Part shown: piece by piece, positions 1-64,000 of the stretch | Layout: every line of letters begins with the position of its first letter | How positions within the stretch are numbered: the stretch's first letter is position 1 | DNA from: Tetramitus jugosus | Lineage: Eukaryota > Protista > Heterolobosea | NCBI GenBank assembly: GCA_937625935.1 | Contig: OW569374.1 | Location: forward strand, 62,001-126,000 | Direction: 5' to 3' | Length of the DNA: 64,000 nt | The notes under the pieces: generated by a model | Told to the model about the DNA's origin: nothing | What the model saw: only the letters and a program-made list of their open reading frames with translations | Database searches by the model: none | Program-made: the position numbers and the translations under genes

Positions 1-603
1 ACTCATGAGTGAGAAGAAGGTGTAAGATGCTGGGTCTGAGATCTTCGTGGCAAACAACACAAAGAATAGAAATGATATGTTTGTCACAACAGTTACAAGG
101 ATCAATAACGATCCAATGGTATACAGTAGATATGACATCTTTCGACCAACCAATCCAATAGCAACCAAAACCTTGATGAAGAGGAGACAGAGAGCCAAAA
201 TGAGAGCAATGGGGAAAATGTATGAAATGGTTCGAATTCCAACAAACGCATCTTGTAAAGCCAGAAACTTCTTCAGTTGTTTGGGATCTCTGTAATTGAA
301 CGTCTGGTACACCCTGGCGAGACGAACAGCAGACGATACAATACACAGAATGTTGAAAATGATACACAGGATGAAAATAGGGAGTCTGTTCCACTTCTTC
401 CTGTAGATGATGGGCACCAAGACAGCAAGTGTCACCAGTAATCCAATGGAATAGATGATTAGGAAGAGAGGGGTGGAAACCTTATCAGTCATTTTCTTTC
501 TGAGATCTGCTGCAGTGGCTCCTTGAGCCGGACGAGTACTGTTTCCTCCTGAAGAATTAGTGGCCATAATCCACAGAAGTGTGTCCAAAGAGTCGTATGA
601 CAT
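1..603 (-). CDS. Multi-pass membrane protein (possibly 7TM/GPCR-like), 3' part outside window
   Basis: Manual translation from ATG at 603: MSYDSLDTLLWIMATNSSGGNST...PLFLIIYSIGLLVTLAVLVPIIY...LPIFILCIIFNILCIVSSAV...YIFPIALILALCLLFIKVLVAIGLV...LLYTIGSLLILVTVVTNISFLFFVLF. 201 codons open to the edge, four hydrophobic helices, N-terminal N-glycosylation sequons (NSS, NST). Not in the ORF track because it has no stop in the window. Confidence 0.8.
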   Translation of the reverse strand, partial: MSYDSLDTLLWIMATNSSGGNSTRPAQGATAADLRKKMTDKVSTPLFLIIYSIGLLVTLAVLVPIIYRKKWNRLPIFILCIIFNILCIVSSAVRLARVYQTFNYRDPKQLKKFLALQDAFVGIRTISYIFPIALILALCLLFIKVLVAIGLVGRKMSYLLYTIGSLLILVTVVTNISFLFFVLFATKISDPASYTFFSLMS

Positions 604-869
604 GGTTTTGTCGTTTTTTGATGTTCTTCAGACCGTTAACTCAAGTATATAATGAGAGAGAATAAATCCTGAACGATGGTGACCTTGCGGTATTCAGCTC
701 TGGGGTATCGTCAATTATATCTTGATGTTGACAATTAGGGTTACCTATACCGGATGTCGATGCACTAATCTCACATTCCGAATCAAGGGAGAGGGACGGA
801 AAGGGCTCACCAATCAGGACGACAGCTCATCAAAGTAATTCGAGGAAAAGCTCAAAGGACGGATCTTCT

Positions 870-2540
870 TTATTTTGAGTCATATTGAGTTGTTATGACA
901 GGAAAGGCATTCTGTTTGCTGAGAACCATGACACCATGACTGTGTGACAAGTATCCCTTGATGTATCCATGGTAGAGAAGGGAGGACAGGATGCATTCCA
1001 CTTCGGCAATATCAATGTCCTCTACTCCCAGGTATCTCAAGCACACAAGGATGTCAACAAATTTAATTTTGAAACTCTTGCGTATCTTTACACAACTGTA
1101 CAAATGAATCAACATCATCATAATTGCTTAGAACATGTCACATACACAACAAACACATAAATAGTCAATACACATACATGAGTCGGAACAAATTCCGATA
1201 TACGATTGTCTTTGCTCGCTCAATAATCAAGAATATACCCTTTCGTATAAAATAGTCCTGATACTCGTCTAATGCATTCTGAAACAGTCTCAAATCTCCT
1301 GTTCGATACGCCTGATTCAAATCGATAAACTCTGTTAATTGATACTTTTCCAATAGATCAAAACTAGGACTCTTGCCACATATCCACTGCACGGGTATCA
1401 AATAATTGAGAATCAGTTTTCTGTTATTGTCTGAAAAGAGACAATTGTTGTACGCGTACAATAGTTTCTCTCTCGCTGTTGAGAAATTGGAGTCGAATAG
1501 AGCAATTCTTCCAGAATAGTACTGATAGGTCACCTTGGCCGACATGTTATACTTTTCAAATGGAGGCATGTTCGGTGCTTCATCAATCGTCTTGATCAAA
1601 TTGTTGCACAATCGAAGCTTGTTGATTCGGAAGTAAATGACAAACAAGTTGTTGGCAATGTCCATAAGCAGCCATCTCTTGGATACGTTGCCCTTCTGTT
1701 GCAGCGATGTTCTGTCTGCTGTGGCAATCTGGAAACATTTCATAATCATACCAGCAGCATTCTCGAGCAGAGAACTTGTTTCTTCTTCGTTGCTGTCGTC
1801 TTGTTGTTCTTGTTGTCGATTCTTGTTTTGTTTTCCCGATTGTTTCATTTGGTTCTCTGCCTATAAGAGAGAGATAGTTGGTGAGTTTACAACAACAAAT
1901 ACAAAAACAATACATTACAATGAAAAAATACAAAAAACAACAACAAAATGCACGTACGAGTATAGCGTATTCTCTCACCATTCGCATCAACAACTTTGCT
2001 AATGGAAAGGTCCAGCCAGCAGTATCATACCGAAACAACTCATCCAGGAACATTCTATAGATGCAACCAACACAAATAACCACACAAAAAGCAAAGCATT
2101 CATCAAAAGTTTGTTTTTACGTCATGTTAAAAAATCATCACCAAACAACAACAGCAAAAGCTAACAACAATAAAAATTTTGCAAGCACAAATCACAAATG
2201 GCGCCAATCAACCACTACAATTTTGGCGCCAACACAAAAATACCACGATTGATCACAACACATACTTGAACGATTTTGAAATATTTTCATAAGCTTGTTC
2301 CATATTGTTCTTCTTTAGTTCAACCATGGCAGTGATCCACTTGATGGCCATTTCACCATGATTACTCATGTTTTGAGAGCATAACTGAGGTATCATTTTC
2401 GTATTCAATGTGAACAAAAAGTTTCTCTTGTCTCTTGTCGATGGATGCATGTGTCTCTCTAGCAAAGCAGCAGCTTCAGCACCATTTTTCGATTCCAGTG
2501 CAAAGTTGAGACCATATAATAGTTCTTGTGGGTTACTCAT
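870..2540 (-). CDS. PCID2: PCI domain-containing protein 2 (PCID2/Thp1/CSN12-like), 4 exons, ~426 aa
   Basis: Exons 2540-2266, 2054-1958, 1860-1178, 1095-870 join in frame across GT..AG introns (1281 nt). Motifs NNLFVIYFRINKLRLC, VTYQYYSGR, VECILSSLLYHGYIKGYLSH..VMVLSKQNAFP are typical of PCID2. Confidence 0.9.
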
Positions 2541-2693
2541 TATGATCTCAAATATTCTCCTCAGTTCAATTCGCGCGTTTTTTTTATGTCGATCGGGCGC
2601 TGTTGTTTCTCTTTCCCGAATGGGAGAAATTATTTTCGCGAAAGTCCGACTTAACAAAGAGCTCCGGAACCTGGAAACAAGAAAAGTGCAAAT

Positions 2694-3593
2694 ATGAGTG
2701 TGCAGATACAACTACCACCAGACCAAGGTAGTCCTATTATTGATGACCATGGAAGTCAACAAGAGTTATTGCGTGAGACCAAGACTTGCATCCTAAAGTA
2801 CCAAACCTTGTACACTGAGAGTGACATCCTGAACTTGTATGTGTTTGGCAGCAGAGTGTACGGCACAAGCAATGAACAGAGTGACTTTGATGTGATTTGT
2901 GTGGTCAAGGACGAGTGCTTCCAAGTTCAGGTCAACAGAGAAAACAGTGAAGCAACTACTACGTCAGTGAGTGCACATTTGAGAAAAACTGGATTCGTTC
3001 AGTGTTTTGCAGAGAAGCTTAGTGTGCAGCTCGATATCACACTATACAGCAAGAGCTATTTTTTGAACAAACTGAATGACTATTGTGTGCACGAGCTGAC
3101 ATTGATTTGGCTGCCTCAACAGTTCCGGTTACAGGAACAGTTTTCGTTGTTGGAGGATTGGAAGGATTTGGACAGTGAAGGAGTTCCTGTCATACAATTA
3201 GCCAAACTGAGAAAAACGATTAGCAGCCAAACCAATAGTGTATGGAAAGTGTCAAAGAAGTGGTTTGAAGAAGCTGTGAAGAAGGCTAGTGAATCGCCAG
3301 TTGATGATGCGAATGGTTCGGAAGATCAACACGAGATCAATGCACCAGTATGGACAGATGATTTAATGAAGGCAAAGAAGGGATTTATTCATTGCTTAAG
3401 AATATTTCAGTTTGCCACTCAAATTGCAAAGAAGGGCAAAATTGAGAACTTTGATTGTGCCAACGAGTATATGCTTCATCCATGGATTCGTGATTCTAGC
3501 ATGACAGACTTGGACAAGTTTCATGGGCACTTTAGACCCATAATGGTCAAGTTTCATCACGAGTTTGGTGATGCCGCACCAAAGACAAAATAA
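2694..3593 (+). CDS. DNA polymerase beta-superfamily nucleotidyltransferase (RlaP-like), 299 aa
   Basis: LYVFGSRVYGTSNEQSDFDVICVV matches hG[GS]x(9-13)DhD. Candidate third acid in QLDITLY. Helical C-terminus AKKGFIHCLRIFQFATQI. Intronless. Confidence 0.8.
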   Translation: MSVQIQLPPDQGSPIIDDHGSQQELLRETKTCILKYQTLYTESDILNLYVFGSRVYGTSNEQSDFDVICVVKDECFQVQVNRENSEATTTSVSAHLRKTGFVQCFAEKLSVQLDITLYSKSYFLNKLNDYCVHELTLIWLPQQFRLQEQFSLLEDWKDLDSEGVPVIQLAKLRKTISSQTNSVWKVSKKWFEEAVKKASESPVDDANGSEDQHEINAPVWTDDLMKAKKGFIHCLRIFQFATQIAKKGKIENFDCANEYMLHPWIRDSSMTDLDKFHGHFRPIMVKFHHEFGDAAPKTK

Positions 3594-3637
3594 ATTCAAT
3601 CCTACTCTCTCAACCAACGTATTATCCCCCATGTGGT

Positions 3638-4699
3638 CTAAGAGTCCGAAGTATTGTTTTCGACGACTCGAGATGGACGGGAGTGAACGATATCCTCCAC
3701 CACTTTAGAGTGATCAAATACTCTTGTTCGACAAGGATAGACGCCACCCTTGAAGTATTCGATACTAGTTCCGTGTCGTTTCCCTTCAACATAGCTGACT
3801 TCTGATTCCTTACTACCGAAAATGTCGTATATTTCCTCTACTCCATGAAATTTACCATTGGCGTATTGGTATTTCTTCCAGATGCGATTCTCCAAGGTCT
3901 GTCTATACTCAATTTTTGTTCCATTCAACTTGCCTGCCTTGTATTCACATTGTTGAGTAATGATTACCTTAAACTTGCCATCAATGACTCCTTCATTAGT
4001 GCTAGCATCCAATTTTTGTTTTGAAACTTGTTTCTTAACTGGTGCAGGACTGTCGCTTATATTCAAAATCTTGTACTCAATCAGTGGTCCATGCAACTTG
4101 TTGTCTTGATAAAAACATTGACTCTCGATCGAATCTGGCAATTTCTTGAAATAGTTCACAAACTTACCATGTTTCTCACCGTTTTCAAACTGTTCTTCAT
4201 GCGATACTCTTCCATTCTTATAGTAGTGAGTCATCTTCCCATGTTTCTTTCCATTCTTGAACCAAAGCTCCGATATCAAATATCCTCTCATCATTGTTAC
4301 ATTTGGATCCGAACTGGACGATCCATCACCAGTGTTGTTCACCGTATTGGCAAGTGCACGATCTGATGGAACCAGAGAATAAGTCAATTCTTTGCCTTGT
4401 TTCAATCCCAAGACGTATTGTACGGTTTTCACTTGTCGTTTGCTTCTTGTTTCCACTTGTACATTATGTGGAACTTTCAAATCTTTGCAATGCTCCGTCA
4501 TGAAATAGTCAGAAAAGATGACAGAGTGCCACTGAGAGGACACGAAACGAGCTCTATTCAAATCTTTACTCTTCAAGTATCGGAAGATGGAGAAGAGAAT
4601 GTCATTATTGTCCAACAGACTATGACTACAGGTGTCAAGTTTCTTGTGTTTGGATTTGCGCTCTTTGAAGGGCGTTGTAACAATGTGCTTTCTCTTCAT
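3638..4699 (-). CDS. F-box protein with MORN-variant (MORN_2/YwqK-like) repeats, 353 aa
   Basis: F-box LLDNNDILFSIFRYLKSKDLNRARFVSSQWH. Repeats FKNGKKHG..YYKNG, FENGEKHG, YKAGKLNG, YANGKFHG, YVEGKRHG. Basic N-terminus. Confidence 0.85.
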   Translation of the reverse strand: MKRKHIVTTPFKERKSKHKKLDTCSHSLLDNNDILFSIFRYLKSKDLNRARFVSSQWHSVIFSDYFMTEHCKDLKVPHNVQVETRSKRQVKTVQYVLGLKQGKELTYSLVPSDRALANTVNNTGDGSSSSDPNVTMMRGYLISELWFKNGKKHGKMTHYYKNGRVSHEEQFENGEKHGKFVNYFKKLPDSIESQCFYQDNKLHGPLIEYKILNISDSPAPVKKQVSKQKLDASTNEGVIDGKFKVIITQQCEYKAGKLNGTKIEYRQTLENRIWKKYQYANGKFHGVEEIYDIFGSKESEVSYVEGKRHGTSIEYFKGGVYPCRTRVFDHSKVVEDIVHSRPSRVVENNTSDS

Positions 4700-4869
4700 T
4701 TTTTTGTGTTTTGACGTATTTTTATGTTCTTTTCAACAATTCCCGCAGTATTAATAAAACGATGGGTTCAAAGCGCGTGACAAGGTAAAATCTGGCCGAG
4801 CTCGAACCAACTTGGAGAAAGCTCAGATCGCAGAAATTTTACGCGAGACCCTATACCAACAGACCGAAG

Positions 4870-5817
4870 ATGAAAGGTCACACACAATTTATTATCCATC
4901 TTGTTCTTCTGATCTCTTTTGTTGTGATGTGTCTGATAGAGAAGAGAGTCTTCTCCCAACAAGGAACTTTATCCAACAACGACAGCGAAATGAGAGGAAG
5001 CAAACAGTTGAACAATGTATTATCGGTAGCAATTGGAAATGGGCGCAACGGTGCACTGTTCAAGATTATCTACCTGCCAAACTCTGTTCTCTCAAAACCA
5101 ATTCCGTCATTTTGCTCCCGCAAATTGTATGGTGTTGACTTGAAAGAGCCTAGTTCTTTTGAGGGAGCTCTCGCTCGAGTGTACAAGTCCAGAACTCTCC
5201 GAATCGGTGTGTATCTGGGTGATCCTCTACTGTTCTCTGTTGACGATAAGGGAGTGGCGTCAGGATATCTTGTCGATGCTAGTTGGATAATCACCAGTCA
5301 AATGGGATTGATTCTAGGTAGGAAGATAACTCCCATGTTCATACCTTACACATTCACAAATTTCATGAAAGATACAACCGATCTGATCAACAGTGAAAAG
5401 ATTGACACTGCCCATGTCTTTTACTTGGCCTCACGTTCTCTCAGTGTCGACTACACTTGTTTCTATCGAGATGCGTTTGGACTCGCAGCGTACGCTGATT
5501 CAGTCGTCGGTCTACCAGCTTCTGTGGGAACTCCTTCAAACATCCTCGATCTAAATCAACCCTACATTCGAGTATCAATCATCGCAGGGACGATGAGTGA
5601 GGACGCAGCAGATAAGTTTCTCCCTTTGGCACAAAAGAAGTTTTTTACCTCGAGCGACAACGCCTTCAATGCCGTAGGAAGAACAGCAGACATTGTATTT
5701 TATGACGAGAACTCAGTCGCCCTTTACAACAGTCAAAATGACAACCGCTTAGTTCTGGTCAAGAACACCCAAACGTTTTTTGTAGGTGGAGTTGGGCTCA
5801 TTACAAAACGATTCTAA
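4870..5817 (+). CDS. Solute-binding protein family 3 (type 2 periplasmic binding fold)-like protein with N-terminal anchor/signal, 315 aa
   Basis: Hydrophobic N-terminus (FIIHLVLLISFVVMCLI), then ALARVYKSRTLRIGV..PLLFSVDDKGVASGYLVD..LGRK, RSLSVDYT, VSIIAGTMSE, GRTADIVFYD. This resembles bacterial amino-acid binding proteins. Confidence 0.65.
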   Translation: MKGHTQFIIHLVLLISFVVMCLIEKRVFSQQGTLSNNDSEMRGSKQLNNVLSVAIGNGRNGALFKIIYLPNSVLSKPIPSFCSRKLYGVDLKEPSSFEGALARVYKSRTLRIGVYLGDPLLFSVDDKGVASGYLVDASWIITSQMGLILGRKITPMFIPYTFTNFMKDTTDLINSEKIDTAHVFYLASRSLSVDYTCFYRDAFGLAAYADSVVGLPASVGTPSNILDLNQPYIRVSIIAGTMSEDAADKFLPLAQKKFFTSSDNAFNAVGRTADIVFYDENSVALYNSQNDNRLVLVKNTQTFFVGGVGLITKRF

Positions 5818-6194
5818 GGAAGTTAACGTCAGACATAACTTTCAAACTCCTCCATACCAAAAAGAGAGAAACTCTTGTTGGGCGCAATTTCGACCGTCGG
5901 TAAATTGTTGAACTACCTTGTATCTACGGAGATTTGCTGCGCAAAGCGCTCGTCGAAAAAATCTGTTTGCGTGGTTTTTTTGAGAAGCGCTTCGGAGATA
6001 AATGTCTTTGCGTGTTCCAATGGCAGAGCTCTATAAAGGGTCATTTCCTCTCGGTGGTTGTTCTCCTCTCTCAGTTAAAAAGCAAACAACTGCACCTCCA
6101 TTTTATCTACCCAATAACAACAACAAACAAAACAACTAGAAGAAAGCTTTCTTCTCGCAACAACACACATCCATTTTTTAAAAAAATAACACAT

Positions 6195-6989
6195 ATGATA
6201 AACAGAACAACTCTATCGTTTGCGATTTTATTCGTGATTGCTGTACTGACACTATTGATGACTCATCAATCAAACGCACAACAAGTAGTTCCTGCTGGAT
6301 GGACATGTGCTCCTGAATTGTATGGTGCAGGTGACTTGGTCTGTAATTGCTTGTGTGGTGTGCCTGATCCTGACTGTTTTGTCAATATCACATTGTCTGA
6401 TAATTCAACCATGTTGACAACTCAGAATATAACGACAGTTGGTTGTCCATGCTCCCATATGGTATGTTTATTTTGCTATGATGATGATTATTATTTTCTC
6501 TCTCACTGTATGATTGTATTTGGCGCCAATATTTTCGTTGTAATGATGGCGCCATGTGTTTTGTTTCGCAAGCAATCATCGCTTTTTCATTGTGCATGGA
6601 AAGCTAACACGACAATCAAATAGACCTGTAACAGTGCTGCTCTCTGTACTGGTGTGTGCAACAAGAAGGATTATGATCGATTGTTGGCCAGAACGGACTT
6701 TATTGAGATTTTGTCCATTATCAACACGATTTTGATCACCATTTTGTTGATTACTGTCATCACATTGGTTGCTATTCGTCTGTTTGAGGACCAAGTGGCC
6801 GCCAACAAGTACAAGGATCCAACAGTGATCGAAGAAGGTATCATGGACGACGTGGCTCACTTTCTTAACAATATTCTATCATTTGGTGGCAGATGTCATA
6901 AGATTCCTGCTATTCCAACGAGAAGAGACCGTGTGGCAAGATATGAAGCTAAGCTATTGCTCGAAGAAAACAATGGTCCACGACCATAG
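6195..6989 (+). CDS. Small type I membrane protein with Cys-rich ectodomain, 2 exons, ~210 aa
   Basis: Exons 6195-6461 and 6624-6989. Intron GTATGT...GCTAAC...AAATAG is phase 0. Signal peptide, WTCAPELYGAGDLVCNCLCGVPDPDC...CPCSHMTCNSAALCTGVC, one TM (ILSIINTILITILLITVITLVAI). Confidence 0.8.
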
Positions 6990-7218
6990 AAAAATCAATA
7001 AACCCTTTCAAGCGACACTCTTGAAAACGAACATTTACAGTAGATTCAACGAGAGAGCTGTTGCGAAGGAATCCCGCGAGATTCTCTATCGTTTCGCCGT
7101 TACCTGAAACTTACGAACGGGAAAAGTGAGCTTGCGGCGGAGTTGATGCGTGAGTGTGTAATGAATGAGAACGACAAAGATAACAAGAAACGTTTTAGCT
7201 TTTTCAAGAAGATTCATC

Positions 7219-8379
7219 ATGGGACAACTGTGCGGCAAGACTAGGAGGAACTCGAGTGATTCAAAGGATGGAACGTACAAACAAGTTCAAGACAAATCGA
7301 CTCCAATCAAGAAGGGTACTGCATTGAAGGGAACACTGGGTTATAGTTGGGAACAATGTCTATCCAAGCCAGTAAAGCTTGATCGATCCGCAATCAACAA
7401 GAAAGACTTTTGGATCAGAGACAGAGACAACGACTTGATCATCAGAAGACCTGGTCAAGTGTCTGGAGAACAGTTCATCATTGAGAATTGTACAAATTGT
7501 GACTTTTACATTCTGGATCATTCTGATGCTGTGACTGTAGATGACTGCAAGAATTGTCGATTCTTTTTCGGACCAATCATGAGCAGTATCTTTATTCGTA
7601 ATTGTGAAGAGTGTAAGTTTGGTGCAATTGCTTGTCAACAGTTTAGAACACGAGATTGTAAGGATATGGATGTACTGCTTTACTCTCAAACAAGACCAAT
7701 CATTGAAACGACAACAAATATTCGGTTAGGATGCTTCGATGGATACTACATTGAACTATTCAATCAATTTTCCTTTGCACGGTTGTCAGTGTTCAATAAT
7801 ATCTGGAGTGTGATCCATGATTTTACTCCTAATTCCGCTGGATTGAACTATTCCATACTACCCATCGAAACAACCTACACCCAGTTCATGAAACCCATCA
7901 GTGAAGTGTGTCCGGACATATTGAGTGAAGAACAGGAGAGGGAATTGAGAAGTGAACGACAATTGCTTGTTCCGCTAACTCTATGCGCTAATACCGCGCT
8001 TAAAGAGACAAAGAGAGCTATTATCTTCTTACCAGGATATACCGGTGATGCCTTTCAATTCACTCGCTTCTTCTATACATCAGAGGAAGCAAAGACCTTC
8101 AAGGCTGTCCTGGCACGATGCAAGGAATGGAAATTCTCTGAATACGATGCAAAAGCAATGTTCAAACGAAATGACTCCCCAAAAATTCAAAAGGCAACCA
8201 AGAATATTCCTAGCGGAGCATCCATAGTGATGATGGTGAGTGCTCCTGCTGTGGATGAACTGTTGGCGAGATGCTTAGCCAATGTGAATTCGGATGCCTA
8301 TTATGTGACAACAACAGACGAGGAATCGAACGATCTGTTGGCGTACGTATTTACGATTCACAGGTCTGATGTAAACTGA
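7219..8379 (+). CDS. RP2: Protein XRP2 / RP2 (TBCC-domain ARL3 GAP with degenerate NDK-like C-terminus)
   Basis: Likely start MGQLCGK (myristoylation Gly2 plus nearby Cys). PGQVSGEQFIIENCTNCDFYILDHS..VDDC..IFIRNC..ACQQFRTRDC..PIIE..LSVFNNIWSVIHDFTP. Confidence 0.9.
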   Translation: MGQLCGKTRRNSSDSKDGTYKQVQDKSTPIKKGTALKGTLGYSWEQCLSKPVKLDRSAINKKDFWIRDRDNDLIIRRPGQVSGEQFIIENCTNCDFYILDHSDAVTVDDCKNCRFFFGPIMSSIFIRNCEECKFGAIACQQFRTRDCKDMDVLLYSQTRPIIETTTNIRLGCFDGYYIELFNQFSFARLSVFNNIWSVIHDFTPNSAGLNYSILPIETTYTQFMKPISEVCPDILSEEQERELRSERQLLVPLTLCANTALKETKRAIIFLPGYTGDAFQFTRFFYTSEEAKTFKAVLARCKEWKFSEYDAKAMFKRNDSPKIQKATKNIPSGASIVMMVSAPAVDELLARCLANVNSDAYYVTTTDEESNDLLAYVFTIHRSDVN

Positions 8380-8414
8380 GAGGGATTCAATAAATACAAT
8401 TTATGGTGAATAAG

Positions 8415-11400
8415 TTATCTTCTGCCTCTCTTTGGAGATGGGGACTCCGCATAGGAGACTGGAGCAGAACGTCGTCTCTTTGCACTTGCCTTATCATCTG
8501 ACTCGGATTTACTTCTGCTCGAGGTTCTCGAGCGAGAACTGCGATCTCTTGAATCTTCCTCATCACTGGAACGAACTCTTCGTGTGGGTCGTTCCATGTC
8601 ACTATCATGATCAGATTCATGATAGCTAACTACTCGCGAAGCTCTGCGACTACCTCGAGTAGAGTCGGATGGCGGATGATCCACTCGCTCTTTAGTAGAT
8701 CGAGCATTACTTGGCTTCGAATCTGGAGATCTATGACTTCTAGACGATCGAGAGGAGCTCGATGTCTTTGAACTGCCACGCTTTGAAGATTCCTCCTTCT
8801 CAGCAGTCGACAATCTTTCATATAAACTCTGCAAAGTTGTACTGTCAGCATCTGTGTTGGCTCTCTTGCGTACGTATTCCCACAAGCTAGTCAACAATCG
8901 CTCATTGCTCGAATTTGCAATAGCAGGTGTTCTATTCTTTGCCTTGTTTGCAATAATTCGATCAATGAGTCGTCCAATCTCTAACAATCCAGCCTTCAGT
9001 ACCTGCAAGCGATAGGTTGGGTTATCATCCACCGTTAATTGTGCGATGCTATCTAAGCTCTCTGTCACAGGAGCGAGCTGCTTACCACACACGCTGTATA
9101 GATCTTCATCATCAGCTTGACTACTTCGAGATCGTCCACGAGTTGGTGTGTCGAGTTGAGATGAACTGCTAGTCCTTGTCGGTCTCTTTGGAGGGGAGTG
9201 TTTTTCCTCTGATACTCGAGAGTCATTCTCAGATGCTTTTTTGTTTGTAGATCTTGTGCGAGAGGAGCTAGAGGACGATGTTGAAGTCGATTCAGAAGCG
9301 GTTTTTGACTTGGATTCAGAACTTGCTTTGGCACTCTTTGTTGGCTTCTTTGCATTCTTCTCTTCCTCCTTCTTGATCTCCTCCTTGAGAGCAGACATCA
9401 AGACATCAACACGTCTCGACAACTGCACAGCCTTGATGCGCTTCTTGGCATCCTTGTCACTCTCTGGTGCAATCTTATCCTCCAATTTGAACAATGGATC
9501 AGTTCGAATGCGTTCCCAACTTCCAATACCATGCTTAATGATACCACGCAACAAGTTGGCATCATCAGCCACACTCCACTCAACTGACCATTGTCTCACT
9601 GTCTTTATATTCGTCTGCTTCCGATTTAGAGTGGCATCATCATACGTATCAATCTTTTGCTTCAATGCTTCCATGTGTTCCTGTAGCTCGACAATCTCAA
9701 GCGGCTCAATCTTCACTCCATTAAAGTCGATAGAGCTTGGAATAGTCGTCTTTGTTTTCGCTTTGCGAGAGTGCCCCTTTGAGTCATCCACTGGTGGATA
9801 CACAACATCACGGCAAGCTTTGAGGAACGAGTCAAAGAACGTCGTCACGTCCTTCTCCTTCTTTTTTCCAATGAGCTCAGCATCTTGTAGGATTGCTTTC
9901 ACACGAGATCGATCAGGGAACTTTTTGAATGCTCTGATGAACGCTCGTGTTTCAGGAACATTGAAACCACCAATTCTGTTCTTGCTGCTGGACTTGCTCT
10001 TGCTCTTCTTCTCATCGTACTCATCATCTGAATAATTCGCATCATCTAACCGATCAGGATCGTAGTCTCCATCGTTTGATGGATTGTAGGACTGAATTTG
10101 CTTGCGCTTCCTAGTGTTTCTCTGAGACTCGTACAATGGATCGTTGGAATCATCTTGTTCACCAATCAATCCTGACCAGAATTTGCTCTGCTTCTCCTGT
10201 TCTTCCTTCGATAATCCCGCCGGCTTCTGTGGTTTCACTATCGATTGATCCACAATCGAAAAGTTTGCAACCTTGAAAGCACTCATGATCGATTTGGATC
10301 TCTCTGCCTCCTGTGCCAGTTCAGCTTCTTGCTCTGTTCTGTTCGTTGTTTCAGCACGAGCCAATATATCGTCTAGATCCATCTCTGTCAGTTCCTTTGT
10401 TCCACCCTCTCCTTCACCTGCCTGCTCACCTTCTCCTTGCTTAAACAATTCGGTGGCACCAAACTTGAGAACTTCGGCCAACTCATGCTTAGAGAATTGA
10501 CTGTATCCCTGCTTGCTCTTGGTTTGATCAATGATCGTACGACCAGATGTGTCCATCTTTTGAATCACCAAATGATCCAGAATCATCTTTTGTTTGGCAG
10601 ACTCGAGAATCTTTTCTTCAACACTGTTACTCGTGACCAGTCTATAAATGTTCACTACTTTAGTCTGGCCAATACGATGCGCTCTGGCCTCTGCCTGCAG
10701 ATCATTCTGTGGGTTCCAATCTGAATCAAAGATAATCACAGTATCTGCAGTAGCAAGATTAATGCCCAAGCCACCAGCACGTGTGGAAAGCAAGAAGCAA
10801 AAGTCCTCAGATCCAGGCGCATTGAAATGGTCGACAACATGTTGTCGCTCTCGACTAGATGTGGAACCGTCCAGTCTTTGGAACTTGAATCCCCTCAATG
10901 ACAAGTATCTTCCGAGTACATCTAGCATCTTAACCATCTGAGAGAAAATGAGCACTCTATGACCCGTATCTCTCAACCTAGTTAACAATTTATCCAACAA
11001 GATCATTTTACCTGACGATTTAATCAAGGCATCAATCTCATTCTTGTTCTCCTTAGAGGCAAGAGCTGTGTCCCTAGCACCATCGAACAAGTATGGATGA
11101 TTGCAACACTTCTTCAATTCTACAACAATATTCAACAGTGAAGTCTGACTACCACATCGACTGAGCTCTTGGAAGTTTCTGCTCAAAATCCACTTGTAGT
11201 ACTGTCTTTGCACGTTAGACAAACCAACACGCAATATTCTCTCAATCTTGTTTGGCAAGCTCTTTTCGACATCCGCCTTCAGACGCCTGAGAATATGGGG
11301 CGCTAATTCCTCATGCAACTCTGATAAACGATCCTGTGAGTGAAGTTCAGAATAATGACGTTCGAAAGCATCCATAGAATTGAATTTTTCTGGCATCAAA

Positions 11401-14282
11401 AAGTGAAGCAAGCACCACAGTTCCTTTAAGGTATTCTGCAGTGGAGTACCAGTAATCAACAACCGACCAGCAGTCTTAAATTGAATAAGAACTTCGTACA
11501 ACTTTGACTTGTCATTTTTGAGACGATGAGCCTCATCTACAGCCAAGTAACTCCAAGAGATTTTGTTCAGAAATTCGGCGTCCTTCAAAACATGTTCATA
11601 TGTCGTCAACAGCACATTAAATTTGAATTTCTTGCCACCTTCAGCATCATGAAACATTTCAAATGTTCTGACAATTTCTCTGCTGCGAGCGTCACCAATA
11701 TATGGAACAACATATAATTCAGGGGCCCACTTCTTGAACTCCTTCATCCATCCTGCGAGCACAGACAGTGGGACAACAACAAGGAATGGACCTTGAATTT
11801 TCTTCTCATGGTACAAAAAGTTTAGGAAAGTAATAGACTGAAGCGTCTTTCCTAGACCCATCTCATCTGCAAGAATGACATTTGTTCTCGTACACCAACT
11901 GTAGTGGAGCCAATTGACTCCCTCCAGCTGGTATTCACGCATTTGTCCACCGGCAAACCATTCAGGTTGCTCAGTAAGTTGCTTGAATGATGTTTCGTTG
12001 TTTGAAATATTTGGATATTGGTAACCGCTGTCATTGTGATGGCTCCAATAAGCATCAATCTTTGATTGGAAGCCAGCTATCGTGTGATCAAACTCCCACG
12101 TACAGTCCGAATAAGGCAAAAATTTCCATTTCACCAAGTATTCATATTCTGATTGCATATTCGTGTCAGCCGGAGAAACAACCTCCTTGTGACTAATCAC
12201 TCTGTCGACTTGCACCCACTTGTTCAACATCTGTTTCTCCATCTCATCATAGACATTCTGCTGCTCAATTTCTTCTGGATTTGCACTTTGCTTCCACGCC
12301 TCCAACTGGTTCTTCTTTTTGATGTAATTTTCTAGTTTCTTAAAACCCTTCAAGTTTTTAAGATATTCGTACGTGAACCATGAGCTGTGTATGTGAGCCC
12401 ATCCCTTCCAATGAATCAAGTATTGCACAATAAAATCGACGCCTTCGGAACCTGCTGGGTCATCATCGCCCTCGATCATATCACCAATTGACCCATCATG
12501 CAATAATTTAAACTTTTTGCAATCACACACGCGTTCAATAATATCTTCTTCAATATCTTGAAACAGAGGTGTTCCTCCCTGTTGTGCCCGCTTGAATTCA
12601 CCTTCTTCATCTGACCGCTCTTCATCAGATCCATCAAAGAACTCGTTATATGATTTATTCTTGGCGGCATTCCTTCCAGTGTCTCTGTTCTTACCGGTAC
12701 CTGCTCTTCTTCGTTCTGCAGCAGGCATCCACGAGTCATCATCGTCATCAGCATCACTGTCTGGATTGACTTGCGATTTCCTACGTGTCTGTCCTGCAAA
12801 ATCCAAAATATTGCTATCGACCATGCTCGATTTCTTGCCTCTTCTGCTGTTGGAGCTCAATCGCTTCGTCGCTGCTGCTGCATTCTTTGTCTTTCGTGTT
12901 GTTTTCTTTTGATTTTTACGAGCAGCACTTCTCTTGTTTTTTCCTCTCTTGCTGTCGCTATACTCACTGTCGTCATCGTCGTCATCGATAAAATCATCAG
13001 AATCGACAGCGCCACCACCTCCATCATCAAAATGAAAGTCTCTATCGCGAGGATCATCATTCTCTTCAAAGTTATACTCGTCTTCACCGTCTTCATCATC
13101 ATCGTCATCGTCATCATCAACCATCTTACCAGACGTAGACTCAGCATAGGACATCAATTTTTTCTGTCGTAGATTATTTTTGGTGTTCTTTTTGTTTTCA
13201 TTGAAACTGCTGCCACTTTGACTACTCTCACTATCACTGTCTTTCTTATCTCCATTTTCTTCGTCTTCATCATCATCATACATGGATGAGTATCCATCAT
13301 CTCCCTTGTTACTTGCTTCATCGTCAGATGAACTGTCATCAGAGGATGATGACGATGAATCGTATGCATTGTCCAGTAGAGACCTTGGTTTTTGTGATGA
13401 CGCTACCAACAATGATGGTGATGGAGCTACACTTTGTTTTTGTGGTTGATTAGTCACAACAACAGCAGCAGCAGCAGCAACAGGAGTAGTGTTACTACTG
13501 TTGCTATTGAATGAATGAACTTGCTTGTCTTCTGATTCCATAAATATATCACCTTCTTCATCTGCATGATGATCAATCAAATGTCGATCATCATCATCAT
13601 CATCATCATTGAATGACAATTCTTTTTGTGTCCTTGAAAAAATGTTGGTCAAATCAGGAGGAGGAACTGTTGTTGTTGTTGATGATGATTCATTACTACC
13701 ACTACTAGCACGACCACCATTGGTAGTCCTATTTGCAGTATTTTGTTGACCATTTGTTTTCATTGGTGACGTAGTGGATGATCGCTTCATGGATGATGAT
13801 ACTGGTGATTGTGCGACACTATTGTTGTTATTGTTGAGAATTCTCTGCTTAGAGATGAACTCGTCAGCAACGTATTGTGATGGTTGAAACATGTGTTGAA
13901 CATTTTGCTTCTTCATCAATGGAGTTTGTTGATTGGTTGTTGTTGTTGCTATTGGTGTGATTGGTATCATTGATGATGGTAAAATTGGTCGATAGGGTGA
14001 CGCTGCATGATTCATTGGTTGAATGGGATGTTGATAGGTTGTTGTTGGTAATGTAGGTAATTGAGGATGTCTTTGATGATGATACATTGAGCTGTGACCA
14101 CCACTCACACCACTTCCAATGATGGTACCACCTGGTGTTGATGGTGTCAATGGTATCATTGGAGCGATCATTGAATTGACTGATAGTGGATTGACCATGG
14201 GAGGCAATGGTCTACCACCATTCGTACTCTTGTTGTTGTTGTTAGTGTTAGTGTTGTTGTTGTTGTTTGATTGATGATTCAT
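8415..14282 (-). CDS. CHD1: Chromodomain-helicase-DNA-binding protein CHD1, 1955 aa, intronless
   Basis: Tandem chromodomains ([15 protein letters not shown]; [16 protein letters not shown]), SNF2 ATPase ([37 protein letters not shown]), SANT/SLIDE region ([28 protein letters not shown]). Confidence 0.95.
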
Positions 14283-14844
14283 GTTGTCAATCTGTTTCTT
14301 AATGTTGTTTCAATTTTCAAGTTCCAAAATAGGAATGAATACAATATCACTCAAATGATTGTTTGGTATTGATGATGATGGATTGTTTGTTGTTTGGTAG
14401 TTGTTGTTTGTTGTTTGTCGTTGTATTGGGAATAGGAGAGTGTGAGAAACAAAAAAACAAAAGTGTCAAAGCACAAAAAAGGAACGAAGCGCTCTGATTT
14501 TGTTGTTGTTTTGTGTCTGCTTGGTTTTTTGATTCTTTTTGTTTTTTTGAGCGAGGAACACAGTTTTTTTGCCTGGGAATTCGCGGATGGAGTGGAGTAA
14601 CGTCTTTTTTTCGTTCATTCAACCATAGGCACAGAGAGAAGATAGGAATTCAATTGTTGTTACAATCGGAAAACGTGGATGCTTCTTTTTATCAATGAAC
14701 AATAATTAATGGAGTAGTAGTCGTTAATAATAATAATAGTTTAGTCGTAGTAGTCGATAGAATGATGATACATGTGTGTGTGTCTCTCTCTCACTGTGTA
14801 AAGCGCCGAGTCCCCACTTTCTTACCAATAGAGATGTTTCACTC

Positions 14845-16163
14845 TTACTTGGTAGAACGGGTAAAGGTTCTTCCGGATGCAGTTCTCTTCTCAACCTTCT
14901 TTCCGGACAAGTCCTTGGATGCTTCCAAATTTTGCAAGAGCTTGCTGACACGATCTCTTGTACGAATGTGCATGTAAGCCTTGGTGCACTTCAAGTGATA
15001 GTGCAAGTAGCTTCTGAAGGAGACGAGCTTATCAATGACATTGTCTCTATTCTTCTCTTCGACGTGTCTCTCGGACAAGCTCATGCTGATGAATCCCCAT
15101 TCCTTCAATTGATCTCTGTCATCTGGCTCGGAGGACTTGACAGTCTCCTTCAACTCCAAAGGCTTCTCACCTTGAGTAAAGTTGACAGATGGTGCATTGC
15201 CCAATGCTCTGTCCTTCTTGGCATCCTTCAACTCTTGCAAAAAGGTCTTTGCCATGACAACATCATCAGCATCAACAAAGTGAATCGAATAAATAATGAC
15301 CAAAGCCTTCTCATAGCTTACAATATAAATGTTCTCATCAGTTCTGTATGGAATTCTGATTGGATCAAACTTTTCACCCTTCTTGAACTTGTCAAACACG
15401 TGAACAAATGGTCCCATCATGATATATCTCTTGAGCAATGGAACAATTTCAAGGTACTTCTCTGTAAGTACACAAGTATAAGGAATGATGATTATTGTTG
15501 GTGAGGTAGTAATGTAACGACGGTGATGATGAGAAAAATATCATTTTTTTTCATGTGTGTGAGTACAATCGAGAATGAGAAAAAAAAAGGCATCAACAGC
15601 AATTCAATGAAACATACTCTTCTTGGCTTCGTCCAAATTGGTCAAATCAAGCTTCAATGAAACATCATAACCAGATTCAGTTGGCTTTGGCAAAAGCATA
15701 TCACCATATTGCTTCTTCAAGTGTTCAGTCATGCCAAACTTTGCAAGTTCAGCACCGCCTTGAACCTTCATGCTCACATAGAGGATGTCTCTGTTTTCAG
15801 CATCAGAGACAACCTTGAACAAGGTGCCGTCAAAGTCAGCTCCTGATGCGTCAACACCTTCAGGCTTTTCACTATATAGATATTCGTTCGTCGTTGTTGT
15901 TGTTGATCATTGATATGATTGAAAAAAAAGCAAATGGAACATTGGTTAGAAAAAAAGCTTTTTTGGAGGAGGGAAAATTTGGGGAGTGGGAGATCACAAA
16001 AGAGGGAAGAAGATTGATCATGTTTGTGTTGTAATGACGAAAAAAGAGTCATAGAGTGATGATGATTTGCTCTGTGAGGAGTGGCAGTTGTGATCACGTA
16101 CGCATTGAATCTCCTATCTAGGACTTCCTTAATGATACAGTTCTCGCTTTCCAAATGAATCAT
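14845..16163 (-). CDS. ARPC2: Arp2/3 complex 34 kDa subunit, 3 exons, ~310 aa
   Basis: Exons 16163-16102, 15871-15618, 15461-14845 join in frame (933 nt). MIHLESEN, ADFDGTLF, FRSYLHYHLKCTKAYMHIRTR, KRTASGRTF. Confidence 0.95.
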
Positions 16164-16742
16164 TTTTCTATGTCGTTTGTTGTTGGGTTTTTTTGTTGTA
16201 GTGTTTTGATTTTTTTTTGGATGGATTCTGTCAAGCAGACAACACATGCGGCGGATCGCTCTTCACACCTGAAAATTGAGTCAAGTCACACCAAACGAAC
16301 ATGAAAAAAGGATCGACCTCTGAATAGGAGATCTATTCGAAGATTACTCGGAGAAGACAGGAGAGAAGTGAATGCACTGAATACAGTCTCCTCGTTGTTG
16401 TAAACCATTCGTTTCATGATGGATGACAACTCTTTGACGTGAGAGTGGAAATGTCGGATAATATCGAATCTGGTTGACTTATTTTACTTATTTTCTCCGA
16501 AATCGAGTCGTTGAACGTTCATTCTTCTACGGACGAGGTGTCTTGATCCTCATGCTCAAAAAATAGCTCGCAAGCTATCAACACTTCCACTTGCAATCTT
16601 TTTAGCCCAAGATGTCCTTCCATTCTTGCTTTGTGAGTTGAACAACCTCTTGTGATCCCATCACTTTCCAAATAACACCAAAAAAACAAAGATCATTGCC
16701 TGACAAGCTTGTGAATATATTCTGTCCATTGTTGTCGCCAAT

Positions 16743-18413
16743 ATGAATCATCTGATGAAATCATCTTTGACATTGCGTGCTCTTTGCATGGTGCTCTTTC
16801 TGATGACAACTGTCTCCATATGTGCCCTCAATCCCTCCACACGGAAGACCATGGTTTTTCCACTGGAAGATCAATCAGACTACCTGAGAGGTTACTTCTC
16901 TGCTGTGGATCTCAAGAAGCAACCAATGAAGAGTTCTTTGCTCAGTGATCAGGTTTTTGCGACTCTGACATCACTTCAGTTTGAGTACTTTGGAGTTCCT
17001 TCCTGGGAAACAACTCGGTTTGAGAAAGTATATCTCAACAGATTGTTCTTTGATTCCAAGAGTCAAGTTCCACATGTGTTTACTTCGTTTCATGGTCAAA
17101 ATAATTACCTGCCTGTTGTTGGTGCTCAAAATTACATGCCTCATTGTACAGTCTCCTTCCAAGTGCGTCCCAATGCAATTACAGATTCTCAACTCACATT
17201 TAACAAGGCATCACTACTTCAATTTGTAACCAACATTGTTCAGAGAGGCGACACTGAACTTCAAGATTCTGAGACTCGAGATTACTTAAATTTGTTGGCT
17301 GATTGTATCTCTAGGGTTAGTGATAATGATGAGAAACAGAATCAGTTGCACGAGTTCGCTTTGTTAGCGAATAACACTTATTCGTTTACCTCCTTTGTTA
17401 GTGGAACAAATTCTGGAAGCAGAGGTTTGATCGAAACGGTTACATTTGCCAAAGGCGTGGAGTTGATCCAGATTGTTCCTATTGAACTCTCCACTATGGA
17501 AATTACAAGAATGAGCTTGTCAATGGCAAATATTCCTGATGACCAATGGATGCTCCAAATGAGAGAAGTGAGAATAGTTAAGGTTAGTGAGTCCACTACA
17601 GTTCCAACCATTGATGAATGGAGCGGTAAAACAGGCACTGTCGTCCGGAAGAGAAACAACACATTCCAAATTACGGACTTTGCTATTGTTGATGGCAATG
17701 TTTATCCTGAAACAACATTGGCTGTGTCTGATGACCAGATTGTTGTCAGCGATGCAATCAAGGCACAAGTGAAGGAGCGAAGCATTTCGAAGCAAGGGTT
17801 CCATCGTGTATTGAACACCATCATAGAATTCGAGAGAGATTCCACAGCTAGTAGCGGACAAGTAAGTGTGTCTATTGGCGAAGTATTTCCAGAATCCGTT
17901 TTCTTAGATCAATATGAACTCGACGAACTGTGCAGAGTAAATCAGCGCAAGCAGTCCCAGGGCGAGAAATATGATCCATACTTTGAAACAAAAATAGGCA
18001 ATAGTATGGGAGTAGACGTAGAGAAACCTGCCACCGTCTCTCCAATTGTGTACTCGATGTTCACCGCCAATTCAACTTGGACAAGGAAAGGGAGCAGTAA
18101 TATAGAAGTACTTGTGGCTCAATTCCAAGTACCTATTCACTTTAGGTATCAAACACCTTCGATTGATCAAGAGTTCGCCACAGTAACCATTCATGCACCA
18201 ATAACATTCTCTGTGGGAGGAAGTGTGGTGCGGCTAGGTAATACGTGCCCAATCTTGGAAATTCAAGTGCCCCGTGGTCAATTACAACACAGCGATCGTG
18301 TCAAGATCGGGACAGTAGTGGTAACAGTTTGTGGTTCGTTAGCTGTACTGATTGTTACAATGCTAACTGTTTGGAGAAGTAGTTCTAAAATGGACAAGGA
18401 GAAGAAGGAGTAA
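16743..18413 (+). CDS. PIGX: PIG-X/Pbn1 family GPI mannosyltransferase I subunit, 556 aa
   Basis: Signal peptide; GFHRVL, PESVFLDQYEL, VDVEKPA, PIHFRYQTP, IQVPRG; single C-terminal TM; lysine-rich tail (DKEKKE). Confidence 0.8.
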   Translation: MNHLMKSSLTLRALCMVLFLMTTVSICALNPSTRKTMVFPLEDQSDYLRGYFSAVDLKKQPMKSSLLSDQVFATLTSLQFEYFGVPSWETTRFEKVYLNRLFFDSKSQVPHVFTSFHGQNNYLPVVGAQNYMPHCTVSFQVRPNAITDSQLTFNKASLLQFVTNIVQRGDTELQDSETRDYLNLLADCISRVSDNDEKQNQLHEFALLANNTYSFTSFVSGTNSGSRGLIETVTFAKGVELIQIVPIELSTMEITRMSLSMANIPDDQWMLQMREVRIVKVSESTTVPTIDEWSGKTGTVVRKRNNTFQITDFAIVDGNVYPETTLAVSDDQIVVSDAIKAQVKERSISKQGFHRVLNTIIEFERDSTASSGQVSVSIGEVFPESVFLDQYELDELCRVNQRKQSQGEKYDPYFETKIGNSMGVDVEKPATVSPIVYSMFTANSTWTRKGSSNIEVLVAQFQVPIHFRYQTPSIDQEFATVTIHAPITFSVGGSVVRLGNTCPILEIQVPRGQLQHSDRVKIGTVVVTVCGSLAVLIVTMLTVWRSSSKMDKEKKE

Positions 18414-18491
18414 CAGTAATTATAATAAGAATGTATTTACAAGTTCCTAGAATGTATGTTCCCATTATGATGTCTCATAAAATTAAGAAGA

Positions 18492-21400
18492 CTAAAATTC
18501 ATCATAATCGAATTCGTCATCCTGTTCGTTATCCACCCGATTCGACTCAGTAAATTGTTCGATGTCAATATCATCATCCCTTGAAAATGGAGAAGACTTT
18601 AACCGAGAGAGGATCGACGAACCTGTTGTCTGCATGGCTTGCATTCGCAAGTTTTGATCACTGAACATTTTGGCAGCCATCATACCTTGTTCTTCCTCCT
18701 CATCGTCATCTTCTGAGGATGAATCTTGCTGCTGCATACCGGGACGAGAGAGGAATTGGAGAGTGGGAGTATTTCTCTTGATTGATTGCGTTGTTTCTTG
18801 GTTTCGAGGTGACAATGAATGATTTACTTCCTTGTCTTGTACTGGGATATTCTCTTCCACTAGCTGATCATTGAAGATACTATCAGCTATTTCGTCCAAC
18901 GCATCATCTTCGATATCACCTTCAAAGCTCAATTCATGTTCGTCATCTGACATCGCCCTAAATATATCAACTTCAAAATGATCAGAATCGTAACCAAAGC
19001 CCTCGATTGGATGATTTAGTTCTTCCTGCCACTCATTCCCTGATTCATAATCTGGGTTTTCGTTTGTTACATCCTGTAGGGGATCGTCTTCTTCGTGGGC
19101 AGGTTGATTTTCCTCGTCTAGTGTATTACCTACTATTTGTACTTGTTCTTTGTTCGAGGATTGCCACCCATTTCTAGAATCATCCTTGGAATCGTTATCG
19201 AAATGATCAACTTCATCAATTTCAGATACACAGTTCTCGACTTCAGTTGTTTCCTGTTCATTATTGCGGGCGAGACTATTATGTTGAATTTCAGCTCCAG
19301 ATTGAGCATCGCCAATAGATACAGCACTAGATTGTAACTCATCAATACCAAGATCATGAGCATATTGTTCCAATGTTGAGTTATCAACGGTGTCAGGTTC
19401 GACAAGAGACAGATCTTTCAGCTCTAGCAAAGAATTGTTAGAAGGGCTATGGGATGGATCATTTTCACTCGCTTCTACAGGGTGTACCGATTTTGCGGAG
19501 TTAACCTCTTCATGAGATCCAATACTTCGAGTTGGCGATGATATAACTGATACATCTGGAGGGACTTCCTCCATTAATGAATGAAGAGAAACTTCATCAT
19601 TCAAATTTGATAAATCATCAAGATTCTGAGGATCATTTCGGATAAAGAATTTCATTTCGTCCTCTTCCTCAGTACTACTCTTCTCAGAATCATGATAAGA
19701 AAAATCTTCAGCTGATTGGTGCTCCTCCTCTTCTACGTAACTATCATCCACTCCAAGTAATTGCTCAATTTTTTGATCCATCTCTGTGCCATCTTCGACG
19801 TATCTATTCTCGTCAAAATCGTCATCTGTATCTTGTTCTATTGATTTATTGAGTGCACTCATACTTTCTTCATTAGTAATTGATGCTCTTCTATGATCAA
19901 AATACTCTGTAGGTGGATGTTCTGCCGATGCATTGGCTTCTGTTGAGGGGCTTAAGACCCTACTTACTCTTGACTTCATAGCGATTTGTAATTCCTCAAT
20001 CTTAGTATCTAGGGAGGATATTTGTTGTGACACAATCGTAGATAGGTGATCTTGTTTGGTACGAAATTCTCCTACATCATTGTTGTACGTACTAACAAAG
20101 GTTTTCATCTTCTTGATCTCCAAATCCATATCTGAACGTATCGTGGCAACAGCTCTTTGAAGTTCCTCAAAATATATATCAGGACTGTCACGCAAGGAGA
20201 TAGTGGTGGAACTTCCATTTCTCTTCCAATCTTCCATGCTAACATGTAACATCTCGATTTTCTCCTTCAAAGAATTGATGTTTGATTCGCTCATCATTAT
20301 CTTTCTCGATAGACCTTGATTCGTTAATCGAAGTTCTTCACGGAGTTTGCTCAATTCTCTTTCATTTTCATCAAATTTTATGTTCAACTCTCGATAACTC
20401 GTTTTAACCGCGTCACTGTTCTGGTCCTCCTTCTTTTGAAGAATACTTAACCCAGATTCTAACTCATTGCTTTTCCGTTTTACCCTGGAGAGCTCACTTG
20501 AAAGATTCTCCAAAGCAACATTCACACTAGACATATTTTCGTCGAAAAGGAACTGAGTTACCCCTTCATTATGAGTGGCTAAGAGCGGTACTCTCCCATA
20601 CTCAACTGACTTTGCTTCAATAGTCGCCAGACGTTCGAGCATTTCATTCTCCTTTAACGCTCGTTTCCTTCCTTCTTTTTCGAGGCTTTCTGTCCTTCTT
20701 TCTAATTCTGACACCACAACATTATTGTTATATTCCATCTTTCCTATCCGCAATGATATTTCTTTTTCTACTTTCTGCCATTCATCCTTGTTTTGCCTCC
20801 ACTTATCCTGGATTGCCTGATACGAAGAGACAATATTCGATTTGTCTTCAATTGACTCTTTCAGTTCTGAGATCGTGTTTCTTGTTGTTAGTCGATGATG
20901 TTCATTGTAACTTGCTTCTTGACTCACTTTTTTCCCCAGAAGAGAGTAATTTGCATCATGTTTGTCATTAATTGTTTGAAGTTGGTGTATCAGTTCATCT
21001 ACTTTGGATTTGAAATTGAGAAGAGATCCATGGGTCCTTGCTGCTGTTTCGCTTTGTTCCTGGCTCATTAAATCGATTCGTCGATTGATTTGTTCGTACA
21101 TAGCACTCTGATTCCTCTTTTGGTAGTCATAATCTTCTATCCGTTGTACTAAAGCATCTTCCCATTTCTTCGTTTCATCTCTCAACTTTAATTGATTGAC
21201 TTCCAATTGTCTCATTGCTTCTTCCTTGATGGAGTTTGACACGAGAGCTGTTCGACTATCGAACTCAAATAGAATATCTTGTCTGAATTGTTCTACAATT
21301 TTCTTCACCGTGGCCATCTCCATCTTCATGACTGACAATTGTTGCAGGTATCCCTGTTCCATTTCTCTCATCCTAAAGTGCTGTTCACTGTTGACATGAT

Positions 21401-21662
21401 TGGCACAGTTTGCTCCATTTCCGCAGTTCTCAGAGTTTGTTTGGGAGTGTTTACAACAAGAGCTACAATGTGTACAACCACTAAATCTGTTAGTAGAGCT
21501 AGAGTAAACATTTTCTTGGTCTCTGGGCAGCAGAGTTGGACTGGGACTCAAAGGGAATAGAGAAGGCCTCGTATAAAAGTCATTTGTCACTCTAGGTCTC
21601 ATATCGAGATTGTTTTGAGCTTGAGATAGGATCGTATCCAAACTTGTTCTCCAATCATCCAT
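18492..21662 (-). CDS. Large coiled-coil protein with acidic disordered C-terminus (hypothetical)
   Basis: Frame is open 18492-21881. Start MDDWRTSLDTILSQAQNNL at 21662 is preferred because the upstream part overlaps promoter-like sequence. Long heptad region followed by a D/E-rich tail. Confidence 0.75.
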   Translation of the reverse strand: MDDWRTSLDTILSQAQNNLDMRPRVTNDFYTRPSLFPLSPSPTLLPRDQENVYSSSTNRFSGCTHCSSCCKHSQTNSENCGNGANCANHVNSEQHFRMREMEQGYLQQLSVMKMEMATVKKIVEQFRQDILFEFDSRTALVSNSIKEEAMRQLEVNQLKLRDETKKWEDALVQRIEDYDYQKRNQSAMYEQINRRIDLMSQEQSETAARTHGSLLNFKSKVDELIHQLQTINDKHDANYSLLGKKVSQEASYNEHHRLTTRNTISELKESIEDKSNIVSSYQAIQDKWRQNKDEWQKVEKEISLRIGKMEYNNNVVVSELERRTESLEKEGRKRALKENEMLERLATIEAKSVEYGRVPLLATHNEGVTQFLFDENMSSVNVALENLSSELSRVKRKSNELESGLSILQKKEDQNSDAVKTSYRELNIKFDENERELSKLREELRLTNQGLSRKIMMSESNINSLKEKIEMLHVSMEDWKRNGSSTTISLRDSPDIYFEELQRAVATIRSDMDLEIKKMKTFVSTYNNDVGEFRTKQDHLSTIVSQQISSLDTKIEELQIAMKSRVSRVLSPSTEANASAEHPPTEYFDHRRASITNEESMSALNKSIEQDTDDDFDENRYVEDGTEMDQKIEQLLGVDDSYVEEEEHQSAEDFSYHDSEKSSTEEEDEMKFFIRNDPQNLDDLSNLNDEVSLHSLMEEVPPDVSVISSPTRSIGSHEEVNSAKSVHPVEASENDPSHSPSNNSLLELKDLSLVEPDTVDNSTLEQYAHDLGIDELQSSAVSIGDAQSGAEIQHNSLARNNEQETTEVENCVSEIDEVDHFDNDSKDDSRNGWQSSNKEQVQIVGNTLDEENQPAHEEDDPLQDVTNENPDYESGNEWQEELNHPIEGFGYDSDHFEVDIFRAMSDDEHELSFEGDIEDDALDEIADSIFNDQLVEENIPVQDKEVNHSLSPRNQETTQSIKRNTPTLQFLSRPGMQQQDSSSEDDDEEEEQGMMAAKMFSDQNLRMQAMQTTGSSILSRLKSSPFSRDDDIDIEQFTESNRVDNEQDDEFDYDEF

Positions 21663-21726
21663 TTTGTTATGTGGTTCAACAATGGAGTACCTTTCGCCCG
21701 TTTTTTCGCAAAAGACTTTGGTACAA

Positions 21727-21738
21727 TTTTGGCGGGAA
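21727..21738. promoter_or_regulatory. E2F-like site TTTTGGCGGGAA
   Basis: Matches the E2F consensus (TTTSSCGS). Lies 65-76 nt upstream of ATG 21662, in a divergent promoter region. Confidence 0.4.
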
Positions 21739-22011
21739 CCAGTTATACATTCATTTCCCAAATCAACCGACTTTGTGAAGATCCGTGACAGGTTCTGAGC
21801 ATCGTTAGCAGTGTTGTTGACTGACAGTTGTGATAGTATAATATTTTGCCAAATATCAAAACAAGTCTCAACAATGAACACTGAACTATGATAATTTTCC
21901 TCCTCTCACACGCACCTGAAAGCAAAAAAACTCCCACAAAACACCCACAAAATCATCCCCAACAACAACAATATCAAAAACACCATCCATCAACAAATAT
22001 CAATCAACTGA

Positions 22012-24564
22012 ATGGCCAATCAACAACAACAACAACAACACTCATCCACCACTCACACTACTCCCACCACTGACACCATCACTAAAGAAAATGAAGATGA
22101 AAATGAAGATGAAGAAGGCATGAACACCAATAACAAAAAACATCGTGCTCTCATCATGTTCTCAGAGTTATTAGACTTGGAACATCCCATCCTATCCAAC
22201 AACATGATTGCCTATCTTGAACAAGATGGCATGTATCGTTTGTTTCTCTCTTTTATCACTAGACCTTTTATTCTATCATCATTCAATTCATCATCATTAA
22301 ACGCTACATGTCTCACATATGATATGAGTCAATTACACTTGACTCTTCAGTCATCATCATCATCATCTTTATTCTCCAAGCATTTACTTCCTCTTCATTT
22401 TGATCATCAAGTGAAGAATAGTAATGATAATGATGAACAGGAAGAATATGTAGCAACGGTTCGATCCTATAGAGCAGTTGATTTAATCTGTAATGCTTCA
22501 AATCTGTTAAAAAAATCAATTGAAAATCACATGAATATCATTGTTGAGTCATTGTTTGTTGATTGTTTTCACATTGACAACAACAACAACAAGAAGGAGA
22601 AGAATGATATTGATGATAAGGAGGTGTTGATGATTTCCAAGTGCAATTTTTTTCATTTTCACAAGTTGATGGAACACTTGGTCAATCAATATAGAATGGA
22701 AGTGTTTGAGGTGTTGAGAGAAAAACGGTTGATTCCATTGATGATTCCACATGTGGGCCGTCATGCCATTCTGAGTAACACAATGATGCATTTGATTGAA
22801 ATGTCTCAACCGTCTTCGTCTTCTTCTGTTGCGTCTCTTGCGACGAAATTAGGTCTCCAGTCACAGTTGGCTCAAGATGATTTGTTGTTGAGATTGATAC
22901 GGATCATGATGACTACCAAGAAGAAGAAGACAAGTATGACATTGGGTGAAAATAAGGAGGATATCGATAGATGTGTAAATAGAAGAGTAAAACAAGAAGA
23001 AGGAGACGAAGAAGAAGCAGAAACGAGGGATTGTGTATTGATGGGAAGGGTGATCCATATGGATGAAGCAATAGAGAGTGCATGTGATTTGGTGATTGAG
23101 TTGGTGGATGAGTTGTGTCATCAGGAGATTGAACGAGAAAAGTATGTGAGTGATTTGGCAAAGAGTGAGGAATACAAGAAGAGGAATCAGCAGAATGGCA
23201 TTACTTTGAATAATCCGAGTAGCAAAGGTCATGCGAGACAACCACCGACACTTGTGTTGAACATTGGTAATAGAAGTTTTGCTCCCGATACTCTATCAAA
23301 CAATGTACCGCAAATGATGAATCATGGAGATGCAGCGACAAGAGCGAGTTCAGATACAGATACTGCGACGCATCAGACGAGCAAGAGTGAGCGCAGTGAA
23401 GATGACGAAACGTTCAACGAGATCAAAAAGGGAGTCGGGCACATCTTGTCCAGTCTTTTCATTCCACAGGAGGTAAATTACGGAACAAAAACAATGACGA
23501 AAAATCATAATTATATCATTGAGTTGTTGCGAGTGATTGAGGATGATGAACATTATAGTTATACGAGTCGCAAGTGCTGCAGTAGAGTGCTCTTGTACAT
23601 TGTCGAGCGAACATTTGGTCGGGCAAGGACGAAGCATGAGGAAGAGGATCAATCATGCACCGATCGTCCAAAATCCCTGACCGATATCCATGAGAGTGTC
23701 ATCGAAACCATTGTGGAACATTTTCCAATCTTGTGCAACGTGCTCATGAAGGAGAAGGATCCCACAGATCGTGACTCTGTTACGCTATCGGCTTATTCTG
23801 TAACTCGTGGGTTCTCTGTATTTCGCATGAATATCATGCAACTGTTGCTGAGTGCTGTTCGGTACTCTTACCTGTGTGGTGATCCAGATCAATGCTCTGT
23901 GCTTTTGGCTCACGTAGAGAAGACCAAGGACGAACCAACAGATATATTCAAAGTGCTGATCGACTGGTTCATCACCTATCGGTTCAATAACATGTATCAT
24001 AATGTATTTGGTGATTTGATGAGCGAGATTATTTATTCGGGAGAAGAGGCTGTGCTCTGGTGTATATTAACCAAAAATGAATTCCTTACAAAAATTATGA
24101 ATCTGTACGACGATACGCTGCCGGCTGACAATCGAGGACATATTCTGATGATCTGCAATTTGTTACGACTAACATCGGACACATTTGACCGCCAATCATA
24201 TCTTTACAGATACTTGTCTTTGAATAAGAAGTGGAAAGATTTCCAATCCAAGTTGATTCATGATACGTTGATTGAGATTGGATCGTCGAATGAACGAGAT
24301 GTGATGATTGGATCGGAATATGCAGAGGAGCTTGGTTTCTATGAAAATAATCAGTATCATAGGGAGGCAGAAGATCATATAGTACATCCCTCACCTGAAG
24401 AGCAAGTAACAATTAATAATGAGATAGGCGAGGAGGAAGGAGCGTTTAGCGATGAGCTTTATGATGATTACTCTGATGACGAAGGGGAAGCCATGGATAT
24501 CGACTATCAACATTATCCCGAAGAAGATGATGACGATGATGTGTTTGAGTATAGAGAAGAATGA
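22012..24564 (+). CDS. SAPS-domain protein (SIT4/PP6 phosphatase regulatory subunit-like), 850 aa
   Basis: FSVFRMNIMQLL, DWFITYRFNNMYHNVF, NRGHILMICNLL, KKWKDF, acidic tail resemble the SAPS family C-terminal core. Confidence 0.65.
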   Translation: MANQQQQQQHSSTTHTTPTTDTITKENEDENEDEEGMNTNNKKHRALIMFSELLDLEHPILSNNMIAYLEQDGMYRLFLSFITRPFILSSFNSSSLNATCLTYDMSQLHLTLQSSSSSSLFSKHLLPLHFDHQVKNSNDNDEQEEYVATVRSYRAVDLICNASNLLKKSIENHMNIIVESLFVDCFHIDNNNNKKEKNDIDDKEVLMISKCNFFHFHKLMEHLVNQYRMEVFEVLREKRLIPLMIPHVGRHAILSNTMMHLIEMSQPSSSSSVASLATKLGLQSQLAQDDLLLRLIRIMMTTKKKKTSMTLGENKEDIDRCVNRRVKQEEGDEEEAETRDCVLMGRVIHMDEAIESACDLVIELVDELCHQEIEREKYVSDLAKSEEYKKRNQQNGITLNNPSSKGHARQPPTLVLNIGNRSFAPDTLSNNVPQMMNHGDAATRASSDTDTATHQTSKSERSEDDETFNEIKKGVGHILSSLFIPQEVNYGTKTMTKNHNYIIELLRVIEDDEHYSYTSRKCCSRVLLYIVERTFGRARTKHEEEDQSCTDRPKSLTDIHESVIETIVEHFPILCNVLMKEKDPTDRDSVTLSAYSVTRGFSVFRMNIMQLLLSAVRYSYLCGDPDQCSVLLAHVEKTKDEPTDIFKVLIDWFITYRFNNMYHNVFGDLMSEIIYSGEEAVLWCILTKNEFLTKIMNLYDDTLPADNRGHILMICNLLRLTSDTFDRQSYLYRYLSLNKKWKDFQSKLIHDTLIEIGSSNERDVMIGSEYAEELGFYENNQYHREAEDHIVHPSPEEQVTINNEIGEEEGAFSDELYDDYSDDEGEAMDIDYQHYPEEDDDDDVFEYREE

Positions 24565-24592
24565 ATCGCCAATTCATTGTGAACAATAAATT

Positions 24593-27537
24593 TCATCCAC
24601 TTAAAGTTGTGGCTGAGCGTTCATATGCGCCCCTCAGGAATTCACGGATTGATTTACGGCTGTCATAACCTTCCTTAGGTTCTTCCTCCAATACAATCCG
24701 TGGTGGTTTCATATGGCTCTGCTTCTCTTTGGTGAACAAAGCTTCGGTGCTCTGAAGATTCACATTGTCTTCTCTTCTATCGCGCTCTGCGAAAAAGTCT
24801 GGAGTGTTTGATCTCTCCCTGTATGGTATTGGTGCCTCTTCCTCAGTTTGGTACCTCGTCTTAAAGGAGCGTCTCCTTGGTCTTGTTGGAAGGATTGGTT
24901 GAGGGGAAGGGACTGGTTGAATATCGACATCATCAGATCTTCCTAAAAGCTTCGTGTCTGTTGTTACGTCCTCATTAGGTGTAGTGAGTGTAAGTGGAGC
25001 CACCATTCTCTTTGGATGGACGGGCACTGACTGAGTGCGTGGGTCGTGAGTTGGGGATGAGAGCTTCTTCGCTGATCTCGGTGTTAGCGAGGTGGACATT
25101 GGTCCTTTGCCATGTATAGGAACCTCAACGTCTCTGAGCCACGGGTGTTGCAAGAGCTGGAAGGTCGTGTACCGCTTACTCTGATCTCTTTCAAAGCAAT
25201 TTCTCAGAAAGTCTTTTGCTTTCTCAGAGATACAGTCTGCAAACATTGGTGGATCATTTGTTGACGCAATTTTAAACATGACCGCTGCAGCGGTGGTACA
25301 CTCTGAAAATGGTGGTTTGCCCGTGAACATCTCCAAGACAGTGCATCCTATACTCCATATATCGGCCGGTCTACCATGTCCTTCTTGTGTGATTACTTCA
25401 GGAGCCATAAAGTTAGGAGTGCCAATGAGAGATTTGAAATCTGTAGACATCGTCATGATATCTTGAATCTTCTTTGAAGCGCCAAAATCAGCTAACTTTA
25501 TCACACCTTCTACATTGATCAGTATGTTGGCTCCCTTGATATCCCGATGAACGATTCTGTTTTCATGAAGGTACAAGAGACCTATTAATATTTGTTTGGT
25601 GAACTGCTTCACAATATCTTCGCTGAGACGACCAAATCGTTTTATCAAGGAAGCAATAGATCCACCGGGCACATATTCCAAGAAAATATCGAGAGTTGCC
25701 CCTAATTTCTCTGCTCCATAATACTGTACAATATTGATATGCTTCAAAGATTTCATTAAAGTAATCTCTCTTTGTAATGCGTTCAGTTTCTAATTAACAA
25801 AAATGATGTTAGTTTCTTCGTGGTATACATACAGAGTTCAACAAAACAATGAAAAACAAACCTCTTCTAGAATTTGTGGGGGGACGTTAGCGAATGTCAC
25901 TTCCTTGACAGCAAAAAACTGGCAATTGTCGGCATCAAAACTCATATACACCTTTCCATTTGCTCCATGTCCAATTAGGTCACCCTTCTTGTAATTCTTT
26001 ATGCTCTTTCTTCGCTTTTTCTCTTTTTGCACCTCGTTTGGTGTTCCGGGATCTGATTCACCTGAATGTTCTTGGCTTTCGGGTCTTGAAGTCGAAGAAG
26101 CATTACTCTTTGCACTATTCACCCTTTCGTCTGTACACTCAACTCTCCTACTCGAAGACATGGATGGATAACTCGTGGAGCGTTCTCGAGTCGACCTGGA
26201 AGAAGATCTCTTCTTTTCTCTCCTCCCCTTCTCACTTTCGGATTCACTCCTATCGTTAAGGGCACTATCAGAATTAGTAGGACTAGCTAGGAGCACAGGA
26301 GTTCTAGATCCAGAACTACCATGGTCACTTTCCAATGGTGAATCATTGTTCGACCGCGTGTGTTTAGTCAGCATCGGCAGAGTCCCTCTCGGTGTTATAG
26401 GTGTTCGAGGGGTGCGTGGTGTTGGGGGAGTTCGAGAATGATCTGAGTGGGGAGACCCTCCTCCTGAAGTAGGTGTTGATGATCTAGGTGAGATATTCAA
26501 TGGAATAATCTGCTGGTGATGTGGTGTATGGGCAGACATCGGAGAACCTACCACACTGATCATATTGTTTGTCTTGTTTGACATAGGATACATTTTACTG
26601 CTGTGTCGAGACGAAGAAACTTGAGGAGATGATGGATGGAAGAATAAACTTGGAGATGGTGATCTAGGGGTCCGTCTTTGACCATTATGAGGCGATGGTG
26701 GTATGCTCGAAGATGGAGAAAGCGTTGTAAACTGTTGAGGTTGTTGGTACCGTGTCACTGAATAGGGTGAACTGGGCATTTCGTATCCATGCCGCGTCTT
26801 CACACTTCCCTTGGTTATCGAAGGCTATAATCATAACAAAATTTAACATGAGTGAGTGTACTACATTCAAAGTTCAACCAACAGAATGAAAATTGACGGG
26901 CTTACCTTCCTAGTTTCTATTCCCGTGAGATTATTTGCATTGATACTCATCGACTTTATCGATGTTGCCTTTCTGCTGCTGCTCGGGTGAAATGCATTTG
27001 ATAGTTTCGAGCTCGATCGTTCATACAAATCCTGATAGATATCATCACATACACAACAATATGAAATAAAGAAATGAGTGAACACATTTTCTCAATCATA
27101 CATTTTTGGATCCAAATTGACAGACTTACATGCAAATCTTCTCTTAGAGCTTCTTCATCCAGTGTAAGTGTCACCATCGAAGCTCCATTACTCACCAAAG
27201 TTGGAGACAATAGATTACTTGCATGATTGTGAATGGATTGATGATGAGGATGAACTACACCACTGTTCACACTCGATGCTCTCTGTTGAGCTTTTCTTCC
27301 TCTGATCGTAGCTACACTGGAGCTACCACTTCCATTGTTCAACAACCATGACATGGATGAATCATCATTGTGAAGGTCAGCTTCGATAATGTTGTCATCT
27401 ACAGGAGATGATGTCTCTGCGCCCAAATGATGAATGTTGTTGATGTTATTGCTGTAGTTATTATAGCTGATATTGTTACTCAGGTTCTCATCATGATGGT
27501 TGGTAAGATGTTTGAGGTGTTGAGGTCTTCTTTTCAT
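24593..27537 (-). CDS. STE11/MEKK/NPK1-like MAP kinase kinase kinase, 4 exons, ~897 aa
   Basis: Exons 27537-27130, 27031-26906, 26824-25862, 25789-24593 join in frame. GDLIGHGANGKVY, FAVKEV, FLEYVPGGSI, HRDIKGANIL, DFGASK, GTPNFMAPE. Ser/Pro-rich N-terminus. Confidence 0.9.
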
Positions 27538-27875
27538 GGTCAATCAACATAAAGCAGAATACACAAAGATATGACGAGTTTAGTTGATGTTGTTGGAAAT
27601 ATTGTTGAGCAAGCTTTCACACAGAGTTGGGTTACGAAAAGCTTTTAGAGCTATATAATATCCAATTGATTGATTGGTTATTAATTAATTTGGAGACAGG
27701 GTAATATTGAAGCGAATGATGCTGACCCAAACAGTAGCCGTAGTTGCTGTGTTTGTTCGCGTGAGAGTTTATGATTTCGAGGGAATGCCGCAAGCGACGA
27801 ATCACTCGACAGATTCGCGAGTCAGAGTCGCGTCCTAACAGAACGGTGAGAATGACAATTGGTCCTATAATAAAG

Positions 27876-30276
27876 TCATTTGCTCACTTTTTGTTCTAAG
27901 ACCTCATTAAGAGCCTTTTCTAGCAGAGGAGTATACCGAGGATGAATATGAGTTCCATCGAGCTCATACTCCTTCAGCAGACTCTTTTGATCGCTTGTCA
28001 GCAGCTGATCAAAGAAGTGCAACCATTTGAGACGATTTCTATGACTACTTGCCTTACTGTTCAGCTTGGTTAGTTTCTCAAGCATAATACGATTGAACAG
28101 TTTGACAGTGTCTCTGGTTACATCGAGAACTGGCAACACGGGATGAATATAGATGTCCAAGTTCTTCTTCTTTTGTATTTTGCGCAATTCGTTCAAGTAG
28201 ATGTCAATAGCTATTCCGATGCCCTCTTCCAAGTTTTTGTAACGGCACTTTTGGACAGCAAGCCATATACCTTCCCTGCAATCTATCTCCCCAAACATGA
28301 ATATAACTTGCTCATTGTCTGGTATTGATTCAATAGCAGAAGTAAAGTTGGCTTTGGGATAGAAGTCTGACTCAGGTCGCATATGCCAACATTTCAGTCC
28401 TGTGACTAGTACAGGCAGCAATGTTCTTTTTTGTTCACCCATCTGTATGACTTGCCACGCAGGGCTCAGACAGTGACTTTCGCCACATACATACAACGGT
28501 GGAGCATCTGGCATGATTGGTAATTGCTTTGATAGATACGTCATTATCTGCGATATACAACAGAAATAGGCATGCTCGTTCCGAATGGTAGTATCGTGCA
28601 ACTGTTGACCCACTCTCAATCCCTCCAGTCTTGATATGATCGGAGGAAGTTGCGATAAGGCTCCAGTTACATACAAAATCTTTACCACCGTAAAATAGAG
28701 AGCAAGTAGATCGAGTTGATCAACAGTATGCTGTAGTGATTCAAGATGTCAGAGTGATTGAATATCGACAATTATCATAAGTAAGTAAGTAGTGATACCA
28801 TACCTTTTCTGTTGTTTTTGCTTTGATAGATATAGCCGGAGATCCCTTCTTCACTAAGACAGATCCTTGATTTGGCACCCATTGTAACTCCATCTCGTTT
28901 GAAAAATCTACAGCTTTATCTCCATGTCTATACTCGCTTGTTGCAGATGAAGAGATAACACAAACATCCTCAATGAATCTTACAAACTCTCCCGCTGTAA
29001 GATCTCCAACTGAGGCAGATGAATTAAGTGTGAGATATTTCTTGCACTCATCAATTGCTTCTTGATATCGAATATGTAACTCATATGTGTGCACGAGATT
29101 CAGCATGTAAGAGACATTATCAGGTTTGATTTTCAAAGCCTCTCGGTATAAAACAATCGCCTCTTCTACTGCAGAATGCTCTTTGACTATGAGAGCTATC
29201 CATGCCAAAGCAGGTGCTATATCTGAACTTTTTGCAGTGCTGTTTGTTAATTGCTGAATAAGTAGTTTGGGTCCTGCCTTCGGATTCTTGATCACACCAG
29301 CTAACATTGTCTTAACTAATTTGTTATTCTGATCCTTCACGAGACATCGCAACAAAACACTCAACGCTTCATCATAATCCATTCGATCTATCATAACATA
29401 TGCATACTCAATCAACGCATCTTGATTTTGGTCATCTTGTAATAACACGTGAGAGATGAGACCGAAACCAGCCTCCTTCTCACCCAACCGATAGAGTGTT
29501 TTTCCAAGCTTGATCGTTAAATCACTCTTCATTTCACTAATTCGCAATTTAGTAGCGCCATCAGCTGCATTCGAGCTAGAAAGAACTTTTTCAAACACTT
29601 GATTTGCAAAATTATAATTCTCCAATGCCTTAGTATACTGTTTCTCATAAAAATAGGAGTCAGCCAAACTGAGAAACACCTTGTAGTCATAGTGCTTTTG
29701 ATCAATCACCATCTGAAGATATTTTGCTGCCTTGTCATACACACCACAAATGAAATAAATAGTACCCAGATTTGAACAACAGCCCAGCTTGTCCACACCC
29801 AGCTCTAAAAGCTTTGAGAAATACTCTACTGATACATTGTACTTTTTCTTGACAAAAGCTTCATTAGCAACCTGATTCAACTGCTGTGCAATTGCAAGAA
29901 TCTGTTGTTGCTGTTGCAAGGTAGGATTGTTGCTTGCTGCTTTCTGTTTGGGCACGATCTGAGATTGCTTCTTCTTGCTTGTGGTCTCTTCAGATCTTGA
30001 TCTTGTGTTAAACTTGATAAAAATGTGCATATTGTCACTCAATGATTGCACCACTTGGCCATTCTCCTCTGATGTCAAAAACAGCATGCACTGATCCAAG
30101 TTGGACTCTGCAGCCAGAACTGCCTCAATCAAGTCACTGTTGGCACCTTTTGTGTGCTTGAGATGATCAATCAACACAAGTTTGAATTGATCAATTGATG
30201 TTGCCTCGGCACTGTCCCAATCAATCACATCAGAGTAGGCATACTCTGTCCAATGAACATGAATTCTCAACAACAT
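27876..30276 (-). CDS. TPR-repeat protein with C-terminal SGNH hydrolase-like domain, 2 exons, ~775 aa
   Basis: Exons 30276-28804 and 28730-27876, phase 0 intron GTATGG..ACTACAG. Several TPR motifs. YVCGESHC, FMFGEIDCREG and LDGTHIHP fit the SGNH Ser and DxxH blocks. Confidence 0.75.
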
Positions 30277-30508
30277 GGCCGAACCTGAATTTGATCTTGA
30301 GAAATTCGGGAGTAGGGGATTCATTGCTTCTTCTTTCCACACACACATCTACGAAACACGTATTTCCTCCAACCAAATTTTGACCGCCTCCAGATCGGAG
30401 ATATTTTTCCCCGAGCAGAGTAAATTCACAAACAACAACGTCAAATCATCACACATAGCTGGAGCTGCTCACTTGTGAACAACCACAACATTTCATTTTT
30501 CGATTATC

Positions 30509-33193
30509 ATGGCTTCCGCTTATTCTACATTGGAAGAGAGTGAACAGAAGGGCCTAAGTCGCTTCTTTAGCAAGGCTTTTTGGCGTAATACGGCCTATGC
30601 TGGCGTTGGTGTCGTTATCATTTCCATCATTGCTGCCATTGTGCTCATTCTTGTTCTCAGTATGTTTCTTTTTTTTTTTTCTCTCTCATATCTTATATTG
30701 GCTCAACATCATGCATCAAAGAGAGTCAGCTACACACATGTTCACTGTGATGAATCACATGACTAACAATGCGTTTCACCTTTTTTATATATAGCATACA
30801 AGACACCTGTGACCAAGAAATCCTACTCTTTTGATGCCATGTTTGATTCATCGTTGACTCCCAATTCGTTCTCTGCAGTCTGGAGCACATCTCCAACAAG
30901 CAATCAAATGTTGTACTGGAAGACGATACAGCGTCAACAATCATCATCATCTGACGAACAATCATCATCGTTGTTGACTCAACCAAAGAGTATTGAACAA
31001 ATGCTAAAGAACAATGATATTCAAGCAATGAAGGAACAACAACAATCCAATGAAACATGTGTCATTGTGTCCAAGGATCCAGCATCAGGCAAGGAAGCCA
31101 TCATTTTTGATCAATCACACTACGAAGAAACCATTCCATGCGGTACCACTTTTACAGTGTCACCTGATGCTCGTTACATTGCATTCAAGACTGAAGTGGA
31201 AAAGGTGTTCCGTCATTCCATTATTGGCAAGTATTTGTTCTTTGACACACAATCAAAAAAGTTCTCTGATGTCTCTCCAAACGCCAACAACAAGCAAAAG
31301 ACACTTGTCTGGTGCCCAAGTGGAAACACTGTTGCTTTTGTTGAGAATAACAACATTTTTGTCAGAAAGTCACCAAGTGCACCTGCTGTTCAAGTCACAA
31401 ACGACGGTAATGATGAACTGTTGTTCAATGGTGTGACCGATTGGATCTACGAAGAAGAGGTTTTTGGTTCTGTTGAGTCCTTTGTTTGGAATCAAGACTG
31501 TTCCAAGATTGGCTTCTTGAAGTTGGACGAGAGTCACGTGCCAGTCTACAGATATGAAGAGTACTATGCAGATAAGCCATACCCTGTTCCAATTAACATT
31601 AGAATTCCAAACCCTGGTTTCCCTAATCCAATCCCTAGTGTTCATGTGTATCATTTGGACACTGATAAGGTTGTTGATGTCAACTTGGGACCTGTGAACA
31701 CTGGAGATTTGACCAAGGACTTTTATGTTTACGATTTGAAGTTTGCCAATGAGACTGCTCTTGCTGTGATTGTCGTTCCTAGAGTTCAACAAAAGAAGCA
31801 AATTTTGCTCGTGAATACTGAAGTCACCGGTACTGTTGCTGAACCTGTTGTCATTCGAACTGAAACCATTGATACTTGGATTCAATATGCCAGAGAAGTA
31901 ACTTTCCTATCTGGTCATCAATTTGTTGACTTGATTGCGTTCAATAACTCTTATCATATTGGTTTGTTCAATGTCGGACAAGAAGAACCTGTCAAGCTCT
32001 TGACATCTGGACCATATGAAGTCACAAACATTTTGGCATTCAACCAACACACTAGAGAATTGTTTTATGTGAGTGCTGAGAAGGGATCCACCGAGAGACA
32101 TGTTTATGGTATTAATGTCGACACGAATGCCAAGAGAGCCTTGTGCAATGATGCAAAGGAAGGATACTACTCTGCCAGTTTCAGTTCTGATGCCAACTTT
32201 TATATTCTCAACTATCAAGGACCAGATCTCCCATACACCTTGCTCAAGTCCATTGATGAGAGCAAGAATGTTACAGAGAAGTTGGTTGACAACTCTCACT
32301 TGAAGAAGACATTGAATCACTACAACATCCCAACTTCTCAAATTACTACCATCAAGAATAACCATGGTGATAACATGAACGTTTTGTACGTGTTCCCTCC
32401 AGAGTGGACCGAAGGTACCGAGATTCAATACCCTGTGTTGATGTACTTGTACAATGGACCTGGTTCTCAACTCGTTACAAAGAGCTACTATGCCATGCAT
32501 AACTCTTTCTCCATGTACATGGCCTCTCAAGGTTTTATTGTTGCTACTGTTGACGGAAGAGGTACTGGCTTCAAGGGTATTGACTACATGACTTGTACTT
32601 ATAAGAATTTGGGACAAAAGGAAGTCGAAGATCAGATCGCAGCCGCTAGAGTTATTGCTGATCGTACTGACACTGACGGTGCCAGAATGTCCATTTGGGG
32701 CTGGAGTTATGGTGGCTACATGGCCAGCAAAGTCATTTCCTCCACCTTGAATGATAATCTCTTTATGCTCGGTGTCAGCGTTGCTCCTGTGACCGATTGG
32801 GGTTACTATGACTCTGCATACACTGAGAGATACATGCAATGGCCTGCAATCAATCCAGCTGGATATTTGAACTCTTCAGTCATCAGTCAGATTAGAGATG
32901 AAAAGTGTCCATTGTTGCCAACCGAACAAACTGAAAAGAATGGTGATGTATCATTGGTTCAATCATCCACTAGATTTGTTTTGGTTCATGGTACCGGTGA
33001 TGACAATGTTCATCCATTGAACTCATACAACTTGATGACCGAGTTGCAAAATCGCCAGATTCAATTTGAAACCATGTTCTATCCAAACAAGGACCATTCC
33101 ATTGCTGGTGGGGCCACCAGAAGACATCTCTACCGCTTCTTGTCCAACAAGATTAAGCAGTATGTCACGGAAGACAAGTGCACCACATTCTAA
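30509..33193 (+). CDS. DPP4: Dipeptidyl peptidase IV family (S9B) type II membrane peptidase, 2 exons, ~849 aa
   Basis: Exons 30509-30659 and 30795-33193. N-terminal TM anchor; NGVTDWIYEEEV, GWSYGG nucleophile, YDSAYTERYM, HGTGDDNVH, YPNKDH. Confidence 0.92.
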
Positions 33194-33378
33194 TCTTCCT
33201 AAGCCTGTGCAGCGTACACACGTATCGCTCTCTCTACTCGATCTCACATTAGAGTAAATTATTATTACAATTGTAAAACCAACAAACATATTGGTTGTAT
33301 TCAAACGCTCAAACTTAAGTTGCGACTGCGGAACAACAACACGGAGAAAATAATTCAAGAAGAAAAAACAAAAACAGC

Positions 33379-34830
33379 ATGAAAAGCTTTTTGCGTCGAC
33401 CAGGAAGTGCTGCATTTCGCATATCTCCCAATTGGAGAAAGCCACAACGATCACCATCTACACGACCACCACTACATTTCAGAAACACACCATCACACTA
33501 CTACTCTTTGACACACAACATACCATGTCAACAACAGCACTGTTGTCCATTCTACCACCATAGTCATCAAAGCTATCATCATAGTAGTAACAATAGTAAC
33601 AACAACAACAACTCACATTCAATCAGCACAGGTGACAACAATGAAAATTCAAGCTTTGCAAACAACATTCAACAAAAGTACTCTGATTTGACTCAGTCCA
33701 TACTGAGAATTTGGAGCACTGATAGTCCACAGCAAGCACACATGAATTTTGCATCGACTCTGCAGTTGTTTACAGAAATTTTGCAAAATTTGGATGAGCG
33801 ACTATTCACCTGTGATCACATTCAAATTCCAAAGTACAAGATTGCGCAAATGAACCAATTTTTTGAGGCGCCAAAATTCGATGATCGCTCTACGGTAAAT
33901 TTGCCGCCGTTTCAGCGGAATTATCACAAAATTTCCATGGAGTCCATGCTCTTGTTGGAGTTGTATGCTCAATTTTTGGAGAGCTACTCTCTTTCACAAG
34001 TGGATCTCACATCAAACATGGTGTTATCACCATTGTCATCTCCAACTCAAGCAAGCTCTCACCCGTCGTCATCATTGTCATTTGATCGAACCATGTTGAA
34101 TGATGAACAGTGGTCCTTGCTCCAAAAAAGCTTTATGCAGAGGCATTCAGTGTACAAGATTTTTAGGTTGGTAGATTGTTGGTTTCAAACGTTTGATGAC
34201 GTAAAGATGATACAACTTGATTTTGAGAATGAGTTTGCTCATGTCAGGATGTGGGAACGATTACAATCACGGTTTATTACTCGTCAATTTCCCGCTTTTG
34301 TAAATCCACATGGTAAATCAAGTGTATTGAACATTTTGTTGCTGAATTCAGCTCGGTATGGCTTCAATCTCGGTGTCAAAGCAATGAATCATCAATTGCT
34401 ATCATTGGCAATCTCAGTGTTTGAAACTGTGCTCAGTGATATGAAGTATATGCCATTGGATCGGTATCAGCGCTATCTGAAGGAGAAGCGCCTCAATATC
34501 AAGGAAAAAAATGAAAATTACAATGAAAAAATGGACTGCTTCGCAATCATGGCCATGGTGCGATTGGCTGCGTGTTATCAAACAGTAGGACGGTACGGAG
34601 ATGCCCGGCTCCAACTTGACACAGCCCATCAGATGACACAATCCTATCTCACCAATGATGGGGCATCAATATGTGCACAGCATACCACAATTAGACACAT
34701 GAAACGTCACCTGGAGATTGTGCAAGAACAAGTCCAATTTTTGAATGAGGAAGAAGAAGCAACACAACGAGAAAACAACTCTGAAGGATCCCTACCTTCC
34801 TTTTTTCAGTCAACGAGCACTGTGAAATAA
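33379..34830 (+). CDS. Hypothetical protein, possible mitochondrial presequence and C-terminal TPR-like helices, 483 aa
   Basis: Long ORF. Arg/Ser-rich, acid-free N-terminus. AMVRLAACYQTVGRYGDARLQLDTA is TPR-like. Confidence 0.65.
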   Translation: MKSFLRRPGSAAFRISPNWRKPQRSPSTRPPLHFRNTPSHYYSLTHNIPCQQQHCCPFYHHSHQSYHHSSNNSNNNNNSHSISTGDNNENSSFANNIQQKYSDLTQSILRIWSTDSPQQAHMNFASTLQLFTEILQNLDERLFTCDHIQIPKYKIAQMNQFFEAPKFDDRSTVNLPPFQRNYHKISMESMLLLELYAQFLESYSLSQVDLTSNMVLSPLSSPTQASSHPSSSLSFDRTMLNDEQWSLLQKSFMQRHSVYKIFRLVDCWFQTFDDVKMIQLDFENEFAHVRMWERLQSRFITRQFPAFVNPHGKSSVLNILLLNSARYGFNLGVKAMNHQLLSLAISVFETVLSDMKYMPLDRYQRYLKEKRLNIKEKNENYNEKMDCFAIMAMVRLAACYQTVGRYGDARLQLDTAHQMTQSYLTNDGASICAQHTTIRHMKRHLEIVQEQVQFLNEEEEATQRENNSEGSLPSFFQSTSTVK

Positions 34831-34996
34831 AGTCTCACAACCATCTTCCTTGCGGATAGCGCACACATCCAAAACATTGACGTTGACCAAAAATAATAGT
34901 GACATCCATCGTGAATCTTCTACAGCGAAAAGGGACTACCCAATATTCGAACAACAACTTGTTAACGACAAACAAAAGATCACTTTGACAGCAAAC

Positions 34997-37339
34997 ATGT
35001 CATCATCTCCCAGTATTATTAATACCAACATTAATAATACTCCCAACCTTGTTCACCACCCATCTTCTTCTTCACCAATTGTTTCACCCTTCTCTTCCAC
35101 TGGTCCCATTCATAACAACAACAACAATGACAATAACGGAGATGAAGACACTCATTCCCAAGTGAGTGACTACTCTCCTTCAACAGCTTCTCCATCGACT
35201 AGCAATTCACCATTTGGTACATCTCCTACTAAGGTGTCGCACCAACGTGGACGACGAAAGTGGAAAAACAAGTATCACAACTCACCACATCATCAACTGT
35301 ATGTGAACACGAATTTGACAACAAGAACAACATTGACGACAACAATGGAAGAAGAAGAAGAGAGAGTGACTTCACCGACATCACCACCTCTAAGTGCTCT
35401 GAAACGAATCAAGGCACGAGCAAACAACACATCTGAGGAGAGCAATGGTGGTTCCGCTAGCAGCAACACTGTGAGCAAGGACCAACTCAAGCTCAATCTG
35501 TCAAGTCTCAAACGGGAAAACAGCTTTCAGAGCAGAAATAGCAGTCGCGGCGGCGACCGATCTCCGCGCACTCCAATAACTCCGGCCGCACTTTTCACAC
35601 CGCGAGGACTCATGACTGTTTTACAGTCACCGAGGAAGTTGCCTGGATTTGGTATTGATGATGTCGAAGAGGATTTACCAGTGCTTCAAGCACTCAAAAA
35701 GTTTTTGTTTCCAGAGCTATGGTTCTTGTTCAAGAGTTGCTATGCTATTATTATTACCAATATTTGTATTTCAAGTCAAGAGAGCATAGAGTTTGCTTTC
35801 GCAGGACAGTTGGGTGAGACAGAGTTGGCAGCTGCCGCTCTAGCGCAAGCTTACTACAATTGTTGCTCCTATATATTGATTGGACTCGTTTCAGGTCAGA
35901 CGACACTTGTTTCACAAGCTGAAGGGTTAAGCAACTCTGGTCACATGAGAAGAACTGTTCTCAAGAGATCTTTTCTCCTCATTACGCTGTTTTCGATACC
36001 ATTGTTGGTGCTGTTGAACGTTGGTGGTTATGTGCTCAAGATGTTGCAAGAAGAACCCGTGGTGGTGACTTCTGCAGGACTGTACCTCAACTATTACTCT
36101 ATTTCATTGTTAGCTACAGGTTATAACTCAATTTTGACCGAGTACATGGTTGCTCAATCCTATTTTGTGCTGCCGATGTTATGTGCGATTTTTGGAGTGG
36201 TGATCGATGTGTTGGCAAACTTGACGTTGACTCGTGGAATGCATCGTAAGAAAACAAAGATTGGGTTTATTGGAGCGGCGATTAGTGCTGCCATTACTCG
36301 TTGGATTTCGTTTCTATTGTTGATCGGATGTGTACTCTTTATTGAGCTGTACAAGTCAAGACAGGAGAGAAAACAAGAATTGGAACAGGAGCAAGTGAAC
36401 TCGATATCTGTGGACTCACAAACACCTGCAGCAACACAGGTCGAAACAGCGAGGAAGGCATTGGAGGAAGAGGAAAATTTAACATTTAAACAAAAGATTT
36501 CTCGTTCACTTCAGAGAAATGTGATCGATGTGATTGATCCACGTGGTATTTGGGAGTACATGAAGGTTGGTGTGCCTGGATCTATGATGCTGGTCGCAGA
36601 GACTTGGAATTTAGAGATTGCGACAATTATTGCTGGATTTTTACAAAATCCAGCTTATCTATCAGCCCATTCAGTGGTTGTGAGTGTTTGTGTCTGGGTG
36701 TTCACAGTACCCTTTTCTATCGGAACAGCCACATCTGTAAGAGTTGGTTATTGCATTGGCTCGAACAAGCCAAATAAGGCAAAGGTATCCGCATTTATTG
36801 GAATAGCTGTTGCTTTGATCTTCATGATCATTGCTTTGATTATAACATCTTGTTTGAGATGGTATCTTCCCAAGATATTTACCTCTTCGAAGGAAGTACT
36901 GGAAATATCAGCAATTCTTCTCCCAATTGCCTCTGCCATTCAAATTTTGGATGGATTACAGACGACAATTGGAGCGATTATTCAAGGAATGGGCAATCAG
37001 TACGTGGGAGCTTCCTCCAATATCCTGGGATACTACTGTATTGGATTTCCTGTTGGTGTTATTCTAGCCTTCACCACACCACTCCATATCTATGGTTTAT
37101 GGATAGGAATTGGTGTAGGTTTAGTGTTTGTTGTTATTGTTATCTCTGGTTATGTGATGGTCTTTGCTGGATTCAGAAGAGAGGTACCTCGTGCGAAACG
37201 AAGAGTGACGCGTTCAGACGTCAGGTTGGGTGCCAAGAGATTGGATGTTGCAACTCCAACTCCCAAGGCAGCAACTCCCAACACACAATTGCCACAAGAC
37301 CCTACAACCACAACAAGCGTCTTTAGCCCTTTTCCGTAA
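34997..37339 (+). CDS. MATE family efflux transporter with long disordered N-terminus
   Basis: FAGQLGETELAAAALA, TLVSQAEG, IGFIGAAIS, IGTATSVRVGYCIGSNKP, QILDGLQ, YYCIGFPVG, GLWIGI; about 12 TM segments. First ATG in frame at 34997. Confidence 0.92.
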   Translation: MSSSPSIINTNINNTPNLVHHPSSSSPIVSPFSSTGPIHNNNNNDNNGDEDTHSQVSDYSPSTASPSTSNSPFGTSPTKVSHQRGRRKWKNKYHNSPHHQLYVNTNLTTRTTLTTTMEEEEERVTSPTSPPLSALKRIKARANNTSEESNGGSASSNTVSKDQLKLNLSSLKRENSFQSRNSSRGGDRSPRTPITPAALFTPRGLMTVLQSPRKLPGFGIDDVEEDLPVLQALKKFLFPELWFLFKSCYAIIITNICISSQESIEFAFAGQLGETELAAAALAQAYYNCCSYILIGLVSGQTTLVSQAEGLSNSGHMRRTVLKRSFLLITLFSIPLLVLLNVGGYVLKMLQEEPVVVTSAGLYLNYYSISLLATGYNSILTEYMVAQSYFVLPMLCAIFGVVIDVLANLTLTRGMHRKKTKIGFIGAAISAAITRWISFLLLIGCVLFIELYKSRQERKQELEQEQVNSISVDSQTPAATQVETARKALEEEENLTFKQKISRSLQRNVIDVIDPRGIWEYMKVGVPGSMMLVAETWNLEIATIIAGFLQNPAYLSAHSVVVSVCVWVFTVPFSIGTATSVRVGYCIGSNKPNKAKVSAFIGIAVALIFMIIALIITSCLRWYLPKIFTSSKEVLEISAILLPIASAIQILDGLQTTIGAIIQGMGNQYVGASSNILGYYCIGFPVGVILAFTTPLHIYGLWIGIGVGLVFVVIVISGYVMVFAGFRREVPRAKRRVTRSDVRLGAKRLDVATPTPKAATPNTQLPQDPTTTTSVFSPFP

Positions 37340-37818
37340 AACCTCAATCACGCACATAAAAGGTATCACCGGCGTCGGAAAAAAATTCTTACCCTTTCAT
37401 CCGCGCGTAGAAAACTTGACATGAGTCATCTGTCGTGAAAGTGTTGTAATGGATGTCGTTTTTTGACAGATGAATTTGCTATTCGGACAAACAGAATGTA
37501 CTAATGAGGAAAACTGACGACCAATCTCCTTCTCCACACACATTCTCATCAACGTTTCGCCATAAAGAAAACGAACAACAATAACCAACCACACATCGCT
37601 TTGTTGATCGACTCCATCAACTTCTCTCTCTCACACACACAAAACGTCACTATTTGGATCGACCGGCAATCCCAAAGAACTTTAACACACTTACATAAGA
37701 GAAGGGTGAAGGGTCACATCACACAAAAAAACACATCAAGGTTTTCATTACTTTATTAAAAAAAAAAGAACTACACACAAGAAGAAGAAACAAATCTAGA
37801 GAAAAAATTGTATTAGGC

Positions 37819-40207
37819 ATGCCAGCAGCAGATGAATCCACAACTACCCTCCAGCAACTGGCCACAGCTCGACGTACCAGGAGCAGTATCAAATTTGGAA
37901 TGTTAAACTTGATGAATCCGTTTGAGAGTGAACTTGAAGACACGCCCATGACTCACCGAAATGGCGCCACGGATTCCACTACGACGCCAGACCCTGAAAA
38001 AAAAAGGAAAAGCAGCAAAAAGAAAAAAACATGTTGGCAACAAACAGTCAACTGTTTGTTGAGTCTTCGTGTGAGAACCATGTTGGTTCTATTGGGTATC
38101 ATTGCCGTTATGATGATAATCTTTTTAGCTATTTTGATATCGGTGTTTGCTACATCGTTTAAGAAACTAGAGACTAGCACAACTGAAGATGCGACAAAAC
38201 GTGTGTCCAGGGCCATTTTTGATGATTTTGATCAACAAATGACTAGACTTTTGAGTTATGCCATATGGGTATGTACAACGTCAGATATTGCTACCTTTTT
38301 TTTTGTAAACTCTGATTTTTTTGAAAGGCGCGACAAAAGCTAACAGATACGAATGATAGACGGACACTGCCAATTTAATGAACAATTTTACACAAGAGGA
38401 CTGGGAACCATACAGAGAAGAAAATTATAGATATGATTATATGCAGAGTGCCCAGGGAACTAATCTTGCTCTCTTTTACTACAATGATGGTACGTTGGCT
38501 GCTTACGTAGGCTTTGATTTCACCACGGGAGCCAACATTTCTGTTCCTCAAGAGTTGGCCTCACTGCCACTGGACCATCCACTCATGGTTAACATGAGTG
38601 ATATTGAGCACCGTGCCGGTGGTTATATCGTTGCTAAGAACTACATGGATTATGGTAATATGATCTTTGCGGTGACTGCAGCACCTATTCAAGCCGATGC
38701 TGACAATGCACAGACTGCAGGTGTTCTCGTGTATGCCACCATGACTCAACCAGACAAGGTTATGACTCTGTCTGTGAGATCTCAATTGTGTATCACTGTG
38801 TACACGATGGAAGACATTCTCTCAAAGAGCTACTTGTCAAAGTATAGAGGTTTGAGCAAGGGTAGCTATATACCAGTCGATATCTCAAATTCCGTTTGGG
38901 AAAATGATGAATCCAGAAGGATTGAAGTATTGGATCAATCATCTATGTCATTGCAGAATAGAGAGTGCTGGCGTGTGAGAGGCGGTGAGAGAATGGCTGC
39001 CTTCAGAGTGTATTCTAACATTTTTGGTGAACCAGAGGTTGTGATTCGAGCTGATGTGAATCGTTATATCAATGATCTTGGATGGAGATCCTTCGGTCTT
39101 TCATATGGTATGATTGTTGTTGGTTGCGTGCTCATGGCTATTGCTGTCCTTTTGTTTGTAGAAAGAGCTGTTTTGCATCCAATTTTGGCACTGAGTCATG
39201 GTGTGCAAGAGATTGCTGAAACCAACAATATTGAAGCCAGAGTTCCTCAAACTTCATCCAGTGAAATTGGTAGATTGACAAGAAGAGTCAACGAAATGTT
39301 GTCCTCATTGGACTATAGTCAAAAGAAGATTAAGGAAGAGCATGGAAAATTGTCCATCCTGTTGACCAAGGTGTCCATTGAAGAACAAAAGGCTAGAACA
39401 ATCATGAACGGTATTCCTGACTTTATTCTAACTGTTGAAAAATCTGGAGGAGTGATTCTCAATGCCAATAATGCCTTCTACAACAAGCTTCGATTCCCAC
39501 CAAATGACGTGGAGAACAAGATGCTCATTTCATCCCTGTTCAAGAATATGACACACAATGACATACTGAAGAACTTCCAACAGTTGGCTGAGCAGGAGCA
39601 ATCTATAGAAACTGCCATCTTTACCAAGTTCAAGAGTGAAATTCCTGTCCAAGTATCTGTCAGCATCATCAAGCTGTTGGTTAATGAACAATTGGTTGAA
39701 TCATTTGTAGTGATGTGCAGAAATATGAGTGAACATCATGAAATGAAGGAGAAGATGAATGCCCATGAGGAACAACTCAAGACTCTTGCCACTCAGATCG
39801 AATTCGAAACAATGCTCAGAACTCCATTCTACAAAGAAGCATTCAAAGAGTTCTGCAGAAAGGAGATGAGCGAGGAGAATATACTCTTCTTGGAGGCTGT
39901 TGAAGACTATAGATTGATGACAAAGACCCATGAAAGAGCTCTCAAGCAACAAGAGATTATTGACAGATTCTTGAAAGAAAATGGCTCGTCTCCCTTGAAT
40001 TTGTCCCACAGTGTCCTGCAGCGAGAGTTGTTCTCAATTGAGAAGGGATGTGGTCAAATTGACCTATTTGATCAATTGGAAATTGTAGTTAGAGGCATGG
40101 TCATGTCCGACACCTTTGCTCGGTTCAATGCCGAGAACAGGCGAGGAAAGGAAAATGCAAAGAAGAAGCAAGAAACTAGTCCATCCATTCTTGAACAGGA
40201 CAAGTAA
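37819..40207 (+). CDS. Two-TM sensor: CHASE4-like ectodomain - HAMP - PAS - RGS, 2 exons, ~765 aa
   Basis: Exons 37819-38268 and 38360-40207. Intron GTATGT..GCTAAC..GATAG is phase 0 and gives SYAIW|TDTA (CHASE4 DWAxWDDT-like). Two TM helices, HAMP, PAS and RGS motifs are all readable (see findings). Confidence 0.85.
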
Positions 40208-41212
40208 AGCTCAACCGTTTTTTTAAAGGTCCATCATTTCTTCAATTCCAACCCACAAGGGATTTCGTTCCGTAGTTGTAAACGAAAAAGTGATGGGTGA
40301 CCAGTCTGAGCGGCCAGTTCGTTGTCACGGGTCCAATTTGAGCACACGAGACCCCAAAACAACACAAAACCAAAAAAATCATTTTTGTAAGCTACACAGA
40401 CGGTCGCTTGGACACTCCAACATCAACTTGTTGCACCACGCAACAAAAGCATCATCGCACACATCAAGAACAACACAATGTCATGTGTGAGCTGCACAAC
40501 TTGAGGTGATGTATGCCATGCTACTCCCCAACTACATAAATCAATACTCAAACGAACAACTTAACCAACCCAAAGTTGAGGAATCCGATGCCCCGGAAGA
40601 AACGCGCCAAAACAAACCAACCGAAAAAAAAGTTCCACTTTTTCGTGTACGCTTCATCGTTGTAAACGCGCCTGGTCGGTGAAAGAAAATCTCCAACAAA
40701 ACGATCGTTTGTGGGAGGTTTGTCCAGCAAGCTTCTGCGTCAACGCGCACACATACAACAAAAAAGCGTTTCTCAACCGCACACAAACAAAACAAAAAAA
40801 ATCATCAACCACCACCATCAACTTGATAATCAACTGTTGCTGTTTTTGAGGTGTGCGACTGTCTCTCCCATCACTCACTACTACCACTACTCAATCAAAC
40901 ACACCAACAACGACCACTCCACAATTCTTCCTTTCAACAAAAAAAAATTTTGCGTTCGTAGTCAGTCGCCTAATAATACTCAATACTCAAACGCACAACA
41001 AACTTTTACCAGCACCACCAGGAAAAACTTGTAACAGCAAATAATTTTATAGAGTCGCCAAAAAATTTTTGAACAAAAAACAACAATTCACAATCATCAA
41101 CTGCTCAAGATTCAAATAATAATTATTAGTACAAGTTATCAAAAACAACAACAAAAAATAACCACCACCATCACCACTACAATCATTTGACAGTTAAACA
41201 ACAAAACAACTC

Positions 41213-43141
41213 ATGGCGAAACCTAGACAAAGTAGCAGTAGTAGCAACACCAATGCTCAACAAACCAAAAAACAGGTTCAATCACTCTCTAAAAAGGAGA
41301 AGAAGCTACGGTGGACAATAGATATCCCAAAAATTAGTTCTGCTCAATTCAATGCCATTTGTAGCTTACTAACCAATGGAACATACAATCCTTCTATGTC
41401 ATCTTCATCTGACAAGCGCTCTCTTTCTGCTCCTTCCAACAACAATAACAAGCAAAAAAAGAAGAAGAGAAGAAGAGTGTTGAGTGATGATGAAGAAGAA
41501 GACGTGGATGATGATCATTCTGAAGAGGAAAAGACAACAAGCAAGAATAAGAAGAAACGAAGAAGGACAAACAATTCTGTATCAACAACAACAACAAAAA
41601 ATAAGCAGTTAGGAGATGAAGAGTCTGACCCCTTTCACTCCATGTACAATGATTACAACAATTTTGCACGAGACTTTACGATAACAAATGATTGTCTTGC
41701 CAAATTGGACAATGAAATTCTTTTGTTAGCAAAGAATAAGAAGAATGGAGAGGCAAGTGTCACTACTGAGAGAGAACTTGAACAACAATTACTGCGGCAA
41801 CAACAAAACCAGGAAGAAATTAGAGAATTGGAGTTGAAAATTAGAGAATTTGAGCAACAAAAGGCTCATTTGATGGATATGCTACAGGAAGTGACAGTGA
41901 GAGAAGAACAGGCACGTTTGGCTGAATTGGAGAGAGAACGTCTCATGAAGAAACAACAGCAAGAGCAGGAGGAGGAAGAAGAACGGTTGCGGATCGAACT
42001 GTTGGAAAAACAACGACAAAAGGAACAAGAAGCGGAACAACAGTTGGAACAGGAGAGAAAGCAGAGAGAAAAGGAGCTCCTGGAAGAACGGACGAGGAGA
42101 GAAAAGCAGGAAGAACAGGAGAGGTTGGCCAGAGAGGAGCAGCTGCGGATCAAACAGGAGCAAGAGATGCTGGAAGCAAAGCAAAAGAGAGAGCTTCAAG
42201 AGCGTCTTCAAGCAGAGAAGGAGCGACAAATGGAACTGGAAAAACTACGTGAGAGCAGTGAGTCGAGTCGTGTCAAGCACGAGAGCAACACTGTTGTATC
42301 GGCGCCTGAACCACCAAAGCCTGCAGTCGAAAATGTGTCACCAACGCCCACATCCAGTGCACCCTCTATTCAACAACTCCACGTTGAGAAGGAAACAAAG
42401 AAGAATGTCGACCTGTCGCCATTGTCTTCTCCTTCCAGCAGTGCACCACCTCCACCTCCACAATCCACTACACCATCCTCCGCCAATCCACCTCATCCTC
42501 AAAGAAACAATCACCACGGTAACAGCAGCGAGTCCAATCATCATCATCCTCATCACAAATCCTCCATTCACAGCATCCCGATCATGAAGAAAAAGCCTGA
42601 ACCGCAAGGTGCCATCTTGGATCTGCCTCAGCATCAACCACTCCCACATCCGCCTCAGCACCATCACCATCACTCTCATGGACCTCCACCTCCACATCAC
42701 AGTGGCGGCTATCATCATCAGCCACCACCTCCACCTTACCATGTGCACAACCGTTCACCACCTCCGCCTCACTCCAACGATTCTTCATCCTCGGTCGGGA
42801 TCAATGGTGGTATCAGAGGAAACAATGTAGGCGGTAATGGACGATCTCCCTCACCTCCTCCACCTCATCCAAAGTCACCCTATACTCCAAATGGCCGTAA
42901 CATGGCGCCTCAACATTACTTCCATCCACCTCCACCTCCACCACACTCCCGATCCAGTGGTCCACCACCACACCATTATGACCACCATGGAAATGTGCCA
43001 CCACCACCGCCACATGTTCATTCTCGAGGTCCACCACCACATTCATACATGTCAATGGGTGGTGGTCATCGGAATCGACACAACTATAGAGACAACAGAG
43101 ATTCCCGTTATCCACGTGGTGGAGGAAGACGATTCTATTAA
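41213..43141 (+). CDS. Low-complexity protein: basic NLS-like tracts, E/Q/R coiled coil, Pro/His-rich tail, 642 aa
   Basis: Long ORF; KKKKRRR tracts, charged helix, PPPPH repeats, RGGG end. No recognisable globular domain. Confidence 0.7.
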   Translation: MAKPRQSSSSSNTNAQQTKKQVQSLSKKEKKLRWTIDIPKISSAQFNAICSLLTNGTYNPSMSSSSDKRSLSAPSNNNNKQKKKKRRRVLSDDEEEDVDDDHSEEEKTTSKNKKKRRRTNNSVSTTTTKNKQLGDEESDPFHSMYNDYNNFARDFTITNDCLAKLDNEILLLAKNKKNGEASVTTERELEQQLLRQQQNQEEIRELELKIREFEQQKAHLMDMLQEVTVREEQARLAELERERLMKKQQQEQEEEEERLRIELLEKQRQKEQEAEQQLEQERKQREKELLEERTRREKQEEQERLAREEQLRIKQEQEMLEAKQKRELQERLQAEKERQMELEKLRESSESSRVKHESNTVVSAPEPPKPAVENVSPTPTSSAPSIQQLHVEKETKKNVDLSPLSSPSSSAPPPPPQSTTPSSANPPHPQRNNHHGNSSESNHHHPHHKSSIHSIPIMKKKPEPQGAILDLPQHQPLPHPPQHHHHHSHGPPPPHHSGGYHHQPPPPPYHVHNRSPPPPHSNDSSSSVGINGGIRGNNVGGNGRSPSPPPPHPKSPYTPNGRNMAPQHYFHPPPPPPHSRSSGPPPHHYDHHGNVPPPPPHVHSRGPPPHSYMSMGGGHRNRHNYRDNRDSRYPRGGGRRFY

Positions 43142-43293
43142 ATCTGACAGTCTTTATTTCAACTCAAATCATTTTTGTCATGCTGTTCATGTGTTTGTTC
43201 TTATGAAGTTTGAAGGAACTCGGCTCTGTCCGGACAAATGATGACATCTGAACCATCAACCATGGTTCGCAGCACACCCACTAACAAAAAAGA

Positions 43294-44136
43294 ATGTCAC
43301 TACCATCAGCACCGCAAGTGAGCACCCTTGTTCAAAAGGTAAAGGATTCCAGTGAACAACTCGTTTGTGCTGTTCAACAACTCCAAGAAGCAATACAAGA
43401 GCAAGACAAGGAATGTTCGAGTAAGTATGGTGAATTGAGTCAATTACTCTCCAGGTTGAGTGCAACATCGACGAATATTGGCCCACACAAGAAGATCAAG
43501 CTCAGAATTGGCGAGAAAAAGTTTGTTACAACGTTAGCAACGTTGACCTCCGAAAAAGAGACGTTCTTCAGTGCCATGTTCAGTTCGAATTTCAATACAG
43601 AGCCCGATGAGGATGGAGAGTTCTTTATTGATCGCAATCCAAAGTATTTTGCACTCATTCTAGACCATTTGAGGGGTGTTGATATTGGTTTGACTGTAGC
43701 TGATTTGAGTAGAAGTGAACGTGACTTGTTCTATCAAGAGGTGAGCTTTTATTGCATACGCTCACTGGAGGTGCCTGCTCCCAGAATGAAGACTATATTC
43801 GTAGGATTTGCCGAATGGGAACAAAATGCAGCTTTACAATCAAACCAAAATCAAGATGCTCTGATGGAACACGCAGCAGCAAGTACTTTTGCTGGGTGTC
43901 GAGCGGCCACTGCAGATGAATACACACAGCAGAAGATTGAAGGATTACCAGAGATCAACACCTCCACGCGTATTGTGCTATTCAAGGGACCAAACAACAC
44001 TGGAAATGTCTCAGACAAGTGTTTGTCTGGTTATGCACTCAAAGGAGTGGGCGGAAACGCAAAGTTTGATGGTACATTCACCCACCTTGGTTTAACTAAC
44101 GGTAAACGCTCCTGTGTATGTGTTCGAGATGAGTAG
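43294..44136 (+). CDS. KCTD-type BTB/POZ domain protein, 280 aa
   Basis: IKLRIGEKKFVTTLATLTSEKETFFSAMFS..DEDGEFFIDRNPKYFALILDHLR; N-terminal coiled coil; unassigned Cys-containing C-terminal domain. Confidence 0.88.
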   Translation: MSLPSAPQVSTLVQKVKDSSEQLVCAVQQLQEAIQEQDKECSSKYGELSQLLSRLSATSTNIGPHKKIKLRIGEKKFVTTLATLTSEKETFFSAMFSSNFNTEPDEDGEFFIDRNPKYFALILDHLRGVDIGLTVADLSRSERDLFYQEVSFYCIRSLEVPAPRMKTIFVGFAEWEQNAALQSNQNQDALMEHAAASTFAGCRAATADEYTQQKIEGLPEINTSTRIVLFKGPNNTGNVSDKCLSGYALKGVGGNAKFDGTFTHLGLTNGKRSCVCVRDE

Positions 44137-45122
44137 GGTACCGGAGTCCATCAAAGCCGCCATTAGAACACTCATCCATCTCTGCGAAGCGCAGGTTTAA
44201 GCGTTATTTGAGAATCATCATATAAAACCAATTCGACACATGAAATTAAACCTATCTTTAGGATTGATTGTGAGCTTTATGAGATTGATGGAGGACATCA
44301 AGTAAGGTTCTTTTTAGGTTCTTCGACATGGATTATTTTATTACGTCATACATAAAGTTTTTGTTGGACTTTTTCTTTAGAATACCAAGGTTGCAGTCTT
44401 TCTTATCTGATGGAATACAACGAGTATCCTAACAATCATCAATTTTCTCTTCCTCTTGATCTGTGGTGAATAAATTACTCACTGGGTAACGCCTTCATAA
44501 TCCAACTATTTAGTCTTTTGGCTAATCTGGATAGAATCTGCGTAAGTGGGTGTAATTCTTTCATCAGTTGTTGAGTCATGAAATCTCTGCTGGCATGTTG
44601 AAACGAAGATTGATACATCCAGTTCTTGAAGAGTGATTTCTCCTGTCAATTGCTTCAACTTCGTGGCAAGTTTCTTCTCTCATGGCATAACCTCTCGACT
44701 GTATCCTCCAAGAACTCATGATTGTGGTGAAGATGAACATCTATCGGAAGTTGTGGTGATAGGATTCTTTAATCACTCGTAAGGATAGTGATTGTGAAGG
44801 CAATGGCTGATTGATTACATCTCTACACCAAGTGACAGGAGACCGCCATTAAAATCTGCAAATGAAGACATTTACTGGTGAATTTCATGTTGTTTCTCTT
44901 TTGAATCATTGAAAGGTCTCAGTTTAGTGAAGAATATACATTCTACAGAAGAGTTCTGTTTACCTTTTTTCAGTCTGTTCTTTAAAGTCCTGTCTCTTTG
45001 GTCAGATGGGATTCATGGATAAGAATATGGAACAAATGACCTTCTGGATCTGGTTCGTCTGTGCACCACTTCAACTTTGTTCTTGTTCTGGTCGCTCCTT
45101 GAAAATTTAACAACAAACAAGC

Positions 45123-45805
45123 ATGCCATCACGTGTGAGACAAGCACCAGCTTATTTGTCTGACTATGAGTTGACAGTAGATTTCAGAAGACGTGAATAC
45201 AGAAGTGGTCCAGTACTGAAGGAGGGAGGAGGCGTGCAGACAGCAATGATGATGCCCATGAAGGAAGACTGAGCAAATCGAGGAGGGAAATGATTCAGAA
45301 TACTGTGTTGCAGTCAATTAGAAAGAGTATGACTGCAAAGAAGCCAATCAGAGAGTTCAAACGGTTTAGCACTGTTAATTGTCTGGAACGATCCAAGTAC
45401 AATACATTTGTAGGAGGTACATTGGAGTATTCGTTTGGAAAACAGAACCCTAGAAACATTGTTCAGAACTCTATCCGTGCCATCATGTCTCTGAAGAAGT
45501 TTAAGGATGTATTTGGAGATGAAGCAACAAGATCTATTGCGAGAACTGGTATGAAATGCTGTTTGACATATCCAGTCATCCTGATGTTTAACCGGAAGGA
45601 CAAGTCAATGTACGTTCAAATGAAATATGAGACAAGAGACCGCGATGGAAAGGAAATTGATCAGTATGTGATTGGATCTGCTGAGGAAAAGAGAGCTGTT
45701 GCTAGCATGCTAAAGGGCAAAACGACACCAGTTGTTCCTGTACTCGTCGACTGTCAAGTGACTAGAAGAATATCAGATCAGTGCGAATTTATTCCTGTAC
45801 AATAA
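45123..45805 (+). pseudogene. Hypothetical gene interrupted by a 1-nt frameshift near 45221-45230 (pseudogene or assembly error)
   Basis: ATG 45123 (context AACAAACAAGCATG) reads MPSRVRQAPAYLSDYELTVDFRRREYRSGPVLK. The frame of track ORF 45290-45805 is open back to 45197. Adding one G to the GGAGGGAGGAGG tract fuses them into ~227 aa. Confidence 0.55.
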
Positions 45806-46262
45806 GTAAGGGAATATCAGTGATCCAGGTTCACTATATGTTGCAAGGTGTTAGGCGATTTGATCTGAAGGAAGAAGCAAAGCTTACTATGCAAGAGACC
45901 ATAGATCTGGCAGTACAACATAGACAAGCCACAACCTAGCATCATTAAACTTATCATTCGAAATGTCATCTCTCGCTCTCGCTTTGCTGGCTTGCTGTTT
46001 ACTCCGTCGCCATTTTTCTCACAACAAATTTGTGACATTGTGGTTTTTGAAAATGTAGGAAAAGAGCTATAGGCTTGACAATACCAGTTCCAGCTGCTTA
46101 TATAGGACTTTAATGTACTGTTATTGCTATAATCTGGGTTCGCCTTGGTCCAGCTCGCCTCAAAGGCTTGGGAAATGGAGTTTGACGGGAATTCGTCAAC
46201 CTATTTTTCGGTTTTAAAACCAAAAAACCGTCCCGTGCACCGATGAAAACAAGCAAAACAGA

Positions 46263-47645
46263 ATGAAGAATACCACACCTCTGTCTAAGAGGGCAGAACA
46301 ACTCAAAGATGTTCCTACATTTGTCACGGCTTCCAGTGAAGTTTTTTCTGATTTGTACCATGAAGAGACGAACAAGAATGGTTTCATTAACCTCGGTGTA
46401 GCAGACAACGTGCTCATGGCCCAAGAAATGTGTCAAAAGATTCAAGAACTTCAAGCCAAGCACCCAATCGAACCGCGACACTTGAATTACACTGATTTCA
46501 CTGGTGATCCAATGTTCCGAGTATCGTTGGCTCACTTGCTGCAGAACAATATTTTCTCCAGTTCTGGAAATGATCGCTCTGCTGATGTTAACTTTGGCAA
46601 GAAGAGTGTGAATCCAGATCATTTGATTGTTGGAAATGGTGCGGGTTCCATCTTGGAGCTACTTGGTTCAGTGATATGCGATGAAGGTGAGTATATTATG
46701 ATTCCTGCTCCCCTGTATCGTTCTTTTCCTAGTGACTTTGGAAAGAGGTTCCACTGCAAGGTCTTGCCCGTTTATCTGCCATATGATGCTCAGAAGCAGC
46801 AATTTGAACTCACACTAGAAGTGGTTCAAGAGTGCTTTAGGCGTGCAAGGACCATCGAAGGCAAGACAGTGAGAGCTTTTCTGCTCTGTTCGCCAAACAA
46901 TCCCACTGGTGAGATTTACTCTGAGAGTGTGATGCGTCAGTTGATGGACTGGTGCGAGGAAACAAATATCCATTTCATTAGTGATGAAGTGTACGCTCTG
47001 TCCATATTTAACAATAACAAGACAAGTAATGGAGATGCTAATTATGTGGATTCAGTCAGTGCTGGTCGATTGATGCTAGACGACAAGTATGGAGATCAAG
47101 GTTGTCAGTTCACTCACCTCGTCTACAGTTTTAGCAAGGACTTTGCCTTGAGTGGCTTCAGAGTCGGTGTACTTTATTCACACAATGCCAATGTTTTACA
47201 GGCATTTAGAAGCTGTAGCTACTTTGTTGGTGTGAGTTCATACACGCAACAAGTGATGAGTCACATGTTGAAGGATGAAGATTTCATACGATTCTTTACT
47301 AGAACAAATGTGAAACGCATGACTGAGGCGTATGAATCAGCAGCCAATGCACTCCAAAAACGCAGTGTTAAGTTTATAGATGCCAGAGGAGGTATGTTTC
47401 TGTTTGTCTATCTTGGAGATCACATCCGAAGATGGATGAAAAAGTCATCAGACTATCAGATTACTGTTGTTGATGAAAGAGCATTCTGGAATCATATTTT
47501 CAGACAGGCCAAAGTGAACATTAGTGCAGGTGAGACCTTCTTTTGCTCTCAAGATCCAGGATGGTTCAGGATTTGTTTCACTGCTGCTCCTGCTCGCACA
47601 TTGCAACTCGGTTTCGATAGGATCTTCAAGTCCATTGAAGAATAA
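46263..47645 (+). CDS. ACC synthase-like PLP-dependent enzyme (aminotransferase class I/II), 460 aa
   Basis: FINLGVADN, SPNNPTG, HFISDEVY, YSFSKDFALSGFRVG (PLP lysine), PGWFRICF. Confidence 0.88.
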   Translation: MKNTTPLSKRAEQLKDVPTFVTASSEVFSDLYHEETNKNGFINLGVADNVLMAQEMCQKIQELQAKHPIEPRHLNYTDFTGDPMFRVSLAHLLQNNIFSSSGNDRSADVNFGKKSVNPDHLIVGNGAGSILELLGSVICDEGEYIMIPAPLYRSFPSDFGKRFHCKVLPVYLPYDAQKQQFELTLEVVQECFRRARTIEGKTVRAFLLCSPNNPTGEIYSESVMRQLMDWCEETNIHFISDEVYALSIFNNNKTSNGDANYVDSVSAGRLMLDDKYGDQGCQFTHLVYSFSKDFALSGFRVGVLYSHNANVLQAFRSCSYFVGVSSYTQQVMSHMLKDEDFIRFFTRTNVKRMTEAYESAANALQKRSVKFIDARGGMFLFVYLGDHIRRWMKKSSDYQITVVDERAFWNHIFRQAKVNISAGETFFCSQDPGWFRICFTAAPARTLQLGFDRIFKSIEE

Positions 47646-47971
47646 AGTTCAGCTTGACTTCATCAACAGTTGAATTTCGTTTCTCGTTCGTTGTCGTGAA
47701 CAAGTGGTGAAGGGTTTCGAAGAACCTTGCTCACAAATGTTCTGGATCTCTTTTCAGCAATATCTCTTTCTTGATTCCGTTCTTCCTCATCCCTCTCATT
47801 ATTTGATGCACTGCTTCTCCACCCACCTCTTTACTGTTAGAAGCGTTCGCAGAGCGATAGTACGGGTTGCAGCCCTTTGAGTTTTGTTTCATCCCATTTT
47901 CGTCTGTCACCTGGTAGTTCGGTCTCCAAATGTCGCTTTCGGATCCAAAAACCATGAAAAACTATATTGAT

Positions 47972-48090
47972 GTCTACGTTCATACAATGGTGGAACCACC
48001 TCTTCCCATTTCGAATAGAGAAGTTAAGCACCATCTGGCTGAGTTAGTATTGAGATAGGAGACTACTCGAGAACCCTCAGTAATGTAGGC
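47972..48090 (+). rRNA. 5S rRNA: 5S rRNA gene, copy 1 (119 nt)
   Basis: GTCTACGTTCATAC...GAAGTTAAGC...GTTAGTATTGAGATAGGAGAC...GAA...TGTAGGC is colinear with eukaryotic 5S. Termini pair (GTCTAC/GTAGGC). TTTT Pol III terminator at 48091-48094. Confidence 0.95.
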
Positions 48091-48421
48091 TTTTAAGTTT
48101 TACCTGTCGGAATGTGATAGGGCAACAAGAATTGGACAATTGCTGTGAATTTGCAGTTTTGTTTCCCACTACTATCTCTTGCACCACACTTGCTCAAACA
48201 AAGAGATCAATGACTAAGAATACAATTATTTTGCATCTGGTCATCCCAGAGTCTTACTAAATTGGAATCACAAAACTTTGCTACCATTATTAAACTGAAC
48301 GCATCAACTGAGAAGAAAGTTAAATCCCTCGTGAGGAGATAGATATCTTATGACATGAGTTGGCGAAGAACTTGGAGTTATGTGAATGAACTACATTATT
48401 TACATATTTACAAATTGGTGA

Positions 48422-49327
48422 TTACAATTCCAACAATTGCGCGACTGTTTTGGTTATGTCACCTCGGTTCTTCCTCAATAGAAACTTGTTGAAGTCTTCG
48501 TTCGCAAAACCCATTGCAACCAATGAATTCAATTGGGCTGGATACTCAAATTCTTGTTCTTTGGTATTCTCTGAGATGGTTTCACTCTCCTTCACCTGGT
48601 CTTCTTGCTTTTCTGGTTGCTCTGGTGCATCTTCAATAATCGGAGCTTCATCGTCTACATGTTCTGGTTGCTCATCTTCTTGAGATGATTCTTTCTTATC
48701 TACTAAAGCTATTTCCTCCTGCTTCTCTTCTCCCTTGGGCTTCTCTTCAGTTTCTTTTTTCTCTCCTTTGTTCGAAGATTCTTGACTCTTGTCTTGAGAT
48801 TCCTCAAAGAAAGCTTCGAGTACTGAATTGATTAAGTTCTCCAAGTCAAATGGATCCTGTTTCTTCTGAGTTTGTTGGTTTTGACCAATGATGGAACATG
48901 GACGAGATAGGATTCTTTGACAACTTGTTGATCTTACCTCCATTTGCTGCTGAGGAGCAAAGAGGAAATCGATCGGGAAACCTTGCACAGCAGCACGATG
49001 CGATTCTCTGAGAGGTTTAGGTCTGCGAACAATATTGCATTTCAACCTCAATATTGCCCTTGGATCAACACTTACTAGTGCAGCACCCACTTTCAATGCA
49101 ACTTTCCACTCTTCTTCTGTGGTGACAGTAATCCACTCGTTTTCGTCATCCAAGTATTGAATGAGGAAATCGAAATTGCCGGAAGCAGAATCATGGAATG
49201 GAGAAGCTTCATGAACTTCCTTCAACTTGGCTTGGAGAGAGAGGAGGGTGTCGATATTTGGATTCAGTTCCAGTCTTCTGACTTCGTTTCCAGGGCGTAG
49301 ATAGATCTTGGTAGTTAAGGTGGACAT
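48422..49327 (-). CDS. PB1-UBA protein (p62/SQSTM1/NBR1-like ubiquitin receptor), 301 aa
   Basis: PB1 with basic Lys (TTKIY..EVRR) and acidic OPCA motif (IQYLDDENEWITVTTEEEW). C-terminal UBA (YPAQLNSLVAMGF..NKFLLRKNRGDITKTVAQLL). Confidence 0.85.
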   Translation of the reverse strand: MSTLTTKIYLRPGNEVRRLELNPNIDTLLSLQAKLKEVHEASPFHDSASGNFDFLIQYLDDENEWITVTTEEEWKVALKVGAALVSVDPRAILRLKCNIVRRPKPLRESHRAAVQGFPIDFLFAPQQQMEVRSTSCQRILSRPCSIIGQNQQTQKKQDPFDLENLINSVLEAFFEESQDKSQESSNKGEKKETEEKPKGEEKQEEIALVDKKESSQEDEQPEHVDDEAPIIEDAPEQPEKQEDQVKESETISENTKEQEFEYPAQLNSLVAMGFANEDFNKFLLRKNRGDITKTVAQLLEL

Positions 49328-50143
49328 TGAACAAAAGGTAATTGGCAGACAGGAAAGATAAGATAAATTATCAGAGGTATTTGGTGTTGTTTGTTAGAAT
49401 AAAATCCAAACACTCACACAACATTTAAACTTCCTCCGGAATGGTTGGATTGTTCCTGTTGTAGCTGTTCCAGTGATTTCCGGGCCAAACCAAAAATAAT
49501 GTCAATTCCATGTCCGCAGCGGACAAACAGCATTCTTCAGATTTTGTGAAGAATCAGGTTGGCCAACATGCACCAGCTGTGCACCACTTCACGAAAATCT
49601 CAGTACCACAGTATCACAAAATATTATTCTCATGGGGCACGGTTGTAAGAGCATATGGTAGAACAATCTCAAAAATTAGAGAACAAAATATTCCTCGCCT
49701 GAAAGGTCAACTGCAACTTTGATAATCTTTTTGTTTTGTAACGTACTCAATCTCCTTTTCCAAGATCAACAATGAACAGTGCATAGAACTCCCATAGCCG
49801 CCTTCTCTCCTTCTCTTAATCCCTTAGTGGCCGTCTCCATGTCTCTAGAGGAGTCAGTGTTCGTCTAAATTTCTGCAGTATACCATTGGACGTGAAGCAA
49901 TCATCTTTCAGTTAAACCTATATCAACATTCGTCAATACCATGTTAGTGTATGAGAATAGCCGAGGAAATGCCGTGACTGCTGTGACAACACTACCGTCA
50001 CTGGGCGTATAGAATACAATTCGATTGGCAGAACAAGAGCTCCTCATTGATTTGATCAAGTCTTGATGACATAATCTGCTGGAGTCATATTGGCCGTATG
50101 ATGCAGTATTCAATGTAAAGAGTGTTCACTACGGCAAACAAAA

Positions 50144-50262
50144 GCCTACATTACTGAGGGTTCTCGAGTAGTCTCCTATCTCAATACTAACTCAGCCAGA
50201 TGGTGCTTAACTTCTCTATTCGAAATGGGAAGAGGTGGTTCCACCATTGTATGAACGTAGAC
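50144..50262 (-). rRNA. 5S rRNA: 5S rRNA gene, copy 2 (119 nt, identical to copy 1)
   Basis: Reverse complement matches 47972-48090 at all 119 positions by manual comparison. TTTT terminator at 50143-50140. Confidence 0.95.
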
Positions 50263-50731
50263 ATTTGTATTGACTTTTCACAATTTTTGGCACCGATGAG
50301 GAATGAGATCTGAAAGTACCTTTTGTGGCGCGAGTTGTTTGAAAGAGTAAAAGAACAAGGAACGAGAAGGAGGAATTCAAGGAGGTCATGAGACCATCAA
50401 ATCAATGTCTCGATAAACTTTTGAACGATCTCAAATTATTGTTAACTTCTGTTGTTTGTACAAGAAAATGGGACCACAACTCGGAATAGAGCGTAATCCC
50501 ACGAGCCACTTTGTGACTCTGGACAGTGAAGGTTTGTTCAACTTGGTAGTGATTCGAATAAAATTCTCGATTCACGAGTTCAGCTTAAATCCTCGGCTAA
50601 TACATGACTCCTTTCCCTAACAATTATGGTTTCACTCCCTGAGGAGTTTCGAGATTGAAGTACCGATTCCTTCTGAACTACAGGCACAACTAACGAAGAA
50701 AAAAGTAGTTGTTTGAGTTTAATGTCCAAAA

Positions 50732-51907
50732 TTACAGCTCTCTTCGAAAAGAACAATACTTTTTCAATCCCTTCTCTAATCCAATCTCAGAACACACACA
50801 ACCGGCGAGGATAGATGACTCTTGAAGAGCAGAACCTTCATTGAAAGTGGAAGATGTCAGAGAGAGAATGAGTCCTGCATGAAATGAATCTCCAGCACAT
50901 GTGGTATCCCTCACAGATAATTGTTTAAAGGCATCACAATGTATAAGGATAAGAGAGTCTTCCAACAGAGAATAGGAGACAATAGGTCGCTCATTATCTA
51001 CCACAACTGACTCGCTCACCATCTTCTGGATAATGTTACGAACGGAAGTGTTCTGGAACTGATGGAGTTGACTCTCTTCCAAGAAATCTTGTCTCCTGGT
51101 CAGTAACAAGCTTCCTCTTGATCCTATGCTAACATTTACAAAAGAGTTGTTTACCATATGCTTCATCCTTCGAAACAAGTGGATCATCACATCAATCTTT
51201 GTTTCCGCAGACAAATCGAGTAATCTCTCGTGTGCGATGTACTCTTCAACGAACGATTCTGAGCATACGATATACTGAACATACTCTATTAGATCAAGCA
51301 ATTCTGGTTCAGATGGCTTTATTCGCTCAAGTTCAAGCATTATGCTGACTCTCTCATCGCGAACATTCAGATCGGTCAACTGACAGTGCCTCATGAGCTC
51401 TCTGGCTGCTGTTAAATGTCTACCGTCCAAGAACAGAAACGTAACACCAGAAAGAAACTGCTCAGCACAAGAACTCGTCAATGTTAGTTCACTGGTCGAT
51501 GTGGGGCAGTGAATAATGGTTCTCTGTTGACAATTCTCACCACTCACAATGATATGACTCACTGCGGTACTGCCCTCGGCAACAACAACAAATTGTGAAT
51601 CGATACGCGATGTTTCATGATTCAAAACAGATAGAACATGTTGACCAAACACATCAGATCCAATCTTTGAGAGGAATCGACAAGATGGTGACTTGATCTC
51701 TTCAGCAGGCAGACTGTCAGCCTCTTCGTACTTCAAGTCCATACTACTAGACAAAAGGGACGAGAGTGCGATCATGACATTTGCTGCATTTCCACCAACT
51801 TCGACATGGGATGATGAATCAGCCCGAGATTTTGTGTCTGGTTGAGGGAATTGTCTCATTGTGCTGTACATGTCCAGACAACAAACACCACAACCTGCTA
51901 TGATCAT
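50732..51907 (-). CDS. pfkB/ribokinase-family carbohydrate kinase (ketohexokinase-like), 391 aa
   Basis: GVCCLD, GGNAANV, SKIGSDVFG, FLDGRH, VRDTTCAGDSF. Confidence 0.88.
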   Translation of the reverse strand: MIIAGCGVCCLDMYSTMRQFPQPDTKSRADSSSHVEVGGNAANVMIALSSLLSSSMDLKYEEADSLPAEEIKSPSCRFLSKIGSDVFGQHVLSVLNHETSRIDSQFVVVAEGSTAVSHIIVSGENCQQRTIIHCPTSTSELTLTSSCAEQFLSGVTFLFLDGRHLTAARELMRHCQLTDLNVRDERVSIMLELERIKPSEPELLDLIEYVQYIVCSESFVEEYIAHERLLDLSAETKIDVMIHLFRRMKHMVNNSFVNVSIGSRGSLLLTRRQDFLEESQLHQFQNTSVRNIIQKMVSESVVVDNERPIVSYSLLEDSLILIHCDAFKQLSVRDTTCAGDSFHAGLILSLTSSTFNEGSALQESSILAGCVCSEIGLEKGLKKYCSFRREL

Positions 51908-52143
51908 TGTCTGTTGTTTTTTTGCTTACGTTTTTTCAATTCTTTTTCCAGATCTCCATTGCTTGGAGGTGTTCCATCTACTGATATCATCAGCCCCACC
52001 AAAGCATTTCCGTCCTTTTCTATCTCTATTGGCCAAAGAAAACTACACAAGAATCGAAAGGACCATCGCACGCATTTGGTAGTGTCGCGTATTTTTTGGA
52101 AAAGCGTTTTTTGGATAATAAAATAGTCGATATTACAATACAG

Positions 52144-52216
52144 AGCATCTTGGCGCAGCGGTTAGCGCGACGGGCTCATAACCCGTAGGTCCCAGGATCG
52201 ATACCTGGAGATGCTA
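52144..52216 (+). tRNA. tRNA-iMet: Initiator tRNA-Met (CAT)
   Basis: Cloverleaf AGCATCT/AGATGCT, GCGC/GCGC, ACGGG-CTCATAA-CCCGT, CCAGG-ATCGATA-CCTGG. A1:U72, three G:C pairs in the anticodon stem and A54/A60 are eukaryotic initiator hallmarks. T-run terminator at about 52226. Confidence 0.95.
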
Positions 52217-52370
52217 AAATCAACCTTTTTTCTTTTTGAAGACCATAGAAGAACTTGAACGAACAAGGTACTTTTTGTTCCTCAGACCTTGACTCGATCG
52301 ATCCCAACACACCCACAAAAACGCTCTGGCCGAACAAATAACCCCAAAAGCTAAAATCAAGAAAGCAAGC

Positions 52371-54200
52371 ATGAGAGTACTGGACCTATTGAACCGTTTC
52401 ATTACGAATCCATCCAAAATGAACCACAACGACTGTGACATCCCTTCATTTGTTGCTTCACTGCCTCAAATCTCTCCTCAGACGACTTCTCCCATCATCA
52501 GTGATAGTGGTGGTGGAGCTTCCTCTTTAGCTTCGTTGGCCAGTGAAGTAAATGTGTTGCCTGATGATCCATCTGAAGAACAAGTCAGGAATGCGACCAA
52601 TGAGCAATTGGAGCAGTACATTGAGAGACACAAGTACATTGTGTCGAATGACAAGAGTGTAAAGGTTATGGTCCCATCTCAGAGCATTATGAAATCACTG
52701 GTCGGTATAGAGTACTTGAGAAGGATTGATGAGTCAGAGAGTAGAGATTCGGAAGCTTGGATGTTCCCTGAGAATAGCTCAACATCAACAATAACAACTG
52801 GAGTTGATGTTGTTGAAGATAGGGATAAGACAGTGGATGACGATACAGAGATTATTAATGTGGTGGACGATGTAAATGAAACAGATGTTGAACATGGCAA
52901 TGATGATGACAAAGATGGTGAAGATGGTGAAGATGGTGACGACGAAGATCACAATGTTGAGAATCATGTGAAATCGATTATTGACGTTGATGAGAAACAA
53001 AATGTTGAAAAAGATGACACAATAGTGGAGCATGCAATTACGAAGAAAGAGTATCTAGCAGAGTTTGAGCGTATGATATTGACGCCACCTACGCCTTCAC
53101 CTGCATCAAACGACTATTGCGTGTGTACAATGCGCAACGGTGTGACATTTGTATTACCTGTTCGATATAAGATCGAAAATGTGTTAGGTTCTGGATCGTA
53201 TGGCCTAGTAGTGAAAGCATATGATGAACATTTGGGCAGGCATGTGGCCATAAAGAAAATTAGTTCAGTGTTTGACGAGAATGAAGAATATCAAAAGCGA
53301 ATATGGAGAGAAGTGACAATCATGAAGCACTTGAACGGCAACGAGAGTATTGTTCAGTTGTTAGATATTATTGCGCCTCCCTCGTACGACGAATTCAATG
53401 ATATCTACGTGGTCATGGACCATATGGAGTGTGATATGAATCGATTATTGAGGAGCGATCAAGACATCAACGAACAAGCCATTGCATTCTTCCTCTATGT
53501 AATTCTATATGGCCTAAAATATATGCACTCTGCTGGAATTGTTCACAGAGATATTAAGCCAAGTAATTTATTGATCAACTCCGACATGGATGTAAAGATA
53601 TGTGACTTTGGATTGTCTCGTGTCATTGGTCTGGAAGAAGCCGATGAAGAAGCAAGAACCATGTATGTTGTCTCTCGGTGGTACAGAGCCCCAGAGTTGA
53701 TTCTAGAGTACAAGGATGCGTCGTTCCCAGTGGACATGTGGTCACTGGGCTGTATTTTTGCCGAGATGCTGCTTCCAAGAGGAAAACGAACTCCATTGTT
53801 CAAGGGAGACAGCTCACTTAAACAATTGGGCTTTATTATGAAGTTTGTGGGCAGTCAGAGATTATCTGATATCAAGGGCAGTCCCAGAGCAGCTCTCTAC
53901 GTTCAAAAGACCTATCAAAACATTCCAAAGCAAAATTTGAGTGAAATGTTCCCGAACGCCAGTGAATCTGCCTTGGATTTGCTCAATGGAATGCTACAGT
54001 TCAATCCAAACAAGAGAATAACAGTGGATGAAGCTCTAAAGCATCCTTTCCTGGAACAATTGTATGACAGCTCCGAAGAGTTGTGCGACAAGCTATACAT
54101 GTGGTATGATCGAAGCAAAATGTCGGGTCATTTGAAGAGAGTATTATATGAGACCATAATACAACAACAGGCACCACAAACAACAGGTGATACACAATAA
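52371..54200 (+). CDS. MAP kinase (ERK-like) with long acidic N-terminal extension, 609 aa
   Basis: LGSGSYGLV, VAIKKI, HRDIKPSNLL, KICDFGLSR, TMYVVSRWYRAPE, RITVDEALKHPF. Start may be 52419 instead. Confidence 0.9.
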   Translation: MRVLDLLNRFITNPSKMNHNDCDIPSFVASLPQISPQTTSPIISDSGGGASSLASLASEVNVLPDDPSEEQVRNATNEQLEQYIERHKYIVSNDKSVKVMVPSQSIMKSLVGIEYLRRIDESESRDSEAWMFPENSSTSTITTGVDVVEDRDKTVDDDTEIINVVDDVNETDVEHGNDDDKDGEDGEDGDDEDHNVENHVKSIIDVDEKQNVEKDDTIVEHAITKKEYLAEFERMILTPPTPSPASNDYCVCTMRNGVTFVLPVRYKIENVLGSGSYGLVVKAYDEHLGRHVAIKKISSVFDENEEYQKRIWREVTIMKHLNGNESIVQLLDIIAPPSYDEFNDIYVVMDHMECDMNRLLRSDQDINEQAIAFFLYVILYGLKYMHSAGIVHRDIKPSNLLINSDMDVKICDFGLSRVIGLEEADEEARTMYVVSRWYRAPELILEYKDASFPVDMWSLGCIFAEMLLPRGKRTPLFKGDSSLKQLGFIMKFVGSQRLSDIKGSPRAALYVQKTYQNIPKQNLSEMFPNASESALDLLNGMLQFNPNKRITVDEALKHPFLEQLYDSSEELCDKLYMWYDRSKMSGHLKRVLYETIIQQQAPQTTGDTQ

Positions 54201-54563
54201 AGAATAACAAATGGGAATCATGGAGATATTCGTAATCAATGATGCTCATACAACAAGTAACGTTAATGATATATACCTTTTTATCATCATCTTCCCGCCA
54301 TTCACGCTGAGTGAAACGAGTCCCTGTCCAATATCTGAAAAAATATTTTGAAAAAACAAAATTTTTGAAAGACGATGTGGTTTTTGTTCCCTGCCAAGCA
54401 TCTTAAACAACTAACGCTAATTCCTCAACTACCCGAGAATTTAAAACTTTGCCAGTTGAGTGGTTACAAGAAAAAAGGATGTTTGAATAATTATTTGTTT
54501 GTTTTTAATTCTTGTTGAGCACACTTAGGGTCAACAAGTGTTTTGCATTTTGATATCAGAAAC

Positions 54564-55913
54564 TTACATTTCTTCTTGATCGTCGTGCATGGACTCTTCG
54601 TGAGTTTCCTTGGAAATCTCCTCGTAGTCCTTCTCCAAAGCAGCCAAATCTTCTCTGGCCTCGGAGAACTCACCTTCTTCCATACCTTCACCGACATACC
54701 AGTGAACGAAGGCTCTCTTGGCGTACATCAAGTCGAACTTTTCGTTCATTCTTGCGAACACTTCAGCGATAGCAGTAGAGTTGGAGATCAATGCACAGCT
54801 CTTGTCAACAGGAGCCATGTCGCTTCCTGGAACAAAGGTTGGGGATTGAGAGTTCATACCAATCTTGAATGAGCATGGAGACCATTCAACGAATTGAATG
54901 TTTTGCTTGGTCTTCATAACCTTCAATGCATCAGTAACATCCTTTTGGACAATGTCACCTCTGTACATGAGGCAGCAAGAGACGTACTTGCCGTGAGATG
55001 GGTTACACTTGGCCATCATGTTTTGTGGTTCAAAGACAGCACTAGTCAACTCGAATGCAGAGTTTTGGACACAGTGCATCTCGCTGGTGGAGACAACAGG
55101 AGCCAAAGAGGACAACATGAAGTGGATTCTTGGATATGGAACCAAATTGGTTTGGAATTCGTTCAAATCAACGTTCAAAGAACCAGAGAATCTCAAACTG
55201 GTGGTCAAGCTGGAGACGACTTGAGCAACCATTCTGTTCAAGTTGGAGTAGTTTGGTCTTTCAATCTTCAATCTGTTCTTGCAAATGTCATAGATGGCTT
55301 CATTGTCCAAGACAACGTTGACATCAGTGTGTTCCAAGAGACCGTGAGTGGACAAAACAGAGTTGAATGGCTCAACAACAGAGGTGGCAACTTGAGGAGA
55401 TGGATAGACGGTGAAACCGAGCTTGCTCTTTCTGACATAGTCAACACCGAGTCTTTCCATGAGGAGAGAACCGAAACCGGATCCTGTACCTCCACCAACA
55501 GAGTTGAAGATCATGAAACCTTGCAAGCTAGAACAGCTGTCTGCAACCTTTCTGATGGTATCAACAGCAACATCGACCAAGTCCTTTCCGACAGTGTATC
55601 TACCTCTGGCAAAGTTGTTGGCAGCATCTTCCTTGCCCTTGATCAATTGACCTGGGTGGTACAATTCCTTGTAGTCACCAGATCTGATGGCATCGATCAC
55701 ACTAGGTTCGAGATCGATCATGACAGATCTTGGAACGTACTTGCCTCTTCCAGTTTCGTTGAAGAAGACGGAGCAGTCGTCCTTGACATCGTGGTTTTGG
55801 TCTCTGGTACCATCAGGCTTGATTCCGTGCTCGAGGCAGTACAATTCCCAGCATGCGTTACCAACTTGGATACCGGCTTGACCAATGTGGAGTGAAATAA
55901 TTTCGCGAGTCAT
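54564..55913 (-). CDS. TUBA: Divergent alpha-tubulin, 449 aa
   Basis: [93 protein letters not shown]. Confidence 0.97.
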
Positions 55914-56102
55914 TTTTCTTAAAAGTTCTTGTTATAGTAAGTAGCAATAGATTACTCTGGTCCTGTGTAATGAAGGATGAGTGTGTGTATATTGTTTAGG
56001 TAGTGTGTTTTGTTTGTTTTGAGAAATGAAAATCCTTGGTGTGGGTGTCACAATTTAAATATGTGACAGCAAACGTCAACACTTTTCATAACGGTGAAAA
56101 AT

Positions 56103-56113
56103 GGCGCGAAAAA
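56103..56113 (-). promoter_or_regulatory. E2F-like site TTTTTCGCGCC upstream of alpha-tubulin
   Basis: Plus strand GGCGCGAAAAA; matches TTTSSCGC about 190 nt upstream of the tubulin ATG. Confidence 0.4.
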
Positions 56114-56216
56114 CCAAAAGAAAAGAGCGCGACTTTGCTTGTAACGAAAAATGTCTTTACAAAAACGATGAAGCGATTACAGTAAAATGAAACGAAAAAT
56201 AAAATAAAAGTAACGT

Positions 56217-57709
56217 TTAATAGGGCGAATGTTCAACAGTATTTTTCTGTAGATAATCTTCCAGTGTCTCCATCATTCGATCACTCGAGTGTATTTCAGT
56301 GTCAGACATGGCCATCATCTTTTTAGTATTCTTCTTCATTCCCTCATGTGTGGCCGTTCCACGCTTTGTAATCAAAAAGTTATACACGGTAGCAGGAATT
56401 GATCCCTTCAAATCTATCCAAGCAGTTTCATAGTACTTACACCGGGTGTTTTCATCGTTTGCTTGTTCGATGATTACACCACAGATTCCTTCACCTCGAA
56501 TGGTTTTGTTCTTGGATGAAGGTGGCTCAATGCCCTGAATCGTCTTTCTCAAGAAAATATATCTCTTCCAGTTCAAGTATGAAAATGTTTCCATCTTGAG
56601 TGAACTCGAGAAGACAAACTCGCGGTCAGACATGATTGGAAATCGATATCTTTCATGTGTGATCGTACTCGAGTACTTGCACTTGTCACTCTTCCTGTAA
56701 TCAAGGAATTTTTGACCGGCAAAGAGATTGTCTGTTTGAGCACGAATCTCAATCGCAGCAATCGTCTTCAATAACAGTTCTGGCGAAACTGGTAAATATC
56801 CTATTGTTTTCTGAAGTTTGATGCTCTTGCCTTCGTAGCCAGCAAGCTTCGTACCATTTGTCGAAACAAAAATGGCCACTTCTTCATTGTTCAACACACG
56901 TTTCCACTTGTTGTCATCAGTGCTCGATTCAGAGAGACTCCACCTCTTAAACGTCTCAAACTCAAAATCAGTAAACAGCGGAGTATTCACATTGAATGAA
57001 TTAATGGTTGATCGTTCAGACTTGGATGTTGAAGACTCTGTGCACGATGATGTGTCATCTGCTGCAGTGCTGTTCCGACTGGCAATCGGTTGGAAAAAGT
57101 GTGGACACTTGGTCAATAGCTCTTCACAGGCAAGTGATGGCACAAACGACTTCCATATCTCGTCCTTGAGTTGAATCATGAGAATGCTGGATGCGGATTC
57201 AAACAGTGTTTTGGAGCAATGTTCCTTGCTGCATGATTCCAGGAATTGGGCATGAAGTGTCTCTATGAGTGCAATGGGAATTTGGTTGTGTAGCTTTGTG
57301 TTGACTTCAATGTTTTTTGATTGTTGTTGTTGTGTTTGTTGCTTATTGTCATTGCTTTTTGGCAAAAACTTTTCAAAAATGTCTAGAGCTTTCCTGTATC
57401 GGTTAGGATGAGATTTCAGGTTGGAATACTCTTCTGCCATCTCGATAAAGTTGGCCAAATCTGTACGAACACAAAATAGTCATGGCGGCATATTATTGTA
57501 AAACGTCAACAGTTGAAGTGTCAGTCAAAAAATTTTCGACATTGGGGAAAATTCGAATCGAGTCATTTTAAAAACGTACCTGCAGCGTTCACCGTTTCCA
57601 GATATTTAATGAAATAGATTTTCGCTTGTTCATCGTCAAACACATTCTCCAACGTTAATTCGAATCTGTGTGTACTGCCGTTATTGTCGTTGGATGCGAT
57701 TGTTGTCAT
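56217..57709 (-). CDS. RGS-like domain fused to START lipid-binding domain, 2 exons, ~457 aa
   Basis: Exons 57709-57580 and 57460-56217 join in frame (1374 nt; GTACGT..TACAG). RGS-like LTLENVFDDEQAKIYFIKYLETVNAADLANFIEMAEEY..ALDIFEKFL..LFESA..QLKDEIWKSF. START WKRVLNNEEVAIF, FPIMSDREFV, IRGE, IDLKGSIP. Confidence 0.8.
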
Positions 57710-58140
57710 TTTTTAAAAATTTGAATGGGAGACACTTCAATAATTTCCCTGTGTGTGGTAAATGTCGCGAGGTGAGAGATATTTGAGATTATGATGATAT
57801 TGGATTGGATTGTTGTTTGTTTTGTTGCTTGGTGGTGCGAATTTCTTGGCAGAGAGAGAATCGTGACACAACAAAAGAGGATTCTTGAAGGTCAGGGGTC
57901 AGCTTTAGCAGCTGGAGACCACCAGAAGAAGTTCGCACCCGCTTTTTTGGGTAAATCGGTTCCAATTGAGCTCAACAGATGACGATGACAACTGCGGTGA
58001 CACCGATATCGGCCAAAAAAATAATGACGGAGAATTTATGAAGTGAGATATAAATTACTTGGTTCGGAGATCAAAAATTGAACCTTTGGCAGTTTTTATC
58101 CTCTTGTGTGATGGTGCAAGAAACGCTTCCGAAGACAACC

Positions 58141-59210
58141 ATGAATTCGTCACCTGCACCACCCCAGAATGAAAAATTTGTTACCATTTCCCTCCTACTC
58201 ATTCTCAATGCCCTTCTGGTATTGTGTGTTGGAGGGACATCTCACGTCACCCAAAACACAGTAAGTATTCGAACACACACAAAGGAGTTCCTGTGGTTAA
58301 TCTTTGATCATTTGTTTTTGAATCATTATTGGGCAAACTAATGCACTTTAGAAAATGATTATTTTGTTTGTTTGCAGTGCCATCAGCATTTTGAGCAGTG
58401 TCTCCTTTTTCTTCAAATTCAGAACATACCATTTACTTCGAGTCAATACAAGAGAGGAGTCCAATAATGCTGCGTGGCTCTGTCCACGACAATGCTACAA
58501 TACCAATCAAAGAGATCTTGCCTCTGCAAAAGCTGTAAGGGAGTTCTACAATTCCCCTCAGGACGAGCTGAATGGTTCAATGATTGATTCTCCTCATCCA
58601 AAGATCAGGTATCGATTGGATAAGTGGGAGTACGAACCTGGGAGAAGGAGATTTTTCTGCTTTTTCAATCCAATTTCAGTGGTCGGTTTGACAATTGTTC
58701 AATACAATTGTCTAGATGATCAATACAAGCTAACGTTGGTTGTGTTTAGTGTCATTCATAGCTTGATGGTAAGTTTGTGTTTTCAATGTTTAGGTACCGA
58801 AAATGAACTTATACTATTTTCTGTAGATGCATTTTATGACGAGAAGATATGAAACGAGTCAAATTCATCAGATGTTGATCAATAATGAAGCCATGTTTGA
58901 ACAGATGAGAACAAGTGATGTTGTCTGGAACACTGCTTCTCATCTTGTCTTAAAGAAGAGATCCAATCCCTACTTGCCGACATTGGAGTTAAACTCAATC
59001 GCAAATGTACCTACTTATGTCGATGATTCTTATGTTCCAACATCGGCAATGGATTATGATGATATGGACGAGGACGACGACTTTGAAGTCCACGAGGACA
59101 CTGAGAAAAAATTAGAGATGAGAAGGAATTCTTTGGCTCAAAGAGAGGAATTTATGCAGTGCCAAAGAGAGATTAACCAGGAGATTCAGCAAGCTCTCTC
59201 AAACTACTAA
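58141..59210 (+). CDS. Four-TM protein resembling nuclear rim protein Nur1/Mug154 (DUF2418), 3 exons, ~306 aa
   Basis: Exons 58141-58260, 58352-58768, 58827-59210 (phase 0 GTAAGT..AG introns). RTYHLL, KWEYEPGRRRFFCFFNP and IHQMLINNEAMFE recall the Nur1 pattern. Gene model is firm; family call is tentative. Confidence 0.55.
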
Positions 59211-59396
59211 GACCAGTAAAGATCTTTCTGTTGATTCGATAGATGATTTATTCCTATTTCAAACAATTGTCCTATCCTATGACCATATTTGTCGTTTCCC
59301 TCGTCTGTCAAATTGTGCAGCATCGGATAACCCCTTGCTTTTGTTGAACATCCAAACAAACTAACAATCTCCCTGTTCATCTTCTATTAATCATTG

Positions 59397-62300
59397 ATGA
59401 AAAAGGAAAGGATGGTTACTCCAAGATTCATTTCAATTGTGAGTTGTCTGTTATTGATTCTCATTGTGTCACAGTTTCACACTGGCTCACTAGTTTCTTG
59501 TTCTGATGAGTGGGAAGCGTGGAGATTCTTCACACCAATAACCAATGTGACAACTGAGTATACTCCGAACAGCAGAGAGGGTATCTTAGCTAGTGCAACA
59601 CTAGATGATATGGTTTACTTTGTTGGCTACTTGGACGATTCTAATCGTTCTATCGTTGGGGGCCAGAGCTACAATTACCCATCTACCTCCACATTCTTGG
59701 GCAAAATGGATTTGACAACTGGGGATGTTATCAAAATTGTTCAGATTGGTATCTACGAGAGTAGAAGTTGGGCCTTTTCCAATATTTACATCGATCAGGG
59801 TACTATATCTGTTACAGTGTCTGTTTACTGCAATGGAAGTACTGCAACAGAGTGCAAGTTTATGGTTGATAATTCCACGGTAGATAGTGTGACTTATCGT
59901 GCTGGATACATATTTGTTGGACAATTTACTACCGAATTGAAGTATTTAGGACACAAGGGTCTCGAGAATCAAGATGGTGGTTTGTATAGTCATGGACTTG
60001 TCAGTTTTCAATCTAAGAGTGTGGACGAGCAACATGTGTATATCTTGGCATCATACAAATGCCCTGCTGCAGCAACAAGTATTATCATCGATTCATTCAC
60101 TCTGAATTGTCAAGGTGGCACAACCCAAACAGCTCTAATCGTGCTCCAAAATCTCTCATTAGTTGAGAGGATTACTAATTACGTATCTGAACCTGGATAT
60201 TGTAAGCCAGGTGGATTGGCAATTGATACCACGTCAGGAGATTTGTACATTAGTATGACAGCTTCCATTTCTGAAAAATTCGTTCGTAATGGTGAAGTCA
60301 AACGAGATCCTGGTTATCTTATTAATTCCTTAATATTTCTCGAGATCCAGACCCAACTAGGAAACTCCACGTTTCTTTACGAGGAAAGAAGTACAACAAC
60401 TGCAGTAACTTCACTAGTACTAGGAAAAGAAGGATTTTATTTGGCTGGCACATTTAGTGATTCCCCACCATTCGCTTCAGAGGTTTCTGCTTGGGTGATT
60501 TCTGGTGGTTTTGTTTCTTATTTTAATTCGTCTTTGGTCGTGATGTGGACCAGAGTTTTAGGTGTAGAATTACTGATCACTGATCTTCCCACAGTCATAC
60601 AAGCGAGTGGTGCTGACGGAGGTATATTTCTTTCTGTTTCAACTTCATCTCAAAAGTTGATTGTTTATCAGCCGAACGGAGACATTATCAGAGAAGTTGA
60701 TCTCTCTGGACGTTCTTACACCTGGATTGTGTTTCTAACCGATACTGGTACAACGACACGTGAGAATATTTTAGAGGGAAGCCAAGGTCAAGTGTATAGA
60801 AGTCTTTCATCAATGACAAATTCCCTGCTCATTTCTGGATCATTCTCCAATCCTGGAGACTACAGTGGAAGAGGAGCGTTTATTGGCGAGTGGAACTACT
60901 CTCCTATATGTGATGGAGGATGTCACAATGGAACTTGCGAGAGAGATAATTATTGCAACTGCGATCCAGGATATTTAGGGAACGATTGCTTAAAGATCTC
61001 GTGCTTTGGGGTTTTATCTGAAGACCCATATGTGTGTTCTGGTAAAGGTGTATGTGAAGGTCCAAATACATGTGATTGCTATCCTGGCTATTCAGGTCAC
61101 GTGTGTGCTATAGAGCGGGATCCATTTGAGATTATAGTATCGAGTAATGGCAGTGGGATTTCCTGTATGATACCAAGCTACTATCCAGAAATCCTTTCAG
61201 GAATTCCTGTTTTTAATTTTACATGGCTTTTCATCCAGAATGGTGTTATTGCTGAGAGAGTTCCAATAGTTGGTCCTTCAGCTCTAGTATACTCACCTAC
61301 ACCATCAAAGATACACAATGGGGCTTACTCAATAGTTGGCGAATTGTATTATGAGGTATTAGGAAAAACCAGGTTTCGCAACTTGACTGTAACTGGCTTC
61401 GCAAGTTGTTCGATTTGCTTCTCTAGGCCTTCTATTAATTGTAGATATTCCTTAACACTGAGTAATAACATCAAAAACGAATCAATCACATCAATTAATC
61501 GAATGAAGAGCTATGAGGTAGCTTTAGTCAATCAAGATCTTGCCATCAACAATGTGATTTCTGGCCTCCAGCTCGAATGGCTGAGCTCAATCAATTCGCG
61601 TAAGACTAACATCCAAGTGACGTCTTCGAATTATTCGAACTCATTCATTTTATCTCCACTTGATTCTACAGGAATGAATCCCATTGACATTAGTATCACA
61701 CTGCGATTGAAGATTCCTTTCTTGGAGTGGCAAGTGATATCGTTCAAGTTAAAGATCCTCGCTTCAAAAGATATCACACCTACTAACACAATTCCCTTAA
61801 CAATTACACCACAGGAAGGTTACAGTCTTACAGACAATTTTGGTATTCAAGCCACAAATTGGGTAGGGAGCAGGTTGATCTATTCCTTTTCATATCTGGA
61901 TCTCTTCACAGGAGAATATGTGAGACTCGGGGAATCAACTTCTTCATCGATCACTACTGTCCTTCCCCCAGGTAATCATACCAATTCTGGTTTATCAGTT
62001 CGCGTTAAAGTATTGGATCCAGATAATGGAGACTTTGGCTCAGCTGAGCAGAAGATTATTGTGAAACCTGCTTTTGTTGCGGGTCTCTTATCACAGAAGT
62101 TGGATGAGTCGATAGAGAGCGGCAATTATACAACCACACTAACGATAGCAAGTCAAATTAGAGGAGCAACCGTCGAAGAGATAGAGGCGAATTCTAGTGA
62201 ACTCAAAGATGTTGTTCGTAGAATTCTTGATTATACAGCCACAAGAGTTGTACCTGACCCTGTCTCGATAGAGCAACAACTCCTTGTTGTTGATATGATA

Positions 62301-64000
62301 ACCAAGAATCATATTATCATGTCGAATCAAGATAAGGGAACTGCTCTCGATATCGCTCTTAACATAATCAACATTGATCGAGCAAACATATCTATCTCAT
62401 TTGTATCGAGCAGCGGATATCAGAAGGTTACAAATATCATTTCAAATGTTGCTCAAAATGGATTTACGAACAGAACTGTTGCAGAACAAGCAGTGCAAAC
62501 AGGAGAAAACTTGGCCAAGTTAATTGCGTCTGGATTGTTCGTTGGCGAGTCTCCCTCTATGTTCGTTGCCACTAATTTCAAACTTACTGTGGTCGTTGAT
62601 CAGACGTCGAGTATAGTTAACAAGTCGATTCAAACGAATGGTGGTACGATTGATTCGTTTTACATTCCGGTTCAGTTTACCGCTGATGTGGGTGAAGATG
62701 CTGTGTCGTCCTCAATTTTGGTTTTTCAGGATAATCCTTATGAGATAAGGCCAGATGGTACTCCTTCTTCAGGTGTATCAAGCCCTGTAATTGATATCAA
62801 ATTTAATAACTTGGATGGTGCTTTGCTTGCAGTGGCCAATCTGACCCAACCCCTACTCATCCATTTCAATAGAACAAAAGCCAAACAGCAAGGAGCTTGT
62901 CCAGAGGCCACGTTCCAATGTCGATATTGGAGTGAGTTAGAACACAGCTGGAAAACAGATGGATGTTACTGGATAGATAACGAGAATGAAGACTACATAT
63001 CGTGTGCCTGCAACCATACGACCAGTTTCTCAGCCTTTGTACTCGAAAAAGGTGATTCTTGTGTCGCTTATGCAGGTATTAAGATAACTGGTATCGTGTT
63101 TAATTCCATGTACTTTATCACCTGCATACCTATTTTGATTGGATTGTTTTTAATAAGCCAGCAACAACCCATGAGATCCAGATTTATAGCTCCCTTTATC
63201 GGTATTAGTGCAATCATTGTTGATAGTGTTGTTCAGGGATTGATTCGTAATTCACTATCGTTGGCACGAAAACAAGACGCATCAGATGCATTCTCATATG
63301 TTATCATGTTGACCGCCAACCCATTATTCGTGACAGCTTTATTTGTGTTCTTATGGCAACAGGTGAGGTTTCTATTGATGCAAAACATCTATTACTTGAT
63401 GCCATCAGCAAACAATTCATTCCAAAAGAAATTCATTCGTTTGAATCGAATACTAGCATCAAAGGCACTATTTCTGATTGTGACCTTGTGTGTCGGATCA
63501 TTGGTGCTTGCTTGTTTTGCCGTTCTAGTGGGCTTCGCAGCTCACTACAATAATACTGGAGCTGTGGAGAAGAGGAACACCGTTGTAATAGTTCAGGCAG
63601 TGTCATTTGCTGCGATGTTAATCTTAGTGTCATTGGGAATACTTTTTACTCTCATTGTTGATATTGTCTACTCAGTCAAGCAAGAATCTGCTTCGAAGAA
63701 AACCTTTGAAGATCATGCAAGCGAGCACAATCAACAAGTTCATGTGAAGAAGACCAAAGGACTAGGTCTGATGAAGAAGCACTTTATCAATGATCCATTA
63801 CTCTTTAGGACTGAGTCAGTCATTATCGTGATCGCTGTATTCGTAATCATTGTTCTCTATTCGATTGGTATTGCAACCATTATCGAGATGTCCAGAGCAA
63901 AGTCGCCAATTATGATTGTTCGAACAGTCATTGAAATCATACTCATGTTCACTAGGATCTTTGCATTCGGAGGATTTATCTTTGTGGTCAGTGTCAAGAG
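59397..64000 (+). CDS. Large adhesion-GPCR/polycystin-like receptor: signal peptide, beta-rich region, 2 EGF, REJ-like, GAIN/GPS, 7TM (partial, >1530 aa)
   Basis: Start, EGF, REJ, GPS and 7TM segments translate in the same frame, and the track reports no closed ORF in that frame. EGF repeats 60909-61106 (CDGGCHNGTC..CNCDPGYLGNDC; CFGVLSEDPYVCSGKGVCEGPNTCDCYPGYSGHVC). REJ-like ITPQEGYSLTDNF..W..LIYSFSY..VLPPG from 61803. GPS CRYW..WKTDGC..CACNHTTSF 62919-63029. Seven hydrophobic helices about 63085-63995. Confidence 0.88.
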   Translation, partial: MKKERMVTPRFISIVSCLLLILIVSQFHTGSLVSCSDEWEAWRFFTPITNVTTEYTPNSREGILASATLDDMVYFVGYLDDSNRSIVGGQSYNYPSTSTFLGKMDLTTGDVIKIVQIGIYESRSWAFSNIYIDQGTISVTVSVYCNGSTATECKFMVDNSTVDSVTYRAGYIFVGQFTTELKYLGHKGLENQDGGLYSHGLVSFQSKSVDEQHVYILASYKCPAAATSIIIDSFTLNCQGGTTQTALIVLQNLSLVERITNYVSEPGYCKPGGLAIDTTSGDLYISMTASISEKFVRNGEVKRDPGYLINSLIFLEIQTQLGNSTFLYEERSTTTAVTSLVLGKEGFYLAGTFSDSPPFASEVSAWVISGGFVSYFNSSLVVMWTRVLGVELLITDLPTVIQASGADGGIFLSVSTSSQKLIVYQPNGDIIREVDLSGRSYTWIVFLTDTGTTTRENILEGSQGQVYRSLSSMTNSLLISGSFSNPGDYSGRGAFIGEWNYSPICDGGCHNGTCERDNYCNCDPGYLGNDCLKISCFGVLSEDPYVCSGKGVCEGPNTCDCYPGYSGHVCAIERDPFEIIVSSNGSGISCMIPSYYPEILSGIPVFNFTWLFIQNGVIAERVPIVGPSALVYSPTPSKIHNGAYSIVGELYYEVLGKTRFRNLTVTGFASCSICFSRPSINCRYSLTLSNNIKNESITSINRMKSYEVALVNQDLAINNVISGLQLEWLSSINSRKTNIQVTSSNYSNSFILSPLDSTGMNPIDISITLRLKIPFLEWQVISFKLKILASKDITPTNTIPLTITPQEGYSLTDNFGIQATNWVGSRLIYSFSYLDLFTGEYVRLGESTSSSITTVLPPGNHTNSGLSVRVKVLDPDNGDFGSAEQKIIVKPAFVAGLLSQKLDESIESGNYTTTLTIASQIRGATVEEIEANSSELKDVVRRILDYTATRVVPDPVSIEQQLLVVDMITKNHIIMSNQDKGTALDIALNIINIDRANISISFVSSSGYQKVTNIISNVAQNGFTNRTVAEQAVQTGENLAKLIASGLFVGESPSMFVATNFKLTVVVDQTSSIVNKSIQTNGGTIDSFYIPVQFTADVGEDAVSSSILVFQDNPYEIRPDGTPSSGVSSPVIDIKFNNLDGALLAVANLTQPLLIHFNRTKAKQQGACPEATFQCRYWSELEHSWKTDGCYWIDNENEDYISCACNHTTSFSAFVLEKGDSCVAYAGIKITGIVFNSMYFITCIPILIGLFLISQQQPMRSRFIAPFIGISAIIVDSVVQGLIRNSLSLARKQDASDAFSYVIMLTANPLFVTALFVFLWQQVRFLLMQNIYYLMPSANNSFQKKFIRLNRILASKALFLIVTLCVGSLVLACFAVLVGFAAHYNNTGAVEKRNTVVIVQAVSFAAMLILVSLGILFTLIVDIVYSVKQESASKKTFEDHASEHNQQVHVKKTKGLGLMKKHFINDPLLFRTESVIIVIAVFVIIVLYSIGIATIIEMSRAKSPIMIVRTVIEIILMFTRIFAFGGFIFVVSVK

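Follow-up and report, generated by a model that had tools for sequence, protein, structure and literature searches.

A Tetramitus jugosus gene encodes a prokaryotic-type CHASE4-HAMP-PAS sensor chain joined to an RGS domain, a candidate receptor-GAP

Receptor-RGS fusions of the 7TM-RGS type are the accepted way of regulating self-activating G-alpha subunits in plants and, apparently, in Naegleria. Hydrolysis is rate limiting for certain self-activating G-alpha subunits of N. fowleri, whose GAPs are 7TM-RGS proteins of the membrane (PMC9283941). A prokaryote-derived extracellular sensor is also on record for a heterolobosean: the Naegleria "bacterial-type adenylate cyclase" with a Cache domain, described as the single Cache protein of Naegleria and carrying a cyclase output (Upadhyay et al. 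2016, PMC4822843). CHASE4 is a member of the Cache clan (PMC4822843). Here we describe a gene from 64,000 nucleotides of T. jugosus DNA (the window) in which this kind of sensor is joined to an RGS domain.

The gene consists of two in-frame exons on the forward strand, and its product is 765 amino acids long (150 plus 615 codons) (Table 1). The sequence-only reading of this DNA had joined the two open reading frames across a 91-nt intron and had proposed RNA-seq of the 38268/38360 junction as a check. The spliced joint was present in RNA contigs from 4/4 runs, one of them an oligo-dT library and three labelled as metatranscriptomes, and exactly the 91 intron nucleotides were skipped. In addition, a JGI metatranscriptome contig (L021) aligned to both exons with the intron absent and carried an uninterrupted 765-amino-acid ORF, P0001, that is 98% identical to the window protein. 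Exon 1 was covered by RNA contigs, and P0001 has the same N-terminus. The 3' end of this exon reads ...SYAIW, and at a related locus (L022) exon 1 stops at the equivalent ...YANW. These data establish the window gene as real and expressed. The exons were searched separately, and the transcript-derived P0001 was used as the full-length stand-in for Pfam searches, alignments and structure prediction.

The sensor half looks bacterial, and a relative, P0002, carries the JGI label "methyl-accepting chemotaxis protein," as might be expected if the locus were a bacterial contaminant or if unrelated ORFs had been wrongly joined. Neither reading holds, since the GT..AG intron is removed in RNA that includes the oligo-dT library, the neighboring genes are of eukaryotic type (DPP-IV peptidase, MATE, and BTB), 12 sensor paralogs lie on different contigs, and orthologous families occur in four named heterolobosean species. 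The chance of such an artefact is negligible. The label itself was also rejected, because MCPsignal (PF00015) was found in none of P0002, P0001, and the window protein. Similarly, the absence of HisKA and HATPase_c rules out a sensor histidine kinase, and NCBIfam kinase models matched TM2-HAMP(-PAS) only, far under their cut-offs.

Table 1. Coordinates (window numbering) and supporting evidence for the features of the sensor-RGS gene
Feature	Coordinates	Strand	Description	Evidence
Exon 1	37819..38268	+	Start codon, disordered cytoplasmic tail with polybasic stretch, TM1, 40 first ectodomain residues	
TM1	38080..38148	+	Residues 88-110	Direct reading; within model helix 71-148
Intron	38269..38359	+	91 nt, GT..AG, spliceosomal; inside conserved CHASE4 "W-(D/T)DT" motif	
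Exon 2	38360..40207	+	615 codons plus TAA stop	ORF, sequence, Pfam
CHASE4, main part	38360..39091	+	Predicted extracellular; double-PAS Cache-like fold	Pfam, model, Foldseek
TM2	39092..39160	+	Exon-2 residues 245-267	Direct reading; model helix 386-438
HAMP	39161..39310	+	Exon-2 residues 268-317, from the residue right after TM2	Pfam, NCBIfam
HAMP-to-PAS connector	39311..39394	+	Predicted signalling helix	Continuous helix 452-501 in model
PAS	39395..39733	+	Predicted cytoplasmic; ends in DIT-like motif (RNMSE)	Pfam, model 2
PAS-to-RGS helix	39734..39802	+	Joins PAS to RGS helix 1	Single helix 130-160 of model 2
RGS	39803..40129	+		Pfam, phmmer, model superposition, contact residues
C-terminal tail	40130..40207	+	Short, basic, disordered, plus stop codon	pLDDT < 50

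The order of the encoded protein is cytoplasmic tail, TM1, CHASE4 ectodomain, TM2, HAMP, coiled coil, PAS, 40-residue helix, and RGS, with CHASE4, HAMP, PAS, and RGS each backed by Pfam, a structure model, or both. Pfam, the models and the sequence thus agree with the earlier reading of a spliced two-TM protein with these four domains in this order. Sequence and model show a long N-terminal tail, disordered, basic, and rich in Ser and Thr, which a basic cluster upstream of TM1 (KKRKSSKKKK) places in the cytoplasm.

The CHASE4 domain sits between TM1 and TM2, a position that predicts extracytoplasmic placement. Pfam CHASE4 (PF05228) scored 44.6 bits on full-length P0001 (cut-off, 26.2), with profile positions 1-140 matched across the exon junction. 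Exon 2 alone scored only 26.0 bits against the same cut-off because profile positions 1-20 sit in exon 1. The ectodomain was modelled at a pLDDT of ~85-92, and Foldseek matched the model to the dCache sensor domains 3lid, 2p7j, 4xmq, 6fu4, and 5wbf (prob, 1.00; TMt, 0.42-0.50). The Pfam and Foldseek matches bear out the proposal that the ectodomain is CHASE4/Cache-like. The whole-chain model resembles WalK and MCP models. The ectodomain has three N-x-S/T sequons, and two family-invariant cysteines lie at 38789-38791 and 38966-38968. In P0001 numbering they are Cys294 and Cys353, which are predicted to form a disulfide. This Cys pair was found in 54/54 eukaryote-type members and in 0/101 prokaryotic relatives. 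Together, the eukaryote-only invariant pair and the three potential N-glycosylation sites support an extracellular position of the domain.

An ectodomain of this kind could have lost ligand sensing and persist as a structural or dimerising relic or as an adhesion module, leaving PAS as the sole input, if any. Its CHASE4 scores are 26-45 bits, compared with 106-256 bits in prokaryotic members, and the eukaryote-type domains have an insertion and a predicted disulfide of their own, as a relic might. However, the high-confidence model is that of a complete double-PAS sensor fold, many positions are conserved over ~54 diverged family members, and the many paralogs show diversification typical of receptor families. 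Loss of sensing is therefore very unlikely in our judgment, and we favor a ligand-binding ectodomain, although we know of no CHASE4 domain for which a ligand has been established.

The HAMP domain scored 34.6 bits with Pfam (PF00672) in exon 2 and 36.3 bits in P0001 (cut-off, 25) and matched the HAMP regions of YfiN, BaeS, WalK, and NarQ in NCBIfam. Both the family-conserved proline of helix 1 and the E..G..L motif of helix 2 are there. Pfam PAS (PF00989) was borderline, with 22.9 bits in exon 2 and 22.2 bits in P0001 against a cut-off of 22.6, and PAS_9 reached 25.7-26.1 bits (cut-off, 27). The PAS fold is present in model 2 (pLDDT, ~94), which matched the PAS domains of FixL, short LOV, PpsR, and HTR-like proteins with a TMt of 0.7-0.8 and an rmsd of 2.4-3.6 A. 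PAS, a continuous helix, and RGS were modelled together at a pLDDT of 90.

The two linkers are nearly fixed in length across the family, even though its members are just 27-40% identical overall. The spacing from the HAMP asparagine to the PAS aspartate is 43 residues in 37/47 members, 36 in 8/47, and 42 in 2/47, and the 36-residue class is one heptad shorter than the 43-residue class. The conserved phenylalanine of RGS helix 1 follows the DIT-like motif at a distance of exactly 40 residues in 27/35 homologues, a length that is kept while the sequence of this linker is poorly conserved. Near-fixed lengths of 43 or 36 and then 40 residues argue for rigid allosteric coupling, and the pattern is the one expected of register-dependent helical signalling rather than of a flexible tether.

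The same lengths bear on a second reading, in which the protein acts constitutively as a GAP anchored in the membrane and the sensor governs its location or amount, through clustering, endocytosis, or turnover, and not RGS catalysis. RGS domains work as monomers, and this one is canonical; moreover, plant AtRGS1 is regulated by sugar-induced endocytosis. The disordered, basic, Ser/Thr-rich N-terminal tail could hold trafficking or phosphorylation signals, and there is a parallel with the glucose-responsive AtRGS1 (PMC9283941). However, simple tethering of the RGS domain would not readily account for near-invariant linkers that fall into heptad-step classes. We consider this reading plausible but unlikely and prefer direct control of the RGS domain through the helices.

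The RGS domain was matched by Pfam (PF00615) with 60.6 bits in exon 2 against a cut-off of 23.9, and phmmer matched it to the structures of RGS12, RGS10, and RGS14. Its model superposed on RGS8 (2ode and 2ihd), RGS16, and RGS1 with an rmsd of 1.3-2.9 A and a TMt of 0.69-0.87; the superposition on RGS8 in complex with G-alpha-i3 (2ode) covered 110 columns at 1.3 A (TMt, 0.87). The residues SEEN, the asparagine of PLNLS, and the aspartate and arginine of SDTFARF aligned with identical residues of human RGS10 and RGS12. In RGS4 numbering, the contact residues are Glu87, Asn88, Asn128, Asp163, and Arg167, of which Asn128 corresponds to the PLNLS asparagine and is catalytically relevant. Among 41 family members, the G-alpha contacts are kept as follows: the glutamate in 33, each of the two asparagines in 34, the aspartate in 29, and the arginine in 32, with a glutamate instead of the aspartate in 6 more. 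The alignment and the family conservation support the earlier proposal that the EN, N, D, and R contacts are retained. As judged from alignment and model, the RGS domain is intact, with a canonical fold and the G-alpha-contact residues.

An intact RGS domain need not act mainly as a GAP. It could be a docking site for G-alpha-GTP, as an effector or scaffold comparable to RGS-RhoGEFs and GRKs, that recruits activated G-alpha to the sensor or lets the state of G-alpha act back on the sensor (inside-out coupling), with weak or no GAP activity. The N. fowleri RGS-RhoGEF, a candidate effector, binds G-alpha by the canonical RGS interface, and yet its RGS domain had GAP activity on two G-alpha subunits (PMC9283941). 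Mixed dimers with output-less and cyclase-output paralogs would also suit a docking role. Against it, this protein keeps the catalytically relevant asparagine along with SEEN and the D and R contacts, all of them conserved in the family, and Pfam found no further effector domain. Docking as the main role is thus distinctly unlikely, and GAP activity remains our preferred reading of the domain.

We next consider the family. In the 26-Mb genome, the 12 sensor paralogs comprise 6 with an RGS output, 2 with a cyclase output, and 4 without a recognised output. The two cyclase paralogs are CHASE4-HAMP-cyclase proteins of class III, the classical dimeric output, and their sensors fall within the eukaryote-type group as well. 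For the output-less paralogs, no domain was found in the ORF that follows the C14 copy and no RGS match near the C14, C43, and C45 copies. Since four paralogs lack a recognised output, the sensor may also act through partners. Over the Pfam cut-off, the genome also gave at least 130 matches to RGS and 35 to G-alpha; these are exon pieces, estimated at ~20 loci. A canonical G-alpha has its main exon at L024:1468-2394, with the switch I sequence RTKTTGV.

The earlier reading had expected that the architecture might already be in databases, and this proved correct. An exhaustive profile search found ~40 database clusters with sensor plus RGS, compared with just two proteins from a word-indexed protein search. 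The closest named relatives, all heterolobosean, are N. gruberi XP_002670055.1 and XP_002671054.1, N. lovaniensis XP_044549017.1, Willaertia magna KAL9651711.1, and Acrasis kona KAL0487670.1. By local HMMs they have the same sensor, PAS, and RGS and aligned over almost their full length, with 27-32% identity to the window protein. No close orthologue (> ~45% identity) was found among the N. lovaniensis and N. gruberi proteins searched, which speaks against a close relationship of the genome to these two species. These homologues carry no labels other than predicted, hypothetical, "HAMP domain-containing," or "RGS domain-containing." Full-text literature searches on RGS with CHASE4, HAMP, or PAS, in Naegleria and in general, found nothing relevant, although an earlier description may exist. 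Database entries of several heterolobosean amoebae include the sensor-RGS family, which is so far uncharacterised.

The input chain had been proposed to be of the prokaryotic CHASE4-HAMP-PAS type, and sensor-profile homology confirms this. The profile matched the prokaryote-type proteins listed with 127-165 bits (E, 1e-32 to 1e-43), and CHASE4 was carried by 69/69 of those scanned. Prokaryotic sensors such as Microcoleus WP_190759454.1 and Methanomicrobia MBN1761597.1 have a homologous TM-CHASE4-TM-HAMP-(coiled coil)-PAS chain and share with the window protein a DIT-like motif that ends PAS and a helical output linker. The outputs of the prokaryotic relatives are histidine kinase, HD, GGDEF, or cyclase domains, whereas the window protein has an RGS output, a eukaryote-only ectodomain insertion with the Cys pair, and a spliceosomal intron. 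A Pfam search of 14 control prokaryote genomes found no RGS. In an unrooted tree, the eukaryote-type sensors form one group, which the invariant ectodomain Cys pair marks.

The sequence-only reading also held that RGS had replaced the prokaryotic output. This part is reasonable, since paralogs with a cyclase output have the same eukaryote-type sensor, but the tree is unrooted. A prokaryotic CHASE4-HAMP(-PAS) sensor, possibly with a cyclase output, may have entered the ancestor of Heterolobosea, after which an ectodomain disulfide and introns would have been gained and the sensor would have recombined with a resident RGS domain. The family illustrates clearly how an input module of prokaryotes can be recombined with an output specific to eukaryotes and then expand into a gene family.

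HAMP domains form parallel dimeric four-helix bundles, and from this behavior the two-TM sensor is probably dimeric, with the predicted topology described above. The CHASE4 ectodomain would bind an external ligand, and the signal would pass from TM2 through HAMP, the fixed-length coiled coil, PAS, and the fixed-length 40-residue helix to RGS, with the cytoplasmic PAS as a possible second input. RGS would in turn speed the hydrolysis of GTP by at least one of the many G-alpha subunits of the organism, so that the ligand state, by allosteric control of RGS, would set the speed of G-alpha-GTP switch-off at the membrane. RGS domains, however, function as monomers, and to our knowledge control of one by a HAMP/PAS coiled coil has no precedent, which makes the final step of this mechanism more tentative. 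We give somewhat better than an even chance to the proposal that the protein is such a plasma-membrane "receptor-GAP," in which the ligand state of the ectodomain sets the G-alpha-GTP switch-off rate via the fused RGS domain without a GPCR. More tentatively, and with rather less than even confidence, we suggest a heterolobosean class of GPCR-independent G-protein receptors until now unrecognised, in which a prokaryote-derived CHASE4 ectodomain would bind an environmental ligand and, via HAMP/PAS helical register, switch GAP activity in the RGS domain to which it is fused, thereby tuning self-activating G-alpha directly.

If true, this would be the first instance in which the bacterial transmembrane signalling mechanism controls heterotrimeric G proteins, and it would offer protein engineers a natural template for GAPs gated by ligand or light. 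The chain that carries the RGS output here (Cache-type sensor, HAMP, PAS, and fixed-register helices) is the one best understood among bacterial transmembrane signalling chains, and the question of how a cue reaches a GAP is therefore directly testable with the bacterial methods of linker-register change, chimeras, and ligand screens. If present in pathogenic relatives, these proteins would be surface-exposed signalling proteins without a human counterpart.

Compared with the Naegleria Cache-cyclase, the sensor type is joined here to RGS and occurs in 6 such paralogs and ~40 database clusters, and this corrects the picture in the literature of a Cache-superfamily sensor in just one protein of Naegleria-type amoebae (PMC4822843). 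The 7TM-RGS proteins, namely, Arabidopsis AtRGS1 and 28 proteins of N. fowleri (PMC9283941), are likewise receptor-like membrane proteins with a canonical cytoplasmic RGS domain at the C terminus. Sequence and model of the window protein have two hydrophobic helices only and not the 7TM N-terminal domain, and the likeness is thus functional only. The proposed logic would be the same, by analogy: the GAP step of self-activating G-alpha is under the control of an outside cue, with no GPCR exchange factor. In contrast to the 7TM-RGS proteins, the window protein has two TM segments that flank a CHASE4/Cache-like ectodomain, with HAMP and PAS behind them, on a prokaryotic-type chassis that is presumably an obligate dimer.

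The two ORFs of the sensor-RGS gene share a frame and strand and encode a product of 150 + 615 = 765 residues. The sequence-only reading had placed a splice junction at 38268/38360, and RNA data bear this out: exactly the 91 intron nucleotides were absent from contigs of four RNA-type runs from four different studies, soil metatranscriptomes and an oligo-dT library among them. A JGI metatranscriptome contig (L021) contains an unbroken 765-aa ORF (P0001) that is 98% identical and aligned to both exons without the intron. In a metagenomic relative (P0002, locus L022; 40% identity), exon 1 terminates at the equivalent ...YANW. These data establish that splicing of the intron is real, and the skipped intron and the unbroken P0001 ORF exclude an artifact. 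Many soil metatranscriptomes contain near-identical transcripts. Relative to the RNA contigs, the window has small indels (1 to 6 nt) in the 5' untranslated region (37700-37810) and 2 to 3% point differences in the coding region, mostly common to the soil runs, which indicates that soils harbor a closely related strain or population.

Coordinates of the sensor-RGS gene, its neighbors, and related loci elsewhere in the 26.35-Mb genome (G000; C, contig; L, locus)
Feature	Position	Strand	Remarks
Exon 1	window 37819-38268	+	ORF; last residues ...SYAIW
Intron	window 38269-38359	+	91 nt, GT..AG
Exon 2	window 38360-40207	+	ORF; first residues TDT...
TM1	window 38080-38148	+	preceded by polybasic stretch
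TM2	window 39092-39160	+	runs directly into HAMP
DPP-IV/S9 peptidase	window 30809-33193		neighboring gene
MATE transporter	window 34850-37339		neighboring gene; long N-terminal extension
BTB-domain protein	window 43294-44136		neighboring gene
L008, L009, L010	G000:C11:212747-233860		three near-identical CHASE4-PAS-RGS paralogs, tandem within ~20 kb
L017, L018	G000:C39:265845-271707	divergent	head to head; CHASE4-HAMP-adenylate/guanylate cyclase
L025	L025:1480-3066 (G000:C9)	-	single-exon G-alpha-like gene, C-R-K-T-T-G-I
L027	L027:1060-2469 (G000:C34)		single-exon G-alpha-like gene, A-V-K-T-I-G-V

The exons were searched separately, and P0001 was used as a natural full-length substitute. By Pfam, exon 2 contains RGS (60.6 bits), HAMP (34.6 bits), PAS (22.9 bits; cut-off, 22.6), and CHASE4 (26.0 bits; cut-off, 26.2) matches; with P0001, CHASE4 scored 44.6 bits over the whole profile, and the match crossed the exon junction. 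NCBIfam kinase and cyclase models aligned to the TM2-HAMP(-PAS) part only. The full-length model (mean pLDDT, 71.6; ectodomain, ~85 to 92) places a long N-terminal helix before membrane-distal and membrane-proximal PAS-like modules, TM2, and HAMP, from which an unbroken helix leads into PAS. Foldseek matched the whole chain to WalK and chemoreceptor models and the ectodomain to double-Cache sensor domains (3lid, 2p7j, Tlp3, TlpQ, PctA, and TlpC); CHASE4 belongs to the Cache clan (PMC4822843). In a second model, spanning PAS to RGS and built with 36 homologues (pLDDT, 90), the PAS half is similar to PAS domains of the FixL and short-LOV kind, one 31-residue helix links the last PAS strand to RGS helix 1, and the RGS half fits RGS8, taken from the complex with G-alpha-i3, at 1.3 Å over 110 columns. 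In the proposed TM-CHASE4-TM-HAMP-PAS-RGS chain, every domain has backing from Pfam, from a structure model, or from the two together.

An intact RGS domain with retained EN, N, D, and R residues had also been claimed. When PDB sequences were searched with phmmer, RGS12, RGS10, RGS14, and others matched, and in these alignments the window protein has the same residues as RGS10 and RGS12 at SEEN, at the Asn in PLNLS, and at both the Asp and the Arg in SDTFARF, in agreement with that claim. We take the aligned residues to be RGS4 Glu87, Asn88, Asn128, Asp163, and Arg167, which contact the G-alpha switches. Among 41 family RGS domains, the contact residues are kept in 33 (Glu), 34 (each Asn), 32 (Arg), and 29 (Asp, with Glu there in 6 more). 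A rival reading is that the domain is a docking site for G-alpha-GTP.

A sensor profile (CHASE4 to HAMP) searched against 1.84 billion representatives yielded 13,807 proteins with E <= 1e-3, of which 216 had E <= 1e-30. Among the best 150, local HMMs found the family PAS and RGS in ~40 and a cyclase in ~8. Named RGS-type members are from Naegleria gruberi (XP_002670055.1 and XP_002671054.1), N. lovaniensis (XP_044549017.1), Willaertia magna (KAL9651711.1), and Acrasis kona (KAL0487670.1); all five are 27 to 32% identical to the window protein and carry no functional annotation. As had been guessed, the architecture is already public, only as hypothetical proteins. No close orthologue was found among N. 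gruberi and N. lovaniensis proteins in the homologue searches; taken with the near-identical soil transcripts, this suggests that the window comes from a soil heterolobosean distinct from both species. Full-text literature searches returned no description of the architecture, and older surveys may contain one; a study of N. fowleri counted 79 non-7TM RGS proteins, and its retrieved passages do not mention CHASE4 or HAMP sensors (PMC9283941). The remaining matches examined were prokaryotic. CHASE4 was present in 69/69 of those scanned, with HAMP in 49, HATPase_c in 41, and HisKA in 34; others bear PAS, HD, GGDEF, GAF, EAL, MCP, or cyclase domains. The named cases are proteins of Methanomicrobia, Chloroflexota, and Microcoleus, and the one of Microcoleus is a CHASE4-HAMP-PAS-GAF-PAS-cyclase protein.

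In a quick IQ-TREE analysis of 93 sensor regions, which was unrooted with a poorly resolved backbone, 54 eukaryote-type rows split from 39 prokaryotic rows (SH-aLRT, 100). The eukaryote-type cyclase forms were one clade (support, 98), and the output-less copies of this genome fell within the RGS forms. A pair of cysteines in the ectodomain (nt 38789-38791 and 38966-38968), the second inside a eukaryote-only insertion, was found in 54/54 eukaryote-type and 0/101 prokaryotic sequences; the pair is an independent marker that agrees with this split. Together with three N-x-S/T sequons, it is compatible with an extracellular, disulfide-bonded domain; a rival reading is an ectodomain blind to ligand. 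On the simplest reading, an ancestor of these amoebae acquired a prokaryotic sensor once, and its output was swapped afterward (cyclase, RGS, or none); we infer this direction of transfer from the distribution.

The genome contains 12 paralogs of the sensor part. RGS is the output in six: the window gene, one copy each on C3 and C30, and the tandem C11 copies, which have SLEN in place of SEEN and look like a recent triplication. Two have a cyclase output (C39), one of which, at 55.8 bits, matches CHASE4 more strongly than any other sequence in the genome. Four have no recognized output: L013 (C14), L014 (C43), and L015 (C45), TM-CHASE4-TM-HAMP-PAS copies in which PAS is followed by a terminal coiled coil, and L016 (C10), whose in-frame TAG may be a sign of an intron or of a pseudogene. 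The neighboring genes have no obvious connection with the sensor gene; ORFs 33379-34830 and 41213-43141 of the window had no match in a Pfam search. The genome has at least 130 RGS matches, an expansion no smaller than that of N. fowleri, for which 108 proteins have been reported, and 33 HAMP matches. Outside the window, ~30 tandem HAMP domains spaced by 276 or 552 nt sit in one 3283-aa open frame (G000:C30:395916-403793, minus strand), an array that greatly exceeds in length the poly-HAMP arrays of fungal group III histidine kinases. The 35 G-alpha matches that exceed the Pfam cut-off are exon pieces of an estimated ~20 loci. L025 and L027 lack Arg at what is presumably the position of the catalytic switch-I arginine, by comparison with the G-alpha-i1 sequence, and may encode naturally GTPase-impaired G-alpha subunits.

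Measured from a conserved Asn in HAMP helix 2 to a conserved Asp in the PAS core, the spacing takes three values across 47 family members: 43 residues (37 members), 36, shorter by exactly one heptad (8 members), and 42 (2 members). In 27 of 35 homologues, the DIT-like motif ending PAS ([RK]-[ND]-x-[ST]-E; RNMSE in the window protein) lies exactly 40 residues from a Phe conserved in RGS helix 1, and the sequence of this linker is poorly conserved despite its set length. Fixed or heptad-stepped linker lengths are a signature of register-dependent helical signaling in bacterial sensor kinases and cyclases. Here such lengths speak for allosteric coupling of the RGS domain over simple tethering; a rival reading is a constitutive GAP with regulated localization, as for AtRGS1. 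The proposed receptor would be a dimer with two TM helices per chain, and a ligand at the ectodomain, possibly with a PAS cue, would alter the exposure or orientation of RGS and so change the switch-off rate of G-alpha-GTP at the membrane. We infer the GAP activity, ligand, dimerization, and regulation of the window protein. In this mechanism, a dimeric coiled-coil signal would have to control a monomeric GAP. A receptor-set GAP rate matters where G-alpha is self-activating and hydrolysis is rate-limiting. The window protein falls among receptor-RGS fusions; in N. fowleri, some G-alpha subunits are self-activating, with hydrolysis rate-limiting, and 7TM-RGS domains serve as GAPs (PMC9283941).
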